Shown here: positions 1 through 64,000 of the stretch, piece after piece
Layout of the letters: every line of letters begins with the position of its first letter
Position numbering within the stretch: the stretch's first letter is position 1
Sequence record: MW749001.1
Length of the DNA stretch: 64,000 bases
Reading direction: 5' to 3' (one strand)
Source: Escherichia phage vB_EcoM_Kelasse
Translations under genes and position numbers: made by a program
Notes under the pieces: generated by a model
The model's input: the letters and a program-made list of their open reading frames with translations, nothing else
What the model was told of the DNA's origin: nothing
Database searches by the model: none

Positions 1-1267
1 TTTTCCAATCTTTACCTTCTTCGGTCATTTTTTGGATTTCATCCATAACCCACCAACCGCACCAGATGTAAGCTGAAGTGCGATGTGGAAGAGGATGAAC
101 ATAAGGCAATTCACCTTCTGGTTCTGGAGCAACTTTATCAGTTACCTGAACTTGACCTTCTGCTGTGATAGTTTTGCTATCATAATCAGTAGCAGTAACA
201 GTTGCAGTAACTTCAATAGTTTGACTTCCAATAGATGATGTATCAACAGTGTATACATTAGTTGACCCTTCTACTGGAGAAGAATCTTTCTTCCATGAAT
301 ATTCGATTTGTGCTTCTTCTGGAGCATCCGTAACATTAGCAGTAAATGTAGCCGAAGCATCTTGCTGAACGTTAATAGAAGGAGGAGTCAATGTAACCCG
401 TGGATTCATTGTTTTCTTATTAACAGTCAATGATACTTCATTAGAAGTAACTTCCTTTTCATTGTAATTTTCAGCAGTTACTTGGGCTACGCATTTAATT
501 CTTTTAACCCCACTTGTAGTTGGAGTGTAATTGAACGTAGCATTAGTTTCTCCACCAACTTGTGAATCATCTACATACCACTGATACGTAGCAGATGCTC
601 CTAGCGGCTGCGAAGCTAAGGCAGCAGTAAATTGAACTGGGGTTCCAATTACTCCTGCTGGAGGACTATCAGGAGTTACTGCCAAAGTAGTCGTCTGCGT
701 CTTTTTATTAACAGTCAGTGATACTTCATTAGAAGTAACGCTTAGTGTATCATAATCTGCCGCAGTTACTTGAGCTACACACTTGATTTTTTTAACTCCG
801 CTTGTGTCAGGAGTGTAATTGAATGTAGCGTCAGTTGCTTCGTCTACAGGAGAACCGTCAACGTGCCATTGATACGTAGCGTTTGCACCTGATGGCTGTG
901 AAGCTAAGGCAGCGGTAAATTCAATTGGAGTTCCAATCACTCCAGCATCAGGGCTACCAGGAGTTACAGCTAAAGTAGTTGTTTGTGTCTTATTTTGAAC
1001 TGTGATAGTTGTACTAATTTCAGCTGTTTCAGGTTCAGATTCTGCAACTTGATTGGTTGCAACTACTTTAATAGTCTTTTGACCGGCAGGTCCTTTTAGT
1101 ACATAACTAAAAGTTGCTGACGTTTCTTCCTGTGGAGCGTCGTCTACAGTCCAAGCATATGTAATAGGTCCATCTCCAGTTTGACCACTGGGTGTAGCAG
1201 TAAACTGCTGAGTCTGATCTATAACTCCAGTAGGTGTTTTAGGAGTTATATCAACTGTAAAAGTCAT
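1..1267 (-). CDS. hoc: Hoc, outer capsid decoration protein; 3' end runs off the window start; tandem Ig-like domains
   Basis: Minus-strand ORF with ATG at 1267..1265 (MTFTVDI...), open to position 1; not in ORF track because truncated; repeated SLTVNKK domain ends; lies next to inh. Confidence 0.75.
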   Translation of the reverse strand, partial: MTFTVDITPKTPTGVIDQTQQFTATPSGQTGDGPITYAWTVDDAPQEETSATFSYVLKGPAGQKTIKVVATNQVAESEPETAEISTTITVQNKTQTTTLAVTPGSPDAGVIGTPIEFTAALASQPSGANATYQWHVDGSPVDEATDATFNYTPDTSGVKKIKCVAQVTAADYDTLSVTSNEVSLTVNKKTQTTTLAVTPDSPPAGVIGTPVQFTAALASQPLGASATYQWYVDDSQVGGETNATFNYTPTTSGVKRIKCVAQVTAENYNEKEVTSNEVSLTVNKKTMNPRVTLTPPSINVQQDASATFTANVTDAPEEAQIEYSWKKDSSPVEGSTNVYTVDTSSIGSQTIEVTATVTATDYDSKTITAEGQVQVTDKVAPEPEGELPYVHPLPHRTSAYIWCGWWVMDEIQKMTEEGKDWK

Positions 1268-1276
1268 AAGTTATCC

Positions 1277-1957
1277 TTATTTTAATGTTACGAAAGAAGA
1301 ATTGCGTGTTTCACGAATTAAAACTGATCCGTCACGGTTAATGTAATAAATTAAGCTAAATAAAGTTTGGTGTGCTGACGCATGCTCAAAACTAGTTGGG
1401 TGAGATTTCCAATCCGGAGTTTCAGCAATCCACTGGTAAATCCACCAAGGAACGGTGCAGAATCCTGGATTTTTTCCAATCAGCTGAAGATTCGGACTAA
1501 AGTTTTCCGGAAGAGTAAATACAGACAGCTTTTCAGATTCAATAATCTCAGCTACAGCCTGCTCGAATTTTTCTTCAACAAAAGGAGTATCTTCAATCAA
1601 AACATCGGTATTTTCAGGAATTTTATCCGTTTCTACTACTTCAATTTTAATGTCAGATTTAACCGGAGAATCAATCAGAAGTGCTGCCTCTGGATTGACT
1701 TCTTCATCGTCATATTTTAACCCCTCTGCAGCATCAGCAGCATCAATTAAGTCTTTAATAGATAACCCATCAGTCTCTGGCATAGGTTCACTAGCGAGCT
1801 TCTGGAGGGCTTCTTCAATATCAACAACGATATTATCAAAAGATTTATTCTTTTTGACCTTTATACCAAACTGCTCAGCATATTCAGCTAATTTAGCTTT
1901 AGCTTCTTTGTTATCATCAAGAGCCTTCAGCTCTGCAATATAATCTTTATCTATCAT
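1277..1957 (-). CDS. inh: Inh, inhibitor of prohead protease
   Basis: 226-aa ORF between hoc and uvsW, matching T4 map position and size. Confidence 0.6.
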   Translation of the reverse strand: MIDKDYIAELKALDDNKEAKAKLAEYAEQFGIKVKKNKSFDNIVVDIEEALQKLASEPMPETDGLSIKDLIDAADAAEGLKYDDEEVNPEAALLIDSPVKSDIKIEVVETDKIPENTDVLIEDTPFVEEKFEQAVAEIIESEKLSVFTLPENFSPNLQLIGKNPGFCTVPWWIYQWIAETPDWKSHPTSFEHASAHQTLFSLIYYINRDGSVLIRETRNSSFVTLK

Positions 1958-1970
1958 AATATTTCCTCAG

Positions 1971-1978
1971 TATAAATA
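1971..1978 (+). promoter_or_regulatory. Late promoter TATAAATA upstream of uvsW
   Basis: Exact TATAAATA about 30 bp before the uvsW ATG. Confidence 0.5.
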
Positions 1979-2007
1979 TAGATATATTTATTACATGGTA
2001 TTTAGAC

Positions 2008-3519
2008 ATGACTGACATTAAAGTACATTTTTATGATTTTAGTCACGTGAGAATTGATTGTGAAGAAAGTACATTTCATGAACTCCGTGATTTCTTTAGC
2101 TTTGAAGCTGATGGGTATCGTTTTAATCCGAAGTACAGATATGGCCACTGGGATGGACGAATCCGTCTTTTAGATTATAATCGCCTTCTTCCATTCGGCT
2201 TGGTCGGGCAAATTAAAAAGTTCTGTGATAACTTTGGCTATAAAGCCTGGATTGACCCGCAAATTAACGAAAAAGAAGAATTATCAAGAAAAGATTTTGA
2301 TGAATGGCTTTCTAAATTAGAAATCTATTCAGGAAATAAAAGAATTGAACCGCACTGGTATCAAAAAGATGCAGTGTTCGAAGGATTAGTTAATCGTCGT
2401 AGAATTCTTAATCTTCCAACATCTGCAGGTAAATCGTTAATTCAAGCTCTGCTTGCTCGGTATTATTTGGAAAATTATGAAGGTAAAATTCTTATCATTG
2501 TTCCAACAACTGCTCTGACAACTCAGATGGCTGATGACTTCGTTGACTATCGTTTATTCAGTCATGCAATGATAAAGAAAATCGGCGGTGGAGCATCAAA
2601 AGATGATAAATATAAAAATGATGCACCAGTCGTTGTTGGTACATGGCAAACTGTAGTAAAACAACCGAAAGAATGGTTCTCACAGTTTGGAATGATGATG
2701 AATGATGAATGCCATCTTGCTACAGGAAAAAGTATTTCATCTATCATATCAGGTTTAAATAACTGCATGTTTAAATTTGGTCTATCAGGTTCATTACGTG
2801 ACGGCAAAGCCAATATCATGCAGTATGTTGGAATGTTTGGTGAAATATTTAAGCCAGTAACGACCTCTAAATTAATGGAAGATGGACAAGTAACTGAGTT
2901 AAAAATTAATAGTATTTTTCTTCGCTATCCCGATGAGTTCACTACTAAATTAAAGGGAAAAACTTACCAAGAAGAAATAAAAATTATTACTGGGCTCAGT
3001 AAAAGAAATAAATGGATCGCTAAATTAGCTATTAAGCTTGCACAAAAAGATGAAAACGCTTTTGTCATGTTTAAACACGTATCGCACGGTAAAGCTATTT
3101 TCGATTTAATTAAAAATGAATACGATAAAGTTTATTACGTATCAGGGGAAGTTGATACCGAAACCCGCAATATAATGAAAACCTTAGCTGAAAATGGTAA
3201 AGGAATAATTATAGTAGCGAGTTATGGTGTATTTTCTACTGGTATTTCAGTTAAAAATCTGCATCATGTTGTTTTAGCGCACGGCGTTAAATCAAAAATC
3301 ATTGTATTACAAACAATCGGTCGTGTATTACGTAAGCATGGTTCTAAGACAATAGCAACAGTCTGGGACCTCATCGATGATTGTGGTGTTAAGCCAAAAT
3401 CTGCTAATACGAAAAAGAAATACGTTCATTTGAACTATCTTTTAAAACACGGCATTGATCGTATTCAGCGCTACGCAGATGAAAAATTTAATTACGTAAT
3501 GAAAACAGTTAATTTATAA
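2008..3519 (+). CDS. uvsW: UvsW, recombination/repair DNA-RNA helicase
   Basis: 503-aa ORF; Walker A PTSAGKS and DECH box visible; N-terminus matches remembered T4 UvsW. Confidence 0.85.
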   Translation: MTDIKVHFYDFSHVRIDCEESTFHELRDFFSFEADGYRFNPKYRYGHWDGRIRLLDYNRLLPFGLVGQIKKFCDNFGYKAWIDPQINEKEELSRKDFDEWLSKLEIYSGNKRIEPHWYQKDAVFEGLVNRRRILNLPTSAGKSLIQALLARYYLENYEGKILIIVPTTALTTQMADDFVDYRLFSHAMIKKIGGGASKDDKYKNDAPVVVGTWQTVVKQPKEWFSQFGMMMNDECHLATGKSISSIISGLNNCMFKFGLSGSLRDGKANIMQYVGMFGEIFKPVTTSKLMEDGQVTELKINSIFLRYPDEFTTKLKGKTYQEEIKIITGLSKRNKWIAKLAIKLAQKDENAFVMFKHVSHGKAIFDLIKNEYDKVYYVSGEVDTETRNIMKTLAENGKGIIIVASYGVFSTGISVKNLHHVVLAHGVKSKIIVLQTIGRVLRKHGSKTIATVWDLIDDCGVKPKSANTKKKYVHLNYLLKHGIDRIQRYADEKFNYVMKTVNL

Positions 3520-3533
3520 GGGCTTCGGCCCTT
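3518..3533 (+). other. C(UUCG)G tetraloop hairpin immediately after the uvsW stop
   Basis: aagggcttcggccctt. Confidence 0.5.
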
Positions 3534-3544
3534 TGGAGAAAAAG

Positions 3545-3775
3545 ATGTTACTAGAATTTAAACAATTTCTTTATGAAGCTTCTATTGATGAATTTATGGG
3601 TAAAATTGCCTCTTGTCAAACATTAGAAGGTCTAGAAGAACTTGAAGCTTATTACAAGAAAAGAGTTAAAGAAACTGAATTAAAAGATACTGATGACATC
3701 TCTGTGAGAGATGCTTTGGCAGGAAAAAGAGCTGAATTAGAAGATTCAGACGATGAAGTAGAAGAAAGCTTTTAA
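3545..3775 (+). CDS. uvsW.1: UvsW.1 small acidic protein
   Basis: ORF track starts at TTG 3533; ATG at 3545 has GGAG Shine-Dalgarno and gives 76 aa. Confidence 0.6.
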   Translation: MLLEFKQFLYEASIDEFMGKIASCQTLEGLEELEAYYKKRVKETELKDTDDISVRDALAGKRAELEDSDDEVEESF

Positions 3776-3830
3776 ATTAAAAAAGGCCCAACCAAAAAGG
3801 AAGGGCCAAAACTATAGACTAAAGGTCACA

Positions 3831-3998
3831 CTATAGCAAAAGTTGTGTTTCATTTAATTGTTCTTCCGAACTTTCTGAAACTGGTAGTTCTTTAATGTAA
3901 TTATAGCAAGGCCCAGGATGTACAGGACCTTTGTCTGTTTCAACAACCAATGCAGAATCGATTGGAGTTTTACAGACAACACAAATCTTATCTGACAT
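3831..3998 (-). CDS. Small Cys-containing protein, 55 aa (uvsY.-2 position)
   Basis: Hand-translated minus ORF MSDKICVVCKTPIDS...; below the ORF-track size cutoff; CxxC plus downstream Cys. Confidence 0.45.
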   Translation of the reverse strand: MSDKICVVCKTPIDSALVVETDKGPVHPGPCYNYIKELPVSESSEEQLNETQLLL

Positions 3999-4026
3999 GA
4001 TTGTCTCCTCTAAATTATATATCTAT

Positions 4027-4251
4027 TTATACAACTCTCATATGCATATCAATGCCCATATCTTTAGAATAAAAATATTCATCAAGATATCCAGCAAATT
4101 TTCCTTTAATATAAAGGACATCTTCACCGCACGGGTGGTCGGCCAGGATACGAATATCCTGACGCTTAAGATTATGCTTTTTCATTAAGAATTGAATTTC
4201 CGTTTCAAATTCTTCTTCATAATTAAAAGCATCATCAATGCTATATCTCAT
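4027..4251 (-). CDS. Hypothetical 74-aa protein (uvsY.-1 position)
   Basis: ORF whose ATG overlaps the uvsY stop (TAATG). Confidence 0.5.
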   Translation of the reverse strand: MRYSIDDAFNYEEEFETEIQFLMKKHNLKRQDIRILADHPCGEDVLYIKGKFAGYLDEYFYSKDMGIDMHMRVV

Positions 4252-4664
4252 TATTTTCCAGCCTCAAATGCCCGCATGTCTTGAATATGCTTAATAGCAA
4301 ATCCGCGTGATTTGATAGCATCAAGAGCTCCGCTACAGAAATCCAATAAAATTCCCCAATATTGCAATGAAGTATCAACTTTTAAAACATCCTTATCAGC
4401 TGATAGAACTGTCTTCATTTCTGATTTCTCATAACGGTCCATACTAAATTCATCACCATCTCCTCGTCCCGAGTAGTAGTCTAATTTAGCTTTAAGAGCA
4501 ACTTTTTTCTGTGCGTCAATTCTAAGCATTTCCTTTTTAATACTTGAATGCTTATTAAGCCATTTACTATATAACATCACATTATTAGCTGCTTCATACT
4601 GTAATTTAGTCGAATCTATAAACACATCTTTCTTCAATTCTTCTTGAAGATCTTCTAATTTCAT
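4251..4664 (-). CDS. uvsY: UvsY recombination mediator
   Basis: 137-aa ORF, size and position as in T4. Confidence 0.8.
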   Translation of the reverse strand: MKLEDLQEELKKDVFIDSTKLQYEAANNVMLYSKWLNKHSSIKKEMLRIDAQKKVALKAKLDYYSGRGDGDEFSMDRYEKSEMKTVLSADKDVLKVDTSLQYWGILLDFCSGALDAIKSRGFAIKHIQDMRAFEAGK

Positions 4665-4730
4665 ATTGTTCTCTATTCAATTGTTATTGGATGGACTTAG
4701 ATTCATTATACCACGTTTATACGTGAAGCA

Positions 4731-5129
4731 TTATACTCTGTTACTGGAAGCCAGTTGTAGTTTTATCTGCTCAATATCATCAGGGTTATCGATGACTGAA
4801 AAGCGTATTTCTACTATCAGAGTATAATCATCATAAACTGGTATTACATTAACTGCTAATTTATCAATACGTGGCTCGTAGTTTCTTACTGCGCTTTCAA
4901 TGTTACGCTCAACAGTATCAGCAGTAAGAGGAGTCATATTCTCAAAAAGCTGATCAGATAAATCGCATCCAAATTCTGGGTCAAATGGCCTTGACCCTTT
5001 CCTGGTTGTAATAATTCCCAAAAGGCTATTTTTAATTGACCTTAATCCAAGAGATCTGGAAACGTCTTTGTCCCAATCCATTTTCATTTCTGGGTCAATG
5101 TCAGAATAAAGCTTATTAATATTTGCCAT
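4731..5129 (-). CDS. 25: gp25 baseplate wedge subunit
   Basis: 132-aa ORF, synteny with 26/51. Confidence 0.8.
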   Translation of the reverse strand: MANINKLYSDIDPEMKMDWDKDVSRSLGLRSIKNSLLGIITTRKGSRPFDPEFGCDLSDQLFENMTPLTADTVERNIESAVRNYEPRIDKLAVNVIPVYDDYTLIVEIRFSVIDNPDDIEQIKLQLASSNRV

Positions 5130-5755
5130 TACAATAGCTCAAAGAATTCTTTGAGTCCTCTTATTACATGAGCGTGAGTTTTTCCACACTCTGGACACTT
5201 AATTGGAACAGCCAAATAAACAGTAGGCTTTAAAAGCATATCTTTTATAGCTACAATATCTGACTCTGTGATGATAGAATATAAATCTTCCAACTCTTTT
5301 TCATTTAAGTCTTCAATTGGAATGCTTTCACCGTTAGCATGAATCGTTTCTATACATGATACTATCATGTGGGCTATATTTTTATCATCAAAAATTTTAG
5401 GGTAATGGAACTTAATTTTAATGTCACCCAGTGTATACCAGAGGTCTTCTGGCGCATCTATTTGTGTATGTAATAGATTTATATGGGTTGGTATTTCAGT
5501 TCCACAGGTGCACTTCCAGGAGTTTTCGTGATTAACTTCTCCAAGAGAATGCGCCCATAAATGAATCAGCAGTAGTTCTGATTCTTGGCGGTTTAAATCT
5601 TTTGCATTTGTGCAGTCTTTAATTAGCTTTTTAACGATCTCTTCTACTGAACCGTTCTTTTTAGCAGTAATAAGTTCTAGATATTCTTTAAGAGTAAATG
5701 CGCGACAGTTGATTATTTTAGAACCAACTCTCACATCAAATTTGTATTCATACAT
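5129..5755 (-). CDS. 26: gp26 baseplate hub subunit
   Basis: 208-aa ORF, synteny. Confidence 0.75.
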
Positions 5756-5776
5756 ATTTAGCTCCTTTATTTATCA

Positions 5777-5788
5777 TATTTATAAATA
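5777..5788. promoter_or_regulatory. Divergent overlapping late promoters (TATTTATAAATA) for gene 26 and gene 51
   Basis: TATAAATA on plus at 5781-5788 and on minus at 5777-5784, between divergent late genes. Confidence 0.55.
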
Positions 5789-5805
5789 GAATAAAAGGAG
5801 CATCT

Positions 5806-6555
5806 ATGGCAAACATTATTCGTTGTAAATTACCAGATGGTGTTCATCGTTTTAAACCATTTACGGTAGAAGATTATCGAGATTTTTTGTTAGTTCGAAA
5901 CGATATAGAACATCGGTCACCACAAGAACAAAAAGAAATAATTGCTGATTTAATTGCCGATTATTTTGGAGACTATCCGAAGACTTGGCAACCATTTATA
6001 TTTTTGCAGGTATTTGTAGGGTCAATAGGTAAAACTAAAGTACCGGTCACATTTGTATGTCCAAAATGTAAAAAAGAAAAGACAGTTCCATTTGAAATAT
6101 ATCAAAAAGAATTAAAGGAACCTGTTTTTGATGTAGCTAATGTTAAAATTAAATTAAAGTTTCCTTCTGAGTTTTATGAAAATAAAGCAAAGATGATTAC
6201 TGAAAATATTCATTCTGTTCAAGTAGATGAAACATGGTATGATTGGAAGGAAATTAGCGAATCAAGTCAAATAGAACTTGTTGATGCCATCGAGATAGAA
6301 ACATTAGAAAAAATTCTCGATGCAATGAATCCTATTAATTTAACATTGCATATGTCATGCTGTAATAAGTATGTAAAAAAATACACTGATATAGTAGATG
6401 TGTTTAAGCTATTAGTTAACCCAGATGAAATATTTACTTTTTATCAAATCAATCACACGCTCGTAAAAAGTAATTATAGCTTAAATTCAATAATGAAAAT
6501 GATTCCTGCCGAGCGCGGATTCGTATTAAAACTGATTGAGAAGGATAAACAATAA
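5806..6555 (+). CDS. 51: gp51 baseplate hub assembly catalyst
   Basis: 249-aa ORF, synteny. Confidence 0.75.
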
Positions 6556-7730
6556 TGAGTATGTTGCAACGCCCAGGATATCCAAATCTCAGCGTTAAAT
6601 TATTTGATAGCTACGACGCTTGGAGTAATAATAGATTTGTTGAATTAGCTGCTACTATTACCACATTAACTATGCGGGATTCTCTTTATGGCCGAAATGA
6701 AGGAATGCTGCAGTTTTATGATTCTAAAAATATCCATACAAAAATGGATGGAAATGAAATAATTCAGATTTCTGTAGCTAATGCAAACGATATTAATAAT
6801 GTTAAAACACGAATTTATGGATGTAAGCATTTTTCAGTGTCAGTAGATTCAAAGGGTGATAACATCATTGCTATTGAATTGGGAACTATTCATTCTATAG
6901 AAAATCTTAAATTTGGCAGACCGTTTTTCTCTGATGCAGGTGAATCTATAAAGGAAATGCTTGGTGTCATTTATCAGGATCGCACATTATTAACTCCAGC
7001 AATAAATGCTATAAATGCTTATGTTCCTGATATTCCATGGACTAGCACATTTGAAAACTATTTGTCATATGTAAGAGAAGTTGCTCTAGCTGTAGGAAGC
7101 GACAAATTTGTATTTGTATGGCAAGACATCATGGGCGTTAACATGATGGACTATGATATGATGATAAATCAAGAACCATATCCAATGATTGTTGGCGAGC
7201 CATCTTTAATAGGTCAATTCATCCAAGAATTAAAATACCCATTAGCATATGATTTCGTTTGGTTGACTAAATCGAATCCTCATAAACGCGACCCAATGAA
7301 AAATGCTACTATCTATGCTCATTCATTTTTAGATTCTTCATTACCAATGATTACTACAGGAAAGGGCGAAAACTCTATTGTAGTGTCAAGGTCAGGTGCT
7401 TATTCTGAAATGACTTATAGGAATGGTTATGAAGAAGCTATTCGTCTTCAGACTATGGCGCAATACGATGGCTATGCTAAATGTTCTACTGTCGGTAATT
7501 TTAACTTGACTCCTGGCGTTAAAATTATTTTTAATGATAGTAAAAACCAATTTAAAACAGAATTTTACGTTGATGAAGTTATCCATGAATTATCTAATAA
7601 TAATTCAGTAACTCATCTATATATGTTCACTAATGCAACGAAACTGGAAACAATAGACCCAGTTAAGGTTAAAAATGAATTTAAATCTGATACTACCACT
7701 GAAGAAAGTAGTTCTTCCAATAAGCAATAA
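6555..7730 (+). CDS. 27: gp27 baseplate hub subunit
   Basis: 391-aa ORF, synteny. Confidence 0.8.
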
Positions 7731-8208
7731 AGAAGTTTCTATTCCTAAAATGGGTCTTAAACATTATAACATTTTAAAAGATGTTAAAGGTCCTGATGAA
7801 AATTTAAAACTTCTTATTGATTCTATTTGTCCGAATTTATCACCGGCAGAAGTTGATTTCGTTTCTATTCATTTATTGGAATTTAATGGAAAGATTAAAT
7901 CTCGTAAAGAAATAGATGGTTATACTTATGACATTAATGATGTTTATGTGTGCCAAAGATTAGAATTTCAATACCAAGGAAATACATTTTATTTTAGACC
8001 GCCTGGAAAATTTGAACAATTTTTAACTGTGAGCGATATGTTATCCAAATGCTTGCTTAAGGTCAATGATGAAGTTAAAGAAATTAATTTTCTTGAGATG
8101 CCAGCATTCGTTTTAAAATGGGCAAATGATATTTTTACAACTTTAGCAATTCCTGGCCCTAATGGTCCAATAACTGGAATTGGTAATATTATTGGATTAT
8201 TTGAATGA
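7675..8208 (+). CDS. 28: gp28 baseplate hub distal subunit
   Basis: 177-aa ORF overlapping the gene 27 end. Confidence 0.75.
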
Positions 8209-9977
8209 AAAAGCCACAAGAAATGCAAACGATGCGTAGAAAAGTTATTTCAGATAATAAACCAACACAGGAAGCGGCTAAATCCGCTTCCAACACTTTA
8301 TCTGGGCTTAACGATATATCTACGAAATTGGATGATGCTCAAGCTGCTTCTGAATTAATTGCTCAAACTGTCGAAGAAAAATCGAATGAAATAATTGGAG
8401 CAATTGACAATGTAGAAAGCGCAGTGAGTGATACTACTGCTGGTTCTGAGTTAATTGCTGAAACTGTTGAAATTGGCAACAATATTAATAAAGAAATCGG
8501 TGAATCACTCGGGAGCAAATTAGATAAATTAACAAGTTTATTAGAACAAAAAATTCAGACAGCTGGAATTCAACAAACAGGAACCAGTTTAGCCACGGTT
8601 GAAAGCGCTATTCCTGTTAAAGTTGTTGAGGATGATACAGCTGAATCTGTGGGTCCTTTATTACCGGCCCCTGAAGCAGTTAATAATGATCCTGACGCTG
8701 ATTTTTTCCCTACCCCTCAGCCAGTTGAACCCAAACAAGAATCGCCAGAAGAAAAACAGAAAAAAGAAGCATTTAACTTAAAATTATCTCAAGCTTTAGA
8801 TAAATTAACGAAGACTGTTGATTTCGGATTTAAAAAATCCATTTCAATTACTGATAAAATATCAAGCATGTTATTTAAGTACACCATCAGTGCTGCTATT
8901 GAAGCTGCTAAAATGACTGCAATGATATTGGCTGTTGTTGTTGGAATAGACCTGTTGATGGTTCATTTTAAATACTGGTCAGATAAATTTTCAAAAGCCT
9001 GGGATTTATTTAATACTGACTTTACTAAATTCTCTAGCGAAACCGGAACATGGGGTCCTTTATTACAGAGCATCTTTGATTCTATTGATAAAATTAAACA
9101 ACTTTGGGAAGCGGGAGATTGGGGTGGATTGACAGCAGCTATTGTTGAAGGACTCGGAAGTGTTCTTTTTAATTTAGGTGAACTTATTCAATTAGGTATG
9201 GCTAAATTATCTGCAGCAATTCTTCGAGTCATTCCTGGTATGAAGGATACTGCTGATGAAGTAGAAGGAAGAGCATTAGAAAATTTCCAAAATTCTACTG
9301 GAGCATCTCTCAATAAAGAAGACCAGGAAAAAGTTGCAAATTATCAAGATAAACGAATGAACGGAGACCTTGGTCCGATAGCAAAAGGATTAGATAAAAT
9401 TGCTAATTGGAAAACTCGTGCATCTAATTGGATTCGTGGGGTTGATAATAAAGAAGCACTAACTACCGACGAAGAACGTGCAGCAGAAGAAGAAAAATTA
9501 AAGCAACTTTCACCTGAAGAAAGAAAAAATGCTTTAATGAAGGCTAATGAAGCCCGTGCCGCAATGATTCGCTTTGAAAAATATGCTGATTCAGCTGATA
9601 TGAGTAAAGACTCAACGGTTAAATCTGTTGAATCTGCCTATGAAGACCTTAAAAAACGGATGGATGACCCGGATTTAAATAATTCACCGGCAGTTAAAAA
9701 AGAACTTGCTGCTAGATTTTCTAAAATTGATGCTACTTATCAAGAGCTCAAGAAAAATCAGCCTAATGCCAAACCTGAAACTTCTGCTAAATCGCCAGAA
9801 GCAAAACAAGTCCAGGTAATAGAAAAGAACAAAGCACAGCAAGCTCCTGTTCAACAAGCATCTCCTTCAATCAACAATACTAATAATGTTATTAAGAAAA
9901 ATACTGTCGTTCATAATATGACACCTGTCACAAGCACAACTGCTCCTGGTGTATTTGATGCGACTGGGGTTAATTAA
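8205..9977 (+). CDS. 29: gp29 baseplate hub subunit / tail length determinant
   Basis: 590-aa ORF; extended low-complexity central region; synteny. Confidence 0.8.
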   Translation: MKKPQEMQTMRRKVISDNKPTQEAAKSASNTLSGLNDISTKLDDAQAASELIAQTVEEKSNEIIGAIDNVESAVSDTTAGSELIAETVEIGNNINKEIGESLGSKLDKLTSLLEQKIQTAGIQQTGTSLATVESAIPVKVVEDDTAESVGPLLPAPEAVNNDPDADFFPTPQPVEPKQESPEEKQKKEAFNLKLSQALDKLTKTVDFGFKKSISITDKISSMLFKYTISAAIEAAKMTAMILAVVVGIDLLMVHFKYWSDKFSKAWDLFNTDFTKFSSETGTWGPLLQSIFDSIDKIKQLWEAGDWGGLTAAIVEGLGSVLFNLGELIQLGMAKLSAAILRVIPGMKDTADEVEGRALENFQNSTGASLNKEDQEKVANYQDKRMNGDLGPIAKGLDKIANWKTRASNWIRGVDNKEALTTDEERAAEEEKLKQLSPEERKNALMKANEARAAMIRFEKYADSADMSKDSTVKSVESAYEDLKKRMDDPDLNNSPAVKKELAARFSKIDATYQELKKNQPNAKPETSAKSPEAKQVQVIEKNKAQQAPVQQASPSINNTNNVIKKNTVVHNMTPVTSTTAPGVFDATGVN

Positions 9978-9985
9978 GGAATAAT

Positions 9986-11080
9986 ATGGCAATTGTTAAA
10001 GAAATAACTGCTGATTTAATTAAAAAGTCCGGTGAGAAAATTTCAGCCGGACAGAGTACTAAATCAGAAGTAGGAACTAAAACATACACAGCCCAGTTTC
10101 CAACTGGGCGTGCTAGTGGTAATGACACTACAGGGGACTTCCAGGTAACAGATCTATATAAGAATGGATTATTATTTACTGCATACAATATGTCATCTAG
10201 GGATTCTGGAAGTCTTAGATCGATGAGATCTAACTACTCTTCTTCATCTTCGAGTATTTTACGTACAGCCAGAAACACTATCAGTAATACAGTATCAAAA
10301 CTGTCAAATGGATTAATATCAGATAATAATTCAGGAACAATAAGTAAAGCCCCTGTTGCAAATATTCTTTTACCAAGATCTAAATCCGATGTTGATACAT
10401 CATCACATAGATTTAATGATGTTCAAGAAAGTCTTATCAGCAGAGGCGGAGGTACTGCTACTGGTGTGCTAAGTAATATTGCTTCAACTGCAGTATTTGG
10501 AGCACTGGAAAGTATAACACAAGGTATAATGGCTGATAATAATGAACAAATATACACTACGGCTCGAAGTATGTATGGTGGTGCTGAAAATAGAACTAAA
10601 GTGTTTACTTGGGATTTGACTCCACGTTCAACAGAAGATTTAATGGCTATTATTAATATCTATCAATATTTTAACTATTTTTCTTATGGTGAAACTGGTA
10701 AATCTCAATATGCTGCTGAAATAAAGGGGTATTTAGATGATTGGTATCGTTCTACGTTAATTGAACCTTTATCTCCGGAAGACGCAGCTAAAAATAAAAC
10801 ACTATTTGAGAAAATGACATCGAGTTTAACTAACGTTCTAGTAGTTTCAAACCCGACAATTTGGATGGTGAAAAACTTTGGTGCAACATCTAAGTTTGAT
10901 GGAAAAACGGAAATATTTGGCCCATGCCAAATACAAAGCATCAGATTTGATAAAACACCTAATGGTAACTTTAACGGATTAGCTATTGCTCCAAACCTCC
11001 CTAGTACATTTACTCTTGAGATTACTATGAGAGAAATTATCACGTTAAACCGTGCTTCTTTATATGCGGGGACTTTTTAA
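9986..11080 (+). CDS. 48: gp48 baseplate tail tube cap
   Basis: 364-aa ORF, synteny. Confidence 0.8.
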   Translation: MAIVKEITADLIKKSGEKISAGQSTKSEVGTKTYTAQFPTGRASGNDTTGDFQVTDLYKNGLLFTAYNMSSRDSGSLRSMRSNYSSSSSSILRTARNTISNTVSKLSNGLISDNNSGTISKAPVANILLPRSKSDVDTSSHRFNDVQESLISRGGGTATGVLSNIASTAVFGALESITQGIMADNNEQIYTTARSMYGGAENRTKVFTWDLTPRSTEDLMAIINIYQYFNYFSYGETGKSQYAAEIKGYLDDWYRSTLIEPLSPEDAAKNKTLFEKMTSSLTNVLVVSNPTIWMVKNFGATSKFDGKTEIFGPCQIQSIRFDKTPNGNFNGLAIAPNLPSTFTLEITMREIITLNRASLYAGTF

Positions 11081-12045
11081 TGTATTCTTTAGAGGAATTT
11101 AATAATCAAGCAATAAACGCAGATTTCCAACGTAATAATATGTTTAGCTGCGTTTTTGCGACAACTCCATCAACTAAAAGCTCTTCGTTGATAAGTTCAA
11201 TTAGCAACTTTTCTTATAATAACTTGGGCCTAAATTCAGATTGGTTAGGATTGACTCAAGGTGATATTAATCAGGGAATTACCACGCTAATTACTGCTGG
11301 CACACAAAAACTGATAAGAAAATCAGGGGTTAGTAAATATCTTATTGGTGCCATGAGTCAACGTACAGTTCAAAGTTTATTAGGCTCATTTACAGTTGGT
11401 ACATATTTAATTGACTTCTTTAACATGGCATATAACTCATCTGGATTGATGATATATTCTGTAAAAATGCCAGAGAATAGATTATCCTATGAAACTGACT
11501 GGAACTACAATTCTCCTAATATTCGCATAACCGGGAGAGAATTAGACCCTTTGGTTATTTCATTTAGAATGGATTCAGAAGCTTGTAACTATCGTGCAAT
11601 GCAAGACTGGGTTAACTCCGTTCAAGACCCAGTAACTGGATTACGCGCTTTACCGCAAGATGTCGAGGCAGATATTCAGGTTAATCTTCATTCTCGTAAT
11701 GGATTGCCTCATACTGCGGTGATGTTCACCGGATGCATTCCAGTGTCAGTGAGCGCTCCTGAGTTATCATATGATGGAGATAACCAAATAACTACATTTG
11801 ATGTTACTTTTGCGTATAGAGTGATGCAGGCTGGAGCAGTTGATAGGCAAGCTGCGCTTGAATGGCTTGAATCTGCTGCTATAAATGGTATTCAAAGCGT
11901 TCTCGGAAATAGTGGAGGTGTTACTGGACTATCTAATTCGCTTTCACGACTCAGTAGATTAGGGGGAACTGCAGGAAGCATTTCAAACATTAATACTATG
12001 ACAGGAATTGTCAATTCGCAAAGTAAAATATTAGGAGCAATATAA
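11080..12045 (+). CDS. 54: gp54 baseplate tail tube initiator
   Basis: 321-aa ORF, synteny. Confidence 0.8.
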   Translation: MYSLEEFNNQAINADFQRNNMFSCVFATTPSTKSSSLISSISNFSYNNLGLNSDWLGLTQGDINQGITTLITAGTQKLIRKSGVSKYLIGAMSQRTVQSLLGSFTVGTYLIDFFNMAYNSSGLMIYSVKMPENRLSYETDWNYNSPNIRITGRELDPLVISFRMDSEACNYRAMQDWVNSVQDPVTGLRALPQDVEADIQVNLHSRNGLPHTAVMFTGCIPVSVSAPELSYDGDNQITTFDVTFAYRVMQAGAVDRQAALEWLESAAINGIQSVLGNSGGVTGLSNSLSRLSRLGGTAGSISNINTMTGIVNSQSKILGAI

Positions 12046-12049
12046 CAAT

Positions 12050-12067
12050 GGGGACCGAAAGGTCCCC
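12050..12067 (+). terminator. Stem-loop terminator after gene 54
   Basis: ggggaccgaaaggtcccc followed by a T-rich tract. Confidence 0.5.
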
Positions 12068-12073
12068 ATATTT

Positions 12074-12364
12074 TTATTTACGGAATGAAATAAAAGCAGC
12101 AACTGAAGCAACTAAACTGTCTTCAATATAAACCTCAATTTTTACCGGAGCTTCTGACTCAAATTTACCTGTTACTACACCTTGGAAAATACTTTCAGTC
12201 TGTTCTGGCTTTGAAAAATTTTCAGAAGGAAAAATTCCGAACTTTTTATCTGTTCCAAAAATTTTGATAAATTCATCGTAAACTGCTTCATTAAAAGCAT
12301 TATCAGCAGGAATAACGCCTTCAACTACAAGTTCTTGACCTAAAAAGCGCAAAGAAGATTTCAT
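12074..12364 (-). CDS. Hypothetical 96-aa protein (alt.-3 position)
   Basis: ORF preceded by GAGGA Shine-Dalgarno and an early promoter. Confidence 0.5.
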   Translation of the reverse strand: MKSSLRFLGQELVVEGVIPADNAFNEAVYDEFIKIFGTDKKFGIFPSENFSKPEQTESIFQGVVTGKFESEAPVKIEVYIEDSLVASVAAFISFRK

Positions 12365-12395
12365 TTTGTGTTCCTCATGTTATGTCAGTAAGACT

Positions 12396-12425
12396 ACTAT
12401 AACACAACACGAGGGACTTGTAAAC
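12396..12425 (-). promoter_or_regulatory. Early promoter (GTTTACA, 17 bp, TGn-TATAGT), cassette copy A
   Basis: -35 at 12425..12419 and -10 at 12401..12396 on the minus strand; 54 bp identical to 27721..27774. Confidence 0.55.
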
Positions 12426-14482
12426 TACATTTTGAACTTTTTAGACATTCCGTTGATGTTAACCAAAGAAGCCAAGATTTGAGAAACTTCGTTTTCCTCT
12501 TCTTTTGATTCTTCTACAAGGAATTGATTAAATCCAGCCATTGGACGAACTTCACCAGTTTCCATTAGATGGTCGCCATCATATACCGATTCCTCTAATT
12601 GTTCAGAAGGAGGAACGATTGTACCTTCTATTAGATACTTGTTATAAGCAGTTTCTTTCATAAAGTACGTGCTCACTTTATTAATCTTCAGTAAAATTCC
12701 ACGCGGTAGAATAACTTCAGCTTCTGATGGAAATCCTGATAAATGACCTGGAACGATAACTTTGATTCGCTCAGCTCCTTTAATTACCATACCCACGCTA
12801 GTTTCAGCATCTTCATTAGCATATGTAGAATGACTACCCATATGCATCAAATCTTCTGCATCAACGGAACCTTCTCCTTCGCCAGAAAATACTGCGCCGG
12901 AATCATCTAGAGCCATATAGTTTTTACCATGCTCACCGAAGATATTTGGTTTAAGCGATGTGGATACGAAGTTCTTGAAATAGAACATTTTATTTTCAAT
13001 GTTATGACGCAAAGTTTTAAAGGTAACTTCTTGTCCACGGTAAAGTGTAGTTCCTGGAGGAAGAACTGAACCTTTAGCGAATGCAGAATCAAGCGTCTCA
13101 ATATGTTTAATAGCTCGTTCCATATATTCTTCACGGGTAGAATCTGGTTTACCCAAAAGGAACGAGTTCATTTCAACATATGAATCTGCACAATAATCTT
13201 CAATTACATCAGACTCAGCCTGAGTTAATCCTTTTGGAGTTACTTCAGTACTTGCATATTCATATGCCTGAGCGGCAGATTCATTAATCAATTTATAAAT
13301 GCCATTCATGACAAATTGAATAATAGCTGTCTTTTCATCTGGTGTAGCTTTAGAACCTTTAACTAAATCATTGATAATTTTCTTAATAACATCAAAGCTA
13401 TTAGAAATATTAATGTCAGCAAGATCGCTTAAAATTTTATCAGTTTTATAATCAAAGAATTCTTTATTCTTTAAATATTCTTGAGAACCTTGATATGTTA
13501 TATCGCTCTGCAGCTTGATAGATGGATCGCGTAAACGTGCATGGGCCAATGCAATATGATTTCGGAAGTTTTCTAGTTCATAATCGTTAGATTTAAAACG
13601 AGAAGCACTTCTCATACCACCGATAGCTCCTTTGCTAAAGTTTGAACCAATCTGAATAACGCCAGAGTTCATCGGACCTTCTGCTTTATATACCGGAACT
13701 TTAGATTCAAACTCTTGATATTTCTTAGCAGCGAAGCTATCACCCTGAAGTGAAGCATCAACAGTAGAATATTGAGCTTGTGCTGCTAATCGACGACTAA
13801 TTTTAGTTTTCTGAATAACAGCTTGATCCGTGCGCTTATCATTTTCTAAAGCAATAGAAGCAGCAACAGCGACAGCTTTAGGAACAGCATTACCTGTTTT
13901 AACGTCTACATAAACATCACCAACCTTTGATTCAACTTTTGTGAATAACTCAGTTGAAATAGGAGGTACACCTGGAATGTCTTCTAAATTGGCATTTTTA
14001 CGGTAAACCATAATATATGCATATTTCTTATCATAGTCCCAGATTTCCTTTAAAAGAACATATCGACCTGCTCCTTTAGTACGTACTAAACGGTCAGCAA
14101 TAACTTGCATTTGACGAGCTGCGCCATTTGTTTTACTCTTTAGTACGCGGAATAAGCATGCATCAATTTTATACTGTTTCATTGTTTGAAGAGCAGTATC
14201 AAAAACAGCATTAATGACGCCAATTGGATTTCCACCCAAGTTTTTAAGCTTAACTAATGATAGTTTCTCATTAACACCTATCATTACGATATGCATCATT
14301 TTGTCGCCTGGCTTAACGTTTTTATTCGTATCACCGCCAGAGGTGTATGTACAAAATCTAAATCCAGGAAGCACGCTTTCTTCACCGGCTTGAATAGCAA
14401 AAATTTGTGGTATTTTATGCTTAGGATTTAAGTTAACAACCGGCGCCGAAGCGCCGTCAAATAATTCTGTAATAAGTTCCAT
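12425..14482 (-). CDS. Alt-like ADP-ribosyltransferase paralog (685 aa)
   Basis: N-terminus MELITELFD... shared with Alt; candidate ART motifs YRGQ, FVSTSL, EAEVILPRG; starts 3 nt after the alt stop. Confidence 0.7.
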   Translation of the reverse strand: MELITELFDGASAPVVNLNPKHKIPQIFAIQAGEESVLPGFRFCTYTSGGDTNKNVKPGDKMMHIVMIGVNEKLSLVKLKNLGGNPIGVINAVFDTALQTMKQYKIDACLFRVLKSKTNGAARQMQVIADRLVRTKGAGRYVLLKEIWDYDKKYAYIMVYRKNANLEDIPGVPPISTELFTKVESKVGDVYVDVKTGNAVPKAVAVAASIALENDKRTDQAVIQKTKISRRLAAQAQYSTVDASLQGDSFAAKKYQEFESKVPVYKAEGPMNSGVIQIGSNFSKGAIGGMRSASRFKSNDYELENFRNHIALAHARLRDPSIKLQSDITYQGSQEYLKNKEFFDYKTDKILSDLADINISNSFDVIKKIINDLVKGSKATPDEKTAIIQFVMNGIYKLINESAAQAYEYASTEVTPKGLTQAESDVIEDYCADSYVEMNSFLLGKPDSTREEYMERAIKHIETLDSAFAKGSVLPPGTTLYRGQEVTFKTLRHNIENKMFYFKNFVSTSLKPNIFGEHGKNYMALDDSGAVFSGEGEGSVDAEDLMHMGSHSTYANEDAETSVGMVIKGAERIKVIVPGHLSGFPSEAEVILPRGILLKINKVSTYFMKETAYNKYLIEGTIVPPSEQLEESVYDGDHLMETGEVRPMAGFNQFLVEESKEEENEVSQILASLVNINGMSKKFKM

Positions 14483-14485
14483 GAT

Positions 14486-16579
14486 TTATCCTTGAACGAA
14501 CTTGTAAGGCATGTTTGTAATATCTATGCAAGACGCAATAATTCCAAGAGATGATTCTACTTTCTGTTTAACGTTTGATGAAACAAATGATGCAAAGTCA
14601 ACTCTGTCTTCTATTTCAATATCACCTGTCATTGCAACCAATTCACCAGTTTCCATTAAATGGTCTCCATCATAGATTACCGATTCGGTGAGCTCTTCCG
14701 TAGTCATAACTTCAGCTTGAATGAGTTTTGTATTATTAGATGTTGTTCCGTCATTATTAGAAGCATCAGTTATTTTATTAACTTTGACCATCAATCCACG
14801 CGGTAGAATAACTTCAGCTTCTGTTGCTATTCCGAGACTTCCTGGATATACAACATTAACTTTATGAGCTCCATCAATTGCCCATCCTATTTGAACTTTA
14901 ACGTATTCAGGATTTTCTTTATACGCTCTTATTTCGTTTGGATTAATAGTTATTCCTTCTTCATTTTTATCAACTGTTAATTCATTGCGAGCTTCTGGTT
15001 CTAAAAGACCAATACCAGCATGTGTAATTCCAAAACGTCCAAAAATGATAGGAGTTAAAGAAGTAGATACAAAATTTCTGAAGTAGAACACTTTATTTTT
15101 AACTAACGCTTCATATATAGGAGCAGTCATACTTTGAGCACGATAAACTGTAATGCCTTCTGGTATACGGTCACCATTTTCAAAAGCTGAATCTAAGTTA
15201 TTTATAGCAGATTCAATTTCTTTTTCACTCATTACATCATATCGTTCTGGATTGTAACGACCTAAAAGAAGATTATTGATGTCAGTATATCCTGAACCGC
15301 AATATTCTCTAATGCCACGCTTTTGTGATGGAGTATATTTAGAACCATCGCGGGCAATAGTAATATCAATCATTGGACCAGCACCAATTCCAGAAAAACT
15401 GTAAATCATTCGTTTGAGGAATTTAGTTTTTGCTGCGTTCCAGGAATTTTTAGTTATTTCTTCCCAGACTTCATCTGGTTGTCCTTTACGATTTTTATTA
15501 TGATTAGCAAGCCATTTATCTTTATAATCTTCAAAGAATTGATTTATAGCTGCTGCGTATTTCTCTAAACATTTTATTGAAGTAGTTGGTTCATTTTTAA
15601 TTGCATTAAAAATTACTTCTTTAATTTTTTCTGAAACTTCACCGACTTGACTCATTGGAAAGAATTTATAATCATAGTGAAGTTCATCTGCCGTTCCTTC
15701 AGCAATAATTTTTGCTGCCTTTGTTTTAGAAGCTAATGAATTAATTCCAATTTTCATTTCTTCTGCTTCGGGAATTAAAGGTGCAGTAGCTGGTTTATTA
15801 AAATTAGCTGCTGTAGATTCATACTTCTGGAATAATTCACTTTCAAATCTAGAAGATTCCAATGACTGGCTTTGTGCAATTGCTCTACGGGAAATTTTAA
15901 CTTTAACGATTACAGCTTGGTCAGAACGTTTATCATTTTCTTGCGCAATAGATGCTGCAATTGCTTCATTTTTGGTTACTTGAGCTCCAGTATCTTTATT
16001 AATATAAACATCACCGACCTTCGATTCAACCTTAGTAAAGAGCTCGGTACTAATTTCCGGAACCCCTGGAATGTCTTCTAGTGATACATTTTTGCGATGT
16101 ATAAGAATATATGCATACTTTTTATCATAATCCCAGAGTTCCTTAAGAAGGACGTATCTGCCACCTGAACGACTACGGATAAGTCTATCAGCAATAACTT
16201 GAATTTGTCGAGCTTGGCCAGCAGTTTTAGACTTAAGAATACGAAGCATACAAGCATCAATTTTATATTGACGCATTGTTTGCATTGCAACAGTAAAAAC
16301 TGAATTGATATAATTAATTGGGCTTGGACCAAGACCTTTTAATTTAGCAATTGAACCTTTAGCAGTTAATGTAAAAGGAACAATATGCATCATTTTGTCG
16401 CCCATTTTTAAATCACGATTAGTATCACCTCCAGATGTATAGGTACATAAACGAAAGCCTGGTTGTTCAATTGCATCATCAACATGAACTGAAAAAATTT
16501 GTGGTATTTTCTTCTTTGGATTTAAGTTTGTAATCGGAAGAGTAGTATCTTCGTCAAATAATTCTGTAATGAGTTCCAT
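14486..16579 (-). CDS. alt: Alt, packaged RNA polymerase ADP-ribosyltransferase
   Basis: 698-aa ORF (697 from the second Met); N-terminus matches remembered T4 Alt; YRAQ, FVSTSL, EAEVILPRG motifs. Confidence 0.8.
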   Translation of the reverse strand: MELITELFDEDTTLPITNLNPKKKIPQIFSVHVDDAIEQPGFRLCTYTSGGDTNRDLKMGDKMMHIVPFTLTAKGSIAKLKGLGPSPINYINSVFTVAMQTMRQYKIDACMLRILKSKTAGQARQIQVIADRLIRSRSGGRYVLLKELWDYDKKYAYILIHRKNVSLEDIPGVPEISTELFTKVESKVGDVYINKDTGAQVTKNEAIAASIAQENDKRSDQAVIVKVKISRRAIAQSQSLESSRFESELFQKYESTAANFNKPATAPLIPEAEEMKIGINSLASKTKAAKIIAEGTADELHYDYKFFPMSQVGEVSEKIKEVIFNAIKNEPTTSIKCLEKYAAAINQFFEDYKDKWLANHNKNRKGQPDEVWEEITKNSWNAAKTKFLKRMIYSFSGIGAGPMIDITIARDGSKYTPSQKRGIREYCGSGYTDINNLLLGRYNPERYDVMSEKEIESAINNLDSAFENGDRIPEGITVYRAQSMTAPIYEALVKNKVFYFRNFVSTSLTPIIFGRFGITHAGIGLLEPEARNELTVDKNEEGITINPNEIRAYKENPEYVKVQIGWAIDGAHKVNVVYPGSLGIATEAEVILPRGLMVKVNKITDASNNDGTTSNNTKLIQAEVMTTEELTESVIYDGDHLMETGELVAMTGDIEIEDRVDFASFVSSNVKQKVESSLGIIASCIDITNMPYKFVQG

Positions 16580-16602
16580 CATATCCTCTCTAGTGTTTAT
16601 TC

Positions 16603-16610
16603 TATTTATA
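16603..16610 (-). promoter_or_regulatory. Late promoter TATAAATA upstream of alt
   Basis: Minus-strand TATAAATA about 20 bp before the alt ATG, followed by GAGAGGA Shine-Dalgarno. Confidence 0.5.
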
Positions 16611-16615
16611 AAATT

Positions 16616-16633
16616 AAAGGCCCGAAGGCCTTT
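16616..16633 (-). terminator. C(UUCG)G hairpin with a U-rich tail
   Basis: aaaggcccgaaggccttt (plus strand), between ORF 16632..16820 and alt. Confidence 0.45.
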
Positions 16634-16820
16634 AATAATCTATTGGTAAGAGAGTACGATATATTTCAAACTTTGGACCTTTTTCATAGGCATCAAATGT
16701 TTCTGTGAATTTATTATAAGCATATGCATCTATAAATTCAATCATGATTTGTGATACAGAAGTAGAAACATCTCCACCTTCTTTTTGAGCCACGACAATT
16801 GTTTCTAAGTAAGCTTTCAT
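16632..16820 (-). CDS. Hypothetical 62-aa protein
   Basis: ORF between ligase and alt. Confidence 0.4.
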   Translation of the reverse strand: MKAYLETIVVAQKEGGDVSTSVSQIMIEFIDAYAYNKFTETFDAYEKGPKFEIYRTLLPIDY

Positions 16821-18280
16821 AAACCAGTTACCTCATGAAAATCGCCAAATACATCTTCGAACGTATTAGCTTTAGTTTTATCTTCACGTAAACGAATCGC
16901 AATCGGAAGAAATAATTTAACGTAATCAGTGCGACCATCAGATTTTAACCAACCGTTGCATTCGCACTCTAGAATTTTTCCAATATAATAATTTTGATTT
17001 TCCATAATGCGAGTACGATCAAGTTCATGCGATTTTACACCGGCTTTATCTTTTAAGCCTGAACCAGCATTTACTTTAATTTTTCCACACTCTGATTCAA
17101 GAACGAAACCACCTGCTTTAGTAGGGTCTTTACGGTGAGGATAAATTCCTACAATTTTTAAATCAACATCAATTACTTCTTTAAATTTATAGAGATTTTT
17201 TGAACGAGCATTTTCCCATAATCCATCGATATTTTTGAGAATAATACCTTCAAGACCTTGGTCAATATACTTTTTGTAAATTACCTTAGCTTCATCTAGG
17301 TTATTTACTACTTGGTTTTCAATTAAAATTACTTTATCATAGCCTGATGTCATTTGTTCTAGTTTAGAAAAACGTACATCATATTTTAAACGAAATGCTG
17401 GAAGACCATATATTTCTACTAATGGAACATAGTCCCAGACCTGAAACTTCATGCATTGTGCTTCTTTTTCAGAAATGGTTCCCTTTAAAGATTTATTGGC
17501 GATGCCATTAGATGCAGTACGTGATTCAGCTACTTCGGCGAATTCTTTAGCTTTACTAATTTCAGGATAAGCATCAAAAAGAAAATCTAGGCCTTCTGGT
17601 TCCTTTTCAACTTGCTCATGGTATACCAATTCGCCATCAATTAACACACCTTCTGGATGAATCTGGCGGGCTTCAGCAGTCATTTTGATTAACTCTTCCT
17701 TAAGAAGATCTAATCCTAGATATTCATTGCCAGCTCGTGATAAAAGACGAACATCATCTAATTCATCACCTCTGACTTCGGCAAAGCACCGAGCTCCATC
17801 AGCTTTTAATTGGGCAAAGGCTGGAAATTTGATATTCTTATTAATGCCTTTTTCATCATAAGAACTTGCCAGCATTTGAGGTTGTTCAGGAATTAAACCT
17901 GGCCAAACTTTATTTGCAATAGATACTGATGCACCGCATTCAAGGTCTCGCATCATCACCCGACGCAAAACTTCAACATCATCTTTTTTACCATCGGTGA
18001 TGTATCCAGTTAATTCCTCAATCGCCGCATTTCCAGTCAATTTCCGAGTAGCTAACGTGAATTCAATGAAGTCAAGCATATCGGTAAGAGTCAACATTCC
18101 AAAACTCTGGGTAGCAATACCAGGTTTAGGCCATTTCTTGATATAATACTGTAACCCACGAGAATAAGTCAGACGATATACTCGTTTAAGCAATTCATTA
18201 TCTTTATTCTTTTCAAGAATTGCTTGCTTCTGCTTAGTTGAACCAATAGATGCTATTTCGTTCAGAATTTTAAGAATCAT
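16817..18280 (-). CDS. 30: ATP-dependent DNA ligase
   Basis: 487-aa ORF matching remembered T4 DNA ligase almost residue for residue. Confidence 0.92.
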   Translation of the reverse strand: MILKILNEIASIGSTKQKQAILEKNKDNELLKRVYRLTYSRGLQYYIKKWPKPGIATQSFGMLTLTDMLDFIEFTLATRKLTGNAAIEELTGYITDGKKDDVEVLRRVMMRDLECGASVSIANKVWPGLIPEQPQMLASSYDEKGINKNIKFPAFAQLKADGARCFAEVRGDELDDVRLLSRAGNEYLGLDLLKEELIKMTAEARQIHPEGVLIDGELVYHEQVEKEPEGLDFLFDAYPEISKAKEFAEVAESRTASNGIANKSLKGTISEKEAQCMKFQVWDYVPLVEIYGLPAFRLKYDVRFSKLEQMTSGYDKVILIENQVVNNLDEAKVIYKKYIDQGLEGIILKNIDGLWENARSKNLYKFKEVIDVDLKIVGIYPHRKDPTKAGGFVLESECGKIKVNAGSGLKDKAGVKSHELDRTRIMENQNYYIGKILECECNGWLKSDGRTDYVKLFLPIAIRLREDKTKANTFEDVFGDFHEVTGL

Positions 18281-18546
18281 TGTTCATCCTTTAGAGTTTG
18301 GTTTACAGCTCTATTATAAATCAATTCATCATTAAGCTCAGTCAAAGACCTGTGGTACGTTGTTCTAACTTTATTTCCTTGCATCCAGTGCTTGACGTAA
18401 ATGAAACCTTGCTCTACACATTTTTTAAAAATTCGTTCGTCTTTTTGAGCTCGGAATTCTGGATTGCATCTAAAAAATTGATTTACGTGACCGTAATCAC
18501 GTGTAGTATTACCTTCATTTTCATAAATAGTGTGAACGACAAACAT
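18277..18546 (-). CDS. 30.1: Hypothetical protein
   Basis: 89-aa ORF overlapping the ligase start. Confidence 0.5.
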   Translation of the reverse strand: MFVVHTIYENEGNTTRDYGHVNQFFRCNPEFRAQKDERIFKKCVEQGFIYVKHWMQGNKVRTTYHRSLTELNDELIYNRAVNQTLKDEQ

Positions 18547-19385
18547 TAGAATGCTCCTTGGAAAATATTATCACCACTAGTAGGTCTATTATACAAATAC
18601 TCTATGCCACCAGGTTTAATATAGTTCCATGTCTGAAACGGATGTGTCTGATATGGATGATATAGATGATTATAAGGATTAAATCCAGGAGTTCTCCAGG
18701 TAGTGTTCCAAGGAAAAGAATCGTTTTTGATCATCTTCTCAATTACATCTTTTATAAATTTTTCACTATCAAAACTTTCTTTATTTTCCTTCGATGGAAA
18801 AAGCTTATTCTCTACATCATTCCATGTATAAACTCGCTGTGCAGTTTTTGGAATACTGTCACGCTCTCCTCGAGCCATCCAATAAACTGGAACATTTAAT
18901 ATTTCACTCGCATGATCGCAGTGGTGAGCGAGATCGTCAATATAACAAATTACGTTATATTTCTCTTTTGCCTTTTTGAACAACTCTTCTTTTGAAGAAT
19001 CATGACCACACATCAATATTTCTGAGAAGGCACCAGGAAAAAGAGCATTCAAATTAAATTGACGATTCAGCAAAGCATCAATAGAATCACCCAATGCTGT
19101 AACAGCTACAAAATTATAATCTTCTTTTAATTTGTTAATTACACACAGGGCATCTTTATATGGAGACAAGTAACGAATAAAATCTGAACGATTGTATTTT
19201 TCAATTAACTTGACGCCAAGTTCTTCATCACAATTAAAGAGTTTACCAGGAGAAATAAATTTCTCATCTTGGATCATTTTTAAAATATGTTCTAACGGAA
19301 GATTATATTTCTGAGCAAAATAAGGAAGGCCTGATTGCCAGCTTAAACATACTCCATCAATATCAGTCAAAATAGTAGGCTTCAT
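18546..19385 (-). CDS. 30.2: HAD-like hydrolase domain protein
   Basis: 279-aa ORF; N-terminal ILTDIDGV resembles HAD motif I. Confidence 0.55.
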   Translation of the reverse strand: MKPTILTDIDGVCLSWQSGLPYFAQKYNLPLEHILKMIQDEKFISPGKLFNCDEELGVKLIEKYNRSDFIRYLSPYKDALCVINKLKEDYNFVAVTALGDSIDALLNRQFNLNALFPGAFSEILMCGHDSSKEELFKKAKEKYNVICYIDDLAHHCDHASEILNVPVYWMARGERDSIPKTAQRVYTWNDVENKLFPSKENKESFDSEKFIKDVIEKMIKNDSFPWNTTWRTPGFNPYNHLYHPYQTHPFQTWNYIKPGGIEYLYNRPTSGDNIFQGAF

Positions 19386-19846
19386 AGAGAGTCTCTTAAT
19401 AGGTTTAACACATCAATAAATTCAGCTTCGGTTAGTATTGTATCATCTTTTGTTAGACCACTAGCCATGCTGTGCTTCAAAACTTTTCCTTTTGAGGCTT
19501 GTAAGGCATCACGAAACCCCTTGTTTTGAATCGCTGCTTCAAAATATGCATTTGTATACAACTCTTTCCACGCTGGGGAGTATCTTGAAAATGGAACTCC
19601 CAGCCAGAAGAGGGTCCCACGGTCCTGAGCTCTTGCATAAGACCTTCCAGCTTGTTGGGCGGCAAGCCCGGATAACCCAAATATACGACGTTGTTGTTCA
19701 ACATTTTTCACCTTGCACCCTTGGAGGAATCCTTCAAGACCTCCAAATTGAATACCATCCATAACGAAAGGCCATTTGGCGAAATTACTTAATGCACATG
19801 ATGGCCACCTAAAATTGCTTCTAATCTCTAACTCAGACATTTTCAA
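19382..19846 (-). CDS. 30.3: NADAR (YbiA/DUF1768)-like protein
   Basis: 154-aa ORF; LSNFAKWPF..DG....E.F.Q..K pattern resembles the YbiA family. Confidence 0.5.
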   Translation of the reverse strand: MKMSELEIRSNFRWPSCALSNFAKWPFVMDGIQFGGLEGFLQGCKVKNVEQQRRIFGLSGLAAQQAGRSYARAQDRGTLFWLGVPFSRYSPAWKELYTNAYFEAAIQNKGFRDALQASKGKVLKHSMASGLTKDDTILTEAEFIDVLNLLRDSL

Positions 19847-20039
19847 TGCTTATAATTTCAACATCAGCCCAATGACCATAGCAAGGAAGACGAAATTCAA
19901 CTGGCCAGTTAGGGTCCTTTTCTAATATAATAGACTTAACTTGTGGTTCTTCATGTTCATCTGTATACGGATTTTTATCTGTTACTTTATATGTGACCTT
20001 AATGTACTGAATTCCAAAAATCTTATTAATTATATTCAT
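19833..20039 (-). CDS. Hypothetical protein
   Basis: 68-aa ORF in the 30.x block. Confidence 0.45.
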   Translation of the reverse strand: MNIINKIFGIQYIKVTYKVTDKNPYTDEHEEPQVKSIILEKDPNWPVEFRLPCYGHWADVEIISIENV

Positions 20040-20233
20040 ACTAATTCCTTTAATCCATAGATAGGAGATAATTCATCACCCATACGAAGGTCTTCATTTC
20101 CATCTACCCAGGAAACAATATAAGCATCTTTTACTTGAACATCTCCCAATTTAAATGCAGGTAAAACCTTAGAAATTAATCCAGGTATACCAACTCCCTT
20201 TAATTCAACAGTTTGACCTAAAAAGAATTTCAT
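20036..20233 (-). CDS. Hypothetical protein
   Basis: 65-aa ORF in the 30.x block. Confidence 0.45.
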   Translation of the reverse strand: MKFFLGQTVELKGVGIPGLISKVLPAFKLGDVQVKDAYIVSWVDGNEDLRMGDELSPIYGLKELV

Positions 20234-20520
20234 TAGAACCTCATCTGAAAACCATGCGATTTAACATTACCGCCGCCAATATCAGAAATGTTAATTTCAC
20301 GCGCAATTGAAGGGTCAATGTCAATTTCACGATTAAGTTTAGTGATAGCTAAAGTATCGCGGCCATTTACAGTACGGAACTCTAAAGGGCAGACTACATT
20401 AACATAGTTTTTAATCGATTCACTAGTAGGCTGCAAATGAGCAGGAAGGTCTTTAGGTGCCTTAGAGAAAACCACTTCACAGAAATTTTTGCGGGTATCA
20501 AAATAAGTAGTCATAAACAT
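20233..20520 (-). CDS. Hypothetical protein
   Basis: 95-aa ORF preceded by GAGGAAAA Shine-Dalgarno and a UUCG hairpin. Confidence 0.5.
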   Translation of the reverse strand: MFMTTYFDTRKNFCEVVFSKAPKDLPAHLQPTSESIKNYVNVVCPLEFRTVNGRDTLAITKLNREIDIDPSIAREINISDIGGGNVKSHGFQMRF

Positions 20521-20537
20521 AGTATTTTCCTCAGTAA

Positions 20538-20551
20538 GGGGCCGAAGCCCC
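20538..20551 (-). other. C(UUCG)G hairpin
   Basis: ggggccgaagcccc (plus strand). Confidence 0.45.
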
Positions 20552-20561
20552 TCATTTTATT

Positions 20562-20927
20562 TTAAATATCAAATTCGTTAAGAACTACATCAAAGATTGC
20601 TTCCAGATGCTCAGGTTTAGCTCTGTTACTCAGAATATGACGAATCCAAGTTTTAACCAGAAGCTTGCGATTAACGCCATTCCAGCAAGGATGAGTCCCT
20701 AAATCGCGTTGACGGAAATCATCATCCAGAGCGATTTTAAAGTTGGAACCTTCCATTGTGATTGAAACCGTAATGCCATTTTCAAATCGCATATAAACGT
20801 AGTTAGGAGTCATATACTGTTCAATTTCGCATACTGATCCATTTTGATGTTTCCAAAGGCAAATAGTATCAATAGAACCTGCAATACCATTAGAAACATA
20901 TTTACGTTCAAAGTTGATGTAGTTCAT
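20562..20927 (-). CDS. 30.7: Hypothetical protein
   Basis: 121-aa ORF. Confidence 0.5.
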   Translation of the reverse strand: MNYINFERKYVSNGIAGSIDTICLWKHQNGSVCEIEQYMTPNYVYMRFENGITVSITMEGSNFKIALDDDFRQRDLGTHPCWNGVNRKLLVKTWIRHILSNRAKPEHLEAIFDVVLNEFDI

Positions 20928-20953
20928 TTTTATTCTCCGAGATGTTTAATTGC

Positions 20954-20993
20954 GGTACAGGTATATAATATCATATCCTGTACCAAAGTAAAC
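20954..20993 (-). promoter_or_regulatory. Early promoter with an inverted repeat enclosing the -10
   Basis: -35 GTTTAC at 20993..20988, -10 TATTAT at 20970..20965; ggtacagg/cctgtacc inverted repeat. Confidence 0.45.
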
Positions 20994-20995
20994 AA

Positions 20996-21328
20996 TTATT
21001 TTACTACTTTCCAGTGCTGCATGTCAAGTTTACCGACTTTTTTCATCTTCTCAATTAAACGTTCGGCACGTTGGCGAGCTGTAACATAATACCATTCACC
21101 TAATTCATTTTGTTCAATTTTTCCAACGATTACTGTATTCAATTCATAAATCCAACCAGTAAAGAAATTATGAACTTGAATTGTAAAGGTGAAATCTGTT
21201 CCCATACCTTCTGCTGTTTCTACTTCAATAATATCACCTTCAACTGCCATTAAAAACCACATAGTTTCATCATATTTACCATTGAAGCATTTAGTTTTAA
21301 CTGCAGCGTTCAGATTAATCGTTTTCAT
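20996..21328 (-). CDS. 30.8: Hypothetical protein
   Basis: 110-aa ORF. Confidence 0.5.
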   Translation of the reverse strand: MKTINLNAAVKTKCFNGKYDETMWFLMAVEGDIIEVETAEGMGTDFTFTIQVHNFFTGWIYELNTVIVGKIEQNELGEWYYVTARQRAERLIEKMKKVGKLDMQHWKVVK

Positions 21329-21355
21329 TTTATTCTCCTTTGTTTGTGTAAGATA

Positions 21356-21385
21356 ATACTATCACAAAGGAGCTATACTGTAAAC
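21356..21385 (-). promoter_or_regulatory. Early promoter (GTTTACA, 17 bp, TAGTAT)
   Basis: Sits immediately downstream of the 21416..21433 terminator hairpin. Confidence 0.45.
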
Positions 21386-21415
21386 AACTTTATGCAATCT
21401 TTGGAAAATAAAAAA

Positions 21416-21433
21416 GGACTCCCGAAGGAGTCC
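21416..21433 (-). terminator. C(UUCG)G hairpin terminator with a U-tract
   Basis: ggactcccgaaggagtcc; minus-strand RNA continues UUUUUUAUUUU. Confidence 0.55.
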
Positions 21434-21438
21434 TCAAC

Positions 21439-21615
21439 TTATGCTTTCTGCTTACCAAAACGAGAAGCATCATCTCGAAGAACCGCACGTGCTCGGCGCA
21501 TGATCTTCTCAACAGTTTGATTGATACGAGAGTTCGACCCACGCTTGTAGCCAGCGCGTTTAGAATCACCAACTTTCTTTTCAACTGCTTTCTTTGCTTT
21601 AACCTGTTTTGCCAT
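21439..21615 (-). CDS. Small basic protein (30.9 position)
   Basis: 58 aa from internal ATG (MAKQVKAKK...); Lys/Arg-rich; the longer ORF-track start lacks a Shine-Dalgarno. Confidence 0.5.
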   Translation of the reverse strand: MAKQVKAKKAVEKKVGDSKRAGYKRGSNSRINQTVEKIMRRARAVLRDDASRFGKQKA

Positions 21616-21904
21616 TATAAATTCTCTTTTAAATGAAAATGCAGGACTTATTGGCATTGCCTGCGCAAGCCCTCAAGGGGAACATAGGTTTTTGGATATT
21701 TAACGACCAGGATAACCATAAACCCGTCATCATACCACCAAGACTTACACAGATAACACTTTTCTGACGCATGATAGTAACATTCAAGAGGTACACCATA
21801 AAACTGCCGGGGTCTTAAAACTATAATGATTCGCAAATCATTAATCAGACAGTTCGATGGCTCCTCGATTTTAGCTCACACTAAGGCAGTGAATCTCCAA
21901 TAAA

Positions 21905-22153
21905 TTACTTCAGTGTTACCACAAAGTGACGAACTGCTTTTCGTGCAGCAGAAGCCAAAGGCTTAGCATATTTAAGTTCATCTTTTTCCTGAAGCTCAGC
22001 AGCTAATGCAGTTTGAGCAGGATTCAGATGTTTGAAATAACGCAGGATTTCAAGAGCTTCGGCTTCAACATCAATAGATGCGCCATAGTTTTCGTGACCA
22101 TTATTCCATGCGTTTCGTTGCAGTTCAAGAGCGTGTTGTAATTGTTTAATCAT
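21905..22153 (-). CDS. rIII: rIII lysis-inhibition accessory protein
   Basis: 82-aa ORF matching remembered T4 rIII. Confidence 0.8.
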   Translation of the reverse strand: MIKQLQHALELQRNAWNNGHENYGASIDVEAEALEILRYFKHLNPAQTALAAELQEKDELKYAKPLASAARKAVRHFVVTLK

Positions 22154-22300
22154 TTAAAAATTCTCGTTAGAGATTAAAACTCGGTAGTTACGTTCTTCTG
22201 AATTTCATCTTCTTTCGACAGATCTCTCAGTTGTAGACTACCACATAGAATTGTTCGGTTAACTTATTATTCCGACACCCAATTCATATTATTATTTATA

Positions 22301-22636
22301 TCACTTATAAAGACACGGAATAGCTTTATAATGACAGGTAACGAATTTTTGTTTAATTTCTTTTGGCTGCTTAAGACCCAGAGCTACAAAAGGATGCGGA
22401 ACGTTTCGAATTTGACCAACTGGAAGAGAAGTCAAATCACCAACTTCACAAAAACCTTCAGGAACATCAGGACCGACAGAGTGAATTACACACAGTTCAG
22501 GAACTTCACCTTGAACACGTTTACCGATAATAAGTCCTGATTCTGTAACTTCTTCATCACCGGCTTGTGCAGGTTCAGAAACTAAAATAACATATTCACC
22601 GACAGCACGAATTGGTAGCTGTTGTACTTCAGACAT
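22301..22636 (-). CDS. 31: gp31 co-chaperonin (GroES-like)
   Basis: 111-aa ORF matching remembered T4 gp31. Confidence 0.85.
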
Positions 22637-22692
22637 CGTTTTTCCTTTTTGCTAACAGATGAATTAATAATAACAAATAATTCTTAAAGCAT

Positions 22693-23001
22693 TTATTTAC
22701 CAATAAATTGAAGCAAATGCTCAACTTTCATACCATTAACAGAAATCAATTTGTCAATAGAAAAACCTCGCCATGCACCAAGTTCAACATCAAATACTGG
22801 AATCATGTCAGTAGATTCTTTCCGAGTAGATTCAGTCAATTTACCGGTTTGCATGGTTGGCATAAAGTCTGCATCACGAGTACCTTTCATAGTACGAATA
22901 GTACCATCAGACTTTTCAAAAACTACGTTTGAAACACCCATGGACAATTTAGTTTTCAAAATTTCGCGAATTGCTACTTTCTGCTCAGTTGTCAGTTTCA
23001 T
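22693..23001 (-). CDS. 31.1: Hypothetical protein
   Basis: 102-aa ORF. Confidence 0.5.
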   Translation of the reverse strand: MKLTTEQKVAIREILKTKLSMGVSNVVFEKSDGTIRTMKGTRDADFMPTMQTGKLTESTRKESTDMIPVFDVELGAWRGFSIDKLISVNGMKVEHLLQFIGK

Positions 23002-23238
23002 TTATTTACCTATCACAGTTTTAATATGAGTTGTTCCACGTTCTTTAAGGGTGGAAAGTAATTTTTGGCATTTTTCTAAATCAGATTTCCAACTATATGG
23101 TCTATCAATACTAGTCCAATCAGTTTTATAATACTGTTTCCATTTAGAGAAAAAATATTTCTTATACTCTACAGCAAATGAGATGTTCTCGTTAGAATAA
23201 GAACTAATTGCTGTGAGCTTTACCAAACGAAATTTCAT
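23002..23238 (-). CDS. 31.2: Hypothetical protein
   Basis: 78-aa ORF. Confidence 0.45.
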   Translation of the reverse strand: MKFRLVKLTAISSYSNENISFAVEYKKYFFSKWKQYYKTDWTSIDRPYSWKSDLEKCQKLLSTLKERGTTHIKTVIGK

Positions 23239-23819
23239 TATTCACCACAGAATTCGTTGATATTTTCCCAGTTTAACTTATTCAAGTTTTTCTTAGGAAC
23301 ATTAAACACTTCAATACCTGCATTTCGCAGAATATCATCCCAGCCAGGTTTATTTTTATCGTATGTTTCGCAATAAACCAGCTTTTTAATACCAGATTGA
23401 GCTATCGCTTTTGCACAATCTGGACAAGGAGAAAGTGTTACATACATAGTAGCACCTTCAATAGAAGAACCATTTCGTGCAGCAAACAAAATTGCATTTA
23501 GTTCAGCATGAATTTCATTTTTAGACGACCATTCAGAGTGAGCGCTACGGTGTTCTTTCGCCAAGACAAAGCGATCAGTTGAACCAAATGATACGCATTC
23601 AGGCTTATAGCCTTGGATGATAGTATGTTTAGGTTTATTCAGCAACCAACCTTGCTCAGCGGCATAATCACAACAGTTCACACCTCCTGCGGGTGAACCA
23701 TTATACCCAGTAGAAATAATACGTCCATTCTTTTCAATTACTGCTCCTACCTTCCAGGAGCAACATTTTGATTCTTGTGATACTAAATATGCAATTTGAA
23801 GTACTGTACTCGCTTTCAT
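23238..23819 (-). CDS. cd: dCMP deaminase
   Basis: 193-aa ORF; zinc-ligand-like motifs HAELNA and SPCPDC. Confidence 0.85.
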   Translation of the reverse strand: MKASTVLQIAYLVSQESKCCSWKVGAVIEKNGRIISTGYNGSPAGGVNCCDYAAEQGWLLNKPKHTIIQGYKPECVSFGSTDRFVLAKEHRSAHSEWSSKNEIHAELNAILFAARNGSSIEGATMYVTLSPCPDCAKAIAQSGIKKLVYCETYDKNKPGWDDILRNAGIEVFNVPKKNLNKLNWENINEFCGE

Positions 23820-24154
23820 TTCATAATCACCAGATAAGCAGATTTAGCAGTTTCAACACGATAAATTTCGTGACGAAGTTTAGTTATACTTTTAATAACA
23901 GAACTAATTATATTCTGCCCATCTTTAAAGCGGTTTTTCTTATCAATAAAAATTGCGCCAACCATCTTTTTGTGAAGCTCAACTGGATACTTCGTCACAA
24001 TAATAGCATCATATACGGAAGGATGAATACTATTCACCAGAGTGTCATTCATTAAAGTTATTCTAATGAACTGAGCTGTTTCAGAGTCAAGCGCTCTATG
24101 ATCGCCAGTATCATTTTCAAGACAATTATCAATTATATCAGTTAAATTCATCAT
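23816..24154 (-). CDS. cd.1: Hypothetical protein
   Basis: 112-aa ORF. Confidence 0.45.
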   Translation of the reverse strand: MMNLTDIIDNCLENDTGDHRALDSETAQFIRITLMNDTLVNSIHPSVYDAIIVTKYPVELHKKMVGAIFIDKKNRFKDGQNIISSVIKSITKLRHEIYRVETAKSAYLVIMK

Positions 24155-24390
24155 AGTACGCCATACACCCTTTGTGCTTCAACTAATCCATCAAAATCCA
24201 ATTTGAGATGTGTTATTTGATCACCATCACCTGGATTCACAATTACTAATACTGAACGAGGAGTTTCGGTAATAACACGAACCGATGTTTCAGGAAATCG
24301 TTCAGAAACCTTATTTACCAATTCCTGTGCAAATAGCTTAACTTTTTCTTGGAATTCTTTAACAGTAATCGGTTTTTCACTTAGCAGCAT
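24151..24390 (-). CDS. cd.2: Hypothetical protein
   Basis: 79-aa ORF. Confidence 0.45.
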   Translation of the reverse strand: MLLSEKPITVKEFQEKVKLFAQELVNKVSERFPETSVRVITETPRSVLVIVNPGDGDQITHLKLDFDGLVEAQRVYGVL

Positions 24391-24410
24391 TTTGTTTTCC
24401 TCATTTGTTT

Positions 24411-24449
24411 GGTAGAGCTATAATATCACAACTCTACCGTAAAGTAAAC
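24411..24449 (-). promoter_or_regulatory. Early promoter with an inverted repeat enclosing the -10
   Basis: -35 GTTTAC at 24449..24444; ggtagag/ctctacc inverted repeat around TATTAT. Confidence 0.45.
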
Positions 24450-24451
24450 TA

Positions 24452-24757
24452 TTAAATTGCTTTGAATTCTGCTGTCTGCGATTCAAAACGAATATCGCCT
24501 TTGATAACTAGCTCAGCATCAAGACCGAATACAACAATGATATGCGCGGAACCTGGATACAACGTAATTGCAATAGAATCCACCTGGTCTGGAAGCAAAG
24601 TGTTCAATACATGAGTCACTTGAGCATGGATTCGAAGCTCGGCTGCGTTATCAAGCTTTTCAAACATGTTATTAGCGATAATTTGGCTAAACACTACTTC
24701 TACGATTTTAGAGTAAGTCGGAAACATATTTACCTCACATAATTTTCTTCGAGCCAA
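24452..24757 (-). CDS. cd.3: Hypothetical protein
   Basis: 101-aa ORF. Confidence 0.45.
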   Translation of the reverse strand: MARRKLCEVNMFPTYSKIVEVVFSQIIANNMFEKLDNAAELRIHAQVTHVLNTLLPDQVDSIAITLYPGSAHIIVVFGLDAELVIKGDIRFESQTAEFKAI

Positions 24758-24930
24758 TCAATAACATCCAAAGCGTTATCAAAAGTTGAACCATCTACTT
24801 TGTCTTCTGTTTCATAATCAAGAACATCTAAGCCTACTCTTCCATCAACAATAGGCCATAAACAAAATAGATATTTCTTTTCTTTTTCAATTTTATCACA
24901 AAGTCGATAAATCTTTTCTATGTTATTCAT
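24730..24930 (-). CDS. cd.4: Hypothetical protein
   Basis: 66-aa ORF. Confidence 0.4.
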   Translation of the reverse strand: MNNIEKIYRLCDKIEKEKKYLFCLWPIVDGRVGLDVLDYETEDKVDGSTFDNALDVIDWLEENYVR

Positions 24931-25119
24931 AAGTTTTCCATGGTAAAGGCAGTTTAGTTTTCTTTACTGTTAGTTCAACACCAGGATTCTTTTCTCTTAA
25001 TTTAAGGCATTCCTCCCAAGCTCTGATTTCACTAGTGAATACACAAAATTGCCCATTACTAGTACCAACTAAACCACTATTTACAATAATAATAGCCCAA
25101 GTTTCATGATGCCACGCCA

Positions 25120-25120
<1 letters not shown>
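24923..25120 (-). CDS. cd.5: Hypothetical protein
   Basis: 65-aa ORF. Confidence 0.4.
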
Positions 25121-26345
<1,225 letters not shown>

Positions 26346-26348
26346 TTA

Positions 26349-26579
26349 TTATTTCTCAACCAATGATTGAATATAATCATGCAAGTCTTTAGATGCTTTA
26401 CCCCACTTATTTTGGTATTCATTTTTAAGATTAGCCCGAGATTGAGCTAATAAAACATCATTAGTTGGAGGTAAAGATTCTAATCGTTGAATCTGGCGTC
26501 CATAAATCATTGCAGCCATCTCGGATTCATAAATCAATCCTTTGAGATGTTCAAATTGATGCCATGAAATCATTTGCAT
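26349..26579 (-). CDS. Hypothetical protein
   Basis: 76-aa ORF. Confidence 0.45.
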   Translation of the reverse strand: MQMISWHQFEHLKGLIYESEMAAMIYGRQIQRLESLPPTNDVLLAQSRANLKNEYQNKWGKASKDLHDYIQSLVEK

Positions 26580-26869
26580 TTATCCTCTTTTAGCTCTTGA
26601 CGATAATAACATATCATAGTTTTTTGGTCATGTACATATCGTTTTACATCATTAAGCCAAATACGAAATTCCTGGGAATCTTCAAATGGCATACCGACCC
26701 AAGCTTTACCATCAATAACTTTAACTTGCCAAGATAGTTTAGCTTCATCATATGACTTTATTTGTACAGGCCAATTAGGATGAACTGTTTCTTTCTTTAC
26801 TTCTAGAGGCTTTGTCGAACAACCAACTAGAAGACCAATAGATAATATTACTGCTGATAGTTTAATCAT
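26570..26869 (-). CDS. pseT.2: o-spanin (outer-membrane lipoprotein, Rz1-like)
   Basis: Signal peptide with lipobox LLVGC; 99 aa; directly follows the i-spanin ORF. Confidence 0.65.
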   Translation of the reverse strand: MIKLSAVILSIGLLVGCSTKPLEVKKETVHPNWPVQIKSYDEAKLSWQVKVIDGKAWVGMPFEDSQEFRIWLNDVKRYVHDQKTMICYYRQELKEDKCK

Positions 26870-27219
26870 TTAGAAAGGTCCTGGATGTCTTCTGCGAACT
26901 TGTTGAAGGAGTTGTTGATTTGTTTTTCAACCAATCCTGGCTTATGAGCCACCACATCCGCCTTCTTTGCGTCTTTGCGCAGTTTTTCATTTTCACGCTC
27001 AATAGCAGCAATTGCCTCACGATTTTTATTATTCATCGCATCAATATAATTATACTGAATTCGCAAATTATTTAATGCTAAAGCGTTTTCATTGGCCGTT
27101 TTTGTAATTTCTACAACAGACGTTTCTAATCTTTCAATTTTATTTTTTAAAATTAAAGAAGTTCCGCCCAATGCAATTACAATTAATAGCAAGCCTGCTG
27201 TCGTATTACTTAATTGCAT
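26866..27219 (-). CDS. pseT.3: i-spanin (Rz-like)
   Basis: N-terminal transmembrane segment followed by a charged, coiled-coil-like region; 117 aa. Confidence 0.65.
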   Translation of the reverse strand: MQLSNTTAGLLLIVIALGGTSLILKNKIERLETSVVEITKTANENALALNNLRIQYNYIDAMNNKNREAIAAIERENEKLRKDAKKADVVAHKPGLVEKQINNSFNKFAEDIQDLSK

Positions 27220-27713
27220 AAAGTTTTAATAACCTCTATAATATCGTCTTGAGAAAGACCGTTAATTAAAATATGATGTTCAGCCGGAGATTTAGAAATT
27301 TTAAAGCATGCCTCAACATCTTCTGCCATATCTGATGCGCTACGATTTGGATTACTAATTCCAAGACGATGTTTTCCCGTCAAAGGATTAACGATGATAT
27401 AGCATTTACAGTTGTTAATATGAACATTAGGTTGAGTCTGATTAATGAACACATCACAATCATATTTCGCAAGCTGATTTTCTAAAAAGACTTTCATCTC
27501 CTCAACTGCATCAGGAAGCATATCACGGGCTTGCTCAAGACGACGATTTCGATATTCTTTAATGGTCGTTTTCCGCTTGACTTGCTTAGCTAAATCTTTC
27601 TTAAGATCGGTGATATATCCAACTCGACGATTTCCTTTGAATACAGAAATCCCATCTGTAGTATCACCGTATGCTTCAACGACCATTTCAGTAGTAATAA
27701 GTTGTAAATCCAT
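27210..27713 (-). CDS. alc: Alc, host transcription terminator
   Basis: 167 aa from the second Met; synteny pseT to alc to rnlA. Confidence 0.75.
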   Translation of the reverse strand: MDLQLITTEMVVEAYGDTTDGISVFKGNRRVGYITDLKKDLAKQVKRKTTIKEYRNRRLEQARDMLPDAVEEMKVFLENQLAKYDCDVFINQTQPNVHINNCKCYIIVNPLTGKHRLGISNPNRSASDMAEDVEACFKISKSPAEHHILINGLSQDDIIEVIKTLCN

Positions 27714-27744
27714 CATAAAGTCCTCATGTTATGTCAGTAAGACT

Positions 27745-27774
27745 ACTATAACACAACACGAGGGACTTGTAAAC
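27745..27774 (-). promoter_or_regulatory. Early promoter, cassette copy B
   Basis: 54 bp (27721..27774) identical to 12372..12425, including the GAGGA Shine-Dalgarno. Confidence 0.55.
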
Positions 27775-27777
27775 AGC

Positions 27778-29365
<1,588 letters not shown>

Positions 29366-29373
29366 AATAAAAT

Positions 29374-29387
29374 GGGCCTTGCGGCCC
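29374..29387 (-). other. Hairpin with GCAA loop between nrdB and denA
   Basis: gggccttgcggccc. Confidence 0.4.
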
Positions 29388-29392
29388 ACTCC

Positions 29393-30571
29393 TTAAAAAT
29401 ATTTTTTAAAACTCATCATAACTTTATCATCAACATCATTATCAATCTGTGCTACAAGGTAAGATGACAGTTCTACTTCTTGCGGCGCGGATTGAACATT
29501 ATCAGAATTAAGGTATTCACGAATCCAAGGATATGGATGTTTAACCGGAGCATCGGTAATTGGACATGGAAGACCGCACTGTTTCATACGAGATACAGTT
29601 AAGTAATCAATAAAGCTCCACATGCTATTTGTATTTAATCCAGGAACATCGCCATCTTTAAATAAATGAACTGCCCAATCTTTTTCTTGGCGGTTAACTT
29701 CCATGAAAATATCAACTGCTTCTTGTTCACACTCTTGAGCAATTTTAACCCATTCATCGCCATCAGTACCAGATTGAAGTTGACGAATAATATATTGGGT
29801 GCCTTTAAGGTGAAGCTGTTCATCGCGTGCAATGAACTTCATAATCTTGGCATTACCTTCCATGATTTCCATGTTCTTATGGAAGTTAAAGGTACATGCG
29901 AAAGATACATAAAAACGAATAGCTTCCAATGCATTGATTACATGCAAACAGAGGTAAAGAGATTTCATTAGCTCACGCTTCCAATATGTCTCATGCTCAA
30001 TAGCATCTTCAATAACGTCTTCGTCTGCATTAATTTCTTTTTGGTATTCGATATCAGCTTTAGCGTTTTCCCAATAACGAGTTTTAATCAGAACATCATC
30101 ATAATAACGTCCAATGGATTCAGCACGTTTCATAATAGCTTCATCTAATACAATTTCATCAAATACCTTCGATGGATCAGTATAAAGATTTCGCATGATA
30201 TGAGTATATGAACGACTGTGAATAGTTTCACTAAAAGTCCATGTAGCAACCCATGTATCAAGGCTTGGGTCTGAAATTAATGACATAAGTACAGCAGATG
30301 GCGCGCGACCCTGAATGCTATCTAAAAGTGATTGATACTTCAAGTTGTTAGTAAAAATATTTTGCTGATACTGAGGAAGCTTGTTAAATTGCGCAGCATC
30401 CATCATTAAGTTTACTTCTTCAGGACGCCAGAAAAATGACAACTGCTTTTCGGTTAAATCTTCAAAAACTTTATGACGTTGAATATCATAACGCGCAATA
30501 CCAAGGCCTGAACCAAAAAACATAGGTTCTTTTAAAACATCAACTGGATTTGTATTAAAAACTGTGCTCAT
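29393..30571 (-). CDS. nrdB: Ribonucleotide reductase small subunit; uninterrupted, no intron
   Basis: Contiguous 392-aa ORF; di-iron ligand E..H motifs present. Confidence 0.88.
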   Translation of the reverse strand: MSTVFNTNPVDVLKEPMFFGSGLGIARYDIQRHKVFEDLTEKQLSFFWRPEEVNLMMDAAQFNKLPQYQQNIFTNNLKYQSLLDSIQGRAPSAVLMSLISDPSLDTWVATWTFSETIHSRSYTHIMRNLYTDPSKVFDEIVLDEAIMKRAESIGRYYDDVLIKTRYWENAKADIEYQKEINADEDVIEDAIEHETYWKRELMKSLYLCLHVINALEAIRFYVSFACTFNFHKNMEIMEGNAKIMKFIARDEQLHLKGTQYIIRQLQSGTDGDEWVKIAQECEQEAVDIFMEVNRQEKDWAVHLFKDGDVPGLNTNSMWSFIDYLTVSRMKQCGLPCPITDAPVKHPYPWIREYLNSDNVQSAPQEVELSSYLVAQIDNDVDDKVMMSFKKYF

Positions 30572-30622
30572 AAATTTTCCACTTAGTTAATAGTTGGTGA
30601 CTCGTCCGTGAGTCAAATTATA

Positions 30623-32887
30623 TCATAATTTACAGGATGAACAATCTTCAGCTTTTGGAGTTTCTATTTCATAATCATCAGTACCAGAACCATCACGGGT
30701 ATTATGATAATAGAAATTTTTTCCGCCAAAATACCAGAAATACAAAAGGTCATCAATCATTATTGACATTGGAACCTTTCCTTTTGGAAAAATCTGCGGG
30801 TCATAATATGTATTCGCTGAAGCTGATTGACATACCCATTTAAGCATAATAGCTACTTGCGTAAGATAAGGTTTATTACCTTTCTTAGCTAATTTCCACG
30901 TATAATCATAGAGGTCTATGTTATGCTCAATATTGGGCACGACTTGATTAAAGGAACCCTCTTTTGATTCTTTAACAGAGACTGGTCCACGTGGAGGCTC
31001 GATACCATTTGTACTATTAGAAACTTGGGAAGATGACTCACATGGCATAAGTGCTGATAATGTGCTATTACGGATGCCAAAGAGCTTAAGGTCTTCCCGC
31101 AGCGACGACCAGTCACAAACGTATTTTGGAGCTGCGATTTGGTCAATCTTTTTATTGTACCAGTCGATAGGTAATTCGCCTCGAGACCAACGAGTGTCTG
31201 AATAATATTCGCAAGGTCCTTTTTCTTTGGCGAGCTTAATGGATGCTTTAATGAGTCCATACTGCAATCTCTCAAATAGTTCATGTGTTAAATCGTTAGC
31301 GTCTTCATAAGAAGCAAAATTACTTGCCAGCCAAGCTGCATAGTTAGTAACACCTACACCGAGATTTCGACGCTTTTTAGCTTTTTCTGCTTCAGGAACT
31401 GGATATCCTTGGTAATCTAAAAGATTATCAAGAGCACGAACTTGGACTTCTGCTAATTCATTAATTTTATCTTGGTCTTGCCAATCGAAGTTATCTAACA
31501 CAAATGCAGATAACGTGCACAATCCAATTTCAGCATCAGGACTATTCACATCATTTGTTGGAATAGCAATTTCACAACACAAGTTACTCTGACGAATAGG
31601 TGCCTTTTCACGAATAAATGGAGTATAGTTATTCGTATTATCAATGAACTGTACATAAATCCTTGCTGTTCCTGAGCGTTCAGTCATGAGCAATTCAAAC
31701 AGTTCACGGGCTTTAATGCGCTTTTTACGAATATTAGGGTCTTTTTCTGCGGCTTCGTATAATTCACGGAAACGGTCTTGGTCTTTAAAATAAGAATAAT
31801 AAAGCTCGCCACCCATTTCATGCGGACTGAACAAAGTAATGTAATCATTCTTTCCGAATCGTTCCATCATTAGGTCATTCAGTTGAACGCCATAATCCAT
31901 ATGACGGATACGGTTTTCTTCTACACCTTTGTTATTTTTCAAAACGAGAAGATTTTCAACTTCCAAATGCCAAATAGGATAATAAGCAGTAGCAGCGCCG
32001 CCACGAATTCCACCCTGTGAGCATGATTTAACAGCAGTCTGAAAATGTTTCCAAAAAGGAATAACACCAGTATGGCGTACTTCACCTGTGCCAATCTTAG
32101 AACCTTCGGCACGAATCATACCAACGTTAATACCAATTCCAGCGCGTTTAGAGATATATTCAACAATTGAAGCGGAAGCCTTATTGATAGACTTCAATGA
32201 ATCACCTGCCTCAATAACAACGCATGAACTAAACTGTCGAGTCGGAGTACGACATCCAGCCATAATAGGAGTTGGCAATGAAATCTGTCGAGTAGATACT
32301 GCTTCATAAAAACGAATAACATGTTTTAATCTATCAACAGGTTCATCTTGATGCAATGCCATTCCAATAGTCATAAATGCAAACTGCGGAGTTTCATAAA
32401 TTTGACCAGTGGTTTTATCTTTAACAAGATATTTTTCTTTTAATTGCATCGCCCCGGAATAAGTAAATTCCATATCCCGCTCGTGCTTAATTTTTGATTC
32501 TAAAAATGTAATTTCTTCTGCTGAATATTTTGACAATAATTCAGGGTCATATTTACCTTCATTTACACAGTAAGAAATATGGTCAATAAATGAACGCGGT
32601 TCATACTGCCCATAAACATGCTTACGAAGAGCAAACATTAAACAGCGTGCAGCTACATATTGATAATCAGGTTCTTCAACCGAAATAGAATTCGCAGCGG
32701 CCTTAATGACAATAGTCTGAATATCATCAGTTGTCATTCCATCACGGAGATAAGATTTAATATTTTCATATAATTCATAAGGATCTACTGATGTTCCTTC
32801 AGCTGCCCAAGATAAAACTTTAATAATTTTTTGCGGGTCAAAGCTCTGAGAAACACCACTACTTTTGATAACATTAATTAATTGCAT
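30623..32887 (-). CDS. nrdA: Ribonucleotide reductase large subunit
   Basis: 754-aa ORF; active-site NLCCEI region; follows nrdB with no intervening ORF. Confidence 0.9.
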   Translation of the reverse strand: MQLINVIKSSGVSQSFDPQKIIKVLSWAAEGTSVDPYELYENIKSYLRDGMTTDDIQTIVIKAAANSISVEEPDYQYVAARCLMFALRKHVYGQYEPRSFIDHISYCVNEGKYDPELLSKYSAEEITFLESKIKHERDMEFTYSGAMQLKEKYLVKDKTTGQIYETPQFAFMTIGMALHQDEPVDRLKHVIRFYEAVSTRQISLPTPIMAGCRTPTRQFSSCVVIEAGDSLKSINKASASIVEYISKRAGIGINVGMIRAEGSKIGTGEVRHTGVIPFWKHFQTAVKSCSQGGIRGGAATAYYPIWHLEVENLLVLKNNKGVEENRIRHMDYGVQLNDLMMERFGKNDYITLFSPHEMGGELYYSYFKDQDRFRELYEAAEKDPNIRKKRIKARELFELLMTERSGTARIYVQFIDNTNNYTPFIREKAPIRQSNLCCEIAIPTNDVNSPDAEIGLCTLSAFVLDNFDWQDQDKINELAEVQVRALDNLLDYQGYPVPEAEKAKKRRNLGVGVTNYAAWLASNFASYEDANDLTHELFERLQYGLIKASIKLAKEKGPCEYYSDTRWSRGELPIDWYNKKIDQIAAPKYVCDWSSLREDLKLFGIRNSTLSALMPCESSSQVSNSTNGIEPPRGPVSVKESKEGSFNQVVPNIEHNIDLYDYTWKLAKKGNKPYLTQVAIMLKWVCQSASANTYYDPQIFPKGKVPMSIMIDDLLYFWYFGGKNFYYHNTRDGSGTDDYEIETPKAEDCSSCKL

Positions 32888-33204
32888 AAGTCCTCAACTT
32901 GAAAATCGTCTTTAAACAATCGGTTAACTATATGAGCTATTATATCACCATGACACGGCTTTGGTTTACATGTGCATCCTAGCCTCATTCCACGTAAAGG
33001 CTCTAAATGTGCTTTAGTTATTTCTCCGGATTTAATTCGACGTATAAAATCTTTTTTGAATAATTCAATGGCAGCCTCCCGGCTGCCAGCATCTTTACCG
33101 ACGTAATTTCCCCAAAATGTACCGCGGTGAATATTAACATCAAAGTCGGATTTGTATTTATTCACTACCCGGCATAGACGGCCCACGCTGGAATAATTCG
33201 TCAT
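32878..33204 (-). CDS. nrdA.1: Hypothetical Cys/His-motif protein
   Basis: 108-aa ORF with [11 protein letters not shown] motif. Confidence 0.5.
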
Positions 33205-33421
33205 ATTGTTTTTCCGTTAATACAGTAATATCATAGTAACAGTCAGAAGAAGTTTTAACTGTGGAAATTTTATTATCAAAATACTCACGAGTCATTTTAT
33301 GAGTATAGTATTTTTTACCATAAATGGTAATAGGCTGTTCTGGTCCTGGAACTTCTAACTCGCTTGGGTTAGGAAGTGTAAAAAGAACGGCACCAGAAGT
33401 ATCTTTAAATCGTAAAATCAT
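33158..33421 (-). CDS. nrdA.2: Hypothetical protein
   Basis: 87 aa from ATG with GAGGA Shine-Dalgarno; ORF track starts at TTG. Confidence 0.45.
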
Positions 33422-33441
33422 ATATCCTCGCAATAATAAAA

Positions 33442-34302
33442 TTACACCGCCATCTTTCCTTTAATAGGAGGGTGTGATTCATAGTTGTTAAGAACAAAAT
33501 TATGCGGCTTTGCGAATTGACTCAACCAAAATACCTGCGATTCTGTGTCCCATTCATCAAATTCATCTGGAAATTTTAATTGCAATTCGCATAAATCCAT
33601 AGGTTCACGACGCAAAATTTCTTTACATTGCTCTACGTGATTCATATAGATATGAGTATTACCACCAGAAAATATCAAATCTCCGGGAATAAGATTACAC
33701 ATCTTAGCTACAATATGCGTCAAGGCAGCGTACGAGGCAATGTTGAATGGCAAGCCCAAGAAAACATCTACACTTCTTTGGTACCACTGCAAATCCAAAT
33801 AGCCATTACGCACATTAAACTGATAGAACATATGACAAGGCGGTAATGCCATATATTTAAGTTCAGCTGGATTCCACGCAGAAACAATTTGACGCCTATC
33901 ATTCGGCAGTTTTTTAATACGATCAACAACTTCTATAATTTGGTCTACACCGCCAAAATCACGCCACTGTTTTCCATAAATTGGACCAAGTTCACCACTA
34001 TGGTATCCTAAATCTTTTGCCTGATTTTCGTAATTTTCATCCCAAACTGTTTTGCCTTGGATTAACGAATCGTGTTGAATTAATCGTAAATCATTGACAT
34101 TTGTGCTTCCCGATAAAAACCATATTAGCTCAGCAATACATGCATTCCAGGCGAGCTTCTTAGTTGTTACTGCAGGAAAACCTTTGGTTAAATCCCAACG
34201 CAATTTAGTACCGAACAAAGCAATTGTTCCTGTGCCTGTTCGGTCATCGGTTTCATAACCATTTTCAAAAATGTCTTTAATTAAATCTTGGTATTGTTTC
34301 AT
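33442..34302 (-). CDS. td: Thymidylate synthase; uninterrupted, no intron
   Basis: Contiguous 286-aa ORF; catalytic-Cys region PPCH. Confidence 0.9.
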
Positions 34303-34346
34303 TTAGTACCTTATATAAATTATAATACATTTTATGAAGCTAATAA

Positions 34347-34694
34347 TTAATACGGTTTAGCATCAAATTTTCTCTCAATTTCAGGCGTGAAATATAATTC
34401 TTTACCGCGTTTGGAAAAACGACCAATAATATGATAATTATTCTCATCAAACGTGATATTACCAATATCCATAGCTTTCAACCAAATATCGATATTTCTA
34501 TCTAGTTTTATATCAAAATTCCAATACGGAGAACTATTACCAAAAATACTACAAGCGGATTCAGTGAAACAACTGCTATAAATCTTGTCTTTAGGAACTA
34601 CTAATTGATAGACGCCTTTAATAAACTGAGGACCCTGCCATTTTGGTTGTTTCGCGTCTTTTTCTAATAGAATAGGGTAATAATTAAAATTCAT
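34347..34694 (-). CDS. Hypothetical protein lying between frd and td
   Basis: 115 aa from ATG (119 from the upstream GTG); no recognisable motif. Confidence 0.5.
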   Translation of the reverse strand: MNFNYYPILLEKDAKQPKWQGPQFIKGVYQLVVPKDKIYSSCFTESACSIFGNSSPYWNFDIKLDRNIDIWLKAMDIGNITFDENNYHIIGRFSKRGKELYFTPEIERKFDAKPY

Positions 34695-34714
34695 ATTTTC
34701 CGCCACGTGTTATT

Positions 34715-35541
<827 letters not shown>

Positions 35542-35552
35542 ATTATCTCCTA

Positions 35553-35885
35553 TTAAAAAGGATCAGGAATATATCCGCTAGCTTTAATCATTTTAATTAA
35601 CGTTAGCATTCCTTTATTAACCGCTAGTGAGATTTCATCAAAAACTTCATCACTAAAAAGTTCTAACACACCCTTCTGAACTTTTAATTTACAGCCAACA
35701 ATTTCGTCATCGCCTATAGTAAATTCATTACCACCAATTCCTCCGAAAAACTTAATTACACCAGTTAACTGTCTTCCACGAGAATATGGGTCGTGTGATA
35801 AAGTAATATGAGTCACCCCGGGTACAGTTTTAAATTGGCAGCGAATATTTACTTGAGCAATTCCAGTTACATGAATGTCAGACAT
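35553..35885 (-). CDS. Hypothetical protein
   Basis: 110-aa ORF. Confidence 0.45.
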   Translation of the reverse strand: MSDIHVTGIAQVNIRCQFKTVPGVTHITLSHDPYSRGRQLTGVIKFFGGIGGNEFTIGDDEIVGCKLKVQKGVLELFSDEVFDEISLAVNKGMLTLIKMIKASGYIPDPF

Positions 35886-35895
35886 AATATTTTCC

Positions 35896-36138
35896 TCAAA
35901 CAGACTTTTTCACAATTTTCCAATCAGCTTTAAACTGCTCGACGTCAGAATGGTAAATCCAAAATCCTGCGCTTTCTCCGTCTTCATAAAGAGGACATCC
36001 ATCGCATTCATCTTCCCATCCCATATCACGTAAAAGATGTTCAGCTTTTTCAACAAGTTCAGAATCTTTACCGATGATATTAAAATACCATTTACCTCTA
36101 ACTTCCGAATCTTTGATGCTCTGACGTTGTAATCTCAT
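35896..36138 (-). CDS. Hypothetical protein
   Basis: 80-aa ORF downstream of an early promoter. Confidence 0.45.
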   Translation of the reverse strand: MRLQRQSIKDSEVRGKWYFNIIGKDSELVEKAEHLLRDMGWEDECDGCPLYEDGESAGFWIYHSDVEQFKADWKIVKKSV

Positions 36139-36166
36139 TTTATTCTCCTCAGTAGTTGATAGGGTA

Positions 36167-36196
36167 ATAGTATCACACTACTACCCTGATGTAAAC
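36167..36196 (-). promoter_or_regulatory. Early promoter (GTTTACA, 17 bp, TACTAT)
   Basis: -35 at 36196..36190, -10 at 36172..36167. Confidence 0.45.
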
Positions 36197-36561
36197 TACT
36201 TTTTGAAAGTTTTTCGCAAAAGTTCAATGATTTCATCTACATTATTTTCGTCTACAATGCAGTGAATTTTTGTTACGCCAGAAACCTTGTCTTCGACTTC
36301 ATCTTCTTCAGAAGTCGGTTCTTTATACTCACGAAAACAATGAAATTCGTCTTCACAAACGTTAAAGTAAAAATGCTTTCCATTTGCGCATTCAATGTGT
36401 TTTATTACTCTAAATCCATCAACAAAGAAAGCTTCTTTAACTTCAAACCATCTACCATTTTCTTGAATAATTTTAACTATTGATGAATTAGAACGCGGGC
36501 GATAATTAATAAATGTATCAATAAGTCTTGGAACAAGCTCATACTTTTTGCCAATATACAT
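36196..36561 (-). CDS. Hypothetical protein
   Basis: 121-aa ORF. Confidence 0.45.
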   Translation of the reverse strand: MYIGKKYELVPRLIDTFINYRPRSNSSIVKIIQENGRWFEVKEAFFVDGFRVIKHIECANGKHFYFNVCEDEFHCFREYKEPTSEEDEVEDKVSGVTKIHCIVDENNVDEIIELLRKTFKK

Positions 36562-36605
36562 TACATTTTCCTCATTTTAACGGGGCTGTAATAGCCCCTT
36601 GATAA

Positions 36606-36836
36606 TTATTGTTCAATCAATCCCATGTAAAATTCTGTGTCTTCAGAATCCATGCCATCACAATATTCATTAGCCATAAAGCGGGTGAGGTCTTCAAGAG
36701 GACCTTCAATGACAATAGAAAAATTGCAATAATTGGGATCATCGTGAATACTTGTGATACTAAGTTCAGGATAACGATTACGAATAATTTCTTCGATATA
36801 TTCAAAATCAACGATGTCAATATCAACTTTAGCCAT
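36606..36836 (-). CDS. Hypothetical acidic protein
   Basis: 76 aa from internal ATG (MAKVDIDIV...) with AAAGAGGAAA Shine-Dalgarno; the longer ORF-track form runs through the promoter and terminator. Confidence 0.5.
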
Positions 36837-36879
36837 ATTATTTTCCTCTTTAATCATCAGCAGTATTGCCGATAGTTGT

Positions 36880-36909
36880 ATAGTACCATGGAAGAACAGG
36901 GATGTAAAC
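36880..36909 (-). promoter_or_regulatory. Early promoter directly downstream of the gene 32 terminator
   Basis: -35 GTTTACA at 36909..36903, -10 TACTAT at 36885..36880. Confidence 0.5.
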
Positions 36910-36941
36910 AGTTTTGTGAAAAAATTTTTGAAATAAAAAAA

Positions 36942-36960
36942 GGGGACCCTAGAGGTCCCC
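36942..36960 (-). terminator. Gene 32 rho-independent terminator
   Basis: ggggaccctagaggtcccc followed on the minus strand by UUUUUUUAUUU. Confidence 0.65.
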
Positions 36961-36982
36961 AATTAATTAGTAATATAATCTA

Positions 36983-37891
36983 TTAAAGGTCATTCAAAAG
37001 GTCATCCAGGTCCGTGTCATCAGCACTAGATGAACTGCCAGAGCTTGAGCTCATAAAATCATCTTCAGTTTTTGTATTGAAGTCATCAACATTGAATGCA
37101 TCCAAATCATCAGCAACTTTATCAGCTTTCTTAGCAGCAGTTGCAGCAGCACCGCCCATCACAGCAGTTCCCATAACTTGACCGAATTTAGTGCTCAGTT
37201 CTTCAAACGATTTGAATTTATCTTTAGAAGTCATTTCAGAAAGGTCAACCATTTGTTCGAACAGTTCTTTCTGGAAAGATTCATCGTCAATGTTTGGAAT
37301 CGCAGATTGATTCAGGAATTTAGATTCGTCGTAGTTACTAAATCCAGAAACCTGTTTAACTTTCAGTACAAAGTTAGCACCTTCCCACGGACAAGTTACA
37401 TCAACCGGTGTTTCACCCATTTCAACATCAACCGCAATCATCGCGTTGATTTTATCCCAGATTTTCTTACCGAAACGGTATTTAAATACTTTACCTTCAT
37501 TTTCTGGAGCAGCTGGGTCTTTTACAACAAGAATATTAGCCCAGTAAGAAGTTTTACGTTTAACAAGACCGTACTCTTTATTGTCAGTGTTGTACAGATC
37601 ATTTTTACTGATGTATTGACATACTGGGCAAGAATCGTAATCACCGTGGGTAGATGAACAATTTTCGATATACCATTTACCGTTTTTCTTGAAACCGTGA
37701 TTTACAAGAATTGCGAACGGTGCTTGTTCATCATTTTTAGACGGAAGAAAACGAATTACTGCTTGACCGTTACCCGCATTGTCGAGTTTCAGTTTCCACT
37801 CGCCTTTATCTTCAGAAGAAAAACCACCTTTATTTCCAGCCAGTTTAGCCATTTGTGCAGCGAGTTCAGCAGTAGATTTACGTTTAAACAT
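36983..37891 (-). CDS. 32: gp32 single-stranded DNA-binding protein
   Basis: 302-aa ORF matching remembered T4 gp32; zinc ligands; acidic Ser/Asp-rich C-terminus. Confidence 0.92.
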
Positions 37892-37922
37892 TTTTATTTC
37901 CTTTTAATTTAATTAACAGTTG

Positions 37923-37957
37923 GTGCTATGACGATGTATGACCTCATAGCTGGTCAG
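37923..37957 (-). promoter_or_regulatory. Gene 32 mRNA leader pseudoknot (autoregulatory translational operator)
   Basis: Minus-strand leader reads UGACCAGCUAUGAGGUCAUACAUCGUCAUAGCAC, matching the remembered T-even gene 32 pseudoknot, followed by an AU-rich tract to the ATG. Confidence 0.7.
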
Positions 37958-37989
37958 TGAGATAATTATAATCTATTTATAATAAGCAA

Positions 37990-38643
37990 TTAATACTTAC
38001 AAGATTTCACAGTTTCAATGAAAACATTTTTAGCTTTCTGTGAATCAATATTTAAAATTTTTCTATAAGCCTTTAACTTTATAGAATAATTATTCCAGAC
38101 TAAATTATCAGTCTGTTCATCATGTTTATCAATTATATTTAAAAATGAATCAAGCAAGATAAACGTCTCAAACGAAATTATGTTCGATTGCAGAAGTTTA
38201 AAAATATAACTTGACTGAACCTTTGGATTATATTCAAAGATTTCTTTAAAAGCAGAAACTTCAACTTTTTTACTAAAATAATAAATGTTGCGAATATCTT
38301 CTTCAAACTTAAATTTAATTTGCTTTAAGCGTCCGATATATTCACGATAAAACACAAGTGCATCAGCGTCAGAGATGTCACCAATCCAAGCATCTTGGTT
38401 AGCTACAAGATTGCTAATAAAAATTAAAGTCAATTCTTTTAATTTATACTTTTCTGATAGCTTTTGGAAAAAATACTTATCCCTTCGCTTTTGATAAGCG
38501 GCATCAGACACCCGCATGCACCAATTATACTTAATAACATCATACTTTCCATTCATATGTTGTTTTATCATTAAGTATAATTTATAAACTGATTTACCAT
38601 CAATATATCTTTCACCACCAGCAGGCATGCGGAGTTTAATCAT
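37990..38643 (-). CDS. 59: gp59 helicase loader
   Basis: 217-aa ORF directly after gene 32, with no ORF between them. Confidence 0.8.
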   Translation of the reverse strand: MIKLRMPAGGERYIDGKSVYKLYLMIKQHMNGKYDVIKYNWCMRVSDAAYQKRRDKYFFQKLSEKYKLKELTLIFISNLVANQDAWIGDISDADALVFYREYIGRLKQIKFKFEEDIRNIYYFSKKVEVSAFKEIFEYNPKVQSSYIFKLLQSNIISFETFILLDSFLNIIDKHDEQTDNLVWNNYSIKLKAYRKILNIDSQKAKNVFIETVKSCKY

Positions 38644-38978
38644 AGCAGAAAATCTAATGTATTAGTTTTTTCACAACGAACAACAGAAGGACGTAAAAGA
38701 TTTTCGTCAATGGCTTCTGACTGAATTTTTTCAATTATACCCGAAGGAATAAATTTAGCAAATTGAGTTTCAGGAATAGAATTTTCTTCCAAGAATGCTG
38801 TTGTAGCTTCAAGATAACTCATTCCAAACTCTTCTACCATTTTTTCAATAATAAATCCATTTTCTTGACGATCAAGAAGCTTTGCTATTTCATCCTTTTC
38901 TTTCTTAATTGAAAGTTCTTTTTCTGAAAGACCGGTCTCATCGACCGGACGAATATCATTTAGAGAAAACTGTGTCAT
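38640..38978 (-). CDS. 33: gp33 late-transcription accessory protein
   Basis: 112 aa from ATG (MTQFSLNDI...); ORF track starts at TTG. Confidence 0.8.
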   Translation of the reverse strand: MTQFSLNDIRPVDETGLSEKELSIKKEKDEIAKLLDRQENGFIIEKMVEEFGMSYLEATTAFLEENSIPETQFAKFIPSGIIEKIQSEAIDENLLRPSVVRCEKTNTLDFLL

Positions 38979-39225
38979 AAAGTTCAACTACCTCTTCAGT
39001 TTCAGCTTCAAACACATCACGGTTATCTTTATGATACAAAGCTAATAGACGATTAAACATCTTACCATCAACGCCAAGTTCATCTTTAGCACGAATTCGA
39101 ATATCTTTAATCAGTTCATTATAACCGGAAATTTTCAGTTTATGATCAGATGCTTCTTTAATAAATTTAGCCAAATCTTCGCCGTGGATAGCTTCATCAA
39201 ATTCAACCATTTCTTTTTTAGCCAT
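38956..39225 (-). CDS. dsbA: DsbA double-stranded DNA-binding protein (phage dsbA)
   Basis: 89-aa ORF, synteny. Confidence 0.75.
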   Translation of the reverse strand: MAKKEMVEFDEAIHGEDLAKFIKEASDHKLKISGYNELIKDIRIRAKDELGVDGKMFNRLLALYHKDNRDVFEAETEEVVELYDTVFSK

Positions 39226-39233
39226 TATTCACC

Positions 39234-40151
39234 TCAAAATTCATTAATGCTATTAGTTAATTTAGAAAGACCCGCTTTTACAAAATATGAATAAATTTTG
39301 CCACGCGGTGGTAATTTATATGAATTATAGTAATTCACAATGTTTGAAGCAATATTATCAGGAATATAATCAAAATCAATTAGAACTAAATTTTCTTTAT
39401 AACGATTATATTCAGATTCTGTGAGAAGCACCTTAGCTTGCTCACGGTCATTAGCAATAGCTTCAACGATTGAAGTTTTCATTGAAGGAGTTCGTTCACC
39501 TTCAACTCTGGTAAACCAAAAGTCAGATCGTACTTTAACTGAAGCAACGTTATCCTTTTTGTCGCCTTTAAGGATTTTAGTCATACAGTCAATTTCAGCA
39601 GAACCGCTTTTAATTTTAACCCATTTCTTGTGCATCGGTGACCATTGCTTAACATTTGGATATTTGTGAAGCTGTGTAAAGTCACCATCCGATGAAATGA
39701 TTAAAATCTTGTGTCCTTCTAAAGAGAACTTTTTAACAAGAACAGCAATGTGGTCATCTGCTTCATACTTATCAATATCCATAACAATGTATGGCATATA
39801 AGCTTTCAATTCATCTATAACTTTATGGCTGGATTCAAAATAACCTTCCCAGTCCCAAGTAGATTCTTCTCGTGCTTTTCCACGGTTTTTCTTATAATAA
39901 TACGCGAAATCACGACGCCAGTATCCAGATTTCGCGTTATCAATACACAATACAATTTTAGTGTATCCAAGAGTTTTTGCTTTTTTGACATTAAACTTAA
40001 TTGAGTTCAATATCAAATGACGAACCATTGATAAATTAATTTTTTCTTTATCTGGGAAGTTTACTAAAGCAGTTGAAAGCGCAATTTGACTAAAGTCAAT
40101 AAAGCAAATTCCTTCTTTGTAATCTTCATCCAACATCATTTCTAAATCCAT
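39234..40151 (-). CDS. rnh: RNase H (5'-3' exonuclease / flap endonuclease)
   Basis: 305 aa from ATG (MDLEMMLDEDY...); ORF track starts at TTG. Confidence 0.85.
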   Translation of the reverse strand: MDLEMMLDEDYKEGICFIDFSQIALSTALVNFPDKEKINLSMVRHLILNSIKFNVKKAKTLGYTKIVLCIDNAKSGYWRRDFAYYYKKNRGKAREESTWDWEGYFESSHKVIDELKAYMPYIVMDIDKYEADDHIAVLVKKFSLEGHKILIISSDGDFTQLHKYPNVKQWSPMHKKWVKIKSGSAEIDCMTKILKGDKKDNVASVKVRSDFWFTRVEGERTPSMKTSIVEAIANDREQAKVLLTESEYNRYKENLVLIDFDYIPDNIASNIVNYYNSYKLPPRGKIYSYFVKAGLSKLTNSINEF

Positions 40152-40213
40152 ATGAACCTCGTTCAATTAGTGAGATTTCTATTATATACCATCCAAATCT
40201 TAAAGTAAACAAG

Positions 40214-40221
40214 TATAAATA
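40214..40221 (+). promoter_or_regulatory. Late promoter TATAAATA for gene 34
   Basis: Exact TATAAATA about 35 bp upstream of the ATG. Confidence 0.55.
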
Positions 40222-40255
40222 CTTATTATTGAAAACACAATAGGAGCCCGGGAGA

Positions 40256-43200
40256 ATGGCCGAGATTAAAAGAAAGTTCAGAGCAGAAGATGGTCTGGAC
40301 GCAGGTGGTGATAAAATAATCAACGTAGCTTTAGCTGATCGTGCCGTAGGAACTGACGGTGTTAACGTTGATTACTTAATTCAAGAAAACACAGTTCAAC
40401 AATACGATCCAACTCGTGGATATTTAAAAGATTTTGTAATCATTTATGATAACCGCTTTTGGGCTGCTATAAATGATATTCCAAAACCGGCAGGAGCTTT
40501 TAATAGCGGACGCTGGAGAGCATTACGTACCGATGCTAACTGGATTACGGTTTCATCTGGTTCATATCAATTAAAATCTGGTGAAGCTATTTCGGTTAAC
40601 ACCGCAGCTGGTAATGATATTACATTTACTTTACCATCTACCCCAATTGATGGTGATACTATCGTTCTCCAAGATATTGGAGGAAAACCCGGAGTTAACC
40701 AAGTTTTAATTGTAGCTCCAGTGCAAAGTATTGTAAACTTTAGAGGTGAACAAGTACGTTCAGTACTAATGACTCATCCAAAGTCACAGCTAGTTTTAAT
40801 TTTTAGTAATCGTCTGTGGCAAATGTATGTAGCTGATTATAGTAGAGAAGCGGTAATTGTAACACCAGCAAGTCTCTATCAGGCGCAATCTAATGATTTT
40901 ATCGTACGTAGATTTACTTCTGCTGCACCGATAAATATTAAACTTCCAAGATTTGCTAATCACGGCGATATTATTAATTTCGTCGATTTGGATAAATTAA
41001 ACCCTCTTTATCATACAATTGTTACGACATACGATGAAACGACATCAGTACAAGAAGATGGAACTCATTCCATTGAAGGCCGTACATCGATTGATGGCTT
41101 TTTAATGTATGATGATAACGAAAAATTATGGAGACTGTTTGACGGGGACAGTAAAGCACGTTTACGTATCATAACGACTAATTCAAACATTCGTCCAAAC
41201 GAAGAAGTTATGGTATTTGGTGCGAATAACGGAACAATTCAAACAATTGAGCTTCAGCTTCCAACTAATATTTCTGTTGGTGATACTGTTAAAATTTCCA
41301 TGAATTACATGAGAAAAGGACAAACAGTTAAAATCAAAGCTGCCGGTGAAGATAAAATTGCTTCTTCAGTTCAATTGCTGCAATTCCCAAAACGTTCAGA
41401 GTATCCGCCTGAAGCTGAGTGGGTTACAGTTCAAGAATTAGTTTTTAACGGTGAAACTAATTATGTTCCAGTTTTACAACTTGCTTATATAGAAGATTCT
41501 GATGGAAAATACTGGGTTGTGCAACAAAATGTTCCAACCGTAGAAAGAGTAGACTCTTTAAATGATTCTACTAGAGCGAGATTAGGCGTAATAGCTTTAG
41601 CTACACAAGCTCAAGCTAATGTCGATTTAGAAAATTCTCCACAAAAAGAATTAGCAATTACTCCAGAAACATTAGCTAACCGTACTGCTACTGAAACTCG
41701 TAGAGGTATCGCAAGAATAGCAACTACTGCTCAAGTGAATCAGAACACCACATTCTCTTTTGCTGATGACCTTATCATCACTCCTAAAAAGCTGAATGAA
41801 AGAACTGCTACAGAAACTCGCAGAGGTGTCGCAGAAATTGCTACACAACAGGAAACTAATACAGGTACTGATGATACAACCATCATTACTCCTAAAAAGC
41901 TTCAAGCTCGTCAAGGTTCTGAATCATTATCTGGTATTGTAACTTTTGTATCTACTGCAGGTGCTACTCCAGCTTCTAGCCGTGAATTAAATGGTACGAA
42001 TGTTTATAATAAAAACACTAATAATTTAGTTGTTTCGCCAAAAGCTTTGGATCAGTATAAAGCTACTCCAACGCAGCAAGGTGCAGTAATTTTAGCAGTT
42101 GAAAGTGAAGTAATTGCTGGACAAAGCCAAGAAGGATGGGCAAATGCGGTTGTAACGCCAGAAACGTTACATAAAAAGACATCAACTGATGGAAGAATTG
42201 GTTTAATTGAAATTGCTACGCAAAGTGAAGTTAATACAGGAACTGATTATACTCGTGCAGTCACTCCTAAAACTTTAAATGACCGTAGAGCAACTGAAAG
42301 TTTAAGTGGTATAGCTGAAATTGCTACACAAGTTGAATTCGACGCAGGCGTCGACGATACTCGTATCTCTACACCATTAAAAATTAAAACCAGATTTAAT
42401 AGTACTGATCGTACTTCTGTTGTTGCTCTATCTGGATTAGTTGAATCAGGAACTCTCTGGGACCATTATACCCTTAATATTCTTGAAGCAAATGAGACGC
42501 AACGTGGTACACTTCGTGTAGCTACACAGGTCGAAGCTGCTGCAGGAACATTAGATAATGTTTTAATAACTCCTAAAAAACTTTTAGGTACTAAATCTAC
42601 TGAAGCACAGGAAGGTGTTATTAAAGTTGCAACCCAGTCTGAAACTGTGACTGGAACGTCAGCAAATACTGCTGTATCTCCAAAAAATTTAAAATGGATT
42701 GTACAGAGTGAACCTACTTGGGCAGCTACTACTGCGATAAGAGGCTTTGTTAAAACTTCATCTGGTTCAATTACATTCGTTGGTAATGATACAGTCGGTT
42801 CTACCCAAGATTTAGAACTGTATGAGAAAAATAGCTATGCAGTATCACCATATGAATTAAACCGTGTATTAGCAAATTATTTACCGTTAAAAGCAAAAGC
42901 TGCTGATACAAATTTATTGGATGGTCTAGATTCATCTCAATTCATTCGTAGGGATATTGCACAGACAGTTAATGGTTCACTAACCTTAACTCAACAAACG
43001 AATCTGAGTGCCCCTCTTGTATCATCTAGTACTGCTACGTTTGGTGGTTCAGTTTCGGCAAATAGTACATTAACTATTTCTAATACTGGAACAGCAACTC
43101 GTCTGATTTTTGAAAAAGGACCTCAAACTGGAACTAACCCAGCACAGACGATGACTATCAGAGTATGGGGAAATCAGTTTGGTGGCGGATCAGATACAAC

Positions 43201-44125
43201 ACGTTCTACTGTATTTGAAGTTGGTGATGAAACGTCTAATCACTTTTATTCTCAACGTAATAAAGCTGGGAATATAACGTTTAGTATCAATGGTACTGTA
43301 ATGCCAATAAATGTTAATGCTTCGGGTTCTTTGAATGCGAATGGCGTAGCAACATTTGGTAGTTCAGTTACAGCCAATGGTGAATTCATTAGCAAGTCTG
43401 CAAATGCTTTCAGAGCAATAAACGGTGATTATGGATTCTTTATCAGGAATGATGGCGGCAGCACATATTTTATGCTCACTGCATCCGGTGATCAGACTGG
43501 CGGATTTAATGGATTACGTCCATTATCAATTAATAATCAATCCGGTCAAGTCACAATTGGTGAAAGCTTAATCATTGCCAAAGGTGCTACTATAAATTCA
43601 GGCGGTTTAACTGTTAACTCGAGAATTCGTTCTCAGGGTACTAAAACATCTGATTTATATACCCGTGCGCCAACATCTGATACTGTAGGATTCTGGTCAA
43701 TTGATATTAATGATTCAGCTACTTATAACCAGTTCCCGGGTTATTTTAAAATGGTTGAAAAAACTAATGAAGTGACTGGACTTCCGTACTTAGAACGTGG
43801 CGAAGAAGTTAAATCTCCTGGTACACTGACACAGTTTGGTAACACACTTGATTCGCTTTACCAAGATTGGATTACTTATCCAACGACACCAGAAGCGCGT
43901 ACCACTCGCTGGACACGTACATGGCAGAAAACCAAAAACTCTTGGTCGAGTTTTGTTCAGGTATTTGATGGAGGTAACCCTCCTCAACCATCTGATATCG
44001 GTGCTTTACCATCTGATAATGCTACAATGGGGAATCTTACTATTCGTGATTTCTTACGAATTGGTAATGTTCGCATTATTCCTGACCCAGTGAATAAAAC
44101 TGTTAAATTTGAATGGGTTGAATAA
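40256..44125 (+). CDS. 34: gp34 long tail fibre proximal subunit
   Basis: 1289-aa ORF; internal repeats; synteny 34-35-36-37-38. Confidence 0.9.
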   Translation: MAEIKRKFRAEDGLDAGGDKIINVALADRAVGTDGVNVDYLIQENTVQQYDPTRGYLKDFVIIYDNRFWAAINDIPKPAGAFNSGRWRALRTDANWITVSSGSYQLKSGEAISVNTAAGNDITFTLPSTPIDGDTIVLQDIGGKPGVNQVLIVAPVQSIVNFRGEQVRSVLMTHPKSQLVLIFSNRLWQMYVADYSREAVIVTPASLYQAQSNDFIVRRFTSAAPINIKLPRFANHGDIINFVDLDKLNPLYHTIVTTYDETTSVQEDGTHSIEGRTSIDGFLMYDDNEKLWRLFDGDSKARLRIITTNSNIRPNEEVMVFGANNGTIQTIELQLPTNISVGDTVKISMNYMRKGQTVKIKAAGEDKIASSVQLLQFPKRSEYPPEAEWVTVQELVFNGETNYVPVLQLAYIEDSDGKYWVVQQNVPTVERVDSLNDSTRARLGVIALATQAQANVDLENSPQKELAITPETLANRTATETRRGIARIATTAQVNQNTTFSFADDLIITPKKLNERTATETRRGVAEIATQQETNTGTDDTTIITPKKLQARQGSESLSGIVTFVSTAGATPASSRELNGTNVYNKNTNNLVVSPKALDQYKATPTQQGAVILAVESEVIAGQSQEGWANAVVTPETLHKKTSTDGRIGLIEIATQSEVNTGTDYTRAVTPKTLNDRRATESLSGIAEIATQVEFDAGVDDTRISTPLKIKTRFNSTDRTSVVALSGLVESGTLWDHYTLNILEANETQRGTLRVATQVEAAAGTLDNVLITPKKLLGTKSTEAQEGVIKVATQSETVTGTSANTAVSPKNLKWIVQSEPTWAATTAIRGFVKTSSGSITFVGNDTVGSTQDLELYEKNSYAVSPYELNRVLANYLPLKAKAADTNLLDGLDSSQFIRRDIAQTVNGSLTLTQQTNLSAPLVSSSTATFGGSVSANSTLTISNTGTATRLIFEKGPQTGTNPAQTMTIRVWGNQFGGGSDTTRSTVFEVGDETSNHFYSQRNKAGNITFSINGTVMPINVNASGSLNANGVATFGSSVTANGEFISKSANAFRAINGDYGFFIRNDGGSTYFMLTASGDQTGGFNGLRPLSINNQSGQVTIGESLIIAKGATINSGGLTVNSRIRSQGTKTSDLYTRAPTSDTVGFWSIDINDSATYNQFPGYFKMVEKTNEVTGLPYLERGEEVKSPGTLTQFGNTLDSLYQDWITYPTTPEARTTRWTRTWQKTKNSWSSFVQVFDGGNPPQPSDIGALPSDNATMGNLTIRDFLRIGNVRIIPDPVNKTVKFEWVE

Positions 44126-44133
44126 GAGGTATT

Positions 44134-45249
44134 ATGGAAAAATTTATGGCAGAGTTTGGACAAGGATATGTCCAAACGCCATTTTTATCGGAAAGCAATT
44201 CAGTAAGATATAAAATAAGCATAGCGGGTTCTTGCCCGCTTTCTACAGCAGGACCATACGTTAAATTTCAGGATAATCCTGTAGGAAGTCAAACATTTAG
44301 CGCAGGCCTTCATTTAAGAGTTTTTGACCCTTCCACCGGAGCATTAGTTGATAGTAAATCATATTCTTTTTCGACTTCAAATGATACTACATCAGCTGCC
44401 TTTGTTAGTTTCATGAATTCTTTGACGAATAATCGAATTGTTGCTATATTAACTAACGGAAAGGTTAATTTTCCTCCTGAAGTAGTATCTTGGTTAAGAA
44501 CAGCAGGAACGTCTGCTTTTCCATCTGACTCTGTGTTGTCAAGATTCGACGTATCATATGCTGCTTTTTATACTTCTTCTAAAAGAGCTATTGCATTAGA
44601 GCATGTTAAACTGAGTAATAGAAAAAGCACAGATGATTATCAAACTATTTTAGATGTTGTATTTGACAGTTTAGAAGACGTCGGAGCTACCGGGTTTCCA
44701 AGAAGAACGTATGAAAGCGTTGAGCAATTTATGTCAGCGGTTGGTGGAACTAATAACGAAATTGCCCGTCTACCTACAGCATCTGCAATAAGTAAATTAT
44801 CTGATTATAATTTAATTCCTGGCGATGTTCTTTATCTTAAAGCTCAGTTATATGCTGATGCCGATTTACTTGCTCTTGGAACTACAAATATATCTATCCG
44901 TTTTTATAATGCATCAAATGGATATATTTCCTCGACACAAGCTGAATTTACCGGACAAGCTGGGTCATGGGAATTAAAGGAAGATTATGTAGTTGTTCCA
45001 GAAAACGCTGTAGGATTTACGATATATGCACAAAGAACTGCTAAAGCTGGCCAAGGTGGCATGAGAAATTTAAGCTTTTCTGAAGTATCAAGAAACGGCG
45101 GTATTTCAAAACCTGCTGAATTTGGCGTCAACGGTATTCGTGTTAATTATATCTGTGAATCCGCTTCACCTCCGGATATAATGGTACTTCCTACGCAAGC
45201 ATCGTCTAAAACTGGTAAAGTGTTTGGGCAAGAATTTAGAGAAGTATAA
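44134..45249 (+). CDS. 35: gp35 long tail fibre hinge
   Basis: 371-aa ORF. Confidence 0.85.
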   Translation: MEKFMAEFGQGYVQTPFLSESNSVRYKISIAGSCPLSTAGPYVKFQDNPVGSQTFSAGLHLRVFDPSTGALVDSKSYSFSTSNDTTSAAFVSFMNSLTNNRIVAILTNGKVNFPPEVVSWLRTAGTSAFPSDSVLSRFDVSYAAFYTSSKRAIALEHVKLSNRKSTDDYQTILDVVFDSLEDVGATGFPRRTYESVEQFMSAVGGTNNEIARLPTASAISKLSDYNLIPGDVLYLKAQLYADADLLALGTTNISIRFYNASNGYISSTQAEFTGQAGSWELKEDYVVVPENAVGFTIYAQRTAKAGQGGMRNLSFSEVSRNGGISKPAEFGVNGIRVNYICESASPPDIMVLPTQASSKTGKVFGQEFREV

Positions 45250-45280
45250 ATTGAGGGAGCCTTCGGGTTCCCTTTTTCTT

Positions 45281-45288
45281 TATAAATA
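45281..45288 (+). promoter_or_regulatory. Late promoter TATAAATA for gene 36
   Basis: TATAAATA about 25 bp upstream of the ATG, after a cttcgg hairpin at 45253..45272. Confidence 0.5.
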
Positions 45289-45311
45289 CTATTAAAATAA
45301 AGGGGCATATA

Positions 45312-45974
45312 ATGGCTGATTTAAAAGTAGGTTCAACAACTGGAGGCTCTGTCATTTGGCATCAAGGAAATTTTCCATTGAATCCAGCCGGTGACGATGT
45401 ACTCTATAAATCATTTAAAATATATTCAGAATATAATAAACCACAAGCTGCTGATAACGATTTCGTTTCTAAAGCTAACGGTGGTACTTACGCCGCGACT
45501 GTTCGATTTAATGGAGGCGTACATGTTCCTACTATAGGTAGTAGTCAACAGTGCGGTGTTTATCCAGGTAACGGTGATGCAGCTACTTTTGCTATGGCAA
45601 ATATTGACATCGTTTCGTGGAATGGTATTGGTTTTAAATCATCACAAGGTTCAGCAGACCGAACTGTTGTAATTAATGCACGTAATGGTGATATTAGTAC
45701 AAAAGGCGTTGTGACAGCAGTAGGTCAAATAAGAAGTAATGCAGTTTCTCCTGTATCAGCAAATGACCTTACTAGAAAGGACTATGTTGATGGAGCAATA
45801 AATACTGTTACAGCAAATGCGAACTCTAGGGTGCTACGATCTGGTGACACCATGATAGGTAATTTAACAGCGCCAAACTTTTTCTCGCAGAATCCTGCAT
45901 CTCAACCTTCACATGTTCCACGATTTGACCAAATCGTAATTAAGGATTCTGTTCAAGATTTCGGCTATTATTAA
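45312..45974 (+). CDS. 36: gp36 long tail fibre distal subunit (small)
   Basis: 220-aa ORF. Confidence 0.85.
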
Positions 45975-45982
45975 GAGGACTT

Positions 45983-48900
45983 ATGGCTACTTTAAAACAA
46001 ATACAATTTAAAAGAAGCAAAACCGCAGGTGCACGTCCTGCTGCTTCAGTATTAGCCGAAGGTGAATTGGCTATAAACTTAAAAGATAGAACAATTTTTA
46101 CTAAAGATGATACAGGAAATATCATTGATCTAGGTATTGCTAAAGGCGGTCAAATTGATGGAAATGTAACTATTGATGGAACTTTACGCGTCAATGGACC
46201 AATAAACAACTTTGGAAATTTTTCTACAAGTGGTACTATTACGGCAAGTAATATTGTTTCTGCTACAGTATTCAGATCAACATCCGGTTCATTTTATACA
46301 AGAGCAATAAATGATACTGCAAATGCCCATCTTTGGTTTGAAAATACGAATGGATCGGAGAGAGGGGTTTTATATTCAAAACCACAGTCTGAAAATGAAG
46401 GCGTAATTACAATGCGCGTTCGCCAAGGAACCGCAGCAGGGGCTCAAAATTCAGAATTTCATTTCATTTCTACTGATGGCGGTATCTTCCAGGCACGCAA
46501 ATTAACTGCTTTAACTTCTATTAGTACACCAACTATTAGTGTTAATTTAATTAATCATGATTCTAAAGCCTTTGGACAATACGATTCACAATCATTAGTT
46601 CAGTATGTTTATCCTGGAACCGGTGAAACAAATGGTGTAAACTATCTTCGTAAAGTTCGAGCTAAATCAGGTGGCACTATGTGGCATGAAATCTGTACAG
46701 CTCAGACAGGACAAGCTGATGAAATGTCATGGTGGACTGGTAATACTCCTCAGTCTAAACAATACGGTATTCGTAATGACGGACGAATGGCTGGACGTAA
46801 TAGCCTTGCATTAGGTACATTCACTACAAATTTCCCGTCTAGTGATTATGGCAACGTCGGTGTAATGGGCGATAAATATCTTGTTCTCGGTGACACTGTA
46901 ACTGGCTTGTCATACAAAAAAACTGGTGTATTTGATCTAGTTGGCGGTGGATATTCTGTTGCTTCTATTACTCCTGACAGTTTCCGTAGTACTCGTAAAG
47001 GTATATTTGGTCGTTCCGAGGACCAAGGCACCACATGGATTATGCCTGGCACTAATGCCGCTTTCTTGTCTGTTCAAACACAAGCTGATAATAACAATGC
47101 TGGAGACGGCCAGACGCATATTGGGTACAATGCTGGCGGTAAAATGAGTCATTATTTCCGCGGTAAAGGCAAAACTAATATTAATACTCAGGAAGGTGTA
47201 GACGTTAACCCGGGTATATTGAAGTTAACCACCGGCGGTGAAAGTATTAGCTTTAATGCCGCAACTGGAAGTATTAATTCTACATTAGCTTTTCGTCTTA
47301 ATAAAGGCATAATTATTGATGGACCTGATAATCAGGGATTCCAGTTTAACGCCCCGACGGCTGCAGATGGTACTAGAAGTATATACTGGAACAGTGGTAC
47401 TCGCGCAGGTCAAAACAAAAGCCCTGTTACAGTTAAAGTGTGGGGTAATTCATTTAACGCATCGGGCGATCGTGCTCGTGAAACGGTTTTTGAAGTAGCT
47501 GATGGGCAAGGTTTCCATTTTTATTCTCAACGTGTAGCTCCTGCGCCTGGTTCTACCGTCGGACCTATTCAATTTCGAGTTAATGGTGGTTTATTAACTT
47601 CTGGTGGTATTACATCATCTGGTTCTATTGTTACTGAATCAAGTTTAGTTGCCAATAATGGCATGTCAGTAAATGGTCAGGCTAAATTTGGCGGAACAGC
47701 AAACGCACTGAGAATTTGGAACGCTGAATACGGTGTTATTTTCCGTCGTTCTGAAAGTAACTTTTACATTATTCCAACCAATCAAAATGAAGGCGAAAGC
47801 GGAGACATTCATAGCTCTTTGAGACCTGTAAGAATAGGATTAAACGATGGCATGGTTGGGTTAGGAAGAGATTCTTTTATAGTAGATCAAAATAATGCTT
47901 TAACTACGATAAACAGTAACTCTCGCATTAATGCCAACTTTAGAATGCAATTAGGGCAGTCGACATATATTGATGCAGAATGCACTGATGCCGTTAGACC
48001 TGCAGGGGCTGGTTCATTTGCCTCGCAAAATAATGAAAACGTCCGTGCTCCGTTCTATATGAATATTAATCGCACAGATACAAGTACTTACGTTCCAATT
48101 GTTAAACAGAGATACGTACAAAATAATAGTTGCTATTCTATTGGTACTTTAATTAATGGCGGTAATTTTAGAGTTCATTATCATGAAGGTGGTGATGGCG
48201 GTTCTACTGGCGCGATTATAAAGGATTTAGGTTGGGAATTTAATAAAAACGGTGATTTTTACTCTCCTGGTAAATTAGGTGCTGGAAATATTCGTATCGG
48301 AACAGACGGTAATATTACAGGTGGTTCTGGTAATTTTGCTAACTTGAATACCACATTAAACCGTAAGGTCAATTCCGGATTTGTAACATACGGTGCAACT
48401 GCTGGATGGTATAAATTCGCTACAGTAACGATGCCACAATCTACTTCTACTGTTTCATTTACTATAACTGGTGGTAAAGGATTTAATACCGGACTGTTTA
48501 CACAATGTGCTATAACAGAAATTGTTCTTCGTACTGGTAATGACCGCCCAGCAGGTTTAAACGCCGTGATGTATACCAGAACAGCTGCAGGTCTTACTGA
48601 TATTGCTGTAGTTAATACCTCAGGAAATACATATGATATCTATGTTGAATCTGGTACTTATGCCAATCAATTAGCTTATACATGGCATACAGTTGATAAT
48701 GCTACAGTAGAAGTTATCGGCGCTTTTGGTCCTACTCAAGACCCGGTAGATTCTTTGCCGGCTGATTATGTTAAAGGCCAAGTAGCTAACATGCTTAACA
48801 ACCTGGTAGACACAGGTAAAGTAAAACGTTATGTAGCAGAATCTGAAATTGCTATTAATAACCAAACGGGTCTTCGTATTACGAGTAATTCTGATAGATC

Positions 48901-49921
48901 AGGTTCTAATTCCGTTTTATTTCGAAATGACGGTGGAAGCTTCTATATTTTACTGACTGACAAAAACTCTTCAGACGGCGATAATAAAGCAACTGAAGGC
49001 GATTGGAATGGAAAACGACCGTTTTCAATCGATATGACTGCTGGTACTGTTCGTCTTGGCGAAAATACTTCTTTTGATAAAGATATTACTATTAATGGAA
49101 ACATTAATTCACGAGTTAAAGCTGCCGGACAATGGAGTGTTAGCTTTTCTGCTATTTCAGATGTGACTCGCGACAATTCTGCATTCTTAGCGAATACGGG
49201 TGGCATTTCCAAGACAAGTCAAGCTTATTACCCGCTATTTTCTGGATACAGTTTTTTAACTGACGCGGGTTATCGACAATCGTTTGAATTTGGATGGTTA
49301 GGTGTTTCTGGTACTTGGCGCCAAGGCATTATTCGCATGCGTGGTGACAACGCATCGGGGCAACAGGCTCGTTGGACTTTTGATATGGACGGAACATTTT
49401 ATGCTCCTATACTATCATGCGGATCTGCGAGAGCATTCGGTGTCAATACATCAAATGGTCTCGGTGGAAACAGTATAACATTTGGTGATAGCGATACTGG
49501 TATTAAGCAAAATGGCGATGGATTATTAGACATATATGCGAACAGCGTACAAGTGTTCCGTTTCCAAAACGGTGATTTGTACTCATACAAAAATATAAAT
49601 GCTCCAAACGTTTATATTCGTTCTGATATTCGTTTAAAATCCAACTTCAAACCTATCGAAAATGCACTTGATAAAGTTGAAAAACTCAACGGTGTCATTT
49701 ACGATAAAGCTGAATACATCGGTGGAGAGGCAATTGAAACTGAAGCGGGTATTGTGGCTCAAACGTTACAAGACGTTTTACCAGAAGCTGTCCGTGAAAC
49801 AGAAGACAGTAAGGGTAATAAAATACTCACTGTTTCTTCTCAAGCCCAGATTGCTCTTCTAGTTGAAGCTGTGAAAACACTTTCTTCTCGTGTAAAAGAA
49901 CTTGAATCTAAACTTATGTAA
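45983..49921 (+). CDS. 37: gp37 long tail fibre distal subunit with C-terminal intramolecular chaperone-like domain
   Basis: 1312-aa ORF; C-terminal RSDIRLKSN motif followed by about 100 aa. Confidence 0.85.
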
Positions 49922-49923
49922 AG

Positions 49924-49939
49924 GAGGGCTTCGGCCCTC
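49924..49939 (+). other. CUUCGG hairpin between genes 37 and 38
   Basis: gagggcttcggccctc. Confidence 0.45.
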
Positions 49940-49951
49940 TAAGGATTTTTA

Positions 49952-50743
49952 ATGGCAATTGTAGGTGTTCCTGGCTGGATTGGTGAATCTGCCGTGAATG
50001 AAACTGGACAACGCTGGATGGACGCTGCGATGAAAGCTGTTCGTGTTTCAGTTCCCGGTTGGATGAGTTCAATGGCTGGGCAATCTAAAGAAGTATATTA
50101 TAGCGTTGGTGCTAGCAATTCTTACAATAAAGACACACTAATAAATTGGATAAAAGCCCAAGGCAGTACTCCTGTTGTTATTACTATTACAGGAAATATT
50201 GTTTCTCAATCTACTGGTGTTCCATGCTTAGATTTTCCTAGCTCATTAACTAATGCATATGTTACCTTAAATATTAATAGTGGGGTTCATGTATTAGGTC
50301 GGGGAGGAAATGGCGGAAGTAACTCTGCTGGCGGAGCAGGAGGAACTGCAATAAATAACGGAATTGGAACTCGTTTAAGAATAAACAATAATGGTATTAT
50401 TGGTGGCGGCGGAGGTGGCGGCGCTGGTGCTAGATACCATCCTTTCCCTCAAATGGATATGATATTTGGTGGCGGCGGAGGTCGTCCATTTGGCGCAGCT
50501 GGCGCAGCAGGAGGTGGCGCAGCGGCAGCATCCGCTGGTACAATTTCTGCTCCTGGTAAAGGTACTGTTTCTGGGGTTCACTATGGAGGAAATGGTGGAG
50601 ATTTGGGAGCTGCTGGCAAATCTTCATATATTAAAGGTGGTACTGGAGGAACTGTTCACTCGGGTGGTGCTGCGGGTAAAGCTGTTACTGGTAATGCTCC
50701 AACTTGGACTAAAGTTGGCACAATATATGGTTCAAGAGTATAA
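49952..50743 (+). CDS. 38: gp38 tail fibre adhesin, T2-type with glycine-rich motifs
   Basis: 263-aa ORF; Gly-runs (GGGGGGG, GGGGG) separating variable segments. Confidence 0.8.
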   Translation: MAIVGVPGWIGESAVNETGQRWMDAAMKAVRVSVPGWMSSMAGQSKEVYYSVGASNSYNKDTLINWIKAQGSTPVVITITGNIVSQSTGVPCLDFPSSLTNAYVTLNINSGVHVLGRGGNGGSNSAGGAGGTAINNGIGTRLRINNNGIIGGGGGGGAGARYHPFPQMDMIFGGGGGRPFGAAGAAGGGAAAASAGTISAPGKGTVSGVHYGGNGGDLGAAGKSSYIKGGTGGTVHSGGAAGKAVTGNAPTWTKVGTIYGSRV

Positions 50744-50775
50744 TTTTTGAATAAATATCCTTAAAAGGAGGGTCT

Positions 50776-51432
50776 ATGGCAGCACCTAGAATATCATTTT
50801 CGCCCTCTGATATTCTATTTGGTGTTCTAGATCGCTTGTTCAAAGATAACGCTACCGGGAAGGTTCTTGCCTCCCGAGTAGCTGTCGTAATTCTTTTATT
50901 TATGATGGCGATTGTTTGGTATAGGGGAGATAGTTTCTTTGAGTACTATAAGCAATCAAAGTATGAAACATACAGTGAAATTATTGAAAAGGAAAGAAAT
51001 GCACGCTTTGAATCTGTCGCCCTGGAACAACTCCAGATAGTTCATATATCATCTGAGGCAGACTTTAGTGCGGTGTATTCTTTCCGCCCTAAAAATTTAA
51101 ACTATTTTGTTGATATTATAGCATATGAAGGAAGATTACCTTCAACAATAACTGAAAAATCACTTGGAGGATATCCTGTTGATAAAACTATGGATGAATA
51201 TACAGTTCATTTAAATGGACGTCATTATTATTCCGATTCAAAATTTGCTTTTTTACCAACTAAAAAGCCTACTCCCGAAATAAACTACATGTACAGTTGT
51301 CCATATTTTAATTTGGATAATATCTATGCTGGAACAATAACAATGTACTGGTATAGAAATGATCATATAAGTAATGACCGCCTTGAATCAATATGTGCTC
51401 AGGCGGCCAGAATATTAGGAAGGGCTAAATAA
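50776..51432 (+). CDS. t: Holin T
   Basis: 218-aa ORF with a single transmembrane segment near the N-terminus; matches remembered T4 holin. Confidence 0.88.
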   Translation: MAAPRISFSPSDILFGVLDRLFKDNATGKVLASRVAVVILLFMMAIVWYRGDSFFEYYKQSKYETYSEIIEKERNARFESVALEQLQIVHISSEADFSAVYSFRPKNLNYFVDIIAYEGRLPSTITEKSLGGYPVDKTMDEYTVHLNGRHYYSDSKFAFLPTKKPTPEINYMYSCPYFNLDNIYAGTITMYWYRNDHISNDRLESICAQAARILGRAK

Positions 51433-51705
51433 TTATTTGTTCGTATACATCTCTAGATATCGATATACACCCTCAAAACCCTCGTTGAATTCGTCGATGA
51501 GGGTTTTCTTATCTTCTTGAGTTAATTCAGAAACAATTTTACGGAATGAATTCTGATTTAATTTTCTACCTTCATGCGTTACTCCAATCTCATTCAGAAA
51601 TGCAATAAAATTAGCACGATTTTCAACAATATCTTCTCTGGAAAATTTAATCAAAATAGACGCAACAGTAATAATTTCACGAACTGTATCAATGTTTTTA
51701 TTCAT
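51433..51705 (-). CDS. asiA: AsiA anti-sigma-70 factor
   Basis: 90-aa ORF matching remembered T4 AsiA. Confidence 0.88.
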   Translation of the reverse strand: MNKNIDTVREIITVASILIKFSREDIVENRANFIAFLNEIGVTHEGRKLNQNSFRKIVSELTQEDKKTLIDEFNEGFEGVYRYLEMYTNK

Positions 51706-51717
51706 TAACTATACCAC

Positions 51718-51870
51718 TCAATTAGTTGACTTTGCTATAATATCATCAGACGCTTGATTTGTAAACTGGTCTGTGGTATTTTCTTCAAAAATTTTTTCTA
51801 CGAATTCCTTGAACGACTCGCGTTCCTGAGCTACATTATGCTCGATTACCTTTTCAAGATTATGACTCAT
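51718..51870 (-). CDS. Small acidic protein, 50 aa
   Basis: Hand-translated minus ORF MSHNLEKVIEH...; its ATG overlaps the arn stop (ATGA). Confidence 0.4.
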   Translation of the reverse strand: MSHNLEKVIEHNVAQERESFKEFVEKIFEENTTDQFTNQASDDIIAKSTN

Positions 51871-52145
51871 TCGAAATAATCTTCAATTTCATAATCATGG
51901 ACATAAATCATTATAGTTTTTAATACATCATCAATACTTTTTCCTGGAGCTGGAATTACGTAAAAATATCCTGCTTTTGAGAGGTCTTTATAAGTTCCAA
52001 TCAAGAAATCATTATTCTCAAGATGTAGTTCTTCAACTAATTCATTAACAATTGAATGGTATAGGTTTGGTAGAAACTTATATAGCTTTTCTAGAATATC
52101 AATTTTGATTGTGTATTGAACCACAGATTGAGAATCAATAATCAT
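51867..52145 (-). CDS. arn: Arn anti-restriction nuclease (McrBC inhibitor)
   Basis: 92-aa ORF, synteny. Confidence 0.75.
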   Translation of the reverse strand: MIIDSQSVVQYTIKIDILEKLYKFLPNLYHSIVNELVEELHLENNDFLIGTYKDLSKAGYFYVIPAPGKSIDDVLKTIMIYVHDYEIEDYFE

Positions 52146-52228
52146 AGACCTTCCCCTTATGTTTCTGTTTGCGATTAGATTCTTTAAACGCTTTCTTCTT
52201 ATCCTTATGAACAGAAGCTTTATTAAAA

Positions 52229-52447
52229 TTATGTTTTGCGACTAAATTGTTCATAGTGCTGAATTACCTCTCTCAAACATTTGCATGTGAATGAAAACTT
52301 TTTAGCTACACCACATTCAAATATGTGTTCTCTTAAATCACATGTATCAGTATATCCCATCTCAACAATAAAATGCCTTATTAGATTTTTATCTTTATCA
52401 TTGAGAGAATTAAAATAATCAGATTTTGAATTAATTTCCCTGGCCAA
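52229..52447 (-). CDS. arn.1: Hypothetical Cys-containing protein
   Basis: 72-aa ORF. Confidence 0.45.
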   Translation of the reverse strand: MAREINSKSDYFNSLNDKDKNLIRHFIVEMGYTDTCDLREHIFECGVAKKFSFTCKCLREVIQHYEQFSRKT

Positions 52448-52727
52448 ATTGAATCACCTTCAGTTGACGTTTTAATTCTTTTATCATCTCTTCGTTCATC
52501 GCAATATAAAGATCGCGTAAAGCAGGTTTTAGCATTCCATTTACTGGAGAACTAAATGGACACACATAATCTTTTCCTACAAGCTTTTTGGTGAATTCCA
52601 TATCACAGAATTTAAATCCCGGCTCATTGGTATAAATTCCCCAATTAGTTGACATCATTTTATTAGCGTATTCCAGTGCCTGGATTTGATTCATAATTCC
52701 ATCAATTTGAAACTTTTTAATATTCAT
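52431..52727 (-). CDS. arn.2: Hypothetical protein
   Basis: 98-aa ORF. Confidence 0.45.
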   Translation of the reverse strand: MNIKKFQIDGIMNQIQALEYANKMMSTNWGIYTNEPGFKFCDMEFTKKLVGKDYVCPFSSPVNGMLKPALRDLYIAMNEEMIKELKRQLKVIQFGQGN

Positions 52728-53188
52728 TAGTAAAGGTCCTCAGAGTAAAGTTCTTTTTCACTACCACCGCGTTCAATACGCACCTGCCCAGCATAAGTTG
52801 CAATAATCATTGCTTCTTCACGTGTCCAATAATTACTATATTGGTCAATAAACCCTTGGTCATCATCACAAACTTGTTGAGTAACTAACTGTGGTTTAAC
52901 TATATCTAAAACTTCTGCCATGTCCTTAGAATAATGACGAGCGCCTGGAATAATAAGAGTTCGTCCATCTTTTAATTTAAAACGGTTGGCTGCGCAGACA
53001 ATTCGTCGTTGATACTTTTGATTTTCATCCCAATATGCAGTCTGCCAACAGATTTCAGGAACTTCTTTCAGAATATCTTCTTCTGTGCATTTATAACCAT
53101 GCGCTTTAAATTTTTGAACAAGACTCTCCGGAGTCTCACGAGATAAAGGAACATTCAGCATTTTTAAACGATTGATAAATGGGTTCAT
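52727..53188 (-). CDS. arn.3: Hypothetical protein
   Basis: 153-aa ORF. Confidence 0.45.
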
Positions 53189-53514
53189 TTAAACCATCCT
53201 TTAATACGCTGCCACAAAGTTTTCTGCTGAGTTTTGTTAACACCAATTGAGCGAATAACTGGTTGAGATTCCTGGAATTCTTTATAATCAGCAAGGTAAA
53301 TTTCGTAAGCTGCATCCGTAAATGAACTTATCGCTGCCATAAAATTATTGCGAATACCTATTGGAGCATCTTTACTGTCACGAATAATCATGTATTTACC
53401 AGTCTTAATCTTTACAATAGTTCCAAGATAAGCTCCATGGTACCAAATGTCCCACCCCTCTTGAGTGGGTTCTGCACAACGACGAAGTTCATTGATAATT
53501 TCTAACTTGTTCAT
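53185..53514 (-). CDS. arn.4: Hypothetical protein
   Basis: 109-aa ORF. Confidence 0.45.
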
Positions 53515-53524
53515 TATTTATTCC

Positions 53525-54160
53525 TCACAGTTCAGATGCTACAGTGATTACTGCTTCAATGTTTTCTGCCGAGCGTTTAATGTCAAGATACACATTACCG
53601 TTTTTAGCGATTTTACAAGACATTCCGATATCAGTAAATTTCTGAATATGATGTTCCATCATTTTGTATCCAAAAATTCGCATATTTCCATTATTGTTAA
53701 TTTCAAAATTGCGAATTCCGTGGGTGCGTTTTTCTAAAATAGCGAGATAGTTACTGCGATAAGTTTCAACCTTTTTAAGAACAAATCCATTTTCATCTAA
53801 AAGTTTTAACATAAAGTCTTTATCTTCTTCCATATCAGAAGTAATCTCGCGAGCTTTACGAGTTGCTCGTTTTTTCAGCAGTTCAGGAGCGTTTTCCTGT
53901 GCATATAAAGTTGCTGCGTTTGAAATAATATCTTGCGCTTCGCCTGTGATGATTAATCCATCACCTGATTTCTCTACCAGGCCTTTTTTAATCAATACCC
54001 CAATATTACTATTAACTACTGCGTTACCTAAATCTGGATGCACCTCACGAACTTCTGCGGCTGTAATGAAATCTTTCTTAGCAATAGTAATTAAAATCGC
54101 AGCAGTTTTTTCATTCAGAACATCGTTAGAAGCTTTGATGATGTAAGTTACTTTAGACAT
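53525..54160 (-). CDS. motA: MotA, activator of middle transcription
   Basis: 211-aa ORF, synteny. Confidence 0.85.
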   Translation of the reverse strand: MSKVTYIIKASNDVLNEKTAAILITIAKKDFITAAEVREVHPDLGNAVVNSNIGVLIKKGLVEKSGDGLIITGEAQDIISNAATLYAQENAPELLKKRATRKAREITSDMEEDKDFMLKLLDENGFVLKKVETYRSNYLAILEKRTHGIRNFEINNNGNMRIFGYKMMEHHIQKFTDIGMSCKIAKNGNVYLDIKRSAENIEAVITVASEL

Positions 54161-54201
54161 TTTCTAATCTCCGTAATTCTGTATCAGTAGTTGATAGTTG
54201 T

Positions 54202-54231
54202 ATAGTACCACAGTATGCTTTGGTTGTAAAC
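54202..54231 (-). promoter_or_regulatory. Early promoter upstream of motA
   Basis: -35 GTTTACA at 54231..54225, -10 TACTAT at 54207..54202. Confidence 0.5.
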
Positions 54232-54261
54232 CGTTTTGTGAAAAATTTTTGAAATAAAAAA

Positions 54262-54282
54262 GGGAGAGCCGAGGCTCTCCCT
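54262..54282 (-). terminator. Rho-independent terminator after the gene 52 operon
   Basis: gggagagccgaggctctccc followed on the minus strand by UUUUUUAUUUC. Confidence 0.6.
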
Positions 54283-54286
54283 AAAA

Positions 54287-54436
54287 TTACTGCATGACTG
54301 TGATAACTGTCATGATAACACGTTGAATGCCGAACGCAAGAAGACCTCCTGCTACGGCTGGAACAACACCTAAACCCGCCAGTAAAATGCTACCGGATAC
54401 TAATGCAGCGCTTGTAATACCTATAAATGGACTCAT
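54287..54436 (-). CDS. 49-aa hydrophobic membrane peptide (motA.1 position)
   Basis: Hand-translated MSPFIGITSAALVSGSILLAGLGVVPAVAGG...; its ATG overlaps the gene 52 stop (ATGA). Confidence 0.5.
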   Translation of the reverse strand: MSPFIGITSAALVSGSILLAGLGVVPAVAGGLLAFGIQRVIMTVITVMQ

Positions 54437-55761
54437 TTGATTTCCTCTAAATCTTTAGTGTATTCGGTAACTACATCAGTAGTTTTCCAATATTCGTTTT
54501 CTTCTTTCTTAGCTTTAGCTTCTTCAGCAAGTTTCTTTGCTTCGTCGGAAGTCATATGAAAAATATTCATTCCGACTAGTTTATCAACATAAGAAGAATA
54601 CATCTCAATTTTAGAAAGTTCTTCGGTCAGTTCTTTACGAGTTTTACCCTGCACAACGATTTCACCTGAAATTACTTTCTTAATAAAATGTGCCTTGGCA
54701 AAGGCTAAACGAAATGCTGATTCAGTTTCTTTGATTTTGTTATCAATTCGTTTTTGGACATAAGTTTTACGAACTTCAACAAAGTCTTTAATTAAATCAA
54801 CTACGTTATCGTAAACTTGCAGCTTTCCTTTCTCATTAATAACCGTAATATTCTGAGAACGACGCTCAATCAACCCGAAGTCTTTCATGATTTTTGCATG
54901 GCGTTCTTCTTCGTTATCGCTCAAAGAGTATTCTTTGCGGAATTTAATTTTAAAGCCAAAACCATGCTCACCACAAGCATCATCCCATGTAATGAAGCCT
55001 TTATCTTCAAGCGGGTCTAAGATTTTACTCACGTAAGTTTCACGATCATACTTATACGGAATCTCAGTGATATTCATTTGAGTTCGTGAAGTAAACTTGT
55101 ACGTTCCACGAATTTCATATTGACCGTCAATTTCAACGACTTCACCACGAAATTCTGGGAATTCTACCTTCGGTTTAGTTACTTTCTTTCCTTGAAGAGC
55201 TTGTAATACAGCTTTCTTGACAGAAGAAACGCTATGAGGAAGAATGTAAGTTGCATAACCAGTTGCAATACCGGAAACACCATTAAGAAGAACGGTAGGA
55301 ATAATAGGCAAATAGAAAGCAGGCGGAATGTGTTCTTTATCTTGATGTACCGGAGCATATTCAATATCTTTATATACACTATAGAAATTTTTACTTACAC
55401 GAGCAAAAATATAACGACTTGCTGCTGCTTTTTGAACGGTACGAGAACCAAAGTTTCCTTGACCATCTAACAAAGGAAAGTTATTATTCCAAGTATTAGC
55501 CATCAAAGCCCCCGCGTCTTGCGCAGAGTTTTCGCCATGATGATATCCAAGGTCCGCTACACCGCCTGCAATAGAAGCGAGTTTGTGAAACTTATCTTTA
55601 TTTCCTCGTGCCAAATCAAGAGCTCGAGCGATAACAAATCGTTGAACTGGCTTAAATCCATCAATCATATTTGGGATAGCACGATTTTCAACCGTGTACA
55701 TAGCATAAGCCAATGCTTCATTATCAATGATACTTTTTAAATCGCGATTATTCAGTTGCAT
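54433..55761 (-). CDS. 52: gp52 DNA topoisomerase II medium subunit
   Basis: 442-aa ORF, synteny. Confidence 0.88.
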   Translation of the reverse strand: MQLNNRDLKSIIDNEALAYAMYTVENRAIPNMIDGFKPVQRFVIARALDLARGNKDKFHKLASIAGGVADLGYHHGENSAQDAGALMANTWNNNFPLLDGQGNFGSRTVQKAAASRYIFARVSKNFYSVYKDIEYAPVHQDKEHIPPAFYLPIIPTVLLNGVSGIATGYATYILPHSVSSVKKAVLQALQGKKVTKPKVEFPEFRGEVVEIDGQYEIRGTYKFTSRTQMNITEIPYKYDRETYVSKILDPLEDKGFITWDDACGEHGFGFKIKFRKEYSLSDNEEERHAKIMKDFGLIERRSQNITVINEKGKLQVYDNVVDLIKDFVEVRKTYVQKRIDNKIKETESAFRLAFAKAHFIKKVISGEIVVQGKTRKELTEELSKIEMYSSYVDKLVGMNIFHMTSDEAKKLAEEAKAKKEENEYWKTTDVVTEYTKDLEEIK

Positions 55762-55765
55762 AAAT

Positions 55766-55906
55766 TTACCATACTAGTGAATGTAGTGCCATAATAACAT
55801 CAGAAATGAAAAGCACGACTTGAATTAATCCGAACATTACTCCATAATATAGTGCTACCAATAAAGTAGCAAGGGCTACTGAGTAGCCCAAGATTTTCTT
55901 AATCAT
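55766..55906 (-). CDS. 46-aa hydrophobic membrane peptide (ac / 52.1 region)
   Basis: Hand-translated MIKKILGYSVALATLLVALYYGVMFGLIQVVLFISDVIMALHSLVW. Confidence 0.45.
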   Translation of the reverse strand: MIKKILGYSVALATLLVALYYGVMFGLIQVVLFISDVIMALHSLVW

Positions 55907-56057
55907 TAGTAGATAACAACACAAATGTTAAATATGCACACATACCCTGAGCTAAAGCTTGTGAAAACACGCTGCTGGCATCAATACAGATAGTTAAAAC
56001 ACATGCTACTATCCAACAAATAAATGAAATAACTCCTAATAATTTTGCAATATTCAT
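55899..56057 (-). CDS. 52-aa hydrophobic Cys-rich membrane peptide (possible ac)
   Basis: Hand-translated MNIAKLLGVISFICWIVACVLTICIDASSVFSQALAQGMCAYLTFVLLSTND; GAGGAAAA Shine-Dalgarno. Confidence 0.45.
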   Translation of the reverse strand: MNIAKLLGVISFICWIVACVLTICIDASSVFSQALAQGMCAYLTFVLLSTND

Positions 56058-56064
56058 ATTTTCC

Positions 56065-56145
56065 TCACTGGCGTCCGAAGACGCCTTTAGTTTTAAGATT
56101 GTTACGATAGAACTGCATCACGTGTTCGTTATGGAAATTACTCAT
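56065..56145 (-). CDS. stp: Stp peptide (26 aa)
   Basis: Hand-translated [26 protein letters not shown] matches remembered T4 Stp; ATG overlaps the ndd stop (TAATG). Confidence 0.8.
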
Positions 56146-56597
56146 TAATACGCCTGCAAAACAAATTTAAAGTTATCAGCCAACATACGATTCATTTCTT
56201 CAAGTGTTTGATACTCAGAATGATGATTACGGGTAAACGCCAAAGCTAACTGACCTTTTCCAAACCCCGTCGTCAGAGGTTTCATCTTAGAAGCAGGTAG
56301 ATAAAATACCGTGTATGGAACATTGTTATTTGCAATAGTACGTGCAAGCTGAGACCGACGCTGACGAATATGACTTAGAACTGCACTGAATCCTTGCTTA
56401 GAACGTTGATTACCTACATAAAATCGTGCAGACACACATGGATTACTAAATAGACGACCATCTAATTTACTTACTAAAAAGTAAAATCCAGGTTTAGATA
56501 AAATATCTTTATGTGGAACTCCCAAAAACCATTCACCGTTCTTGATTGTACCAATAACGGTAGCGCCTGCATTGTTCAGATCAGTAACAGTCATATA
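56145..56597 (-). CDS. ndd: Ndd nucleoid disruption protein
   Basis: 151 aa from the internal ATG (MKYMTVTDL...) with a Shine-Dalgarno; the ORF track form is longer. Confidence 0.8.
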
Positions 56598-56663
56598 TTT
56601 CATATTAATTTCCTCTAAATTATTTTCTACTCCAAGGCCGCATGAATACACACGGCCATTAAA

Positions 56664-56879
56664 TTAATCATCGCAGTCGACGCTTAATTCCCAGAACTCT
56701 TCTACAGTATAAGTTTCAGTATCATTTTCAATACAGAAACGTTCATTGCTGTTATTTGCTAAAGTAGCGTTAACTGTCATTTTCTCGCTAGTGCTTTTAA
56801 GAGGCGAAATACGAATTAACTGATCACCATTATCTAAGCAAAAAATTTCACCAACTTTTACATCTTTAAAGATTTTCAT
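56664..56879 (-). CDS. ndd.1: Hypothetical protein
   Basis: 71-aa ORF. Confidence 0.45.
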   Translation of the reverse strand: MKIFKDVKVGEIFCLDNGDQLIRISPLKSTSEKMTVNATLANNSNERFCIENDTETYTVEEFWELSVDCDD

Positions 56880-56887
56880 AATTCACC

Positions 56888-56995
56888 TCAAGGAGTATAA
56901 AATCCAAATGCAGTTGTTGACCATCCCATCCAATATGGGAAATTTGCACCAATGTAAAACATAAGAATATAAAACCAAATGCTTAGTAAATTCAT
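56888..56995 (-). CDS. 35-aa hydrophobic peptide
   Basis: Hand-translated MNLLSIWFYILMFYIGANFPYWMGWSTTAFGFYTP; TAATG overlap with the upstream ORF. Confidence 0.4.
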   Translation of the reverse strand: MNLLSIWFYILMFYIGANFPYWMGWSTTAFGFYTP

Positions 56996-57213
56996 TATTT
57001 TACACCATTCCAAATTGTTTCAACCACAGATTTTAAGCCATTTTGGTGAATATCCATTCCGACAACTGCCATCAAATAGATTCCAAATACAACTGAACCT
57101 AAGGCAAAAATCAGCATGAAAATGAATAAAGCTGGAAAAATATTATCGAAAAACCATTCAATAAATGTAAAAGCACTGCGTTTACGCTTCATATTTTCCT
57201 CACATAAATCCAA
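56995..57213 (-). CDS. Small membrane protein, 72 aa
   Basis: ORF with a hydrophobic core. Confidence 0.45.
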   Translation of the reverse strand: MDLCEENMKRKRSAFTFIEWFFDNIFPALFIFMLIFALGSVVFGIYLMAVVGMDIHQNGLKSVVETIWNGVK

Positions 57214-57313
57214 AGTAAGCGTTTAATACATCAATCATTAAAACGATTGGGAATATACTCAAAACTACTAGTATTATAACTACATTCCATATAGCTTTAA
57301 TAATCTTTTTCAT
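57200..57313 (-). CDS. 37-aa hydrophobic peptide
   Basis: Internal ATG with GGAGGAACAGAAA Shine-Dalgarno (MKKIIKAIWNVVIILVVLSIF...); the longer ORF-track form runs through the promoter. Confidence 0.45.
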   Translation of the reverse strand: MKKIIKAIWNVVIILVVLSIFPIVLMIDVLNAYFGFM

Positions 57314-57341
57314 TTTCTGTTCCTCCGTAGTTGATAGGGTA

Positions 57342-57371
57342 ATAGTACCACGGAAGAACAGTCTTGTAAAC
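57342..57371 (-). promoter_or_regulatory. Early promoter (GTTTACA, 17 bp, TACTAT)
   Basis: -35 at 57371..57365, -10 at 57347..57342. Confidence 0.5.
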
Positions 57372-57377
57372 AACTTT

Positions 57378-57476
57378 TTAAAAATATTCGTAATAAATGT
57401 GAATACCAACTACTACCGCTGAAACCTGTGCAACCCACCACGCACAAGCAATAAGTACAGAATTCAAAATTTTCAT
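57378..57476 (-). CDS. 32-aa hydrophobic peptide
   Basis: Hand-translated MKILNSVLIACAWWVAQVSAVVVGIHIYYEYF; GATGAGG Shine-Dalgarno. Confidence 0.4.
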   Translation of the reverse strand: MKILNSVLIACAWWVAQVSAVVVGIHIYYEYF

Positions 57477-57558
57477 AATAACCTCATCACAAAAGTAAAT
57501 GTTAAACAAATTAATGGAATACTAATTAACCAAACGAAACACCACCATAGTGAACTCA
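57473..57558 (-). CDS. 28-aa hydrophobic peptide
   Basis: Hand-translated MSSLWWCFVWLISIPLICLTFTFVMRLL; ATGA overlap with the next ORF. Confidence 0.35.
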
Positions 57559-57587
57559 TAACTCAATCTCAGCGATTTTCATTTTAC

Positions 57588-57794
57588 TCAATAATCCGCT
57601 AAAAGATCGACGATTGCATCACGAAGACACTTATTCGCAATACGTTTAAGAGCAATTTCAGTTTCTGGAGCATTTTGAATAATCATTGAATTCAATTCAG
57701 CCTCAGCAAACTGAAGTTCTTTAACTAATTCAGCTTTATATTTTCCTTGCCCTTTCTTAGCTTTTGCTCGTTTTAGTTCAGCTGTAGTAAACAT
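57588..57794 (-). CDS. Hypothetical basic protein
   Basis: 68 aa from the internal ATG with GGAG Shine-Dalgarno; the longer ORF-track form runs through the promoter. Confidence 0.45.
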   Translation of the reverse strand: MFTTAELKRAKAKKGQGKYKAELVKELQFAEAELNSMIIQNAPETEIALKRIANKCLRDAIVDLLADY

Positions 57795-57828
57795 TTTATT
57801 CTCCAAATCCGTATCAGTTGATAGTTGT

Positions 57829-57858
57829 ATATTACCACAGTCCTTGTGGTATGTAAAC
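57829..57858 (-). promoter_or_regulatory. Early promoter (GTTTACA, 17 bp, TGG-TAATAT)
   Basis: -35 at 57858..57852, -10 at 57834..57829. Confidence 0.5.
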
Positions 57859-57874
57859 CGCTTTGTGAAAATTT

Positions 57875-58432
57875 TTAAATGGAAAGATACCATCCGTTGT
57901 AGTTGCTTTTTCTTACAACCTTACGAAGGTCTTCTCTATCACCGATGAATTTCGGAGTGTACTGGATGACACCTGGATGAATTTCTTTAGTGTTGAATAT
58001 AATTATACAGTCAGCGACTTGATGATTTAGAATGGGCCCTAGATTTATTCCAGAACCATATGGATACTCTCCGCTGCATCCGGTTGTTACCGAAATCCAA
58101 CGTGAGTCAGTTTGATGTGTCTTAACTTCTACACGAAGCCCACAGTATTTTGGATGCGCCAATACATCCCATGCGTATGTATACGGGTCATTAACATCCT
58201 CTTGGCCTTTGTTAACATACCCGCTTAGCCAATCTGCTACAAAAAATTCTGCGTACACAGCGATACGACATCTTTCAATAACTTCTGCTTTATCCTGGTT
58301 CGGGTTTTGTTTTAAAGAGTATCTTGCTGTATCAGCAATTTTGACCTTCATTTCACTAGTCAAGTCACTGTTCGATAGGGTAAATGTCGGAATCTGAAAT
58401 AGTCTCTGTAAACCCGGATTCGTTTTCTGCAT
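57875..58432 (-). CDS. denB: Endonuclease IV
   Basis: 185-aa ORF, synteny. Confidence 0.8.
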   Translation of the reverse strand: MQKTNPGLQRLFQIPTFTLSNSDLTSEMKVKIADTARYSLKQNPNQDKAEVIERCRIAVYAEFFVADWLSGYVNKGQEDVNDPYTYAWDVLAHPKYCGLRVEVKTHQTDSRWISVTTGCSGEYPYGSGINLGPILNHQVADCIIIFNTKEIHPGVIQYTPKFIGDREDLRKVVRKSNYNGWYLSI

Positions 58433-58476
58433 TTAAACTTTCCTTTATGTCGGAATCATAATTTCTCTTAAAACAA

Positions 58477-58492
58477 AAGGGCCGAAGCCCTT
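58477..58492 (-). other. C(UUCG)G hairpin
   Basis: aagggccgaagccctt; identical copy at 58705..58720. Confidence 0.5.
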
Positions 58493-58495
58493 ATT

Positions 58496-58690
58496 TTATT
58501 TGAATTGTGCGATTCTTTTCTCTAGACACTCAGCATAAGATTTCATTGAGATGAACTGTGAAAGCAACAGTTCTTGCTCAACTGCACTAACCGTTAGAAA
58601 CTTTGTGCTTTCTAAAAATTTGCTCAGTGCATTAATTTTGAGCATTAATTGGTCGTATTCTTCTTTTACTCGTGCTTGATAACCTAACAT
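58496..58690 (-). CDS. denB.1: Hypothetical protein
   Basis: 64-aa ORF with AAGGAAA Shine-Dalgarno. Confidence 0.5.
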   Translation of the reverse strand: MLGYQARVKEEYDQLMLKINALSKFLESTKFLTVSAVEQELLLSQFISMKSYAECLEKRIAQFK

Positions 58691-58704
58691 AATTTTCCTT
58701 AGTT

Positions 58705-58720
58705 AAGGGCCGAAGCCCTT
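58705..58720 (-). other. C(UUCG)G hairpin
   Basis: aagggccgaagccctt immediately after the rIIB stop. Confidence 0.5.
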
Positions 58721-59657
58721 ATTTAAATTGTTCAGTAACGTCTTCAACTACTTCGTATTGGCAGGTACGCATTTTAGCATCGTTGTAATCAATCGGAATT
58801 GATACTACATCACGTGGATGTACTTTAACTTTTACAACTCGGCTGGTTGAACTGCCAAAGTGACGAATATAAGATTTAGAACACACATGCAGACCACGAG
58901 AACAAGTTTGTGTATCATCGTCATTCACACGAGTACGCGGCATTTTAACTACTTTACCAGGACTGTTATCAAAGGTGTTTGAGTGACAGTCAAAGTAGTT
59001 GTCACGAACTACTTTCCAAGCATAGAAGTAACCATCTTCTGTAATTTCAATATCGTTTGCTACCAAGAAATCAAAGAGTCGAGATACCGCTTTCTGGCTT
59101 GGGTTTTCCAGCAGATTTTCCAAGAACGGAAAATAAAATTCAAAGTTTTCACCTTTTTCCATCGAATCGAGAATACGATCAACCAAACCAGACCGCAATT
59201 CGATATTTTGATAGAACAAGCTTCCACCTTCAATTCGAACATCGCCGGAAATATATTTTTCAACAGCGCGACGAACATTAATTTTTTGTGCCGCTTCTTC
59301 CAACTTATCTGCTACAAGCAGATTAAGAATTTCCTGGAAGTTTGAATGAGTATTAGGAGTTGCGTTATAAGTTACACCGTCAACAGTAATTGAAATGAAT
59401 TTTTTAGATGCATTCCAAATAATGTCAGATTTAGCAACTGGAGCAATAACTGCATCGCTATTAACTTTAATTGTAATATCACCGCTAATAGTAACTTTAG
59501 AGCGTTTAGCTTCTTCAGCATTTTTCAAAACACGACGAATTGTGTCAACCGATACACCTTGCCAATCAGCCAATTCCTGTTGGGTGTAATTACCACTTGA
59601 ATACAATTTAACAATTTCAGCTTGTTCGTTTTTGGTCAGGCATTTAATATTGTACAT
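58719..59657 (-). CDS. rIIB: rIIB
   Basis: 312-aa ORF, synteny with rIIA. Confidence 0.88.
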   Translation of the reverse strand: MYNIKCLTKNEQAEIVKLYSSGNYTQQELADWQGVSVDTIRRVLKNAEEAKRSKVTISGDITIKVNSDAVIAPVAKSDIIWNASKKFISITVDGVTYNATPNTHSNFQEILNLLVADKLEEAAQKINVRRAVEKYISGDVRIEGGSLFYQNIELRSGLVDRILDSMEKGENFEFYFPFLENLLENPSQKAVSRLFDFLVANDIEITEDGYFYAWKVVRDNYFDCHSNTFDNSPGKVVKMPRTRVNDDDTQTCSRGLHVCSKSYIRHFGSSTSRVVKVKVHPRDVVSIPIDYNDAKMRTCQYEVVEDVTEQFK

Positions 59658-59668
59658 AATTTTCCTTA

Positions 59669-61846
59669 TTAGGCCGCAAGGGCCTTCATAGTTTTAGCGA
59701 TTTGGGAAACTTCATCATCACTCAAAGAGTTACGATAACCGATGAAGTCGGAAACAATACGGAATTTCTTGGTAAACTCAGCAACCATTTTATCACTATT
59801 TTTTGAAGCATTACGTGATAATTCATCAAAGAGATTAGTTACTGTCCAGATATCATGACCGATGGTATCTTTTCCACCATTGAAATACACACCGCGTAAT
59901 GAACTAACCATATTACCAAGTCGTGTATATTCTTCAGAAACTTCATCTGTACTGAAGTACTTCATCATAAAATCTAGTTCAGGATACTTGATAATTTTAT
60001 CAATATATCGTTGAGCTGAACTTGAATAACCTACATACTTATCATAATCTACATCATCAAAAGCATCTACATATAAATCACGCAAAGCTTCAAAAATACA
60101 TTGGCACTGACCGAGTTCTTTTACCTTTTTCTGTAAAAGCGGACGAATAACATAAAATTCATTAATGCCAATAAGATTAGCCATACGAATCAAAATATTC
60201 ATAGATGGATGACAAAGTGATGTAGTACCATCCATAGAGAAAATATCAGAACGATGCATATACGCTACATAACCAGTAATTTCATCTGCTTCTGATGTAA
60301 GTGTAAACAGTTCCTCTTTTTCCCAGCGCCCGTCTTTAATTTCAAACTTAAACGCAGTAGCAGCTTTAGGACGAGGAGCTTTACTTTTAACTGCCTTCGG
60401 AATATAACTTTTAACTAAAGCTTCAATTTCTGACAAATAATGAATGTTAACTTCATCACTTTCAAACATTGCCATAATATCAGGTAGTAAATCAATCTGC
60501 GATTCTACTTCCGGATTAATAAACAGAAGACGCTCATTATGATGAATATTCAAAGTGTTATTAAATTCACTATCATCTAACGCATGCGCTAATCCACGGA
60601 CAATATTAACACGATTTTTAATATTATCAATAACGATATTAATTTTTGTTGTATTAATACCAAACAGACGATAACTTGATGCAACGGCTGAAGTTTCATG
60701 GCTTTGCTTAATGCGTTTCAGTCGAGGGTCAAGATTTACTTCATACACAACTCCTGCATTACATAACTTACTGTCAGGTTCAAACATGCTCTGCATTTTC
60801 TTATATGACAGATTTTTAGTCGTGAATTTGACTGAATTACTAATCATATAATCTCGAGCAGAATACCCCATCTTCATCAATTCACGATATGTGTGACGAG
60901 GAGATGTAGATTCTTTAAATCGTTTTACATCTTCATTAAATGCTTTCTCACTAAGCTCTTTAACTCGTTCAATAATATTTTTACGAGTGCGATCATCCAA
61001 TGAAAGAGCTTCACGTGATGGAGCAATATCAAGTGAACCCATTGGAAACTTAATGTAATTCACTTCATTACGAATGCTTAGCCAGTTACGGTCTTTAATA
61101 ACACCATCGATAGGATAAACAATACCGCCGTAGATAGCATATAATCCACCACGATCAGGCCAGTATCTTTCTGGATTTACACCGTAATAATCATCAAAAT
61201 CCGGAAAATAATCAATTTCGCGGTCAAGACCATTAATGATAGCCAAATCTTTGAACGGTCGCATGATATAAGAAACTTCATAAGCAAAGTTTCTAAAGTC
61301 TTTTTCTTCAACTGGAACTACGATTTCAATACCAGTTTTATCATCTGGACCCATTTCTTTTACGAATGTAGGTTTAATTTGTGGACCATCGCCATCCATG
61401 TAAGCTACATAACCACGAATTTCACCTTTATGATACGAAGTAATACTAAACGTATCAGTATAACTAAACGGAGATTTAGAACCTAAACCAAATCCGCCAA
61501 TGAAATCATTAGATTCAGCCTTAGATGAACTGAAGTATGAATTATACAGACCAGGAGAATTATCATCACCCTGAATATCAAAATCACTCATACCCGGACC
61601 AAAATCTCGACAAACAAATCGTGGATCTAAACGTCCAGGAACTTGAATGATAAATTTTTCAGGATTTCCATTGAGAGCATGGGCATCAATCATGTTAGTA
61701 ATCAATTCACGGACTACTGCGCGAATCTTGTTTGTATACAAATCAGATGACAGAATTTTAAATACTTTAGGAGATGCTGTGATGCTAAATGCTTTTGATT
61801 TAGAACCATTACCAAGAATTGTTTCTTTTTCAGTGGTGATAATCAT
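59669..61846 (-). CDS. rIIA: rIIA
   Basis: 725-aa ORF, synteny. Confidence 0.88.
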
Positions 61847-61856
61847 AATTTCCTCA

Positions 61857-62060
61857 TTAATTCATATTACGCTTAATAACTTCGGCAACTTCTAGTAGTT
61901 CATCTTTAGTTGCGGTGTCGGATTGAATTTTATCTCTAATATCCTTAAAGCGGTTTTTAAATTCTTCGGCTTCTCCCATATCGAAAAAGCGTTGAATGAT
62001 TCTATATTCTCGATGAACTGCTTTATCAAAAAGTTCTAAATTTACTTTATATGATTTCAT
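61857..62060 (-). CDS. rIIA.1: Hypothetical protein
   Basis: 67-aa ORF downstream of an early promoter. Confidence 0.55.
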
Positions 62061-62085
62061 TTCAATATCCTCATTTGCCCAATTA

Positions 62086-62115
62086 ATTATACCACATCCT
62101 TGTGGTAAAGTAAAC
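62086..62115 (-). promoter_or_regulatory. Early promoter (GTTTAC, 18 bp, TGG-TATAAT)
   Basis: -35 at 62115..62110, -10 at 62091..62086. Confidence 0.5.
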
Positions 62116-63932
62116 TACTGGCTCATCCATTCTTTACGAAGGTCAGCATTATCTCCCATGAGCATTTCAAAAAGCTCTTTCCAGTTCTCAGGAAGTTTAA
62201 CAACATCATATACTGGATTTTGAATCATCTCACGATATTCAGATTTTTCCAAAGAGCCAAGTCCCTTAATATAACGGATGCTATGTTTAGGTAGAGCATC
62301 TTTGGCACTCTCATATTCAGCGACTGTATAAAACCATTCTTGTTTTTTACCGACCTGAGCGATGATTACAGGAGTTTTGACAAAGCGAATTCGTCCTTGC
62401 TCAAACAGTTCTGGCCAATTACTAAAAAATCCGAGCAGAGAAGGATAAATGCTTCCTAGACCATCATGGTCAGCATCAGTCATAATAGCGATATTATGAT
62501 AATTCAAGTTTTCAGCTTTTTCACCGAGAACTAATCCAGTGATTGCGCAAATATCAAATAGTTCTTTGTTTTTAAGCATATCTGCATAAGACATACCCCA
62601 ACTGTTGAGAACTTTACCACGTAATGGATAACCACCATGAAGTTCTTTATCACGAACATCAATAAGATATCCGATAGCAGAATCACCCTCAGTCAAGAAA
62701 AGAGTAGTATCAGCATCTTTACCACAAAGATTCGCTTTGATATGTTTATGAACCTTAGCTTTAGATGCCTTTTTAGCTGCTTTAGTTTCTGCTGCTTTTT
62801 CTGCCGCCAATTTACGAGCTAGTGCAGCTTCAATAATTGGCATCAAAATCGCTTCATTATTCAAAATAGCACGTGAAATCTTTTTAGCATCAAGTTGAAT
62901 ATGACTACGGATTTCACCAAATGGAGAAGTCAAACGCTCTTTAGTTTGAGAATCAAATCGCATGTTTTTCATATCACGAACAAACATAACGATAGTCAAA
63001 CATTCTTTAACACGCGCTTTAGTTACATCAATTTTGAACTTACGTTTGATTTGTGGAATAAGGTCTTCACAAATATCATCCATAACACAGTCAATATGAT
63101 GGCCACCATTCTTAGTGTGAATGTTATTCACATAAGTTAATTGGCGAAATCCATCCGGTGAACGACCAACGGCAATAGAACAATTTTCTTGTTCTTGAAC
63201 AATAGCATGTTCATCATACTGTCGTGCATATTTCTTAAAATTGCCCTGAACCTTTTTACCATTAAAGGTAAATTGAATATCAGGATAAACAACAGCAAGT
63301 GTCTGGAGACGATCTAGTGTAATGTCAAGATAAACTTGGGACAGCTCATTAGTTTCAAATGACATAAAATCAGGAATGAAAGTAACACGAGTTCCTTTCC
63401 ATTTTCCAGGAATAGTTTCCCAGGATTTATTTTCCATGCCATTTGAACAACGAACTACAATATTATTTTGACCATCACCAGTTTCACCGACAAACATCAC
63501 AGAAAAAATGTTAGTTAAACTAGAACCAACACCATTCATACCACCGGTGACACGTTCTTTATCATCACCAAAGTTACCACCCGCTTTTGGAATAGTCCAA
63601 GCAGCAACTGGACCAGGAATTTCTTCACCGGTAGGTGTTTTAACCATCGCCTGTGGAATACCACGACCGTTATCTTCAACTGTTACTTGATTGTTTTTAA
63701 TAGTAACATTAATTTTATTTGCGAATTTAAACTTAGTACGAATACCTTCATCGACTGAGTTATCGATAATTTCATCAATAAGCTTAACAAGACCAGGTAC
63801 ATACTGAACACTTTCCCATTTACCAAACAGAAAGCGCTCATGCATTTCATTAGCAGAAGAGCCAATGTACATGCCACTACGCTTTTTGATATGTTCAATA
63901 TCGCTCAGAATTTTAATTTCATTCTTAATCAT
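62115..63932 (-). CDS. 39: gp39 DNA topoisomerase II large subunit; single uninterrupted ORF
   Basis: 606-aa ORF (605 from the second Met) with GHKL ATPase and Toprim-like regions in one frame. Confidence 0.88.
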   Translation of the reverse strand: MIKNEIKILSDIEHIKKRSGMYIGSSANEMHERFLFGKWESVQYVPGLVKLIDEIIDNSVDEGIRTKFKFANKINVTIKNNQVTVEDNGRGIPQAMVKTPTGEEIPGPVAAWTIPKAGGNFGDDKERVTGGMNGVGSSLTNIFSVMFVGETGDGQNNIVVRCSNGMENKSWETIPGKWKGTRVTFIPDFMSFETNELSQVYLDITLDRLQTLAVVYPDIQFTFNGKKVQGNFKKYARQYDEHAIVQEQENCSIAVGRSPDGFRQLTYVNNIHTKNGGHHIDCVMDDICEDLIPQIKRKFKIDVTKARVKECLTIVMFVRDMKNMRFDSQTKERLTSPFGEIRSHIQLDAKKISRAILNNEAILMPIIEAALARKLAAEKAAETKAAKKASKAKVHKHIKANLCGKDADTTLFLTEGDSAIGYLIDVRDKELHGGYPLRGKVLNSWGMSYADMLKNKELFDICAITGLVLGEKAENLNYHNIAIMTDADHDGLGSIYPSLLGFFSNWPELFEQGRIRFVKTPVIIAQVGKKQEWFYTVAEYESAKDALPKHSIRYIKGLGSLEKSEYREMIQNPVYDVVKLPENWKELFEMLMGDNADLRKEWMSQ

Positions 63933-64000
63933 CACTTATCCTCGTTTGGTTTCGGGAATATTATACTCCGGTAATCATAAAGCTAAAGGCCCGAAGGCCT

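Follow-up and report, generated by a model that had tools for sequence, protein, structure and literature searches.

Hoc is the basis of the bacteriophage T4 vaccine display platform and a model protein for the adherence of phages to mucus, and to our knowledge nearly all work of this kind has used the T4 form, with three immunoglobulin-like (Ig-like) domains. In T4, the C-terminal domain of Hoc anchors the protein at the center of the capsid hexamer and the string of Ig-like domains extends outward (PMC10385173); the capsid contacts involve Y293, H295, R300, W309 and W310, as well as the ESRNG loop E355-G359 (Fokine et al. 2023, PMC10385173). In a T4-like phage, MUC2/fucose binding has been assigned to domain 1 (PMC11150434), and binding to E. 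coli surfaces has been reported for domains 2 and 3 (cited in PMC10385173). Homologs of Hoc possess from one to ten Ig-like domains, and T4-like phages vary in Hoc domain number (PMC10385173, PMC11150434): the protein of RB49 exhibits ~22% identity to T4 Hoc, and that of Serratia phage Muldoon comprises 10 Ig-like domains (PMC10385173).

For one Tequatrovirus hoc gene, a duplicated domain is already on record. The GenBank entry for hoc of phage RB30 (AY101183.1) contains a repeat_region (367-944) with the note that an 'intragenic repeat led to appearance of additional immunoglobulin-like domain', and delimits Ig domains at 312-599 and 600-887. Our search of the literature for an explicit account of RB30 hoc, or of a Tequatrovirus Hoc with four Ig domains, returned general statements only.

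The sequence analyzed here (hereafter the window) is a stretch of 64,000 nucleotides from Escherichia phage vB_EcoM_Kelasse (MW749001.1). The hoc gene runs off the start of the window, leaving the last ~50 of 472 codons outside; two near-identical full-length proteins of 472 aa, P0009 and Hoc of phage ESh31, were therefore used for reference. The assignment of the gene to hoc, made in the initial annotation from the sequence alone, is corroborated by database searches, which gave matches to PHROG 1149 'Hoc-like head decoration' (E-value 9.2e-118) and, with phmmer, to T4 Hoc in PDB (5VF3, 8T1X and others; E-value 2.2e-224). Analysis of the genomic neighborhood revealed hoc directly downstream of inh on the same strand, with uvsW beyond, which matches the order in T4, Bas39, ESh31 and RB69 (the conserved block used for synteny was rnlB-24.2-24.3-hoc-inh-uvsW, its 24.3 side falling outside the window). 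The capsid-contact residues Y, H, R and WW are present in the encoded LPYVHPLPHRTSAYIWCGWWVMDE, and the ESRNG loop, which is outside the window, is found in P0009 and ESh31. On the opposite (+) strand over 1-1267 we searched for a second gene and found only ORFs of 40-51 aa. The coordinates of the features are collected in Table 1. Among database records, Hoc genes are often annotated just as 'PKD domain protein' or 'capsid and scaffold protein'.

Table 1. Features of the hoc region, in coordinates of the window
Feature	Position	Strand	Remarks
hoc CDS, 5' part	1..1267	-	ATG 1265-1267; 422 codons in window, no stop
Ig-like domain 1 (D1), aa 1-93	989..1267	-	boundaries from repeat phase and AlphaFold2 strands
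D2a, first copy of Ig-like domain 2, aa 94-189	701..988	-	A-type; pLDDT ~87-96
D2b, second copy of Ig-like domain 2, aa 190-285	413..700	-	B-type; pLDDT ~90-96
Ig-like domain 3 (D3), aa 286-378	134..412	-	Pfam Ig_3, I-set aa 289-373; AlphaFold2 strands 290-376
C-terminal part in window	2..133	-	near-identical to T4 Hoc 283-326; has T4 capsid-contact residues
21-nt block, 3' part of D2a, unit nt 250-270	719..739	-	identical to 431-451
21-nt block, 3' part of D2b	431..451	-	match of 719-739
Shine-Dalgarno-like AAGGA	1274..1278	-	6 nt upstream of hoc ATG; overlaps inh stop (1277-1279)
inh	1277-1957	-	ORF
uvsW	2008-3519	+	ORF

Tandem Repeats Finder detected one tandem array (417-991; period 288, 2.0 copies, 77% matches, score 698), and a repeat search returned two pairs of segments with an offset of 288 nt (465-715 vs 753-1003, 76% identity; 411-451 vs 699-739, 93% identity). 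The initial annotation had described adjacent in-frame units of 288 bp at 418..705 and 706..993 with an identity of 75 to 80 percent; for units bounded in this way we obtained 76.7%, within the claimed range. The 106 other adjacent pairs of 288-nt blocks from the same window exhibit a mean of 28% and a maximum of 35%, hence the identity of the repeat is far above chance. The repeat is encoded on the minus strand, which the initial annotation left unspecified, and is in frame inside a single ORF. Bounded in the phase of the domains, the units D2a and D2b comprise 96 aa each, with 76.4% nucleotide and 78% protein identity, and both encode an Ig-like domain with the same C-terminal sequence, VTSNEVSLTVNKK, in agreement with the common ending noticed before. 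The near-identity of the unit ends, also claimed before, holds for the protein, where the first 10 and the last 14 residues are identical, but at the DNA level it is mainly one-sided: one end corresponds to the 41-nt block of 93% identity, and at the other (5') end the 10 codons contain five synonymous differences. We considered recent gene conversion at the unit ends and rejected it, since with these five differences the likeness of the 5' ends is explained by protein constraint; only the 3' block, which includes the longest exact identity between D2a and D2b (21 nt), looks like a candidate substrate for recombination.

The pairwise alignment to T4 Hoc (376 aa) is split, with query residues 1-128 followed by T4 residues 93-376 on query residues 189-472, which indicates that T4 lacks exactly one 96-aa unit. 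D3 aligns with T4 Hoc 190-282, D2b is the unit closest to the single D2 of T4 (85.8% nucleotide identity), and D1 exhibits 40-44% identity to the D2 units. Among Pfam families, PKD is matched by D2b (aa 195-267; 39.5 bits, cut-off 23.5) and Ig_2 is just above its threshold (27.9, cut-off 27); the best stretches for Ig_2 and BiPBP_C are in D2a. The AlphaFold2 model of P0009 (472 aa) comprises four all-beta domains of the beta-sandwich type with pLDDT mostly >90, in which D2a and D2b share the strand pattern and are both confidently predicted, and a C-terminal domain of low confidence (pLDDT 40-66). Foldseek reported strings of four Ig domains as the best matches in PDB (e.g. Dscam and ICAM-5 D1-D4) and also recovered RB49 Hoc (3SHS); the whole-chain TM-scores were low (0.16-0.24) owing to differing inter-domain angles, and we take these matches only as a sign of an Ig-fold string. 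All four Ig domains are acidic (pI 4.1-4.8), which fits the proposed dispersion role of Hoc. [quoted passage not shown]

If the four-domain layout is read as a notable departure from T4, however, this view does not survive comparison with other phages. The units of RB30 and of the window occupy the same protein coordinates (94-189 and 190-285) and are orthologous in order, with 87.8% identity between the first units and 88.9% between the second ones, against 0.757-0.781 for the cross pairs. Among the best 120 homologs, Hoc proteins of 376 aa with one unit are the most frequent (n=77), followed by proteins of 472 aa with two units (n=29) and of 568-570 aa with three units (n=8), with the exception of one 472-aa protein in which the unit pattern used for the search detected a single unit. 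In two evenly spaced sets of 60 megablast rows, scored by record span and number of aligned pieces, 21 of 54 and 25 of 59 informative Tequatrovirus records showed the two-unit span as a single unbroken alignment, i.e. ~40%. The counts of records with at least 80% of the query covered (572 and 334) were set aside as over-counts, because the two pieces of single-unit genomes get joined in them. T4 belongs to the one-unit class, and its three-Ig form is one state of a polymorphism of one to three copies and not an ancestral reference. The two-copy D2 is an ordinary feature that was already known, both as sequence and as an annotated repeat, and four Ig-like domains occur also in RB69.

The divergence between D2a and D2b is considerable (dS ~0.95, dN ~0.15, dN/dS ~0.16), with synonymous sites saturated. 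Judged by these rates, the two units are old paralogs under purifying selection and not a fresh duplicate. A search for positive selection in this single pair found no dN > dS; in the most variable third of the unit dN is 0.20 and dS is saturated.

To classify the units we used a classifier trained on the same data set as was counted, and with it 29 of 38 first-position units were assigned the pattern AAA and 32 of 46 later units the pattern BBB. In two- and three-unit arrays alike, A-type units almost always come first and B-type (and C-like type) units later, and within arrays the '...LSV' C-terminal motifs are restricted to the first position; this grouping by position extends over the 120 homologs. 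Units nearly identical to those of the window are found elsewhere as sole units, with protein identity of 99-100% to D2a and of 98-99% to D2b. Most single-unit alleles are chimeras of A-to-B polarity, with an A-type N-terminal and a B-type C-terminal part; among the chimeras, this polarity was found in 34 and B-to-A in 5 (counted among 90%-identity cluster representatives from the best 120 matches, which are related sequences and not independent events). Such a bias is predicted by deletion from A-B arrays and is not what alleles mixed in register would produce; we regard it as suggestive support for an origin of the chimeric units by deletion. The unit of T4 has the reversed polarity (BBA), which implies that in-register recombination between alleles also contributes.

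One recombination junction could be mapped. In the single-unit locus L002 (protein P0087, 379 aa; Logan assembly SRR12395678), the flanks match the window at 99.87% (2252 nt upstream of hoc) and 100% (412 nt downstream of the array). The only unit of L002 corresponds to nt 1-270 of D2a and then agrees with D2b at each of the three remaining diagnostic positions (271, 285 and 288), so that the switch from D2a to D2b comes immediately after the 21-nt block. Most simply, unequal homologous crossover within an array like that of the window would have removed 288 bp to give L002. L002 comes from a short-read assembly, and Logan assemblies use k = 31; as the longest exact repeat (21 nt) is shorter than this, collapse of the repeat is unlikely. 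In the three-unit locus L003, the differences from the window are confined to the ends of units, where they match the neighboring unit; this pattern indicates exchange tracts and reads equally well as loss or as gain of a unit. Besides the missing unit, L002 contains at 3001-3288 a 9-nt in-frame insertion in a loop of D1 (SEPETPETAEIS vs SEPETAEIS), a second, small length change of the repeat type.

We consider it highly probable that hoc of the window is a two-unit D2 allele, composed of old paralogs, in a gene whose D2 copy number shifts by unequal homologous recombination. The D2 of Tequatrovirus Hoc is a 288-bp (96-codon) cassette, found in one, two or three tandem copies in proteins of 376, 472 or 568 aa, respectively; the C-terminal domain would attach, as a monomer, at the center of the gp23 hexamer and the Ig string of variable length would project from it. 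Unequal homologous recombination at the conserved unit ends would add or remove whole domains in frame, with the paired 21-nt blocks (Table 1) as the putative crossover site for loss or gain of a unit. Most single-unit alleles would be deletion derivatives of arrays, and many three-Ig Hocs may thus descend from two-unit or longer arrays. We speculate further, giving the idea somewhat less than an even chance, that the D2 cassette behaves as a domain-level variable-number tandem repeat, in which an old A-B(-C) array has been repeatedly shortened and sometimes lengthened through unequal crossover at short conserved blocks, that most three-Ig Hocs are deletion derivatives, and that fiber length and loop repertoire are thereby rapidly switchable, as a trait selected for adhesion or for escape from antibodies. 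A search of the literature for an account of D2 array dynamics at the population level found none, though the repeat itself is annotated in GenBank.

As to the consequences for the virion, an additional Ig domain is expected to make the fiber ~45 Å (roughly a quarter) longer than the 180-Å fiber of T4. The extra unit should move domain 1 further out and would add another D2 surface whose loops differ. It is plausible that the capsid surface is altered in this way in its reach, its antigenicity or its adhesion; the effect of domain number on reach and avidity suggested in the initial annotation is plausible as well.

An alternative, in our opinion a rather unlikely one, is a length polymorphism without functional effect: the extra domain would fold and be tolerated but would be invisible to selection, and its copy number would drift by recombination. 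It agrees with the dispensability of Hoc in the laboratory (PMC10385173), with the mapping of MUC2 binding to domain 1 and not to domain 2 (PMC11150434), and with the coexistence of one-, two- and three-unit forms on near-identical backgrounds. However, the low dN/dS reveals purifying selection on both units over a deep divergence, and such constraint would be unexpected for a dispensable spacer that costs 288 bp in a headful-packaged genome; moreover, the variable columns, found around unit positions 45-54 and 77-83, are for the most part, but not exclusively, in loops of the predicted structure.

Another scenario, which we regard as improbable, inverts the relationship between arrays and single units: A and B would be alternative alleles of a single D2, joined, possibly several times, by out-of-register recombination during co-infection. 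T-even phages recombine very frequently, sole A units do exist (e.g. P0087, P0103 and P0097) and so do sole B units (e.g. P0113 and P0068), and the short homology that is shared by the domain boundaries (NK/TQTTT vs NKK/TMNP, the slash marking the boundary) would permit rare illegitimate joining. On the other hand, the strong positional specificity, with A-type units first and B-type units later, fits few origins followed by spread, the polarity of the chimeras is that expected if single units derive from arrays, and the sole junction mapped, that of L002, is best read as a deletion from an array like that of the window.

A recent duplication specific to this lineage, by which a T4-like three-Ig hoc doubled its domain 2 and the phage became unusual, is what the textbook reference T4 with its one unit and a perfectly in-frame repeat with conserved ends would call to mind; it is very improbable in the face of the dS between the units, the A-then-B order orthologous in RB30 (~88%), the frequency of the two-unit form among the sampled genomes, and the near-identical D2a and D2b units that serve as the sole unit in other phages. 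Wrong expansion of the repeat during assembly, for which tandem repeats are the classic site, has practically no probability, given that the copies differ at 24% of positions and hence are not one sequence read twice, and that the same structure is present in hundreds of independently sequenced genomes (with an intact ORF here, an identical two-unit sequence in ESh31, a near-identical one in Bas39, and a Sanger-era gene record, AY101183.1).

Several of the related records exhibit peculiarities of their own. In Bas39 (FriedrichMiescher, MZ501066.1; locus L001) hoc is annotated in two parts: at nt 756 of the gene (~512 in the window) an extra G in a run of G shifts the frame in D2b relative to the window; the gene could be truly inactivated by this mutation, or the homopolymer could have been misread in sequencing. 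In the two-unit Hoc of Escherichia phage BYEP02 (P0038, 439 aa), unrelated residues replace the capsid-binding domain after ...HRTSAYI; the change has the appearance of a frameshift, with loss of binding to the capsid as the expected result, or else of a sequencing error. The 32-kb record MG010123.1, 'Staphylococcus phage SAJK-IND', contains at 18837-20136 a two-unit T4-type hoc with inh, 93.5% identical to the window, and is probably mislabeled or contaminated.

On the other side of inh, the gap between inh and uvsW in the window is only 50 bp (1958-2007). A putative homing endonuclease gene, presumably segD in the case of T4, is situated between inh and uvsW in T4, Bas39 and ESh31 and is absent from the window; L002, L003 and L004 are also without it, though it is Bas39 and ESh31 that have the most similar hoc. 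The gap contains, on the + strand at 1971-1978, the T4 late-promoter consensus TATAAATA, ~30 nt ahead of the start codon of uvsW (2008).

Two further arrangements were found among Hocs of close relatives. In phage AV112 (Mosigvirus, OR352942.1; locus L006, 1349-2200) Hoc has 283 aa and two Ig-like domains, with D1 and one D2 joined straight onto the capsid-binding domain and D3 missing, and BYEP01 (OR757453.1) exhibits the same short span; with AV112 included, the number of Ig-like domains spans 2 to 5 among close T-even relatives. P0075 (567 aa, 24 member sequences) begins with D1 and one D2 of the Tequatrovirus type, continues with three RB69-like Ig domains and ends with the common C-terminal domain, a hybrid composition that suggests recombination between hoc genes of the two genera.

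The context of the window is thus a population of T4-type phages of which ~40% in our samples have a four-Ig Hoc and some a five-Ig Hoc, and in which recombination appears to remove units cleanly. This context is relevant to phage-therapy strains, to the way in which adhesion and immunogenicity of Hoc are read, and to annotation. It is not a new kind of system; the repeat and its consequence have long been in a public entry and the variable number of Ig domains in the literature; what is modestly new is the description of D2 as a cassette array of one to three copies at the population level, together with a mapped recombination junction.

Among the described Hocs, that of RB30 (AAM52483.1, 472 aa) has the same 288-bp intragenic repeat at the same position and falls into the same length class; it differs from the window by ~10% sequence divergence over the gene, with no structural difference. 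[quoted passage not shown] The three-unit Tequatrovirus Hocs (568-570 aa; UGKSEcP1, UGKSEcP2 and the metagenomic P0001) are built of the same cassette array and possess five Ig-like domains, P0001 being equivalent to D1-D2a-D2b of the window with a third unit inserted before D3. Hoc of RB69 (Mosigvirus, 471 aa, AY303349) has four Ig-like domains and the same C-terminal domain, and includes two D2-like domains in succession, with SLTVNKK at the end of the first; unlike in the window, however, these two are much less alike than D2a and D2b, and the Ig domains of RB69 are far more diverged, such that only 22% of the 1300-nt query was aligned by megablast. The Hocs of RB49 (3SHS) and of Serratia phage Muldoon resemble that of the window in the general plan of an Ig string of variable domain number on a conserved capsid anchor, but their sequences are distant and none of their domains is a copy of the D2 cassette. 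Beyond phages, bacterial surface adhesins possess tandem arrays of Ig-like domains that change copy number by recombination and thereby alter the length of the fiber. By analogy, whole-domain, in-frame changes of copy number in hoc would likewise alter the length of a surface fiber; the repeats of the adhesins are often near-identical DNA, whereas the hoc units are 24% diverged and exchange between them appears to be confined to short conserved blocks.

Follow-up and report, generated by a model that had tools for sequence, protein, structure and literature searches.

Near-identical early promoter cassettes ahead of alt.-3 and alc in Tequatrovirus genomes, with signs of exchange between the two copies

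The cassette and the genes that it serves

The 64-kb window analyzed here (64,000 nucleotides, numbered from its first base) is a segment of a Tequatrovirus (T4-like) genome. Two of its minus-strand genes, alt.-3 and alc, are each preceded by an intergenic gap of 60–61 bases, and 54 of these bases are taken up by the same sequence, TCCTCATGTTATGTCAGTAAGACTACTATAACACAACACGAGGGACTTGTAAAC. A whole-window search finds this 54-mer exactly at 12372–12425 (copy 1) and 27721–27774 (copy 2), and at no further site in the 64 kb with up to 3 mismatches; chance matches in 100 dinucleotide-preserving shuffles numbered 0. A sequence-only reading of the window had reported 54 identical bp at two distant loci, and these searches bear it out. 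The copies are direct repeats 15,349 bp apart, both belong to minus-strand genes, and the identity between them breaks off within one base on either side. The features of the two loci are as follows.

12372–12425, minus strand: copy 1, early promoter, leader and Shine-Dalgarno of alt.-3 (exact match; 53/54 to the T4 alt.-3 upstream region)
12424–12419 (-35, TTTACA), 12404–12403 (TG), 12401–12396 (-10, TATAGT) and 12376–12372 (Shine-Dalgarno, GAGGA), minus strand: parts of copy 1
about 12389, minus strand: predicted start of transcription from copy 1, placed by spacing only
27721–27774, minus strand: copy 2, early promoter, leader and Shine-Dalgarno of alc (exact match and promoter scan; identical to T4 NC_000866.4, 136283–136336)
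27773–27768 (-35), 27750–27745 (-10), about 27738 (predicted start) and 27725–27721 (Shine-Dalgarno), minus strand: parts of copy 2
12074–12364, minus strand: alt.-3, 96 aa, the gene served by copy 1 (ORF list; 97.3% DNA identity to T4 alt.-3 over the full length)
27210–27716, minus strand: alc, inhibitor of host transcription, served by copy 2 (96% DNA identity to T4 alc; annotations of the matches)
12425–14482, minus strand: second alt paralog, 685 aa, whose TAG stop shares its G with the start of copy 1
27778–28902, minus strand: rnlA, RNA ligase 1 (matches T4 rnlA over the full length), with 3 nt between its TAA stop and copy 2
12048–12069, no strand assigned: bidirectional terminator-like hairpin in the gene 54/alt.-3 gap, with a 9-bp stem, 6 GC pairs and a T-run on the plus strand
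16817–22636, minus strand: genes 30 (DNA ligase, 16817–18280) and 31 (co-chaperonin, 22301–22636), between the copies (comparison with T4)

Read on the minus strand, each copy is GTTTACAAGTCCCTCGTGTTGTGTTATAGTAGTCTTACTGACATAACATGAGGA. Both contain a -35 element in GTTTACA (TTTACA), a 17-nt spacer, a TGn motif and a TATAGT -10 element, the two hexamers agreeing with the sigma-70 consensus at 10/12 positions in a promoter scan; downstream come a discriminator, some 17 nt of leader and, as the final five bases, the Shine-Dalgarno GAGGA. GAGGA is separated from the ATG by 7 nt at alt.-3, and at alc by 4 nt from the first ATG or 7 nt from the ATG annotated in T4, which is the second one (27713). 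The sequence-only reading had described the repeat as early promoter, leader and Shine-Dalgarno of unrelated genes, and the hexamers, spacer, TG and GAGGA are indeed found at both copies. It had placed copy 1 after the stop of an alt paralog and ahead of a 96-aa ORF, which proves to be T4 alt.-3, with the copy starting at the G of the TAG. Its placement of copy 2 upstream of alc and after the rnlA stop agrees with the T4 matches, the actual gap to the stop being 3 nt. Between the copies lie alt, alt.1, gene 30, rIII, gene 31, cd and pseT. In the record of phage Lutter, a promoter predicted by the depositors covers the identical -35 to -10 stretch at copy 1.

We compared the 21 early-promoter-like sites of the window pairwise. 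The duplicated pair scores 54/54, the runner-up pair 41/54 and the median pair 21/54, in line with the earlier statement that the other early promoters here have the consensus alone in common. Where a T4 early promoter would have an A/T-rich UP element, copy 1 has AAAAAGTTCAAAATGTA directly upstream; the first ~20 nt upstream of copy 2 are CCCAGAAGGATACTAAGCT, and the A/T-rich tract lies further off. The UP-element regions of both copies fall inside coding DNA and outside the repeat, and they differ between the copies; the two promoters may therefore differ in strength. Downstream of alt.-3, the hairpin at 12048–12069, which carries a terminator annotation in related records too, would by its sequence close a short transcription unit begun at copy 1.

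The leaders of both copies fold no better than shuffles, and the leader has no match in Rfam even at E<=1. A riboswitch-like or otherwise structured RNA leader was ruled out on these two grounds. Nothing in the sequence suggests a role for the cassette past strong early transcription and translation initiation. Across all 64 kb no Rfam family attained its gathering score, and so the scan gave no sign of a group I intron; T4 nrdB has an intron, and nrdB in the window (29393–30571) is an uninterrupted ORF of 392 aa.

Two further features of these promoters and leaders were observed. Many early-promoter spacers contain a short dyad running into the extended -10, for example CCACAAGGACTGTGGTA and ACCACAAGGATGTGGTA, or CACATGGATGTG in RB69; examples include the minus-strand promoters of the window from 57858, 62115 and 54231 and the alt.-3 promoters of RB69, IME08 and VR7. 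The dyad of the duplicated cassette is weak only (ACAAG..GTTGT). At both loci the ATG within ATGAGGA opens a 5-codon mini-ORF (12364–12380 and 27713–27729, minus strand) that ends in a TGA overlapping the main start codon; the overlap is also found in the alt.-3 leaders of outgroup phages. This mini-ORF is probably a by-product of a fixed Shine-Dalgarno to ATG spacing combined with an AAA second codon.

The pair across Tequatrovirus and its sister genera

Around copy 1 the window is 100% identical to phage FriedrichZschokke, and around copy 2 it is 98–99% identical to many relatives. T4 itself (NC_000866.4) carries the sequence at 54/54 at 136283–136336 (alc) and at 53/54 at 123040–123093 (alt.-3), with one G>A in the alt.-3 leader as the difference from the window, and gene order is the same in both. 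Early promoters of T4 have been described as having 'UP/-35/TGn/-10' architecture (PMC2988021). The T4 promoters at alc and alt.-3 are of this type and correspond to the window copies in locus, strand and sequence (54/54 and 53/54). The features of T4 Pe promoters are likewise present in the window: a -35 element, a 17-nt spacer, TGn and a TAnnnT -10, in a T4-orthologous gap ahead of an early-strand gene. The two genomes differ in that both window copies have the most common haplotype, whereas T4 has the G>A change in its alt.-3 leader and, upstream of it, only remnants of the alt paralog (alt.-1/alt.-2).

Mapping of the 54-mer in T4-like genomes, which had been proposed with the sequence-only reading, places it at two fixed loci throughout the genus. 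Queries that join the 54-mer to flanks from both loci match at 997 places in 499 Tequatrovirus records (RefSeq/GenBank duplicates included), so that both loci are occupied in essentially every genome. Copy 2 is flanked by rnlA and alc in every genome examined, and none of the 60 records listed from the 54-mer search has more than two places. Using locus-specific exact 70-mers, we found the exact window 54-mer in 192/496 records at alt.-3 and in 141/495 at alc; 257 records have the exact sequence at one locus or both, which means that both are exact in at least about 76 genomes (15%). As the pair is present at the same positions in T4 and in about 500 relatives, it is not specific to the window phage. 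It is a genus-wide, ordinary and effectively known T4-type feature. A literature search, with the main T4 genome review outside its reach, returned no paper noting the near-identity of the alc and alt.-3 promoters, none on gene conversion between T4 promoters and no 5′-end data for the two promoters; the transcriptome in PMC9697503 gives none for these genes.

Outgroup genomes indicate how the identity arose. RB69 (Mosigvirus), IME08 (Dhakavirus) and VR7 (Gaprivervirus) agree with Tequatrovirus in gene order and have early promoters abutting the same stops at both loci, and the two promoters within each genome have in common the class consensus alone, GTTTACA..TG..TA...T..ATGAGGA. The RB69 pair agrees at 40/54 positions (~74%), which is the level between any two early promoters, whereas sampled Tequatrovirus pairs are 48–54/54 identical; the IME08 and VR7 pairs are also dissimilar, as judged by eye. 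With dissimilar pairs in the sister genera, the 54/54 identity is a derived state of Tequatrovirus. The simplest account is a single founding event in the ancestor of the genus, in which a copy of one intergenic cassette would have replaced the other. The visible replaced tract would be bounded by the flanking coding sequences, and the identity would end there because a longer replacement would damage the neighboring genes. Comparison of donor loci gave 42/55 for the T4-type sequence against IME08 alc and 41/56 against RB69 alt.-3, values too similar to tell the donor.

Drift and exchange between the copies

Variation was studied in 28 sequences of the alt.-3 locus and 27 of the alc locus, drawn from GenBank phages, from IMG/VR and from metagenome contigs and deliberately enriched for variants. 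Scans of IMG/VR with the Alc and Alt.-3 proteins and one metagenome scan with a degenerate 54-mer contributed 6, 5 and 8 loci to this sample, numbers too small for population statistics. In the 54-mer, nucleotide diversity is 0.049 at alt.-3 and 0.029 at alc, compared with 0.024–0.043 in the flanking 300–400 nt. The copies thus drift about as fast as their flanks. Within a genome they differ at 0–6 positions in the sample, and 21/25 pairs are non-identical, while variation is nearly absent from the -35, from the TG and from the stretch of leader between position 42 and the Shine-Dalgarno. Two single-base insertions were seen, an extra T giving an 18-nt spacer in the alc cassette of ECO95 1-6-1 and an extra G in the Shine-Dalgarno of the ACG-C40 alc leader (GAGGGA); these could be real variants or homopolymer sequencing errors.

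Counting positions along the transcribed strand with the G of GTTTAC as the first, we found 13 derived alleles at alt.-3 and 8 at alc in the 28 and 27 sequences. Seven of the 8 alc alleles also occur at alt.-3 (11T, 15T, 16A, 29A, 32A, 33A and 34T), among them 33A, a T>A transversion. The eighth, 27C, was found at alt.-3 in 11 records by a targeted search; it is an A:T>G:C change that converts TATAGT to TACAGT and so takes the -10 away from consensus. The hypergeometric probability of this degree of allele sharing ranges from 3e-8, if 162 substitutions are equally possible, to 0.02 for a universe of 25, and under a strict model with transitions at G:C sites only it is, by our own estimate, about 0.01. 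Sharing extends to multi-site haplotypes: 29A+32A, 32A+34T and 11T+16A are each present at both loci, and haplotypes typical of alt.-3 turn up at alc in 8 records (29A+32A) and 7 records (32A+34T).

We then looked at the partner copies of such haplotypes. Where alc has 29A+32A, the alt.-3 copy agrees in 3/4 distinct genomes (ZCEC15, G28 and PP01), the discordant one being KMB40, with 29A+32A at alc and 16A at alt.-3. Where alt.-3 has 27C, alc also has 27C in 3/3 checkable genomes (ACG-C40, KarlGJung and KIT06). Concordance in total is 6/7 genomes checked, possibly representing only one or two clades, or two events. Identical or near-identical pairs accordingly exist with three haplotypes: reference, 29A+32A and 27C. 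Nearest neighbors on 700–800 nt of flanking sequence show 4–25 differences and are mosaic, and single branches are not separable.

Because alleles and multi-site haplotypes are shared between the loci, and because identical pairs exist with three different haplotypes, these data suggest gene conversion. We lean, with modest confidence, toward occasional ectopic gene conversion, that is, exchange between the copies after the founding event. We also favor, if only slightly, the fuller statement that the copies evolve in concert through non-crossover conversion at about the minimal homology length for T4, with crossovers selected out. The homology needed for T4 recombination has been given as '<50 bp' (Singer et al. 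1982, as quoted in PMC2839356).

The main alternative is that there was one ancestral duplication or replacement followed by independent drift, with the shared alleles produced by recurrent mutation at a few hot or unconstrained positions. We consider this possible but on the whole unlikely. As recurrent mutation would have it, G:C>A:T transitions in the spacer and discriminator make up most of the shared alleles, and 29A turns TATAGT into the consensus TATAAT, a change that parallel selection could favor; many genomes have different variants at the two loci (the 21/25 non-identical pairs), and KMB40 is discordant. Such drift fits poorly, however, with the recurrence at alt.-3 of all 8 alc alleles, including the transversion 33A and the -10-weakening 27C, with two-site haplotypes that recur whole at both loci, or with the matching of a rare cross-locus haplotype at the other locus in 6/7 genomes checked.

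Far less probable is that purifying selection on a shared regulatory sequence, for example a co-regulating leader or a site recognized by a factor of the phage or its host, keeps the copies identical. The identity does span spacer, discriminator and leader positions that other early promoters do not have in common, and the almost invariant -35, TG and leader from position 42 to the Shine-Dalgarno are what such selection would leave. But at least 14 variant alleles are tolerated, including TATAAT and TACAGT in the -10 and a 1-nt spacer insertion; both copies equal the window 54-mer in only about 15% of genomes; sister genera drive the same two genes from dissimilar promoters; and the leader is without a match in Rfam. 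Diversity of the 54-mer equals that of its flanks, and on this ground we rejected purifying selection as what keeps the copies identical.

In enterobacteria, tufA and tufB are a known case of dispersed duplicates that evolve in concert by ectopic gene conversion. The cassettes resemble that case in that two dispersed copies match each other better inside a lineage than their counterparts do in related lineages, polymorphisms are held in common by the two loci, and identical pairs have different haplotypes from genome to genome. They differ from it in the unit, which here is a non-coding regulatory segment of only 54 bp from a virulent phage, and in the strength of homogenization, which is weak here, most genomes having non-identical copies.

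Modular shuffling, neighboring rearrangements and significance

The sequence-only reading had proposed the pair as a candidate substrate for modular shuffling of the kind attributed to promoter-early-stem-loop (PeSL) elements. In a PeSL, a strong early promoter is closely preceded by a stem-loop terminator and followed by a Shine-Dalgarno sequence with start codon, and an A/T-rich region forms part of the element; PeSLs cluster in hyperplastic regions around small ORFs, and indels have endpoints within them (Arbiol et al. 2010, PMC2839356; Comeau et al. 2014, PMC4122927). Mini-circles formed by recombination between copies are a further mark of PeSLs. Shuffling by PeSLs has been proposed for RB49/phi1, PST/T4 and nt-1/KVP40 (PMC2839356, PMC4122927). 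The cassette is like a PeSL in having a strong early promoter followed by a Shine-Dalgarno and start codon, and in being repeated in the genome at a length sufficient for homologous recombination. It is unlike one in that a stem-loop terminator is lacking, the copies are neither clustered nor set around small ORFans, and no indels or replacements have endpoints in the cassette in 499 genomes. Upstream of either copy we found no terminator-like site, those found being all downstream of alt.-3; the 80 nt upstream of each copy fold with z scores of -0.32 and +0.11 against shuffles, and the distance from the promoter to the preceding stop codon is 0 nt at copy 1 and 3 nt at copy 2. With only the promoter and Shine-Dalgarno half of the PeSL definition present, the cassette is not to be filed as a PeSL.

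Recombination across the copies was examined with two synthetic chimera queries, one joining the alt.-3 side, the 54-mer and the rnlA end, and the other the alc side, the 54-mer and the end of the alt paralog. A crossover junction between the copies, taken as at least 80% coverage of either chimera, was found in 0/499 records. Rearrangements do occur nearby. A 1.69-kb internal deletion of the second alt paralog (window 12445–14134) is common to T4, pSe_SNUABM_01 and N2; its products in T4 are the alt.-1/alt.-2 remnants, and the window keeps the full-length 685-aa paralog. The endpoint of this deletion lies 19 nt upstream of copy 1, outside the 54-mer. In vB_EcoM-G28 (MG867727.1, 19845–20249; window about 27573–27900), a 351-bp unit is tandemly duplicated at the alc locus; it runs from the 3′ end of rnlA through the promoter cassette into the first ~150 nt of alc. 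The duplication gives this genome one more identical promoter, the sole third copy encountered, as well as a truncated ORF for the Alc N terminus, and its junction falls in coding DNA, not in the 54-mer.

Other repeats and duplications were noted in the same regions. Gaprivervirus VR7 has an extra 'Alc-like' ORF243c (18011–18244) between rnlA and alc, and partial alc duplications may recur at this spot. The window has tandem full-length alt (ADP-ribosyltransferase) paralogs of 685 and 698 aa (12425–14482 and 14486–16582, minus strand), with conserved blocks that are 73–82% identical in DNA (repeat families D3, D6 and D10; spacing about 2094 nt). Near the start of the window, a 251-nt direct repeat of 76% identity (465–715/753–1003, spacing 288 nt; family D1) and, beside it, family D13 (411–451/699–739) point to what may be an internally repeated coding region.

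That the cassette is a mobile element of PeSL type, its copies being points at which recombination shuffles, excises or inserts gene modules, has hardly any credence left. The promoter, Shine-Dalgarno and start-codon part of the layout is present (PMC2839356, PMC4122927), 54 bp is near the ~50 bp of homology cited for T4 recombination, and the region beside copy 1 does vary, with the alt paralog full or truncated. Yet no stem-loop or terminator precedes either copy, the copies lie 15.3 kb apart with essential genes between them and do not flank small ORFans, both loci are always occupied with crossover junctions at 0/499, and the endpoints of the nearby deletion and duplication fall outside the 54-mer. 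For viable genomes this reading is largely refuted, and the proposal of a shuffling substrate is not supported: no upstream stem-loop, no junction in 499 records, and the pair already in T4. The outcome that had been named beforehand as refuting shuffling, the same pair at the same two loci without rearrangements, is the one obtained in the 499 records; no rearrangement there ends in the copies, the T4-type deletion and the G28 duplication ending elsewhere. Recombination between the copies survives as an idea in a weaker form, gene shuffling being unsupported and non-crossover exchange being favored by the shared polymorphism and covarying haplotypes. Errors of sequencing or assembly are ruled out as the source of the pair, which is present in hundreds of independent genomes.

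We regard it as probable that the pair consists of sigma-70 early cassettes made alike by one founding replacement, which have since drifted at the rate of their flanks with occasional non-crossover exchange. Judging from the promoter sequence and what is known of T4, host RNA polymerase could transcribe alt.-3 and alc immediately after infection. The T4 recombination system would then move variants between the copies by non-crossover exchange. Genes 30 and 31 are essential (conditional-lethal) in T4 genetics, and an added 15.3 kb exceeds the terminal redundancy of a T4 headful. Crossover between the copies would yield either a 15.3-kb deletion including both genes or a 15.3-kb duplication beyond the headful, products expected to be lethal, and so only non-crossover products could persist.

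The repeat marks no genome shuffling, mobility or new regulatory element, and its exact identity in the window is one common state of a polymorphic pair. As two T4 early promoters of catalogued type, the cassettes carry little weight for phage biology as such. What is new here is evidence that suggests weak concerted evolution of the two. If the copies do exchange sequence, promoter variants (TATAGT>TATAAT, TACAGT and discriminator changes) would spread between the promoters of two genes, and T4-like phages would provide a natural case in which very short, dispersed regulatory repeats undergo ectopic conversion. This would be the PeSL idea in a benign form, with regulatory alleles and not genes being exchanged. 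The shared alleles would then be a cheap natural read-out of ectopic recombination between repeats of roughly 50 bp in T4-type genomes, the length range that is invoked for PeSL-mediated and other short-homology exchanges.

Follow-up and report, generated by a model that had tools for sequence, protein, structure and literature searches.

The locus analyzed here was found to hold two full-length Alt paralogs in tandem, alt and alt2, which probably form one late operon of the type found in the Tequatrovirus phages T2, RB14 and Bas37 and which are likely to encode two head-packaged, injected arginine ADP-ribosyltransferases (ARTs) with different targets. The pair lies in a 64,000-nucleotide stretch of Escherichia phage vB_EcoM_Kelasse (sequence record MW749001.1), referred to below as the window. 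As described in an earlier note on this DNA, two back-to-back minus-strand open reading frames of 698 and 685 aa were present (14486-16582 and 12425-14482, respectively), and the second begins 3 nt after the stop of the first, the junction reading TAA-atc-ATG (14480-14488, minus strand). The features of alt and of its upstream region were as follows.

16616 to 16633, minus strand: hairpin AAAGGCC-TTCG-GGCCTTT with AATTTT after it, where alt.1 ends and just 5' of the putative alt promoter
16603 to 16610, minus strand: TATAAATA, candidate -10 box of a T4-type late promoter, 20 nt ahead of the first alt ATG and just after the hairpin
14486 to 16579, minus strand: alt, with 697 aa counted from the second ATG and 698 aa if read from 16582 (ORF calling, alignment)
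16562 to 16570, minus strand: I-T-E of Alt (residues 4-6), N-terminal prohead-protease (gp21) motif (sequence)
15140 to 15142, minus strand: catalytic Arg480 of Alt, within YRAQ 479-482 (sequence and alignment)
15059 to 15067, minus strand: S-T-S of Alt (residues 505-507; sequence and alignment)
14813 to 14821, minus strand: E-A-E of Alt (587-589), the E-x-E of the ADP-ribosylating turn-turn (ARTT) loop
14684 to 14692, minus strand: L-T-E of Alt (630-632), counterpart by alignment of the C-terminal gp21 site LTE-619 in T4 Alt

The first reading frame opens with two ATGs (MM...). Since the second ATG corresponds to the start in T4 and is better spaced from GAGG, Alt is probably 697 aa long, one residue shorter than the earlier note had given. 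Judged by homology, the alt product is an arginine ADP-ribosyltransferase of the head-packaged class and of the Bas37/RB14 type. Its identity to T4 Alt was 72% overall, 34% in the middle region and 62.5% in the ART core, compared to 97.6% for Bas37 Alt, and by alignment the window Alt is a mosaic relative to T4 Alt. The hairpin upstream is probably a terminator; it was read directly from the sequence and was not listed in the terminator scan of the window. A terminator upstream of alt is conserved in T4-like genomes (Nolan et al. 2006; PMC1524935). The late TATAAATA motif that had been noted before the first gene was indeed found at that position, but its occurrence in the window was at chance level, with 11 matches compared to 9.3 expected and no enrichment. 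Because of this count, a promoter function of TATAAATA would rest on its position and on T4 Alt being late-expressed.

At the junction and downstream of the pair, the following features were found.

14489 to 14493, minus strand: AAGGA Shine-Dalgarno for alt2, within the last alt codons
12396 to 12424, minus strand: TTTACA-17-TATAGT between alt2 and alt.-3, resembling a sigma-70/T4 early-type promoter by consensus match only
12074 to 12364, minus strand: alt.-3 (96 aa, DUF5498), the downstream neighbor, outside the paralog pair
12048 to 12069, no strand assigned: bidirectional terminator hairpin between alt.-3 and gene 54 (terminator scan)

No late promoter belonging to alt2 was seen next to its start, and the terminator scan gave no site between alt and alt2, the first terminator-like site downstream being that at 12048-12069. 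The 3-nt junction, the internal Shine-Dalgarno and this lack of an intervening terminator would fit co-transcription of alt and alt2; the chance frequency of TATAAATA and the lack of a late promoter belonging to alt2 count against it. The T4 alt locus is likewise placed between gene 30/alt.1 and gene 54. The second gene was divided as follows.

12425 to 14482, minus strand: alt2, second Alt paralog, 685 aa (ORF calling, homology)
13775 to 14482, minus strand: N-terminal module of Alt2 (residues 1-236), with I-T-E 4-6 at 14465-14473
13238 to 13774, minus strand: divergent helical middle region of Alt2 (residues 237-415 approximately)
12599 to 13237, minus strand: ADP-ribosyltransferase domain of Alt2 (residues 416-628 approximately)
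13037 to 13039, minus strand: R482 of Alt2, in YRGQ 481-484
12956 to 12964, minus strand: STS of Alt2 (507-509)
12716 to 12724, minus strand: E587-A-E589 of Alt2
12590 to 12598, minus strand: L-E-E of Alt2 (629-631), predicted C-terminal gp21 cleavage site
12428 to 12589, minus strand: predicted C-terminal propeptide of Alt2 (632-685), with the YDGDHLMETGE block

Alt and Alt2 were found to be full-length, collinear paralogs with 41-43% identity (BLASTP 41% over the full length, E = 8e-159), and both matched PHROG 802 end to end, with E-values of about 1e-257 and 1e-273. Both also scored above the Pfam gathering threshold of 23.4 bits for PF03496 (ADPrib_exo_Tox), with 129.9 bits for Alt and 71.9 bits for Alt2, in agreement with the proposal that the two frames are full-length Alt homologs. 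The N-terminal third, which had been called near-identical, was considerably less so: 161 of 237 residues were the same (68%), and the DNA identity of this third was approximately 60-79%. The middle was divergent as described, with 16% identity, an alignment too weak to say anything on substrate recognition.

The ART motifs that the earlier note had named were located at exact residue positions in both proteins. The aromatic-R motif on strand beta-1 reads LYRGQ (R482) in Alt2 and VYRAQ (R480) in Alt, FVSTSL is found in both, and EAEVILPRG occupies residues 587-595 in each. In an alignment with T4 Alt, ModA and ModB the catalytic R, S and E-x-E were invariant, so the 685-aa frame had lost none of them, and R482, S507, S509, E587 and E589 of Alt2 were invariant among 22 homologs. 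T4 Alt reads E-M-E where the window Alt and Alt2 read E-A-E. In the family profile, YRG of Alt2 aligned with YRG of C3cer and YR of BECa, and its ExE with EYE of BECa and QYE of C3cer. The ExE form is associated with arginine specificity; C3, in contrast to Alt and Alt2, has QxE (Asn specificity).

The AlphaFold model of Alt2 had a pLDDT of 75 overall, with 84.7 in the N-terminal module and mostly 76-91 in the ART region, where loops were lower. Foldseek searches with this model returned Vis, C3, CDTa, iota and VIP2 with E-values from 3e-7 and target-normalized TM-scores of 0.6-0.69 against single-domain ART structures. Alt2 is accordingly modeled as a C3/Vis/iota-type ART fold, so that the lack of an ART fold in the 685-aa frame, which the earlier note had named as a refutation, was not observed. 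Vis, C3bot, CDTa, iota Ia, VIP2 and Certhrax share the fold and the motif positions with Alt2, but they are secreted bacterial toxins with unrelated delivery domains and 14-20% identity to it.

Alt and Alt2 have the same four-part architecture: a short N-terminal propeptide up to I-T-E; a conserved alpha/beta module of approximately 230 residues; a variable helical region of approximately 180 residues; and the R-S-ExE ART domain, after which come an L-x-E site and an acidic propeptide at the C-terminus. T4 Alt is processed by gp21 at ITE-6 and LTE-619 (PMC5694885), and approximately 40 copies are present per head (PMC5694885, PMC9026906). The gp21-type motif MELITE|LFD is the same in Alt2, Alt and T4 Alt, with I-T-E at residues 4-6 of both window proteins as had been noted, and at the position aligned with LTE-619 Alt has LTE-632 and Alt2 has LEE-631; cleavage is predicted at both ends. 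E631 of Alt2 was invariant among the 22 homologs. The GDHLMETGE block, conserved in both proteins as claimed, comes shortly after the position aligned with LTE-619 and would therefore fall within the propeptide; residues 629-685 of Alt2 had a pLDDT below 50 and were disordered in the model. Used as a query, the N-terminal module matched only Alt-like proteins, almost all of 560-790 aa, and all eight of the Alt-like matches scanned carried PF03496. We propose that it is a head-targeting or core-binding module. Two shorter, odd proteins that also matched the module had no Pfam domain.

Among known systems, T4 Alt (gpAlt, NP_049811), a head-packaged NAD+:arginine ADP-ribosyltransferase, agrees with Alt2 in length class, domain order, R/STS/ExE residues, the ITE-6 site and the aligned L-x-E C-terminal gp21 site. 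The two are 45% identical over the whole protein; by region, the identity is 67.5% for the N-terminal module, 24% for the middle and 36% for the ART core. ModA and ModB of T4 carry the same R-S-ExE residues and fall, like Alt2, in the Alt/VIP2 clade (PMC5512222). In contrast to Alt2, however, they are proteins of approximately 200 aa, early and unpackaged, that lack its N-terminal module, middle region and propeptides, and they were 17-19% identical to it within the ART core. A tandem full-length alt paralog was noted in 2006 in a T4-like phage of another genus, Aeromonas phage 44RR (ORF187c; PMC1524935).

The earlier note had left open whether the T4 reference has an intact second copy. Only remnants were found: T4 alt.-1 and alt.-2 (NP_049810, NP_049809) correspond to alt2 with a 1-bp frameshift and a 1,699-bp internal deletion, which maps to the window as follows.

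12445 to 14143, minus strand: alt2 stretch of 1,699 bp that the T4 reference has lost, bordered by CTAAAGAG and CTAAAAAG

In T4, the deletion endpoints are CTAAA(G/A)AG repeats, and residues ~114 to ~679, the whole ART domain included, are removed. The same junction was common to 91 records (T4 and 90 others). Across the first 339 nt of the window alt2, DNA identity to the T4 remnant was 96.2%, compared to 69% for alt; T4 also keeps the last 20 nt of alt2 and the downstream spacer, and PHROGs 23015 and 15247 were closer to Alt2 than to Alt. In the T4 record, alt.-1/alt.-2 are said to stem from an old duplication of the initial part of alt; the comparison points instead to a deletion derivative of the full-length paralog. 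That T4 and 90 other records are without alt2 indicates that the gene is dispensable at least on some hosts.

Fitness data for both genes were found in the supplementary tables of a 2025 transposon preprint on Bas37, where they are unremarked; they are insertions without clean deletions. Alt and Alt2 of Bas37 are 97.6% and 99.3% identical to those of the window, respectively. On K-12, Alt2 was classed as 'intermediate', with insertions at 116 of 164 TA sites, and the mean insertion count was 44.5 for Alt2 compared to 203.6 for Alt; insertions in Alt2 were under-represented and those in Alt were neutral (2025 preprint). [quoted passage not shown] On the clinical isolate CFE331 the log2FC was -1.56 for Alt and +0.12, not significant, for Alt2. 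These data show that Alt and Alt2 are not interchangeable (non-redundant), and only that much. Infection against Mokosh type I was rescued by T4 Alt and not by the Bas37-type Alt, indicating that even orthologs differ in function.

By analogy to T4 Alt, Alt and Alt2 would be made late and would enter the prohead core by way of the N-terminal and terminal modules that they share, where gp21 would trim both ends of each; the predicted mature Alt2 comprises residues 7-631 (approximately 69 kDa). Both proteins would then enter the host together with the DNA and modify arginines of host proteins with ADP-ribose taken from NAD+, and the divergent middle region, together with divergent loops around ExE, may give Alt2 a substrate set unlike that of Alt. 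Co-transcription, packaging, injection, activity and distinct targets of Alt2 are what we infer from the comparison.

It is unlikely that Alt2 is an active but unpackaged ART, acting in the producing cell at a late stage, or only once it has been made de novo, and thus nearer to ModA/ModB than to Alt. In the searchable literature, neither virion proteomics nor an enzyme assay nor a list of targets was found for Alt2, nor direct evidence of Alt2 in virions; no experiment has defined the sequences that direct Alt into the head, and the N-terminal module of Alt2 is only 68% identical to that of Alt. Yet Alt2 keeps the full Alt architecture, with both gp21 motifs aligned and the ~230-residue module that is missing from ModA/ModB, alt2 stands directly behind alt in a late-type context, and conserved cleavage sites would serve no purpose outside the prohead.

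The fate of alt2 in T4 and 90 other records, which are viable with the gene deleted, and the non-essential nature of Alt itself in the laboratory would fit a redundant duplicate that is being lost and has no function apart from that of Alt. This is very improbable. The alt2 gene, its ART domain included, is under strong purifying selection, with a dN/dS of 0.03-0.04 (63-93 synonymous compared to 8-13 non-synonymous differences) that is as low as that of alt. Moreover, approximately 400 intact copies have a protein identity of 97-100%, the Bas37 phenotypes of Alt and Alt2 are opposite, and paralogs only 43% identical point to an old duplication in which both copies were maintained. The same selection, and the invariance of every catalytic residue, argue against Alt2 being mainly a competitor or modulator of Alt head loading, or a pseudoenzyme, that sets the injected dose of Alt. 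Such a role, which we consider quite doubtful, would be in keeping with the N-terminal module common to both proteins, with heads that in T4 hold only ~40 Alt copies, and with the enrichment of Alt2 insertions exactly where Alt is indispensable (Mokosh type I). On K-12 without Mokosh, however, the under-representation of Alt2 insertions while Alt was neutral points to an Alt-independent function; competition and catalysis can also coexist. Two packaged, injected ARTs with different targets is the reading we prefer.

Alt2 was found at an identity of at least 95% in approximately 400 Tequatrovirus records, T2 among them, and T6 appears to have an intact alt2. The gene is annotated as 'alt.-2' in RB14 and as 'Alt2' in the BASEL phages Bas37, Bas39, Bas41 and Bas43, and RefSeq Tequatrovirus entries bear the label 'Alt-like RNA polymerase ADP-ribosyltransferase' for both. 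The BASEL, RB14 and RefSeq proteins are orthologs of the window Alt2 with 97-100% protein identity, the same tandem order and no substantive difference. On this comparison, alt2 of the window is a further copy of a gene already annotated, and the feature is known.

The window is a segment of a Tequatrovirus (T4-like) genome, and a 5-kb region of it was 97.5-99.1% identical to many phages, JLBYU31, FriedrichZschokke, RB14 and RB18 being among the matches listed. The plus strand holds genes 48 and 54; the minus strand carries, in order, alt.-3, two long ORFs, alt.1, the DNA ligase gene 30 and 30.1. The position and length of the two long ORFs were exactly those given in an earlier note made from the sequence, and the 3-nt gap that it described was confirmed, the alt stop TAA being followed by atc and then by the alt2 ATG. 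The features of the locus are as follows.

12074-12364, minus strand: alt.-3 (DUF5498), a small conserved gene 3' of alt2
12396-12424: early-type promoter-like site, next to alt.-3
12425-14482, minus strand: alt2, 685 aa, with an AAGGA ribosome-binding site within the final codons of alt
14486-16582, minus strand: alt, 698 aa
15199-15206, minus strand: second exact TATAAATA, within alt, ~720 nt 5' of the alt2 start
16577-16582: two consecutive ATG codons that open alt
16603-16610: TATAAATA, a candidate T4-type late promoter -10 box 5' of alt, between a hairpin closing alt.1 and a GAGG site
16632-16820: alt.1, a 62-aa ORF upstream of alt, matching Pfam PF24647 'Phage blade protein' (E = 7.5e-29)

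The GAGG site lies 2 nt from the first ATG of alt and 5 nt from the second. The first is used in the BASEL records (698 aa) and the second in T4 and RB14. The ORF of 698 aa therefore stands as described, but the protein is probably 697 aa long, because the second ATG corresponds to the T4 start and is better spaced from GAGG. The late-promoter box reported 5' of alt is present; however, TATAAATA is no more frequent in the window than chance would give (11 observed compared to 9.3 expected), so its role as a promoter is argued from position only. For the same reason, the copy inside alt could be either an internal late promoter or a chance occurrence.

Alt and Alt2 were found to be 41% identical across their entire length (E = 8e-159), and all of the sequence motifs previously cited were located in both ORFs and their coordinates verified. 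The N-terminal third, which had been described as near-identical, was only 68% identical at the protein level and 60-79% identical at the DNA level. This low DNA identity indicates that N-terminal conservation acts on the protein, and gene conversion was rejected as its cause on the same grounds. Both proteins matched PHROG 802, "Alt-like RNA polymerase ADP-ribosyltransferase", from end to end, and both scored well over the threshold for Pfam PF03496. No NCBIfam model was found for Alt or Alt2, and the Pfam scan gave no model for the N-terminal module, although PF26846 is listed on these proteins in the protein database. When the catalytic regions of Alt2, the window Alt, T4 Alt, and the smaller T4 ADP-ribosyltransferases (ARTs) ModA and ModB were aligned, the catalytic Arg, the first Ser of S-T-S and both Glu of E-x-E were invariant. 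In Alt2 these residues are R482, S507, E587 and E589, and a family alignment of 22 sequences showed no variation at any of them.

A search of PDB sequences with Alt2 alone as the query gave no match; the profile of the 22-sequence family brought its YRG and E-x-E into register with the equivalent motifs in C3cer and the binary toxin BECa. The AlphaFold2 model of Alt2 (mean pLDDT 75) consisted of four parts: an alpha/beta N-terminal domain (residues 1 to ~225), a helical middle (~240-470), a mixed beta domain (~480-622) and a disordered tail (629-685). Foldseek of this model against the PDB recovered only R-S-E ADP-ribosyltransferases (Vis, C3, CDTa, iota, VIP2 and Certhrax), with E-values from 3e-7 and target-normalised TM-scores of 0.6-0.69 for single-domain ART structures. 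The alignments, the model and Foldseek thus agree that the 685-aa ORF has both a predicted ART fold and the catalytic residues, in line with its original assignment. The integrity and homology of alt and alt2, and their predicted catalytic competence, are near certain.

T4 Alt is a component of the prohead core, present at ~40 copies per head and ejected together with the DNA (PMC9026906). By mass spectrometry it is cut by the prohead protease gp21 at both ends, after ITE-6 and LTE-619, with loss of 63 C-terminal residues (PMC5694885). Both window proteins start with MELITE, and the site aligned with LTE-619 reads LTE-632 in Alt and LEE-631 in Alt2, the Glu being invariant. The GDHLMETGE block, which holds another L-x-E (LME), sits directly after this site and so falls within the propeptide that T4 removes. 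The predicted mature sizes would be ~70 kDa for Alt and ~69 kDa for Alt2. From these motifs we infer that Alt2 may be cleaved and packaged in the same way, and we regard its packaging as likely. No virion proteomics of alt2-intact phages was found in the searchable literature.

As a sequence observation the tandem alt-alt2 pair is ordinary and already known, since it is annotated in hundreds of records, the second gene has been named Alt2, and reports of alt duplications date back to 2003-2006. Nolan et al. 2006 (PMC1524935) recorded alt paralogs, among them a full-length duplication in phage 44RR. In a translated search the 685-aa protein was found at ≥95% identity in ~396 phage records, including T2, RB10, RB14 and RB18. 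It is annotated as "alt.-2 hypothetical protein" in RB14; both genes are called "Alt-like RNA polymerase ADP-ribosyltransferase" in RefSeq records, and in the BASEL phages Bas37, Bas39, Bas41 and Bas43 the note reads "ADP-ribosyltransferase Alt2". The searchable literature yielded no functional study of Alt2/alt.-2 and no report on its packaging, activity or targets.

Whether the T4 reference has an intact second copy had been left as a question, and the answer is that it does not: only two small ORFs, alt.-1 and alt.-2, occur at this locus. In the T4 record they are noted as the 5' part of alt, duplicated long ago. Direct alignment rejected this account: over the first 339 nt of the window alt2 the T4 stretch (NC_000866 123065-123450) matched at 96.2% identity, compared to 69% for alt. 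A 1-bp deletion splits the reading frame of the T4 remnant. T4 also lacks 1,699 bp corresponding to window 12445-14143, between CTAAAGAG and CTAAAAAG, and its sequence picks up again 20 nt ahead of the alt2 stop. These findings show that alt.-1/alt.-2 of T4 arose from a full-length alt2 by deletion. The T4 deletion junction was present in 91 records, including natural isolates such as ACG-C40, JEP6 and Lv5cm. It was absent from T6, whose alt2 therefore appears intact.

Compared to T4 Alt, the window Alt was 99.6% identical over residues 1-238, 34% over 239-420, 62.5% over 421-600 (the ART core) and 92.6% at the C-terminus. Along the window alt (14486-16579), this mosaic divergence was greatest in 14780-15865. 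The Bas37/RB14-type Alt core was found in ~350 records, and a T4-type Alt core is combined with an intact Alt2 in other records, such as YUEEL01. The mosaic identities and these combinations show that there are at least three effector cores, T4-type Alt, Bas37-type Alt and Alt2, between conserved N- and C-terminal delivery parts. The sequence matches gave no support to a fusion of the N-terminal module with non-ART effectors, as all eight scanned matches of 560-790 aa carry PF03496; two shorter odd matches had no detectable domain. Foldseek against predicted viral structures gave remote matches (E 1e-8 to 1e-4, query-normalised TM-score ~0.4-0.6). The proteins matched are large, uncharacterised and from unrelated myoviruses, and the annotation of some includes a zeta-toxin, deaminase or ParB/Srx domain. 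These predicted structures are a lead to possible fusions with other effectors.

Among alt2 of the window, RB14 and Bas37 there were 63-93 synonymous compared to 8-13 non-synonymous differences, a dN/dS of 0.03-0.04 that is equal to or below that of alt. Alt and Alt2 of Bas37 (MZ501089) are 97.6% and 99.3% identical to those of the window, respectively, and Bas37 was subjected to transposon mutagenesis in a 2025 HIDEN-SEQ preprint (doi 10.1101/2025.11.20.689424). Its main text treats Alt (bas37_0033) only and never mentions Alt2. It reports that Alt counters the defence system Mokosh type I and that, on expression in trans, infection was rescued by T4 Alt and not by Bas37 Alt. According to the supplementary tables, in K-12 Alt2 (bas37_0032) was placed in the "intermediate" class: its insertions were under-represented, reaching 116 of 164 TA sites at a mean count of 44.5. 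Alt was "non-essential" (164 of 179 sites, mean count 203.6). In the clinical isolate CFE331 the log2FC was -1.56 for Alt (adjusted p reported as 0) and +0.12, not significant, for Alt2. With cloned Mokosh type I it was -7.74 for Alt, insertions in which were eliminated, and +1.32 for Alt2, in which they were enriched (both adjusted p reported as 0), the two being half of the only four significant genes (doi 10.1101/2025.11.20.689424). These phenotypes, which are pooled-library preprint data with no clean-deletion follow-up for Alt2, indicate that Alt2 matters for K-12 fitness and that, under a defence system, its behaviour is the reverse of that of Alt, a point published but unremarked. They also argue that Alt and Alt2 are not interchangeable and that alt insertions are not simply polar on alt2. 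In the same supplement the alt.-3 ortholog bas37_0031 had a log2FC of -2.70 (adjusted p = 0.02) in the K-12 versus CFT073 comparison, which hints at a host-specific role.

We propose, with good confidence in the scheme as a whole, that a late transcript from the TATAAATA box would span alt and alt2, that both proteins would enter the prohead core via their shared modules and be trimmed at both ends by gp21, and that they would be injected with the DNA to ADP-ribosylate arginines of host proteins. Alt2 and Alt would differ in target choice, as suggested by the divergent middle region (16% identity) and the divergent loops between S-T-S and E-x-E; taken separately, distinct targets are somewhat favoured. 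It is unlikely that Alt2 is instead a late enzyme that stays unpackaged; both of its ends bear candidate gp21 sites. Still less likely is that Alt2 acts mainly as a competitor setting the dose of Alt, a role that does not exclude catalysis and that sits beside the enrichment of its insertions under Mokosh. That alt2 is a redundant, decaying duplicate is very improbable, being contradicted both by the phenotypes and by selection; decay was rejected at a dN/dS of 0.03.

A wider form of the injected-effector proposal is possible but tentative: Alt2 would be injected as a second ART, act on host targets of its own and, at the same time, compete with Alt for limited prohead-core sites (~40 Alt copies in T4), and the N-terminal module would serve as an adaptor for head delivery in general. 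If so, counter-defence would be tuned by the Alt:Alt2 ratio, and phages that lost Alt2 would inject more Alt and escape Mokosh type I more readily. This could account for two observations, namely that Alt2 insertions are enriched under Mokosh and that the alt2 deletion allele has spread (T4 and 90 other records). The adaptor would take swapped effector cassettes, namely the T4-type Alt, Bas37-type Alt and Alt2 cores, and in unrelated myoviruses its remote structural relatives, as judged from models, may have other toxin-like domains as fusion partners.

That Alt and Alt2 behave in opposite ways under Mokosh type I, according to the published supplementary data (doi 10.1101/2025.11.20.689424), is a concrete lead on the biochemistry and function of Alt2. 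T4, the source of almost all knowledge of phage ADP-ribosylation, has lost the gene and cannot inform on it, and in this collection it belongs to a minority (91 records with its deletion junction compared to ~400 with intact Alt2). Alt, ModA and ModB would therefore not be the only ARTs of most natural T-even phages, T2 and apparently T6 among them: a fourth would be delivered or expressed.

Follow-up and report, generated by a model that had tools for sequence, protein, structure and literature searches.

The window, the whole 64,000-nucleotide stretch of Escherichia phage vB_EcoM_Kelasse (MW749001.1) that was analysed, comes from a Tequatrovirus, and its first 25 kb are 98.3% identical to the BASEL phage Bas39. 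Genes are arranged as in T4: two alt-like genes, alt.1, ligase gene 30, then 30.1, 30.2, 30.3, 30.4–30.9, rIII and 31. The position of T4 gene 30.3, between 30.4 and 30.2 and near the ligase gene, is occupied by an ORF in the same syntenic setting, as expected of an ortholog. The features of this ORF and its surroundings are as follows.

19382..19840, minus strand: coding sequence of gene 30.3/adfN, 152 aa plus stop; predicted phage-type NADAR DNA ADP-ribosylglycohydrolase
19841..19846, minus strand: TTG-AAA extension inside the end of gene 30.4, set apart from 30.3 on the basis of the T4 and Bas39 annotation and the published residue numbering
19733..19735, minus strand: codon GAA encoding the catalytic glutamate E36, the residue in contact with the distal ribose in NADARs; conserved without exception (74/74 family members) and aligned to the YbiA Glu
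19712..19714, minus strand: codon AAG encoding the conserved catalytic lysine K43; present in 72/74 members and aligned to the YbiA Lys
19472..19474, minus strand: codon CAC for H123, which defines the phage NADAR group; invariant in 74/74 members
19388..19429, minus strand: C-terminal alpha-helix, residues 138–151, from the AlphaFold2 model and the full-length alignment to T4
19477..19704, minus strand: 30.3', an ORF of 75 aa nested in 30.3 in the +1 frame, annotated in T4 as "internal translation"
18546..19385, minus strand: gene 30.2, HAD-superfamily phosphatase-like according to motifs, profile and Foldseek; "hypothetical" in T4 and Bas39

In the preliminary description the gene was an ORF of 154 aa at 19382..19846 on the minus strand, beginning with TTG. 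The reading frame is uninterrupted over this interval, but the start was corrected from the TTG at 19846 to the ATG at 19840, which shortens the product to 152 aa. Judged from the sequence and its relatives, this ATG is most likely the true start: gene 30.3 is annotated in both T4 (NC_000866) and Bas39 (FriedrichMiescher) with an ATG start, 459 nt and 152 aa. The gene was therefore taken as 19382..19840, because published residue numbers then fall exactly at E36 and K43. The six nucleotides upstream probably do not belong to the translated part of 30.3. The motifs that had been quoted for the product are found in the translation as ALSNFAKWPFVMDGIQFGGLEGFLQGCKVK and WKELYTNAYFEAAIQNKGFRDAL, but the dot spacing of the quoted pattern was slightly off: three residues, not four, separate F and E (F-GGL-E), and W...AYFEAA spans 6.

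The stop codon of gene 30.4 and the ATG of 30.3 share 8 nt (ATGTCTGA), and the start of gene 30.2 overlaps the stop of 30.3 (ATGA). From 18277 to 20520 on the minus strand, genes 30.6, 30.5, 30.4, 30.3, 30.2, 30.1 and 30 follow one another directly or overlap by 1–8 nt, leaving no gaps between them. The ATG of 30.3 lacks an obvious Shine-Dalgarno sequence, which, together with the gapless chain, suggests translational coupling along the genes.

Relatives of the gene and of its surroundings

The 1.3 kb around 30.3 matched 690 phage records in total, with 99.6% identity to Bas39, Bas40 and vB_EcoM-101117BS1, and about 97% to RB3, T6 and others. At the protein level the product is identical to that of Bas39 (152/152 residues) and aligns end to end with T4 gp30.3 at 150/152 identical residues (99%). 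The two differences, Q22K and I125M, both lie at positions that vary within the family, and we infer that they are neutral in this allele.

Homologues of gp30.3 were detected by tblastn in 1510 of 50,697 phage records, mainly large T4-like myoviruses whose hosts include Escherichia, Klebsiella, Aeromonas, Acinetobacter, Vibrio and others. This distribution, together with a PF08010 match at E 5.6e-70, places the ORF far beyond chance.

Among 80 IMG/VR loci, the close relatives retained the order 30.4-30.3-30.2-30.1-ligase. Distant relatives were examined as a set of 66 loci with less than 60% identity, in which the ORFs within 3 kb of the match were clustered. No recurrent neighbour of 30.3 occurred in more than six of these loci, the two commonest being a 30.2-like gene and ligase. 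A conserved partner gene in distant relatives was accordingly rejected, and 30.3 is therefore regarded as a free-standing module and not as part of a conserved operon.

Assignment to the NADAR superfamily

The product matched the Pfam family Phage_30_3 (PF08010) with 234 bits, where the curated cut-off is 36 (E 5.6e-70 to 5e-70), and with coverage of profile positions 1–138 of 138. This was the sole match in a Pfam scan at E <= 10, in which PF08719 (NADAR) gave none. A phmmer search of the product against PDB sequences returned nothing significant, PADLOC and NCBIfam models matched neither gp30.3 nor gp30.2, and the PHROGs match was phrog_652, labelled "unknown function". A Pfam search for NADAR/DUF1768 had been proposed as a check of the NADAR assignment; it gave no direct match, and the relationship appeared through the family.

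A search of 5.8 billion proteins yielded 104 relatives of the 30.3 product, among them several that JGI lists as "YbiA (DUF1768 family)". The family profile and alignment were based on 74 full-length members. This profile matched E. coli YbiA (2b3w) with E 0.0046, and in the same alignment the gp30.3 motif SNF...E36..Q..K43 was set on the catalytic motif of YbiA. Eleven of the 74 members matched PF08719 individually (best E 1.5e-7). The AlphaFold2 model of the product, computed on the 74-member alignment, was confident (pLDDT 94.4, pTM 0.89) and displayed the helical core flanked by small beta-sheets that characterizes the YbiA/NADAR fold. Because direct matches in PF08719, PDB, PADLOC and NCBIfam were lacking, the link to the NADAR superfamily rests on profile, transitive and structural evidence. 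The NADAR (YbiA-like) identity proposed in the preliminary description agrees with this evidence and with the presence of E36, K43 and H123.

Within the N-terminal motif, S18, N19, F20, E36 and Q40 were invariant across the family. In the AlphaFold2 model H123 directly follows the last beta-strand (residues 120–122). Phage NADARs carry His where the YbiA family has Glu and the DarG1 family Asp (PMC11543638, PMC11125620, PMC12945103). The location of H123 after the last strand fits this statement, the positional equivalence of the residue being taken from the literature.

Comparison with known NADARs placed the product closest to AdfN-T4 (gp30.3, NP_049816; PF08010). The two agree in length (152 aa), in the position between 30.4 and 30.2, in E36, K43 and H123, and in the C-terminal helix; they differ by Q22K and I125M only, and the phage is a Bas39-like Tequatrovirus, not T4. 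DarG1, the antitoxin of DarTG1 (Geobacter lovleyi NADAR 8bat; E. coli C7 DarG1), has an N-terminal extension that is absent from the core-only product described here, and its catalytic residue in the last strand is Asp, whereas the 30.3 product has His123. DarG1 adjoins the DarT1 toxin gene, whereas 30.3 is flanked by 30.4 and 30.2 with no DarT1 gene; moreover, AdfN-T4 cannot replace DarG1 in its antitoxin role in uninfected cells. YbiA of E. coli (2b3w) and the Phytophthora NADAR (8bau), both PF08719, carry Glu in the last strand in place of His. Compared with these canonical NADARs the 30.3 product is shorter, consists of the core only, and gives no direct PF08719 match. The canonical and YbiA-type NADARs examined in one study remove cytidine-linked ADP-ribose, unlike the T4-type enzyme (PMC12945103). 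AdfN-Bas32 and AdfN-Bas60 (T5-like, Vequintavirinae) are likewise phage-encoded orphan NADARs that counter DarTG1, but they belong to other NADAR clades, were acquired independently and, unlike the T4 type, are active in uninfected cells and also help unrelated phages.

Predicted counter-defence function and alternative explanations

The gene and its function are already known and have been published as AdfN (anti-DarT factor NADAR); the window adds one allele, 99% identical to that of T4 and 100% to that of Bas39. A bioinformatic NADAR assignment was reportedly made by de Souza and Aravind before the in vitro work of 2024 and the genetic work of 2025.

In vitro, T4 gp30.3 cleaved ADP-ribose off guanosine in DNA but left thymidine-linked ADP-ribose in place (Toxins 2024, PMC11125620), and guanine-ADP-ribose hydrolysis has been reported for the T4 protein in three studies (PMC11125620, PMC11825919, PMC12945103). 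The T4 enzyme does not remove cytidine-ADPr (2026, PMC12945103). In recombinants between RB69 and T2 or T4, DarTG1 resistance mapped to the 3' part of 30.3 (Nat Commun 2025, PMC11825919). In the same study, deletion of adfN from T4 or T2 abolished plaquing on DarTG1 hosts, ectopic adfN rescued RB69, and the purified protein removed ADP-ribose from DarT1-modified DNA (PMC11825919). Function was impaired by E36A, K43A or truncation. In deletion and complementation experiments with T4 and T2, AdfN proved both necessary and sufficient to make T-even phages resistant to DarTG1, but not to DarTG2, and the BASEL Tevenvirinae tested (Bas35-47), including Bas39 with its identical protein, were all resistant to DarTG1 (PMC11825919). 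A T4 transposon screen, in which insertions in 30.3/adfN were lost specifically on DarTG1 hosts, bore this out (bioRxiv 2025).

Taken with these studies, our results indicate with a probability of about 0.93 that the ORF is an ortholog of T4 30.3/adfN and encodes a core-only NADAR glycohydrolase countering DarTG1. What was shown here by computation is the identity of the gene, its synteny, its fold, the conservation of the catalytic residues and the completeness of the C-terminus. Enzymatic activity and the counter-defence phenotype are carried over to the product from experimental work on the T4 protein, to which it is 99% identical. In the RB69 allele of 30.3 a frameshift deletes the C-terminal helix; this allele has reduced activity and leaves the phage DarTG1-sensitive (PMC11825919). 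Unlike this type, the allele in the window is full length with the helix intact. Given its full length, three catalytic residues and intact helix 138–151, the allele should, as far as its sequence allows a prediction, behave like AdfN-T4. The NADAR counter-defence interpretation originally given to the ORF is thus supported, and can be put in a sharper form: a phage-type NADAR, AdfN, directed at guanine ADP-ribosylation by DarT1. It follows that a real counter-defence function was recoverable from a weak motif by a reader with only the sequence at hand.

According to the proposed mechanism, DarT1 would ADP-ribosylate guanine in the phage DNA when a DarTG1 cell is infected by a T-even phage, and replication would be blocked. 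AdfN would cut the N-glycosidic link between guanine and ADP-ribose, returning the DNA to its unmodified form so that replication could proceed. Catalysis would involve E36 and K43 of the N-terminal SNF...E..Q..K motif together with the phage-specific H123. The target of the enzyme would be the modification and not the toxin, and thymine ADP-ribosylation by DarT2 would not be reversed.

T4 gp30.3 expressed alone did not rescue E. coli from DarT1 (PMC11125620). Likewise, AdfN-T4 could not neutralise DarT1 in uninfected E. coli and rescued non-T-even phages only weakly (PMC11825919, PMC11125620), so that a picture in which the enzyme alone suffices is incomplete. Full activity of AdfN-T4 has been reported only in T-even infections, where it depends on a further phage factor. 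This dependence is a property of the system as published, and the present locus does not by itself account for it.

A broader role, in which the enzyme also acts on guanine-ADP-ribosylated RNA or on the products of other guanine-specific ADP-ribosyltransferases, has been raised by published authors and is conceivable, if rather unlikely. Representatives of all NADAR families, phage NADARs included, are reported to remove G-ADPr from both RNA and DNA in vitro (PMC12945103), and the approximately 1500 Straboviridae records span many host genera, a range wider than the known distribution of DarTG1 obviously demands. The activity on RNA is an in vitro result, however, and the phenotype reported so far concerns DarTG1 only. 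Such a role would extend the AdfN explanation and not replace it.

The internal frame 30.3', listed as an internal translation product in the T4 GenBank record, might be the functional product of the locus, instead of or besides the NADAR protein; we consider this highly improbable. The frame was open in 14 of 15 close relatives, but the start ATG was lost in two of the 15 and a stop codon interrupted the frame in a third. Its amino-acid identity among these relatives was 53–85%, compared with 85–99% for 30.3, indicating faster divergence. An equally long open +1 stretch arose in 13–20% of synonymous-codon shuffles of 30.3 (P about 0.13–0.20). Furthermore, E36A and K43A impair function although both mutations are located ahead of the 30.3' start codon (PMC11825919). 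The candidate was rejected as a real gene, as its conservation does not go beyond what the amino-acid sequence of 30.3 imposes, and 30.3' is unlikely to be a functional gene.

Two Alt-like ADP-ribosyltransferase genes lie 3–7 kb away on the same strand, and the 30.3 enzyme could in principle reverse the ADP-ribosylation by the phage's own Alt, ModA and ModB and thereby tune host takeover. The Alt and Mod enzymes, however, target arginine in proteins or couple RNA to proteins. The NADARs tested so far have ADP-ribose on a nucleobase as their substrate, and a conserved association between 30.3 homologues and ART genes was absent from the 66 distant loci, which leaves this explanation with very little credit. 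An auxiliary metabolic role as a housekeeping YbiA-type N-glycosidase on riboflavin-pathway intermediates is scarcely plausible, since an invariant His (74/74) stands at the position of the family-defining Glu of YbiA proteins (PMC11125620) and the T4 ortholog is dispensable on plain K-12, with a DarTG1-specific phenotype.

Gene 30.2 and other features of the region

The residues D8xD10G, K132 and D150-D151 were invariant in the gp30.2 family alignment. The family profile matched the 5'(3')-deoxyribonucleotidase 2jao (E 0.025), which was also the best Foldseek match (E 5e-9). The AlphaFold2 model of gp30.2 had a pLDDT of 81.7, with residues 239–279 below 50, and the C-terminal tail of about 50 aa was variable and disordered. 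In five IMG/VR loci of one Tevenvirinae subgroup (L010, L011, L013, L014 and L036; approximately 4456–5037) the 30.2 homologue aligned over about 194 of 279 residues. These loci keep the HAD core with the tail absent or replaced, and the tail is therefore seen as a variable add-on.

Homologues of gp30.2 were present in 1451 phage records, compared with 1510 for 30.3, with matching counts per host genus in Straboviridae. Because both genes are widespread in T4-like phages, this co-occurrence shows no functional coupling. It is very doubtful that gp30.2 is the phage factor needed by AdfN-T4 for full activity: a role as required cofactor was unsupported, and 30.3/adfN is the only gene given for DarTG1 in the text of the T4 transposon screen. 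Gene 30.2 is treated as context and not as part of the AdfN function described here, and as a weak lead.

The window contained no tRNA genes and no Rfam matches, and promoter and terminator scans between 16.5 and 23 kb gave counts not above those of shuffled sequence. The Alt-like ADP-ribosyltransferase genes form a tandem of full-length copies at 12425..14482 and 14486..16582 on the minus strand, encoding 685 and 698 aa that are 41% identical to each other. T4 has at this position one alt gene and the short remnants alt.-1 and alt.-2; two Alt-like copies are also annotated in relatives such as Bas39 and teqhad.

Two GC-rich tetraloop hairpins were found in gaps of the otherwise tightly overlapping gene chain. 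The first, GGGGC-TTCG-GCCCC, lies at 20537..20552 in the intergenic gap between 30.7 and 30.6. The second, GAGGACTCC-TTCG-GGAGTCCTT followed by a T-run, lies at 21414..21435 on the minus strand, just after 30.9, and on the coding strand it resembles an intrinsic terminator.

Follow-up and report, generated by a model that had tools for sequence, protein, structure and literature searches.

A T2/T6-type receptor-recognition module in phage vB_EcoM_Kelasse, with a gp37 fibre subunit predicted to cleave itself and a gp38 adhesin probably directed at Tsx

Organisation of the receptor-recognition module

Genes 37 and 38 of Escherichia phage vB_EcoM_Kelasse form, with a probability that we put at roughly 0.93, the distal receptor-recognition part of a Tequatrovirus long tail fibre of the T2/T6 type. 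This figure covers the whole explanation jointly (self-cleavage of gp37, capping by gp38 and binding of Tsx), and nothing in the data contradicts a fibre tip of this type. In outline, gp37 would be made as a 1312-residue precursor in which the segment Ser1214-Met1312 (99 residues), a chaperone of the S74 family, helps the fibre tip to trimerise and then releases itself, the Arg1213-Ser1214 bond being cut via Ser1214 and Lys1219. The newly bared tip, NAPNVYIR, identical to that of T2, would receive one copy of gp38, whose T2-type N-terminal domain would dock there via three conserved tryptophans and whose glycine-rich motifs would build a polyglycine-II core presenting four variable loops. These loops would bind Tsx, the outer-membrane nucleoside channel of E. 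coli, as the primary, reversible adsorption step that fixes host range. Gene structure, family membership, conservation of the dyad and of the tryptophans, identity to T2 and Bas43, and absence in T4 were computed here; cleavage, virion incorporation, monomeric stoichiometry, the polyglycine-II fold and Tsx binding are transferred from homologues and the literature.

The window, that is, the whole stretch of 64,000 nt from record MW749001.1 that was analysed, holds gp34, gp35 and gp36 upstream of gene 37 and holin t downstream of gene 38 (open reading frames and Pfam), in the canonical T-even order 34-35-36-37-38-t. The succession of gene 37, gene 38 and holin t is common to T2, T6, Bas35, Bas36, Bas38, Bas39, Bas43, Bas45 and the window. 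A preliminary description of this DNA had given gp37 and gp38 lengths of 1312 and 263 residues, which are exact, as are the coordinates of the reading frames; it had also proposed a T2-type module composed of a gp37 with a chaperone domain and a gp38 adhesin, on which Pfam, PDB and the alignments agree. The features are as follows.

45281..45288, + strand: TATAAATA, agrees with the late-promoter consensus of T4; 24 nt before the start codon (ATG) of gene 36 (by position)
45312..45974, + strand: gp36, distal hinge connector that holds the gp37 N-terminus (Pfam Phage_T4_gp36, E 3.3e-37)
45983..49921, + strand: gene 37, long tail fibre distal subunit precursor (open reading frame; 1312 aa, 140.6 kDa)
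45983..49621, + strand: predicted mature gp37, aa 1-1213, 129.8 kDa, ending NAPNVYIR (alignment to the S16 cleavage site)
47372..47995, + strand: gp37 shaft domain, aa 464-671, homologous to the gp34 C-terminal region (Pfam Gp34_trimer, E 1.2e-9)
49619..49624, + strand: predicted autocleavage site Arg1213/Ser1214 (alignment to S16 LNVS-SDRRIK)
49622..49918, + strand: C-terminal intramolecular chaperone, aa 1214-1312, 10.8 kDa (Pfam Peptidase_S74, PF13884)
49923..49940, + strand: intergenic hairpin GGAGGGC-UUCG-GCCCUCU, lying after the gene 37 stop and ahead of gene 38, with a T-rich stretch downstream (folding)
49952..50743, + strand: gene 38, tail-fibre tip adhesin (open reading frame; 263 aa, 25.6 kDa)
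49952..50077, + strand: gp38 N-terminal attachment domain, aa 1-42, with Trp9, Trp22 and Trp37, T2 subtype (Pfam Gp38_N)
50297..50677, + strand: gp38 specificity domain with glycine-rich motifs GRM1-5 and hypervariable segments HVS1-4 (alignment of adhesins; Trojet 2011 scheme)
Glycine-rich motifs of gp38: GRM1 aa 116-122, GRM2 151-157, GRM3 173-181, GRM4 212-216, GRM5 238-242
Hypervariable segments of gp38: HVS1 aa 123-150, HVS2 158-172, HVS3 182-211, HVS4 217-237

Architecture of the gp38 adhesin

The gp38 protein matches Pfam GP38 (PF05268) over aa 47-263 with 232.4 bits (E 7e-69) and Gp38_N (PF21721) over aa 1-42 with 64.7 bits, the cut-off being 25 in each case, and it belongs to PHROG 2056 (E 2e-101). 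Structural homologues are the S16 adhesin (PDB 6F45_D; E 1.3e-48 over aa 8-261) and PP01 gp38 (PDB 9V85; E 6.7e-32). Glycine accounts for 23% of all residues and for 33% over aa 120-263, with runs of seven (151-157), five (173-177) and three (187-189). The layout follows the published scheme of five glycine-rich motifs around four hypervariable segments (Trojet 2011, PMC3157838), and across adhesins for Tsx, OmpF, OmpA and FadL the glycine motifs stay constant while the sequence between them varies. An earlier view of gp38 as a glycine-rich adhesin of the T2/T6/Ox2 type is borne out by this arrangement together with the GP38, Gp38_N and 6F45_D matches. Homology to 6F45_D implies a polyglycine-II sandwich fold; an AlphaFold2 model built from the single sequence without an alignment had a pLDDT of 32.8, too low for a fold search.

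The attachment domain is 95% identical to that of T2 and 67% identical to that of T6. Its three tryptophans are kept in all nine aligned adhesins and in S16, and such conserved tryptophans plug into the gp37 tip (PMC7917993). Subtypes of the gp37 tip and of the gp38 N-terminus co-vary (Trojet 2011, PMC3157838), and PP01 gp38 is functional on T2 gp37 only when it carries the T2 N-terminal 113 aa (PMC12892980). The T2-type pairing of tip and N-terminus would show engineers which adhesins can replace this one and still attach.

Receptor specificity

The adhesin is 100% identical to gp38 of the BASEL phage Bas43 (TadeuszReichstein), for which the BASEL supplementary table lists Tsx as the experimentally determined primary receptor and the LPS deep core as the terminal receptor. 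Because of this identity we infer that Tsx is also the primary receptor of the window gp38. The same identity to an adhesin of a Tsx-dependent phage, taken with the literature, suggests that gp38 sits at the fibre tip of the virion and sets receptor specificity. The preliminary description had left the receptor open and had named the variable gp38 loops as the likely host-range determinants; the loops keep that role, and the match to Bas43 now points to Tsx. The adhesins of T6, Bas35, Bas36 and Bas39 are of the same family and have Tsx as receptor, as is presumed for the window gp38, and all five share an HVS2 core, PF(P/S)QM, that the OmpF, FadL and OmpA binders lack. Over the specificity domain, identity is about 60% to T6, Bas35 and Bas36 and 70% to Bas39, and given this divergence the mode of Tsx binding may differ from that of T6.

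A primary receptor other than Tsx, perhaps OmpA, or Tsx combined with a second receptor, would be in keeping with several features of these sequences: the specificity domain is 59% identical to that of the OmpA adhesin of Bas45, HVS3 and HVS4 are markedly unlike those of the T6-type Tsx set, and small changes in T6-like adhesins add recognition of OmpA or LPS, as in PST (PMC3157838). One or two substitutions can switch specificity in the gp38 family (Trojet 2011, PMC3157838). We nonetheless regard such a receptor as improbable, since the protein is the same, residue for residue, as that of the experimentally Tsx-dependent Bas43 and since gp38, not gp37, carries specificity in fibres of the T2/T6 type (PMC3157838, PMC12892980).

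With Tsx as the preferred receptor, the dissimilarity of HVS3 and HVS4 to the T6-type segments and the limited identity over the specificity domain lead us to a more speculative proposal, namely that the Bas43-type adhesin could conceivably be a second, structurally distinct solution to Tsx binding that uses other Tsx loops or an added co-receptor. We hold this to be rather unlikely; if it were true, Tsx mutants that escape T6-type phages might stay sensitive to Bas43-type phages, and the second mode would matter in the design of phage cocktails. The Bas43-type adhesin appears to move between genera, and Krischvirus phages carry copies that are about 90% identical.

The gp37 chaperone domain and its predicted self-cleavage

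The gp37 protein matches PHROG 1699 ('long tail fiber protein distal subunit') over its full length, and its shaft domain at aa 464-671 also matches T4 gp34 in PDB entries 4UXE/5NXF (E about 1e-16). The chaperone domain occupies the last 99 of the 1312 residues, at the extreme C-terminus of this distal fibre subunit. Peptidase_S74 matches aa 1214-1271 with 56.7 bits (E 2.9e-15; cut-off 22 bits) over the entire model (1-58 of 58), a sequence match that is far above chance. It begins at the motif RSDIRLKSN (aa 1213-1221, nt 49619-49645), where Ser1214 and Lys1219 of SDIRLK form a putative dyad at the start of the domain, the lysine lying five residues downstream of the serine. Both residues align with SDRRIK of S16; MYRF has ADLRAK at this position. 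In the PDB, the domain matches S16 gp37 (6F45_A, E 4.4e-12) and MYRF (7DC3, E 1.3e-3). All nine gp37 proteins compared from phages with gp38 adhesins keep SDxRxK, at 99-113 residues from the C-terminus. The full-length S74 match and the alignment of SDIRLK to the S16 site thus agree with the original assignment of an intramolecular chaperone to the end of gp37; the 'about 100' residues that had been placed beyond RSDIRLKSN come to 98 counted from Ser1214 and 91 counted from the motif.

Cleavage of S16 gp37 has been reported between two serines, DLNVS^SDRRIKK, and an equivalent R^S cleavage has been predicted for the fPS phages at DVYIR^SDGRLK (PMC7917993). Autocleavage of the last 113 residues in S16 uncovers the docking surface for gp38 (PMC7917993), and C-terminal cleavage has been reported for gp37 of T2 and T6 (Trojet 2011, PMC3157838, whose reference list has Drexler et al. 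1986 on T2 gp37 processing). By analogy, the window gp37 is very likely to remove its folding domain itself. The gp37-gp38 complex of S16 (PDB 6F45; Dunne et al. 2018) is the structural prototype, with an autocleaved chaperone and a monomeric polyglycine-II gp38 that caps the tip. It differs from the window module in that S16 binds Salmonella OmpC with variable loops unrelated to those of the window gp38, in that its released domain has 113 residues as opposed to a predicted 99, and in that Ser, not Arg, precedes the cleavage site. Chaperones of the endosialidase S74 type (K1F endoNF, T5 pb1, MYRF) likewise begin with a Ser-Lys motif and lie at the C-terminal end of a trimeric fibre protein, and according to the literature act through trimerisation followed by autoproteolytic release. 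Unlike a tailspike chaperone, the window domain sits on a T-even fibre shaft, where its removal is predicted also to create a docking site for a separate adhesin.

It is very improbable that the S74 domain is instead a degenerate relic that stays uncleaved in the mature fibre, with gp38 docked on or beside it. Room for such a relic comes from the fact that gp37 cleavage in this phage is predicted from homologues and that the AlphaFold2 model of aa 1140-1312 is uninformative (single sequence without an alignment; mean pLDDT 50.3, too low for a fold search). We rejected a degenerate domain because the dyad retains its Ser and Lys and the Pfam match spans the whole model; moreover, the end of gp37 is essentially that of T2 gp37, which is reported as processed (PMC3157838), and S16 offers gp38 a docking surface only once the domain has left (PMC7917993). 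Under the preferred reading of the module, the mature gp37 end can be placed at Arg1213 and the receptor called as Tsx, both from sequence alone. The cleavable gp37 chaperone, the polyglycine adhesin gp38, the logic of glycine-rich motifs and hypervariable segments, and the adhesin's receptor have all been published already, so that no open question of the field is advanced and the value lies mainly in annotation and prediction.

Mosaic relationship to T2, T6 and closer relatives

In these comparisons the module is a mosaic, its gp37 tip and gp38 attachment domain being of the T2 type and its variable loops of a diverged Tsx type, 60% identical to T6. The label 'T2-type' in the preliminary description therefore fits the tip and the attachment domain but not the receptor-binding loops, which are closer to those of Tsx-binding adhesins. 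T2 (AP018813) shares the architecture, in that its gp37 ends in a Peptidase_S74 domain and the next protein carries GP38 plus Gp38_N. The last 125 residues of its gp37 (window aa 1188-1312), which include the tip and SDIRLK, are identical at 124 of 125 positions, whereas overall identity is 65% and the shaft is mosaic, with some segments at 20-48%. The gp38 specificity domains are 43.5% identical, and T2 uses FadL/OmpF where the window adhesin would use Tsx. T6, Bas35 and Bas36, by contrast, have a T6-type attachment domain (64-67% identical to that of the window gp38) and a gp37 tip of GSFSDVYIR with a 113-residue chaperone, as against NAPNVYIR with 99 residues. HVS3 and HVS4 of the window gp38 are distinct from the T6-type segments, and HVS4 is without the T6-type Cys.

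Among closer relatives, Bas43 (MZ501106) has the same gene order and a gp37 of equal length that is 91.3% identical, its 114 substitutions being concentrated in aa 226-525. The modules of vB_Eco_Geo (OZ034685) and Kha5h (KT184312) are 98.6% and 97.6% identical to the window in DNA, both with 98.6% amino-acid identity in gp37 and with one and two differing residues in gp38, respectively; relative to these two phages there are scattered substitutions only. Their gp38 is labelled 'tail assembly protein' in the vB_Eco_Geo record and 'receptor recognizing protein' in the Kha5h record. The Kha5h record also places a 13-bp 'attP' inside gene 37, an annotation without visible support.

Contrast with T4

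A difference from T4 had been noted from the outset, and it holds for both proteins. Pfam finds Collar and Phage_fiber domains but no S74 in T4 gp37, and the reverse, S74 but neither Collar nor Phage_fiber, in the window gp37; T4 gp38 gave no GP38 match when searched with Pfam, and BLASTP found no similarity between it and the window gp38 (E 8.6). On these findings we rejected membership of the T4-type distal fibre. It is hardly credible that gp38 serves as an assembly chaperone in the T4 manner, staying out of the virion while gp37 itself binds the receptor. All that favours this is legacy annotation of near-identical genes (RB18, vB_Eco_Geo, AV109/114/115), against which stand the lack of likeness between the two gp38 proteins, the strong agreement of the window gp38 with the adhesin family, including the crystallised proteins of S16 and PP01, the S74 domain in place of a T4 Collar and Phage_fiber tip, and the RefSeq note on T4 gene 38, according to which the 'gp38' of the T2 subfamily is unrelated and is an adhesin. 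Labels on orthologues in database records include 'distal long tail fiber assembly catalyst' and 'tail assembly protein'.

Transcription signals

The T4 late-promoter consensus is TATAAATA, and the copy at 45281..45288 likely starts a late transcript of 36-37-38(-t); none was found directly upstream of gene 37 or gene 38. Its assignment as a late promoter is positional, because the motif occurs 11 times in the window against 9.3 expected, which is not above chance. A scan for sigma-70 promoters gave 30 sites where 25.9 were expected, which is chance level, and Rfam at the gathering threshold and ARAGORN found nothing across the whole window. The intergenic UUCG hairpin has a folding energy of -13.4 kcal/mol, although in its 56-nt context it is not significantly stabler than shuffled sequences (z -1.26); it may act as an mRNA stabiliser or a partial terminator.

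Genomic setting of genes 37 and 38

Genes 37 and 38 occupy exactly the coordinates assigned to them in the preliminary description, within a Tequatrovirus genome segment of ordinary T-even gene order:

40256-44125, gp34, upstream (1289-aa translation and synteny)
44134-45249, gp35, proximal hinge connector, upstream (PHROG match)
45312-45974, gp36, upstream (Pfam match)
45983-49921, + strand, gene 37 ORF, 1312 codons
49952-50743, + strand, gene 38 ORF, 263 codons
50776-51432, T holin, downstream (Pfam match)

Phages including Kha5h and the BASEL collection phages Bas39 and Bas43 are 96-98% identical to the window across 25-kb stretches. Neither tRNA genes nor Rfam families reaching threshold were found in the 64-kb window (1-64000). 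Residues 58-127 of gp35 score 37.2 bits on the Pfam family ILEI ('interleukin-like EMT inducer'), above its cut-off of 27 (E = 4.2e-9).

The gp37 chaperone domain and its predicted cleavage

Pfam identifies the chaperone-like domain proposed for the C-terminus of the distal fibre subunit gp37 as Peptidase_S74 ('chaperone of endosialidase'), matched in full over aa 1214-1271 with a score of 56.7 bits (cut-off 22; E = 2.9e-15). The RSDIRLKSN motif (aa 1213-1221), described as preceding about 100 residues, leaves 98 residues C-terminal of Ser1214. In a PDB sequence search, the last 173 residues of gp37 matched the gp37 fragment from the gp37-gp38 complex of Salmonella phage S16 (6F45_A, E = 4.4e-12) and the S74 domain of MYRF (7DC3, E = 1.3e-3), the former aligning S16 LNVS-SDRRIK with the segment around SDIRLK. 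S16 gp37 cleaves itself between the two serines of S-SDRRIK, releasing its last 113 residues and thereby exposing the docking surface for gp38, and an equivalent R^S site has been predicted for DVYIR^SDGRLK fibres (PMC7917993). On this basis cleavage is predicted at Arg1213|Ser1214, which would release 10.8 kDa and leave a mature protein of 129.8 kDa. Phage T2 gp37 differs from that of the window at a single position in the last 125 residues. C-terminal cleavage of T2 and T6 gp37 is reported by Trojet et al. 2011 (PMC3157838), who cite a paper on T2 gp37 processing (Drexler et al. 1986). Chaperone removal would be followed by incorporation of gp38 into the virion as a monomeric cap, which would then bind Tsx.

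As had been proposed, this architecture, which is shared with T2 and T6, differs from that of T4: T4 gp37 contains Collar and Phage_fiber domains but no S74 domain, and T4 gp38 matches no Pfam family and does not resemble the window gp38 in sequence (E = 8.6).

Architecture of the gp38 adhesin and its pairing with gp37

The tip adhesin gp38 matches the Pfam families GP38 (232 bits) and Gp38_N (64.7 bits), the solved S16 adhesin structure (6F45_D; gp38 aa 8-261, E = 1.3e-48) and the receptor-binding domain of PP01 gp38 (9V85, E = 6.7e-32). Glycine makes up 23% of the protein and 33% of its C-terminal half, with runs of seven, five and three, which bears out the poly-Gly motifs noted earlier. 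Alignment of gp38 with adhesins of experimentally known specificity (T2, T6, Bas35, 36, 38, 39, 43 and 45; nine adhesins aligned) resolved five invariant glycine-rich motifs (aa 116-122, 151-157, 173-181, 212-216 and 238-242) separating four variable segments, and three conserved tryptophans in the attachment domain. This is the glycine-rich motif/hypervariable segment (HVS) architecture of Trojet 2011 (PMC3157838), and corresponds to the polyglycine-II sandwich of Dunne 2018, as summarised elsewhere, a fold that gp38 would presumably adopt. Single-sequence AlphaFold models of gp38 and the gp37 C-terminal end were unusable.

Amino acid identity of gp38 domains to those of related adhesins
Attachment domain (aa 1-42): T2 95%; T6 67%; Bas39 (Tsx) 98%
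Specificity domain (aa 116-240): T2 43.5%; T6 60%; Bas39 (Tsx) 70%

The gp37 tip is the same as that of T2, with no differences, and unlike that of T6 (GSFSDVYIR). This pairing of a T2-type tip with a T2-type attachment domain fits both the 'lock-and-key' co-variation of gp37 C-terminal with gp38 N-terminal subtypes (Trojet 2011, PMC3157838) and a swap experiment in which PP01 gp38 functioned on T2 gp37 only with the T2 N-terminal 113 residues (PMC12892980).

Near-identical gp38 proteins in the records of RB18, vB_Eco_Geo, AV109/114/115, SA20RB and teqsoen are labelled 'distal long tail fiber assembly catalyst' or 'tail assembly protein'. These labels, a legacy of T4 gene 38 naming, are wrong for this adhesin family.

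Receptor specificity

The gp38 of Bas43 (Escherichia phage TadeuszReichstein) is 100% identical to that of the window. Bas43 has Tsx as primary and the LPS deep core as terminal receptor (BASEL supplementary table), specificities having been determined experimentally using receptor mutants (BASEL paper). The alignment with adhesins of known specificity, suggested in the preliminary description, groups HVS2 (ARYHPFPQMDMIF) with those of the Tsx binders T6, Bas35, Bas36 and Bas39 through a common PF(P/S)QM core, which is missing from HVS2 of the aligned OmpF, FadL and OmpA binders. We infer that the window gp38 binds Tsx. The only loose end is that HVS3 and HVS4 of this Tsx adhesin type are unlike those of T6, so the contacts made on Tsx may differ.

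Mosaicism of the gp37 shaft

Compared with the four aligned gp37 proteins that have a T2-type tip (T2, Bas39, Bas43 and Bas45), the shaft of the window gp37 (aa 76-1125) is strongly mosaic: neighbouring 75-residue blocks flip between >95% and <50% identity, with different phages. Residues 1-75 are conserved; residues 76-225 are common almost only to Bas43 (aa 76-150, 100%, versus 12-20% to the other three); residues 601-675 are T2-like (97%) and 676-750 Bas45-like (99%); and residues 1201-1312 are 97-100% identical to all four. This block-wise switching points to repeated recombination inside the fibre gene. Residues 464-671 (47372-47995) share homology with the C-terminal part of gp34 (PDB 4UXE, E = 1.6e-16), a segment also found in gp37 of T4, T2 and T6.

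The Kha5h record marks 13 bp within gene 37 (KT184312 12831-12843; about 47471-47483 in the window) as an 'attP prophage attachment site (type 2851)'. Such a site is implausible in a strictly lytic T-even phage, and a match of 13 bp is probably due to chance.

Promoters and intergenic hairpins

The T4 late-promoter consensus, TATAAATA, and G+C-rich UUCG-tetraloop hairpins followed by T-rich sequence occur upstream of and between the fibre genes:

40214-40221, + strand, exact TATAAATA, 35 nt 5' of the gene 34 ATG
45253-45274, + strand, hairpin just past the gene 35 stop
45281-45288, + strand, exact TATAAATA, 24 nt 5' of the gene 36 ATG
49923-49940, + strand, hairpin just past the gene 37 stop

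Neither gene 37 nor gene 38 is directly preceded by TATAAATA; this pattern suggests a single late transcript spanning 36-37-38. Stable C(UUCG)G hairpins are classically described in T4 intergenic regions; the two found here look like them and are candidate partial terminators or mRNA stabilisers. Promoter and hairpin statistics for the window are at chance level (11 consensus matches against 9.3 expected; hairpin stability z = -1.26 against shuffles).

Relatives of the module

At the DNA level the module shares 98.6% identity with that of vB_Eco_Geo (OZ034685), and gp37 is 98.6% identical in amino acid sequence to those of Geo and Kha5h. Its gp38 is the same as in a published phage whose receptor has been typed, and the module contains nothing substantially new. 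Copies of gp38 (aa 8-263) of about 90% identity occur in the 163.7-164.1-kb phage records FL37, FL38, kaaroe, MIZ2/3/6 and W115. Two of these, FL37 and FL38, are classed as Krischvirus phages, and in them gp38 does not adjoin the holin; such copies suggest that this adhesin type has been transferred between genera.
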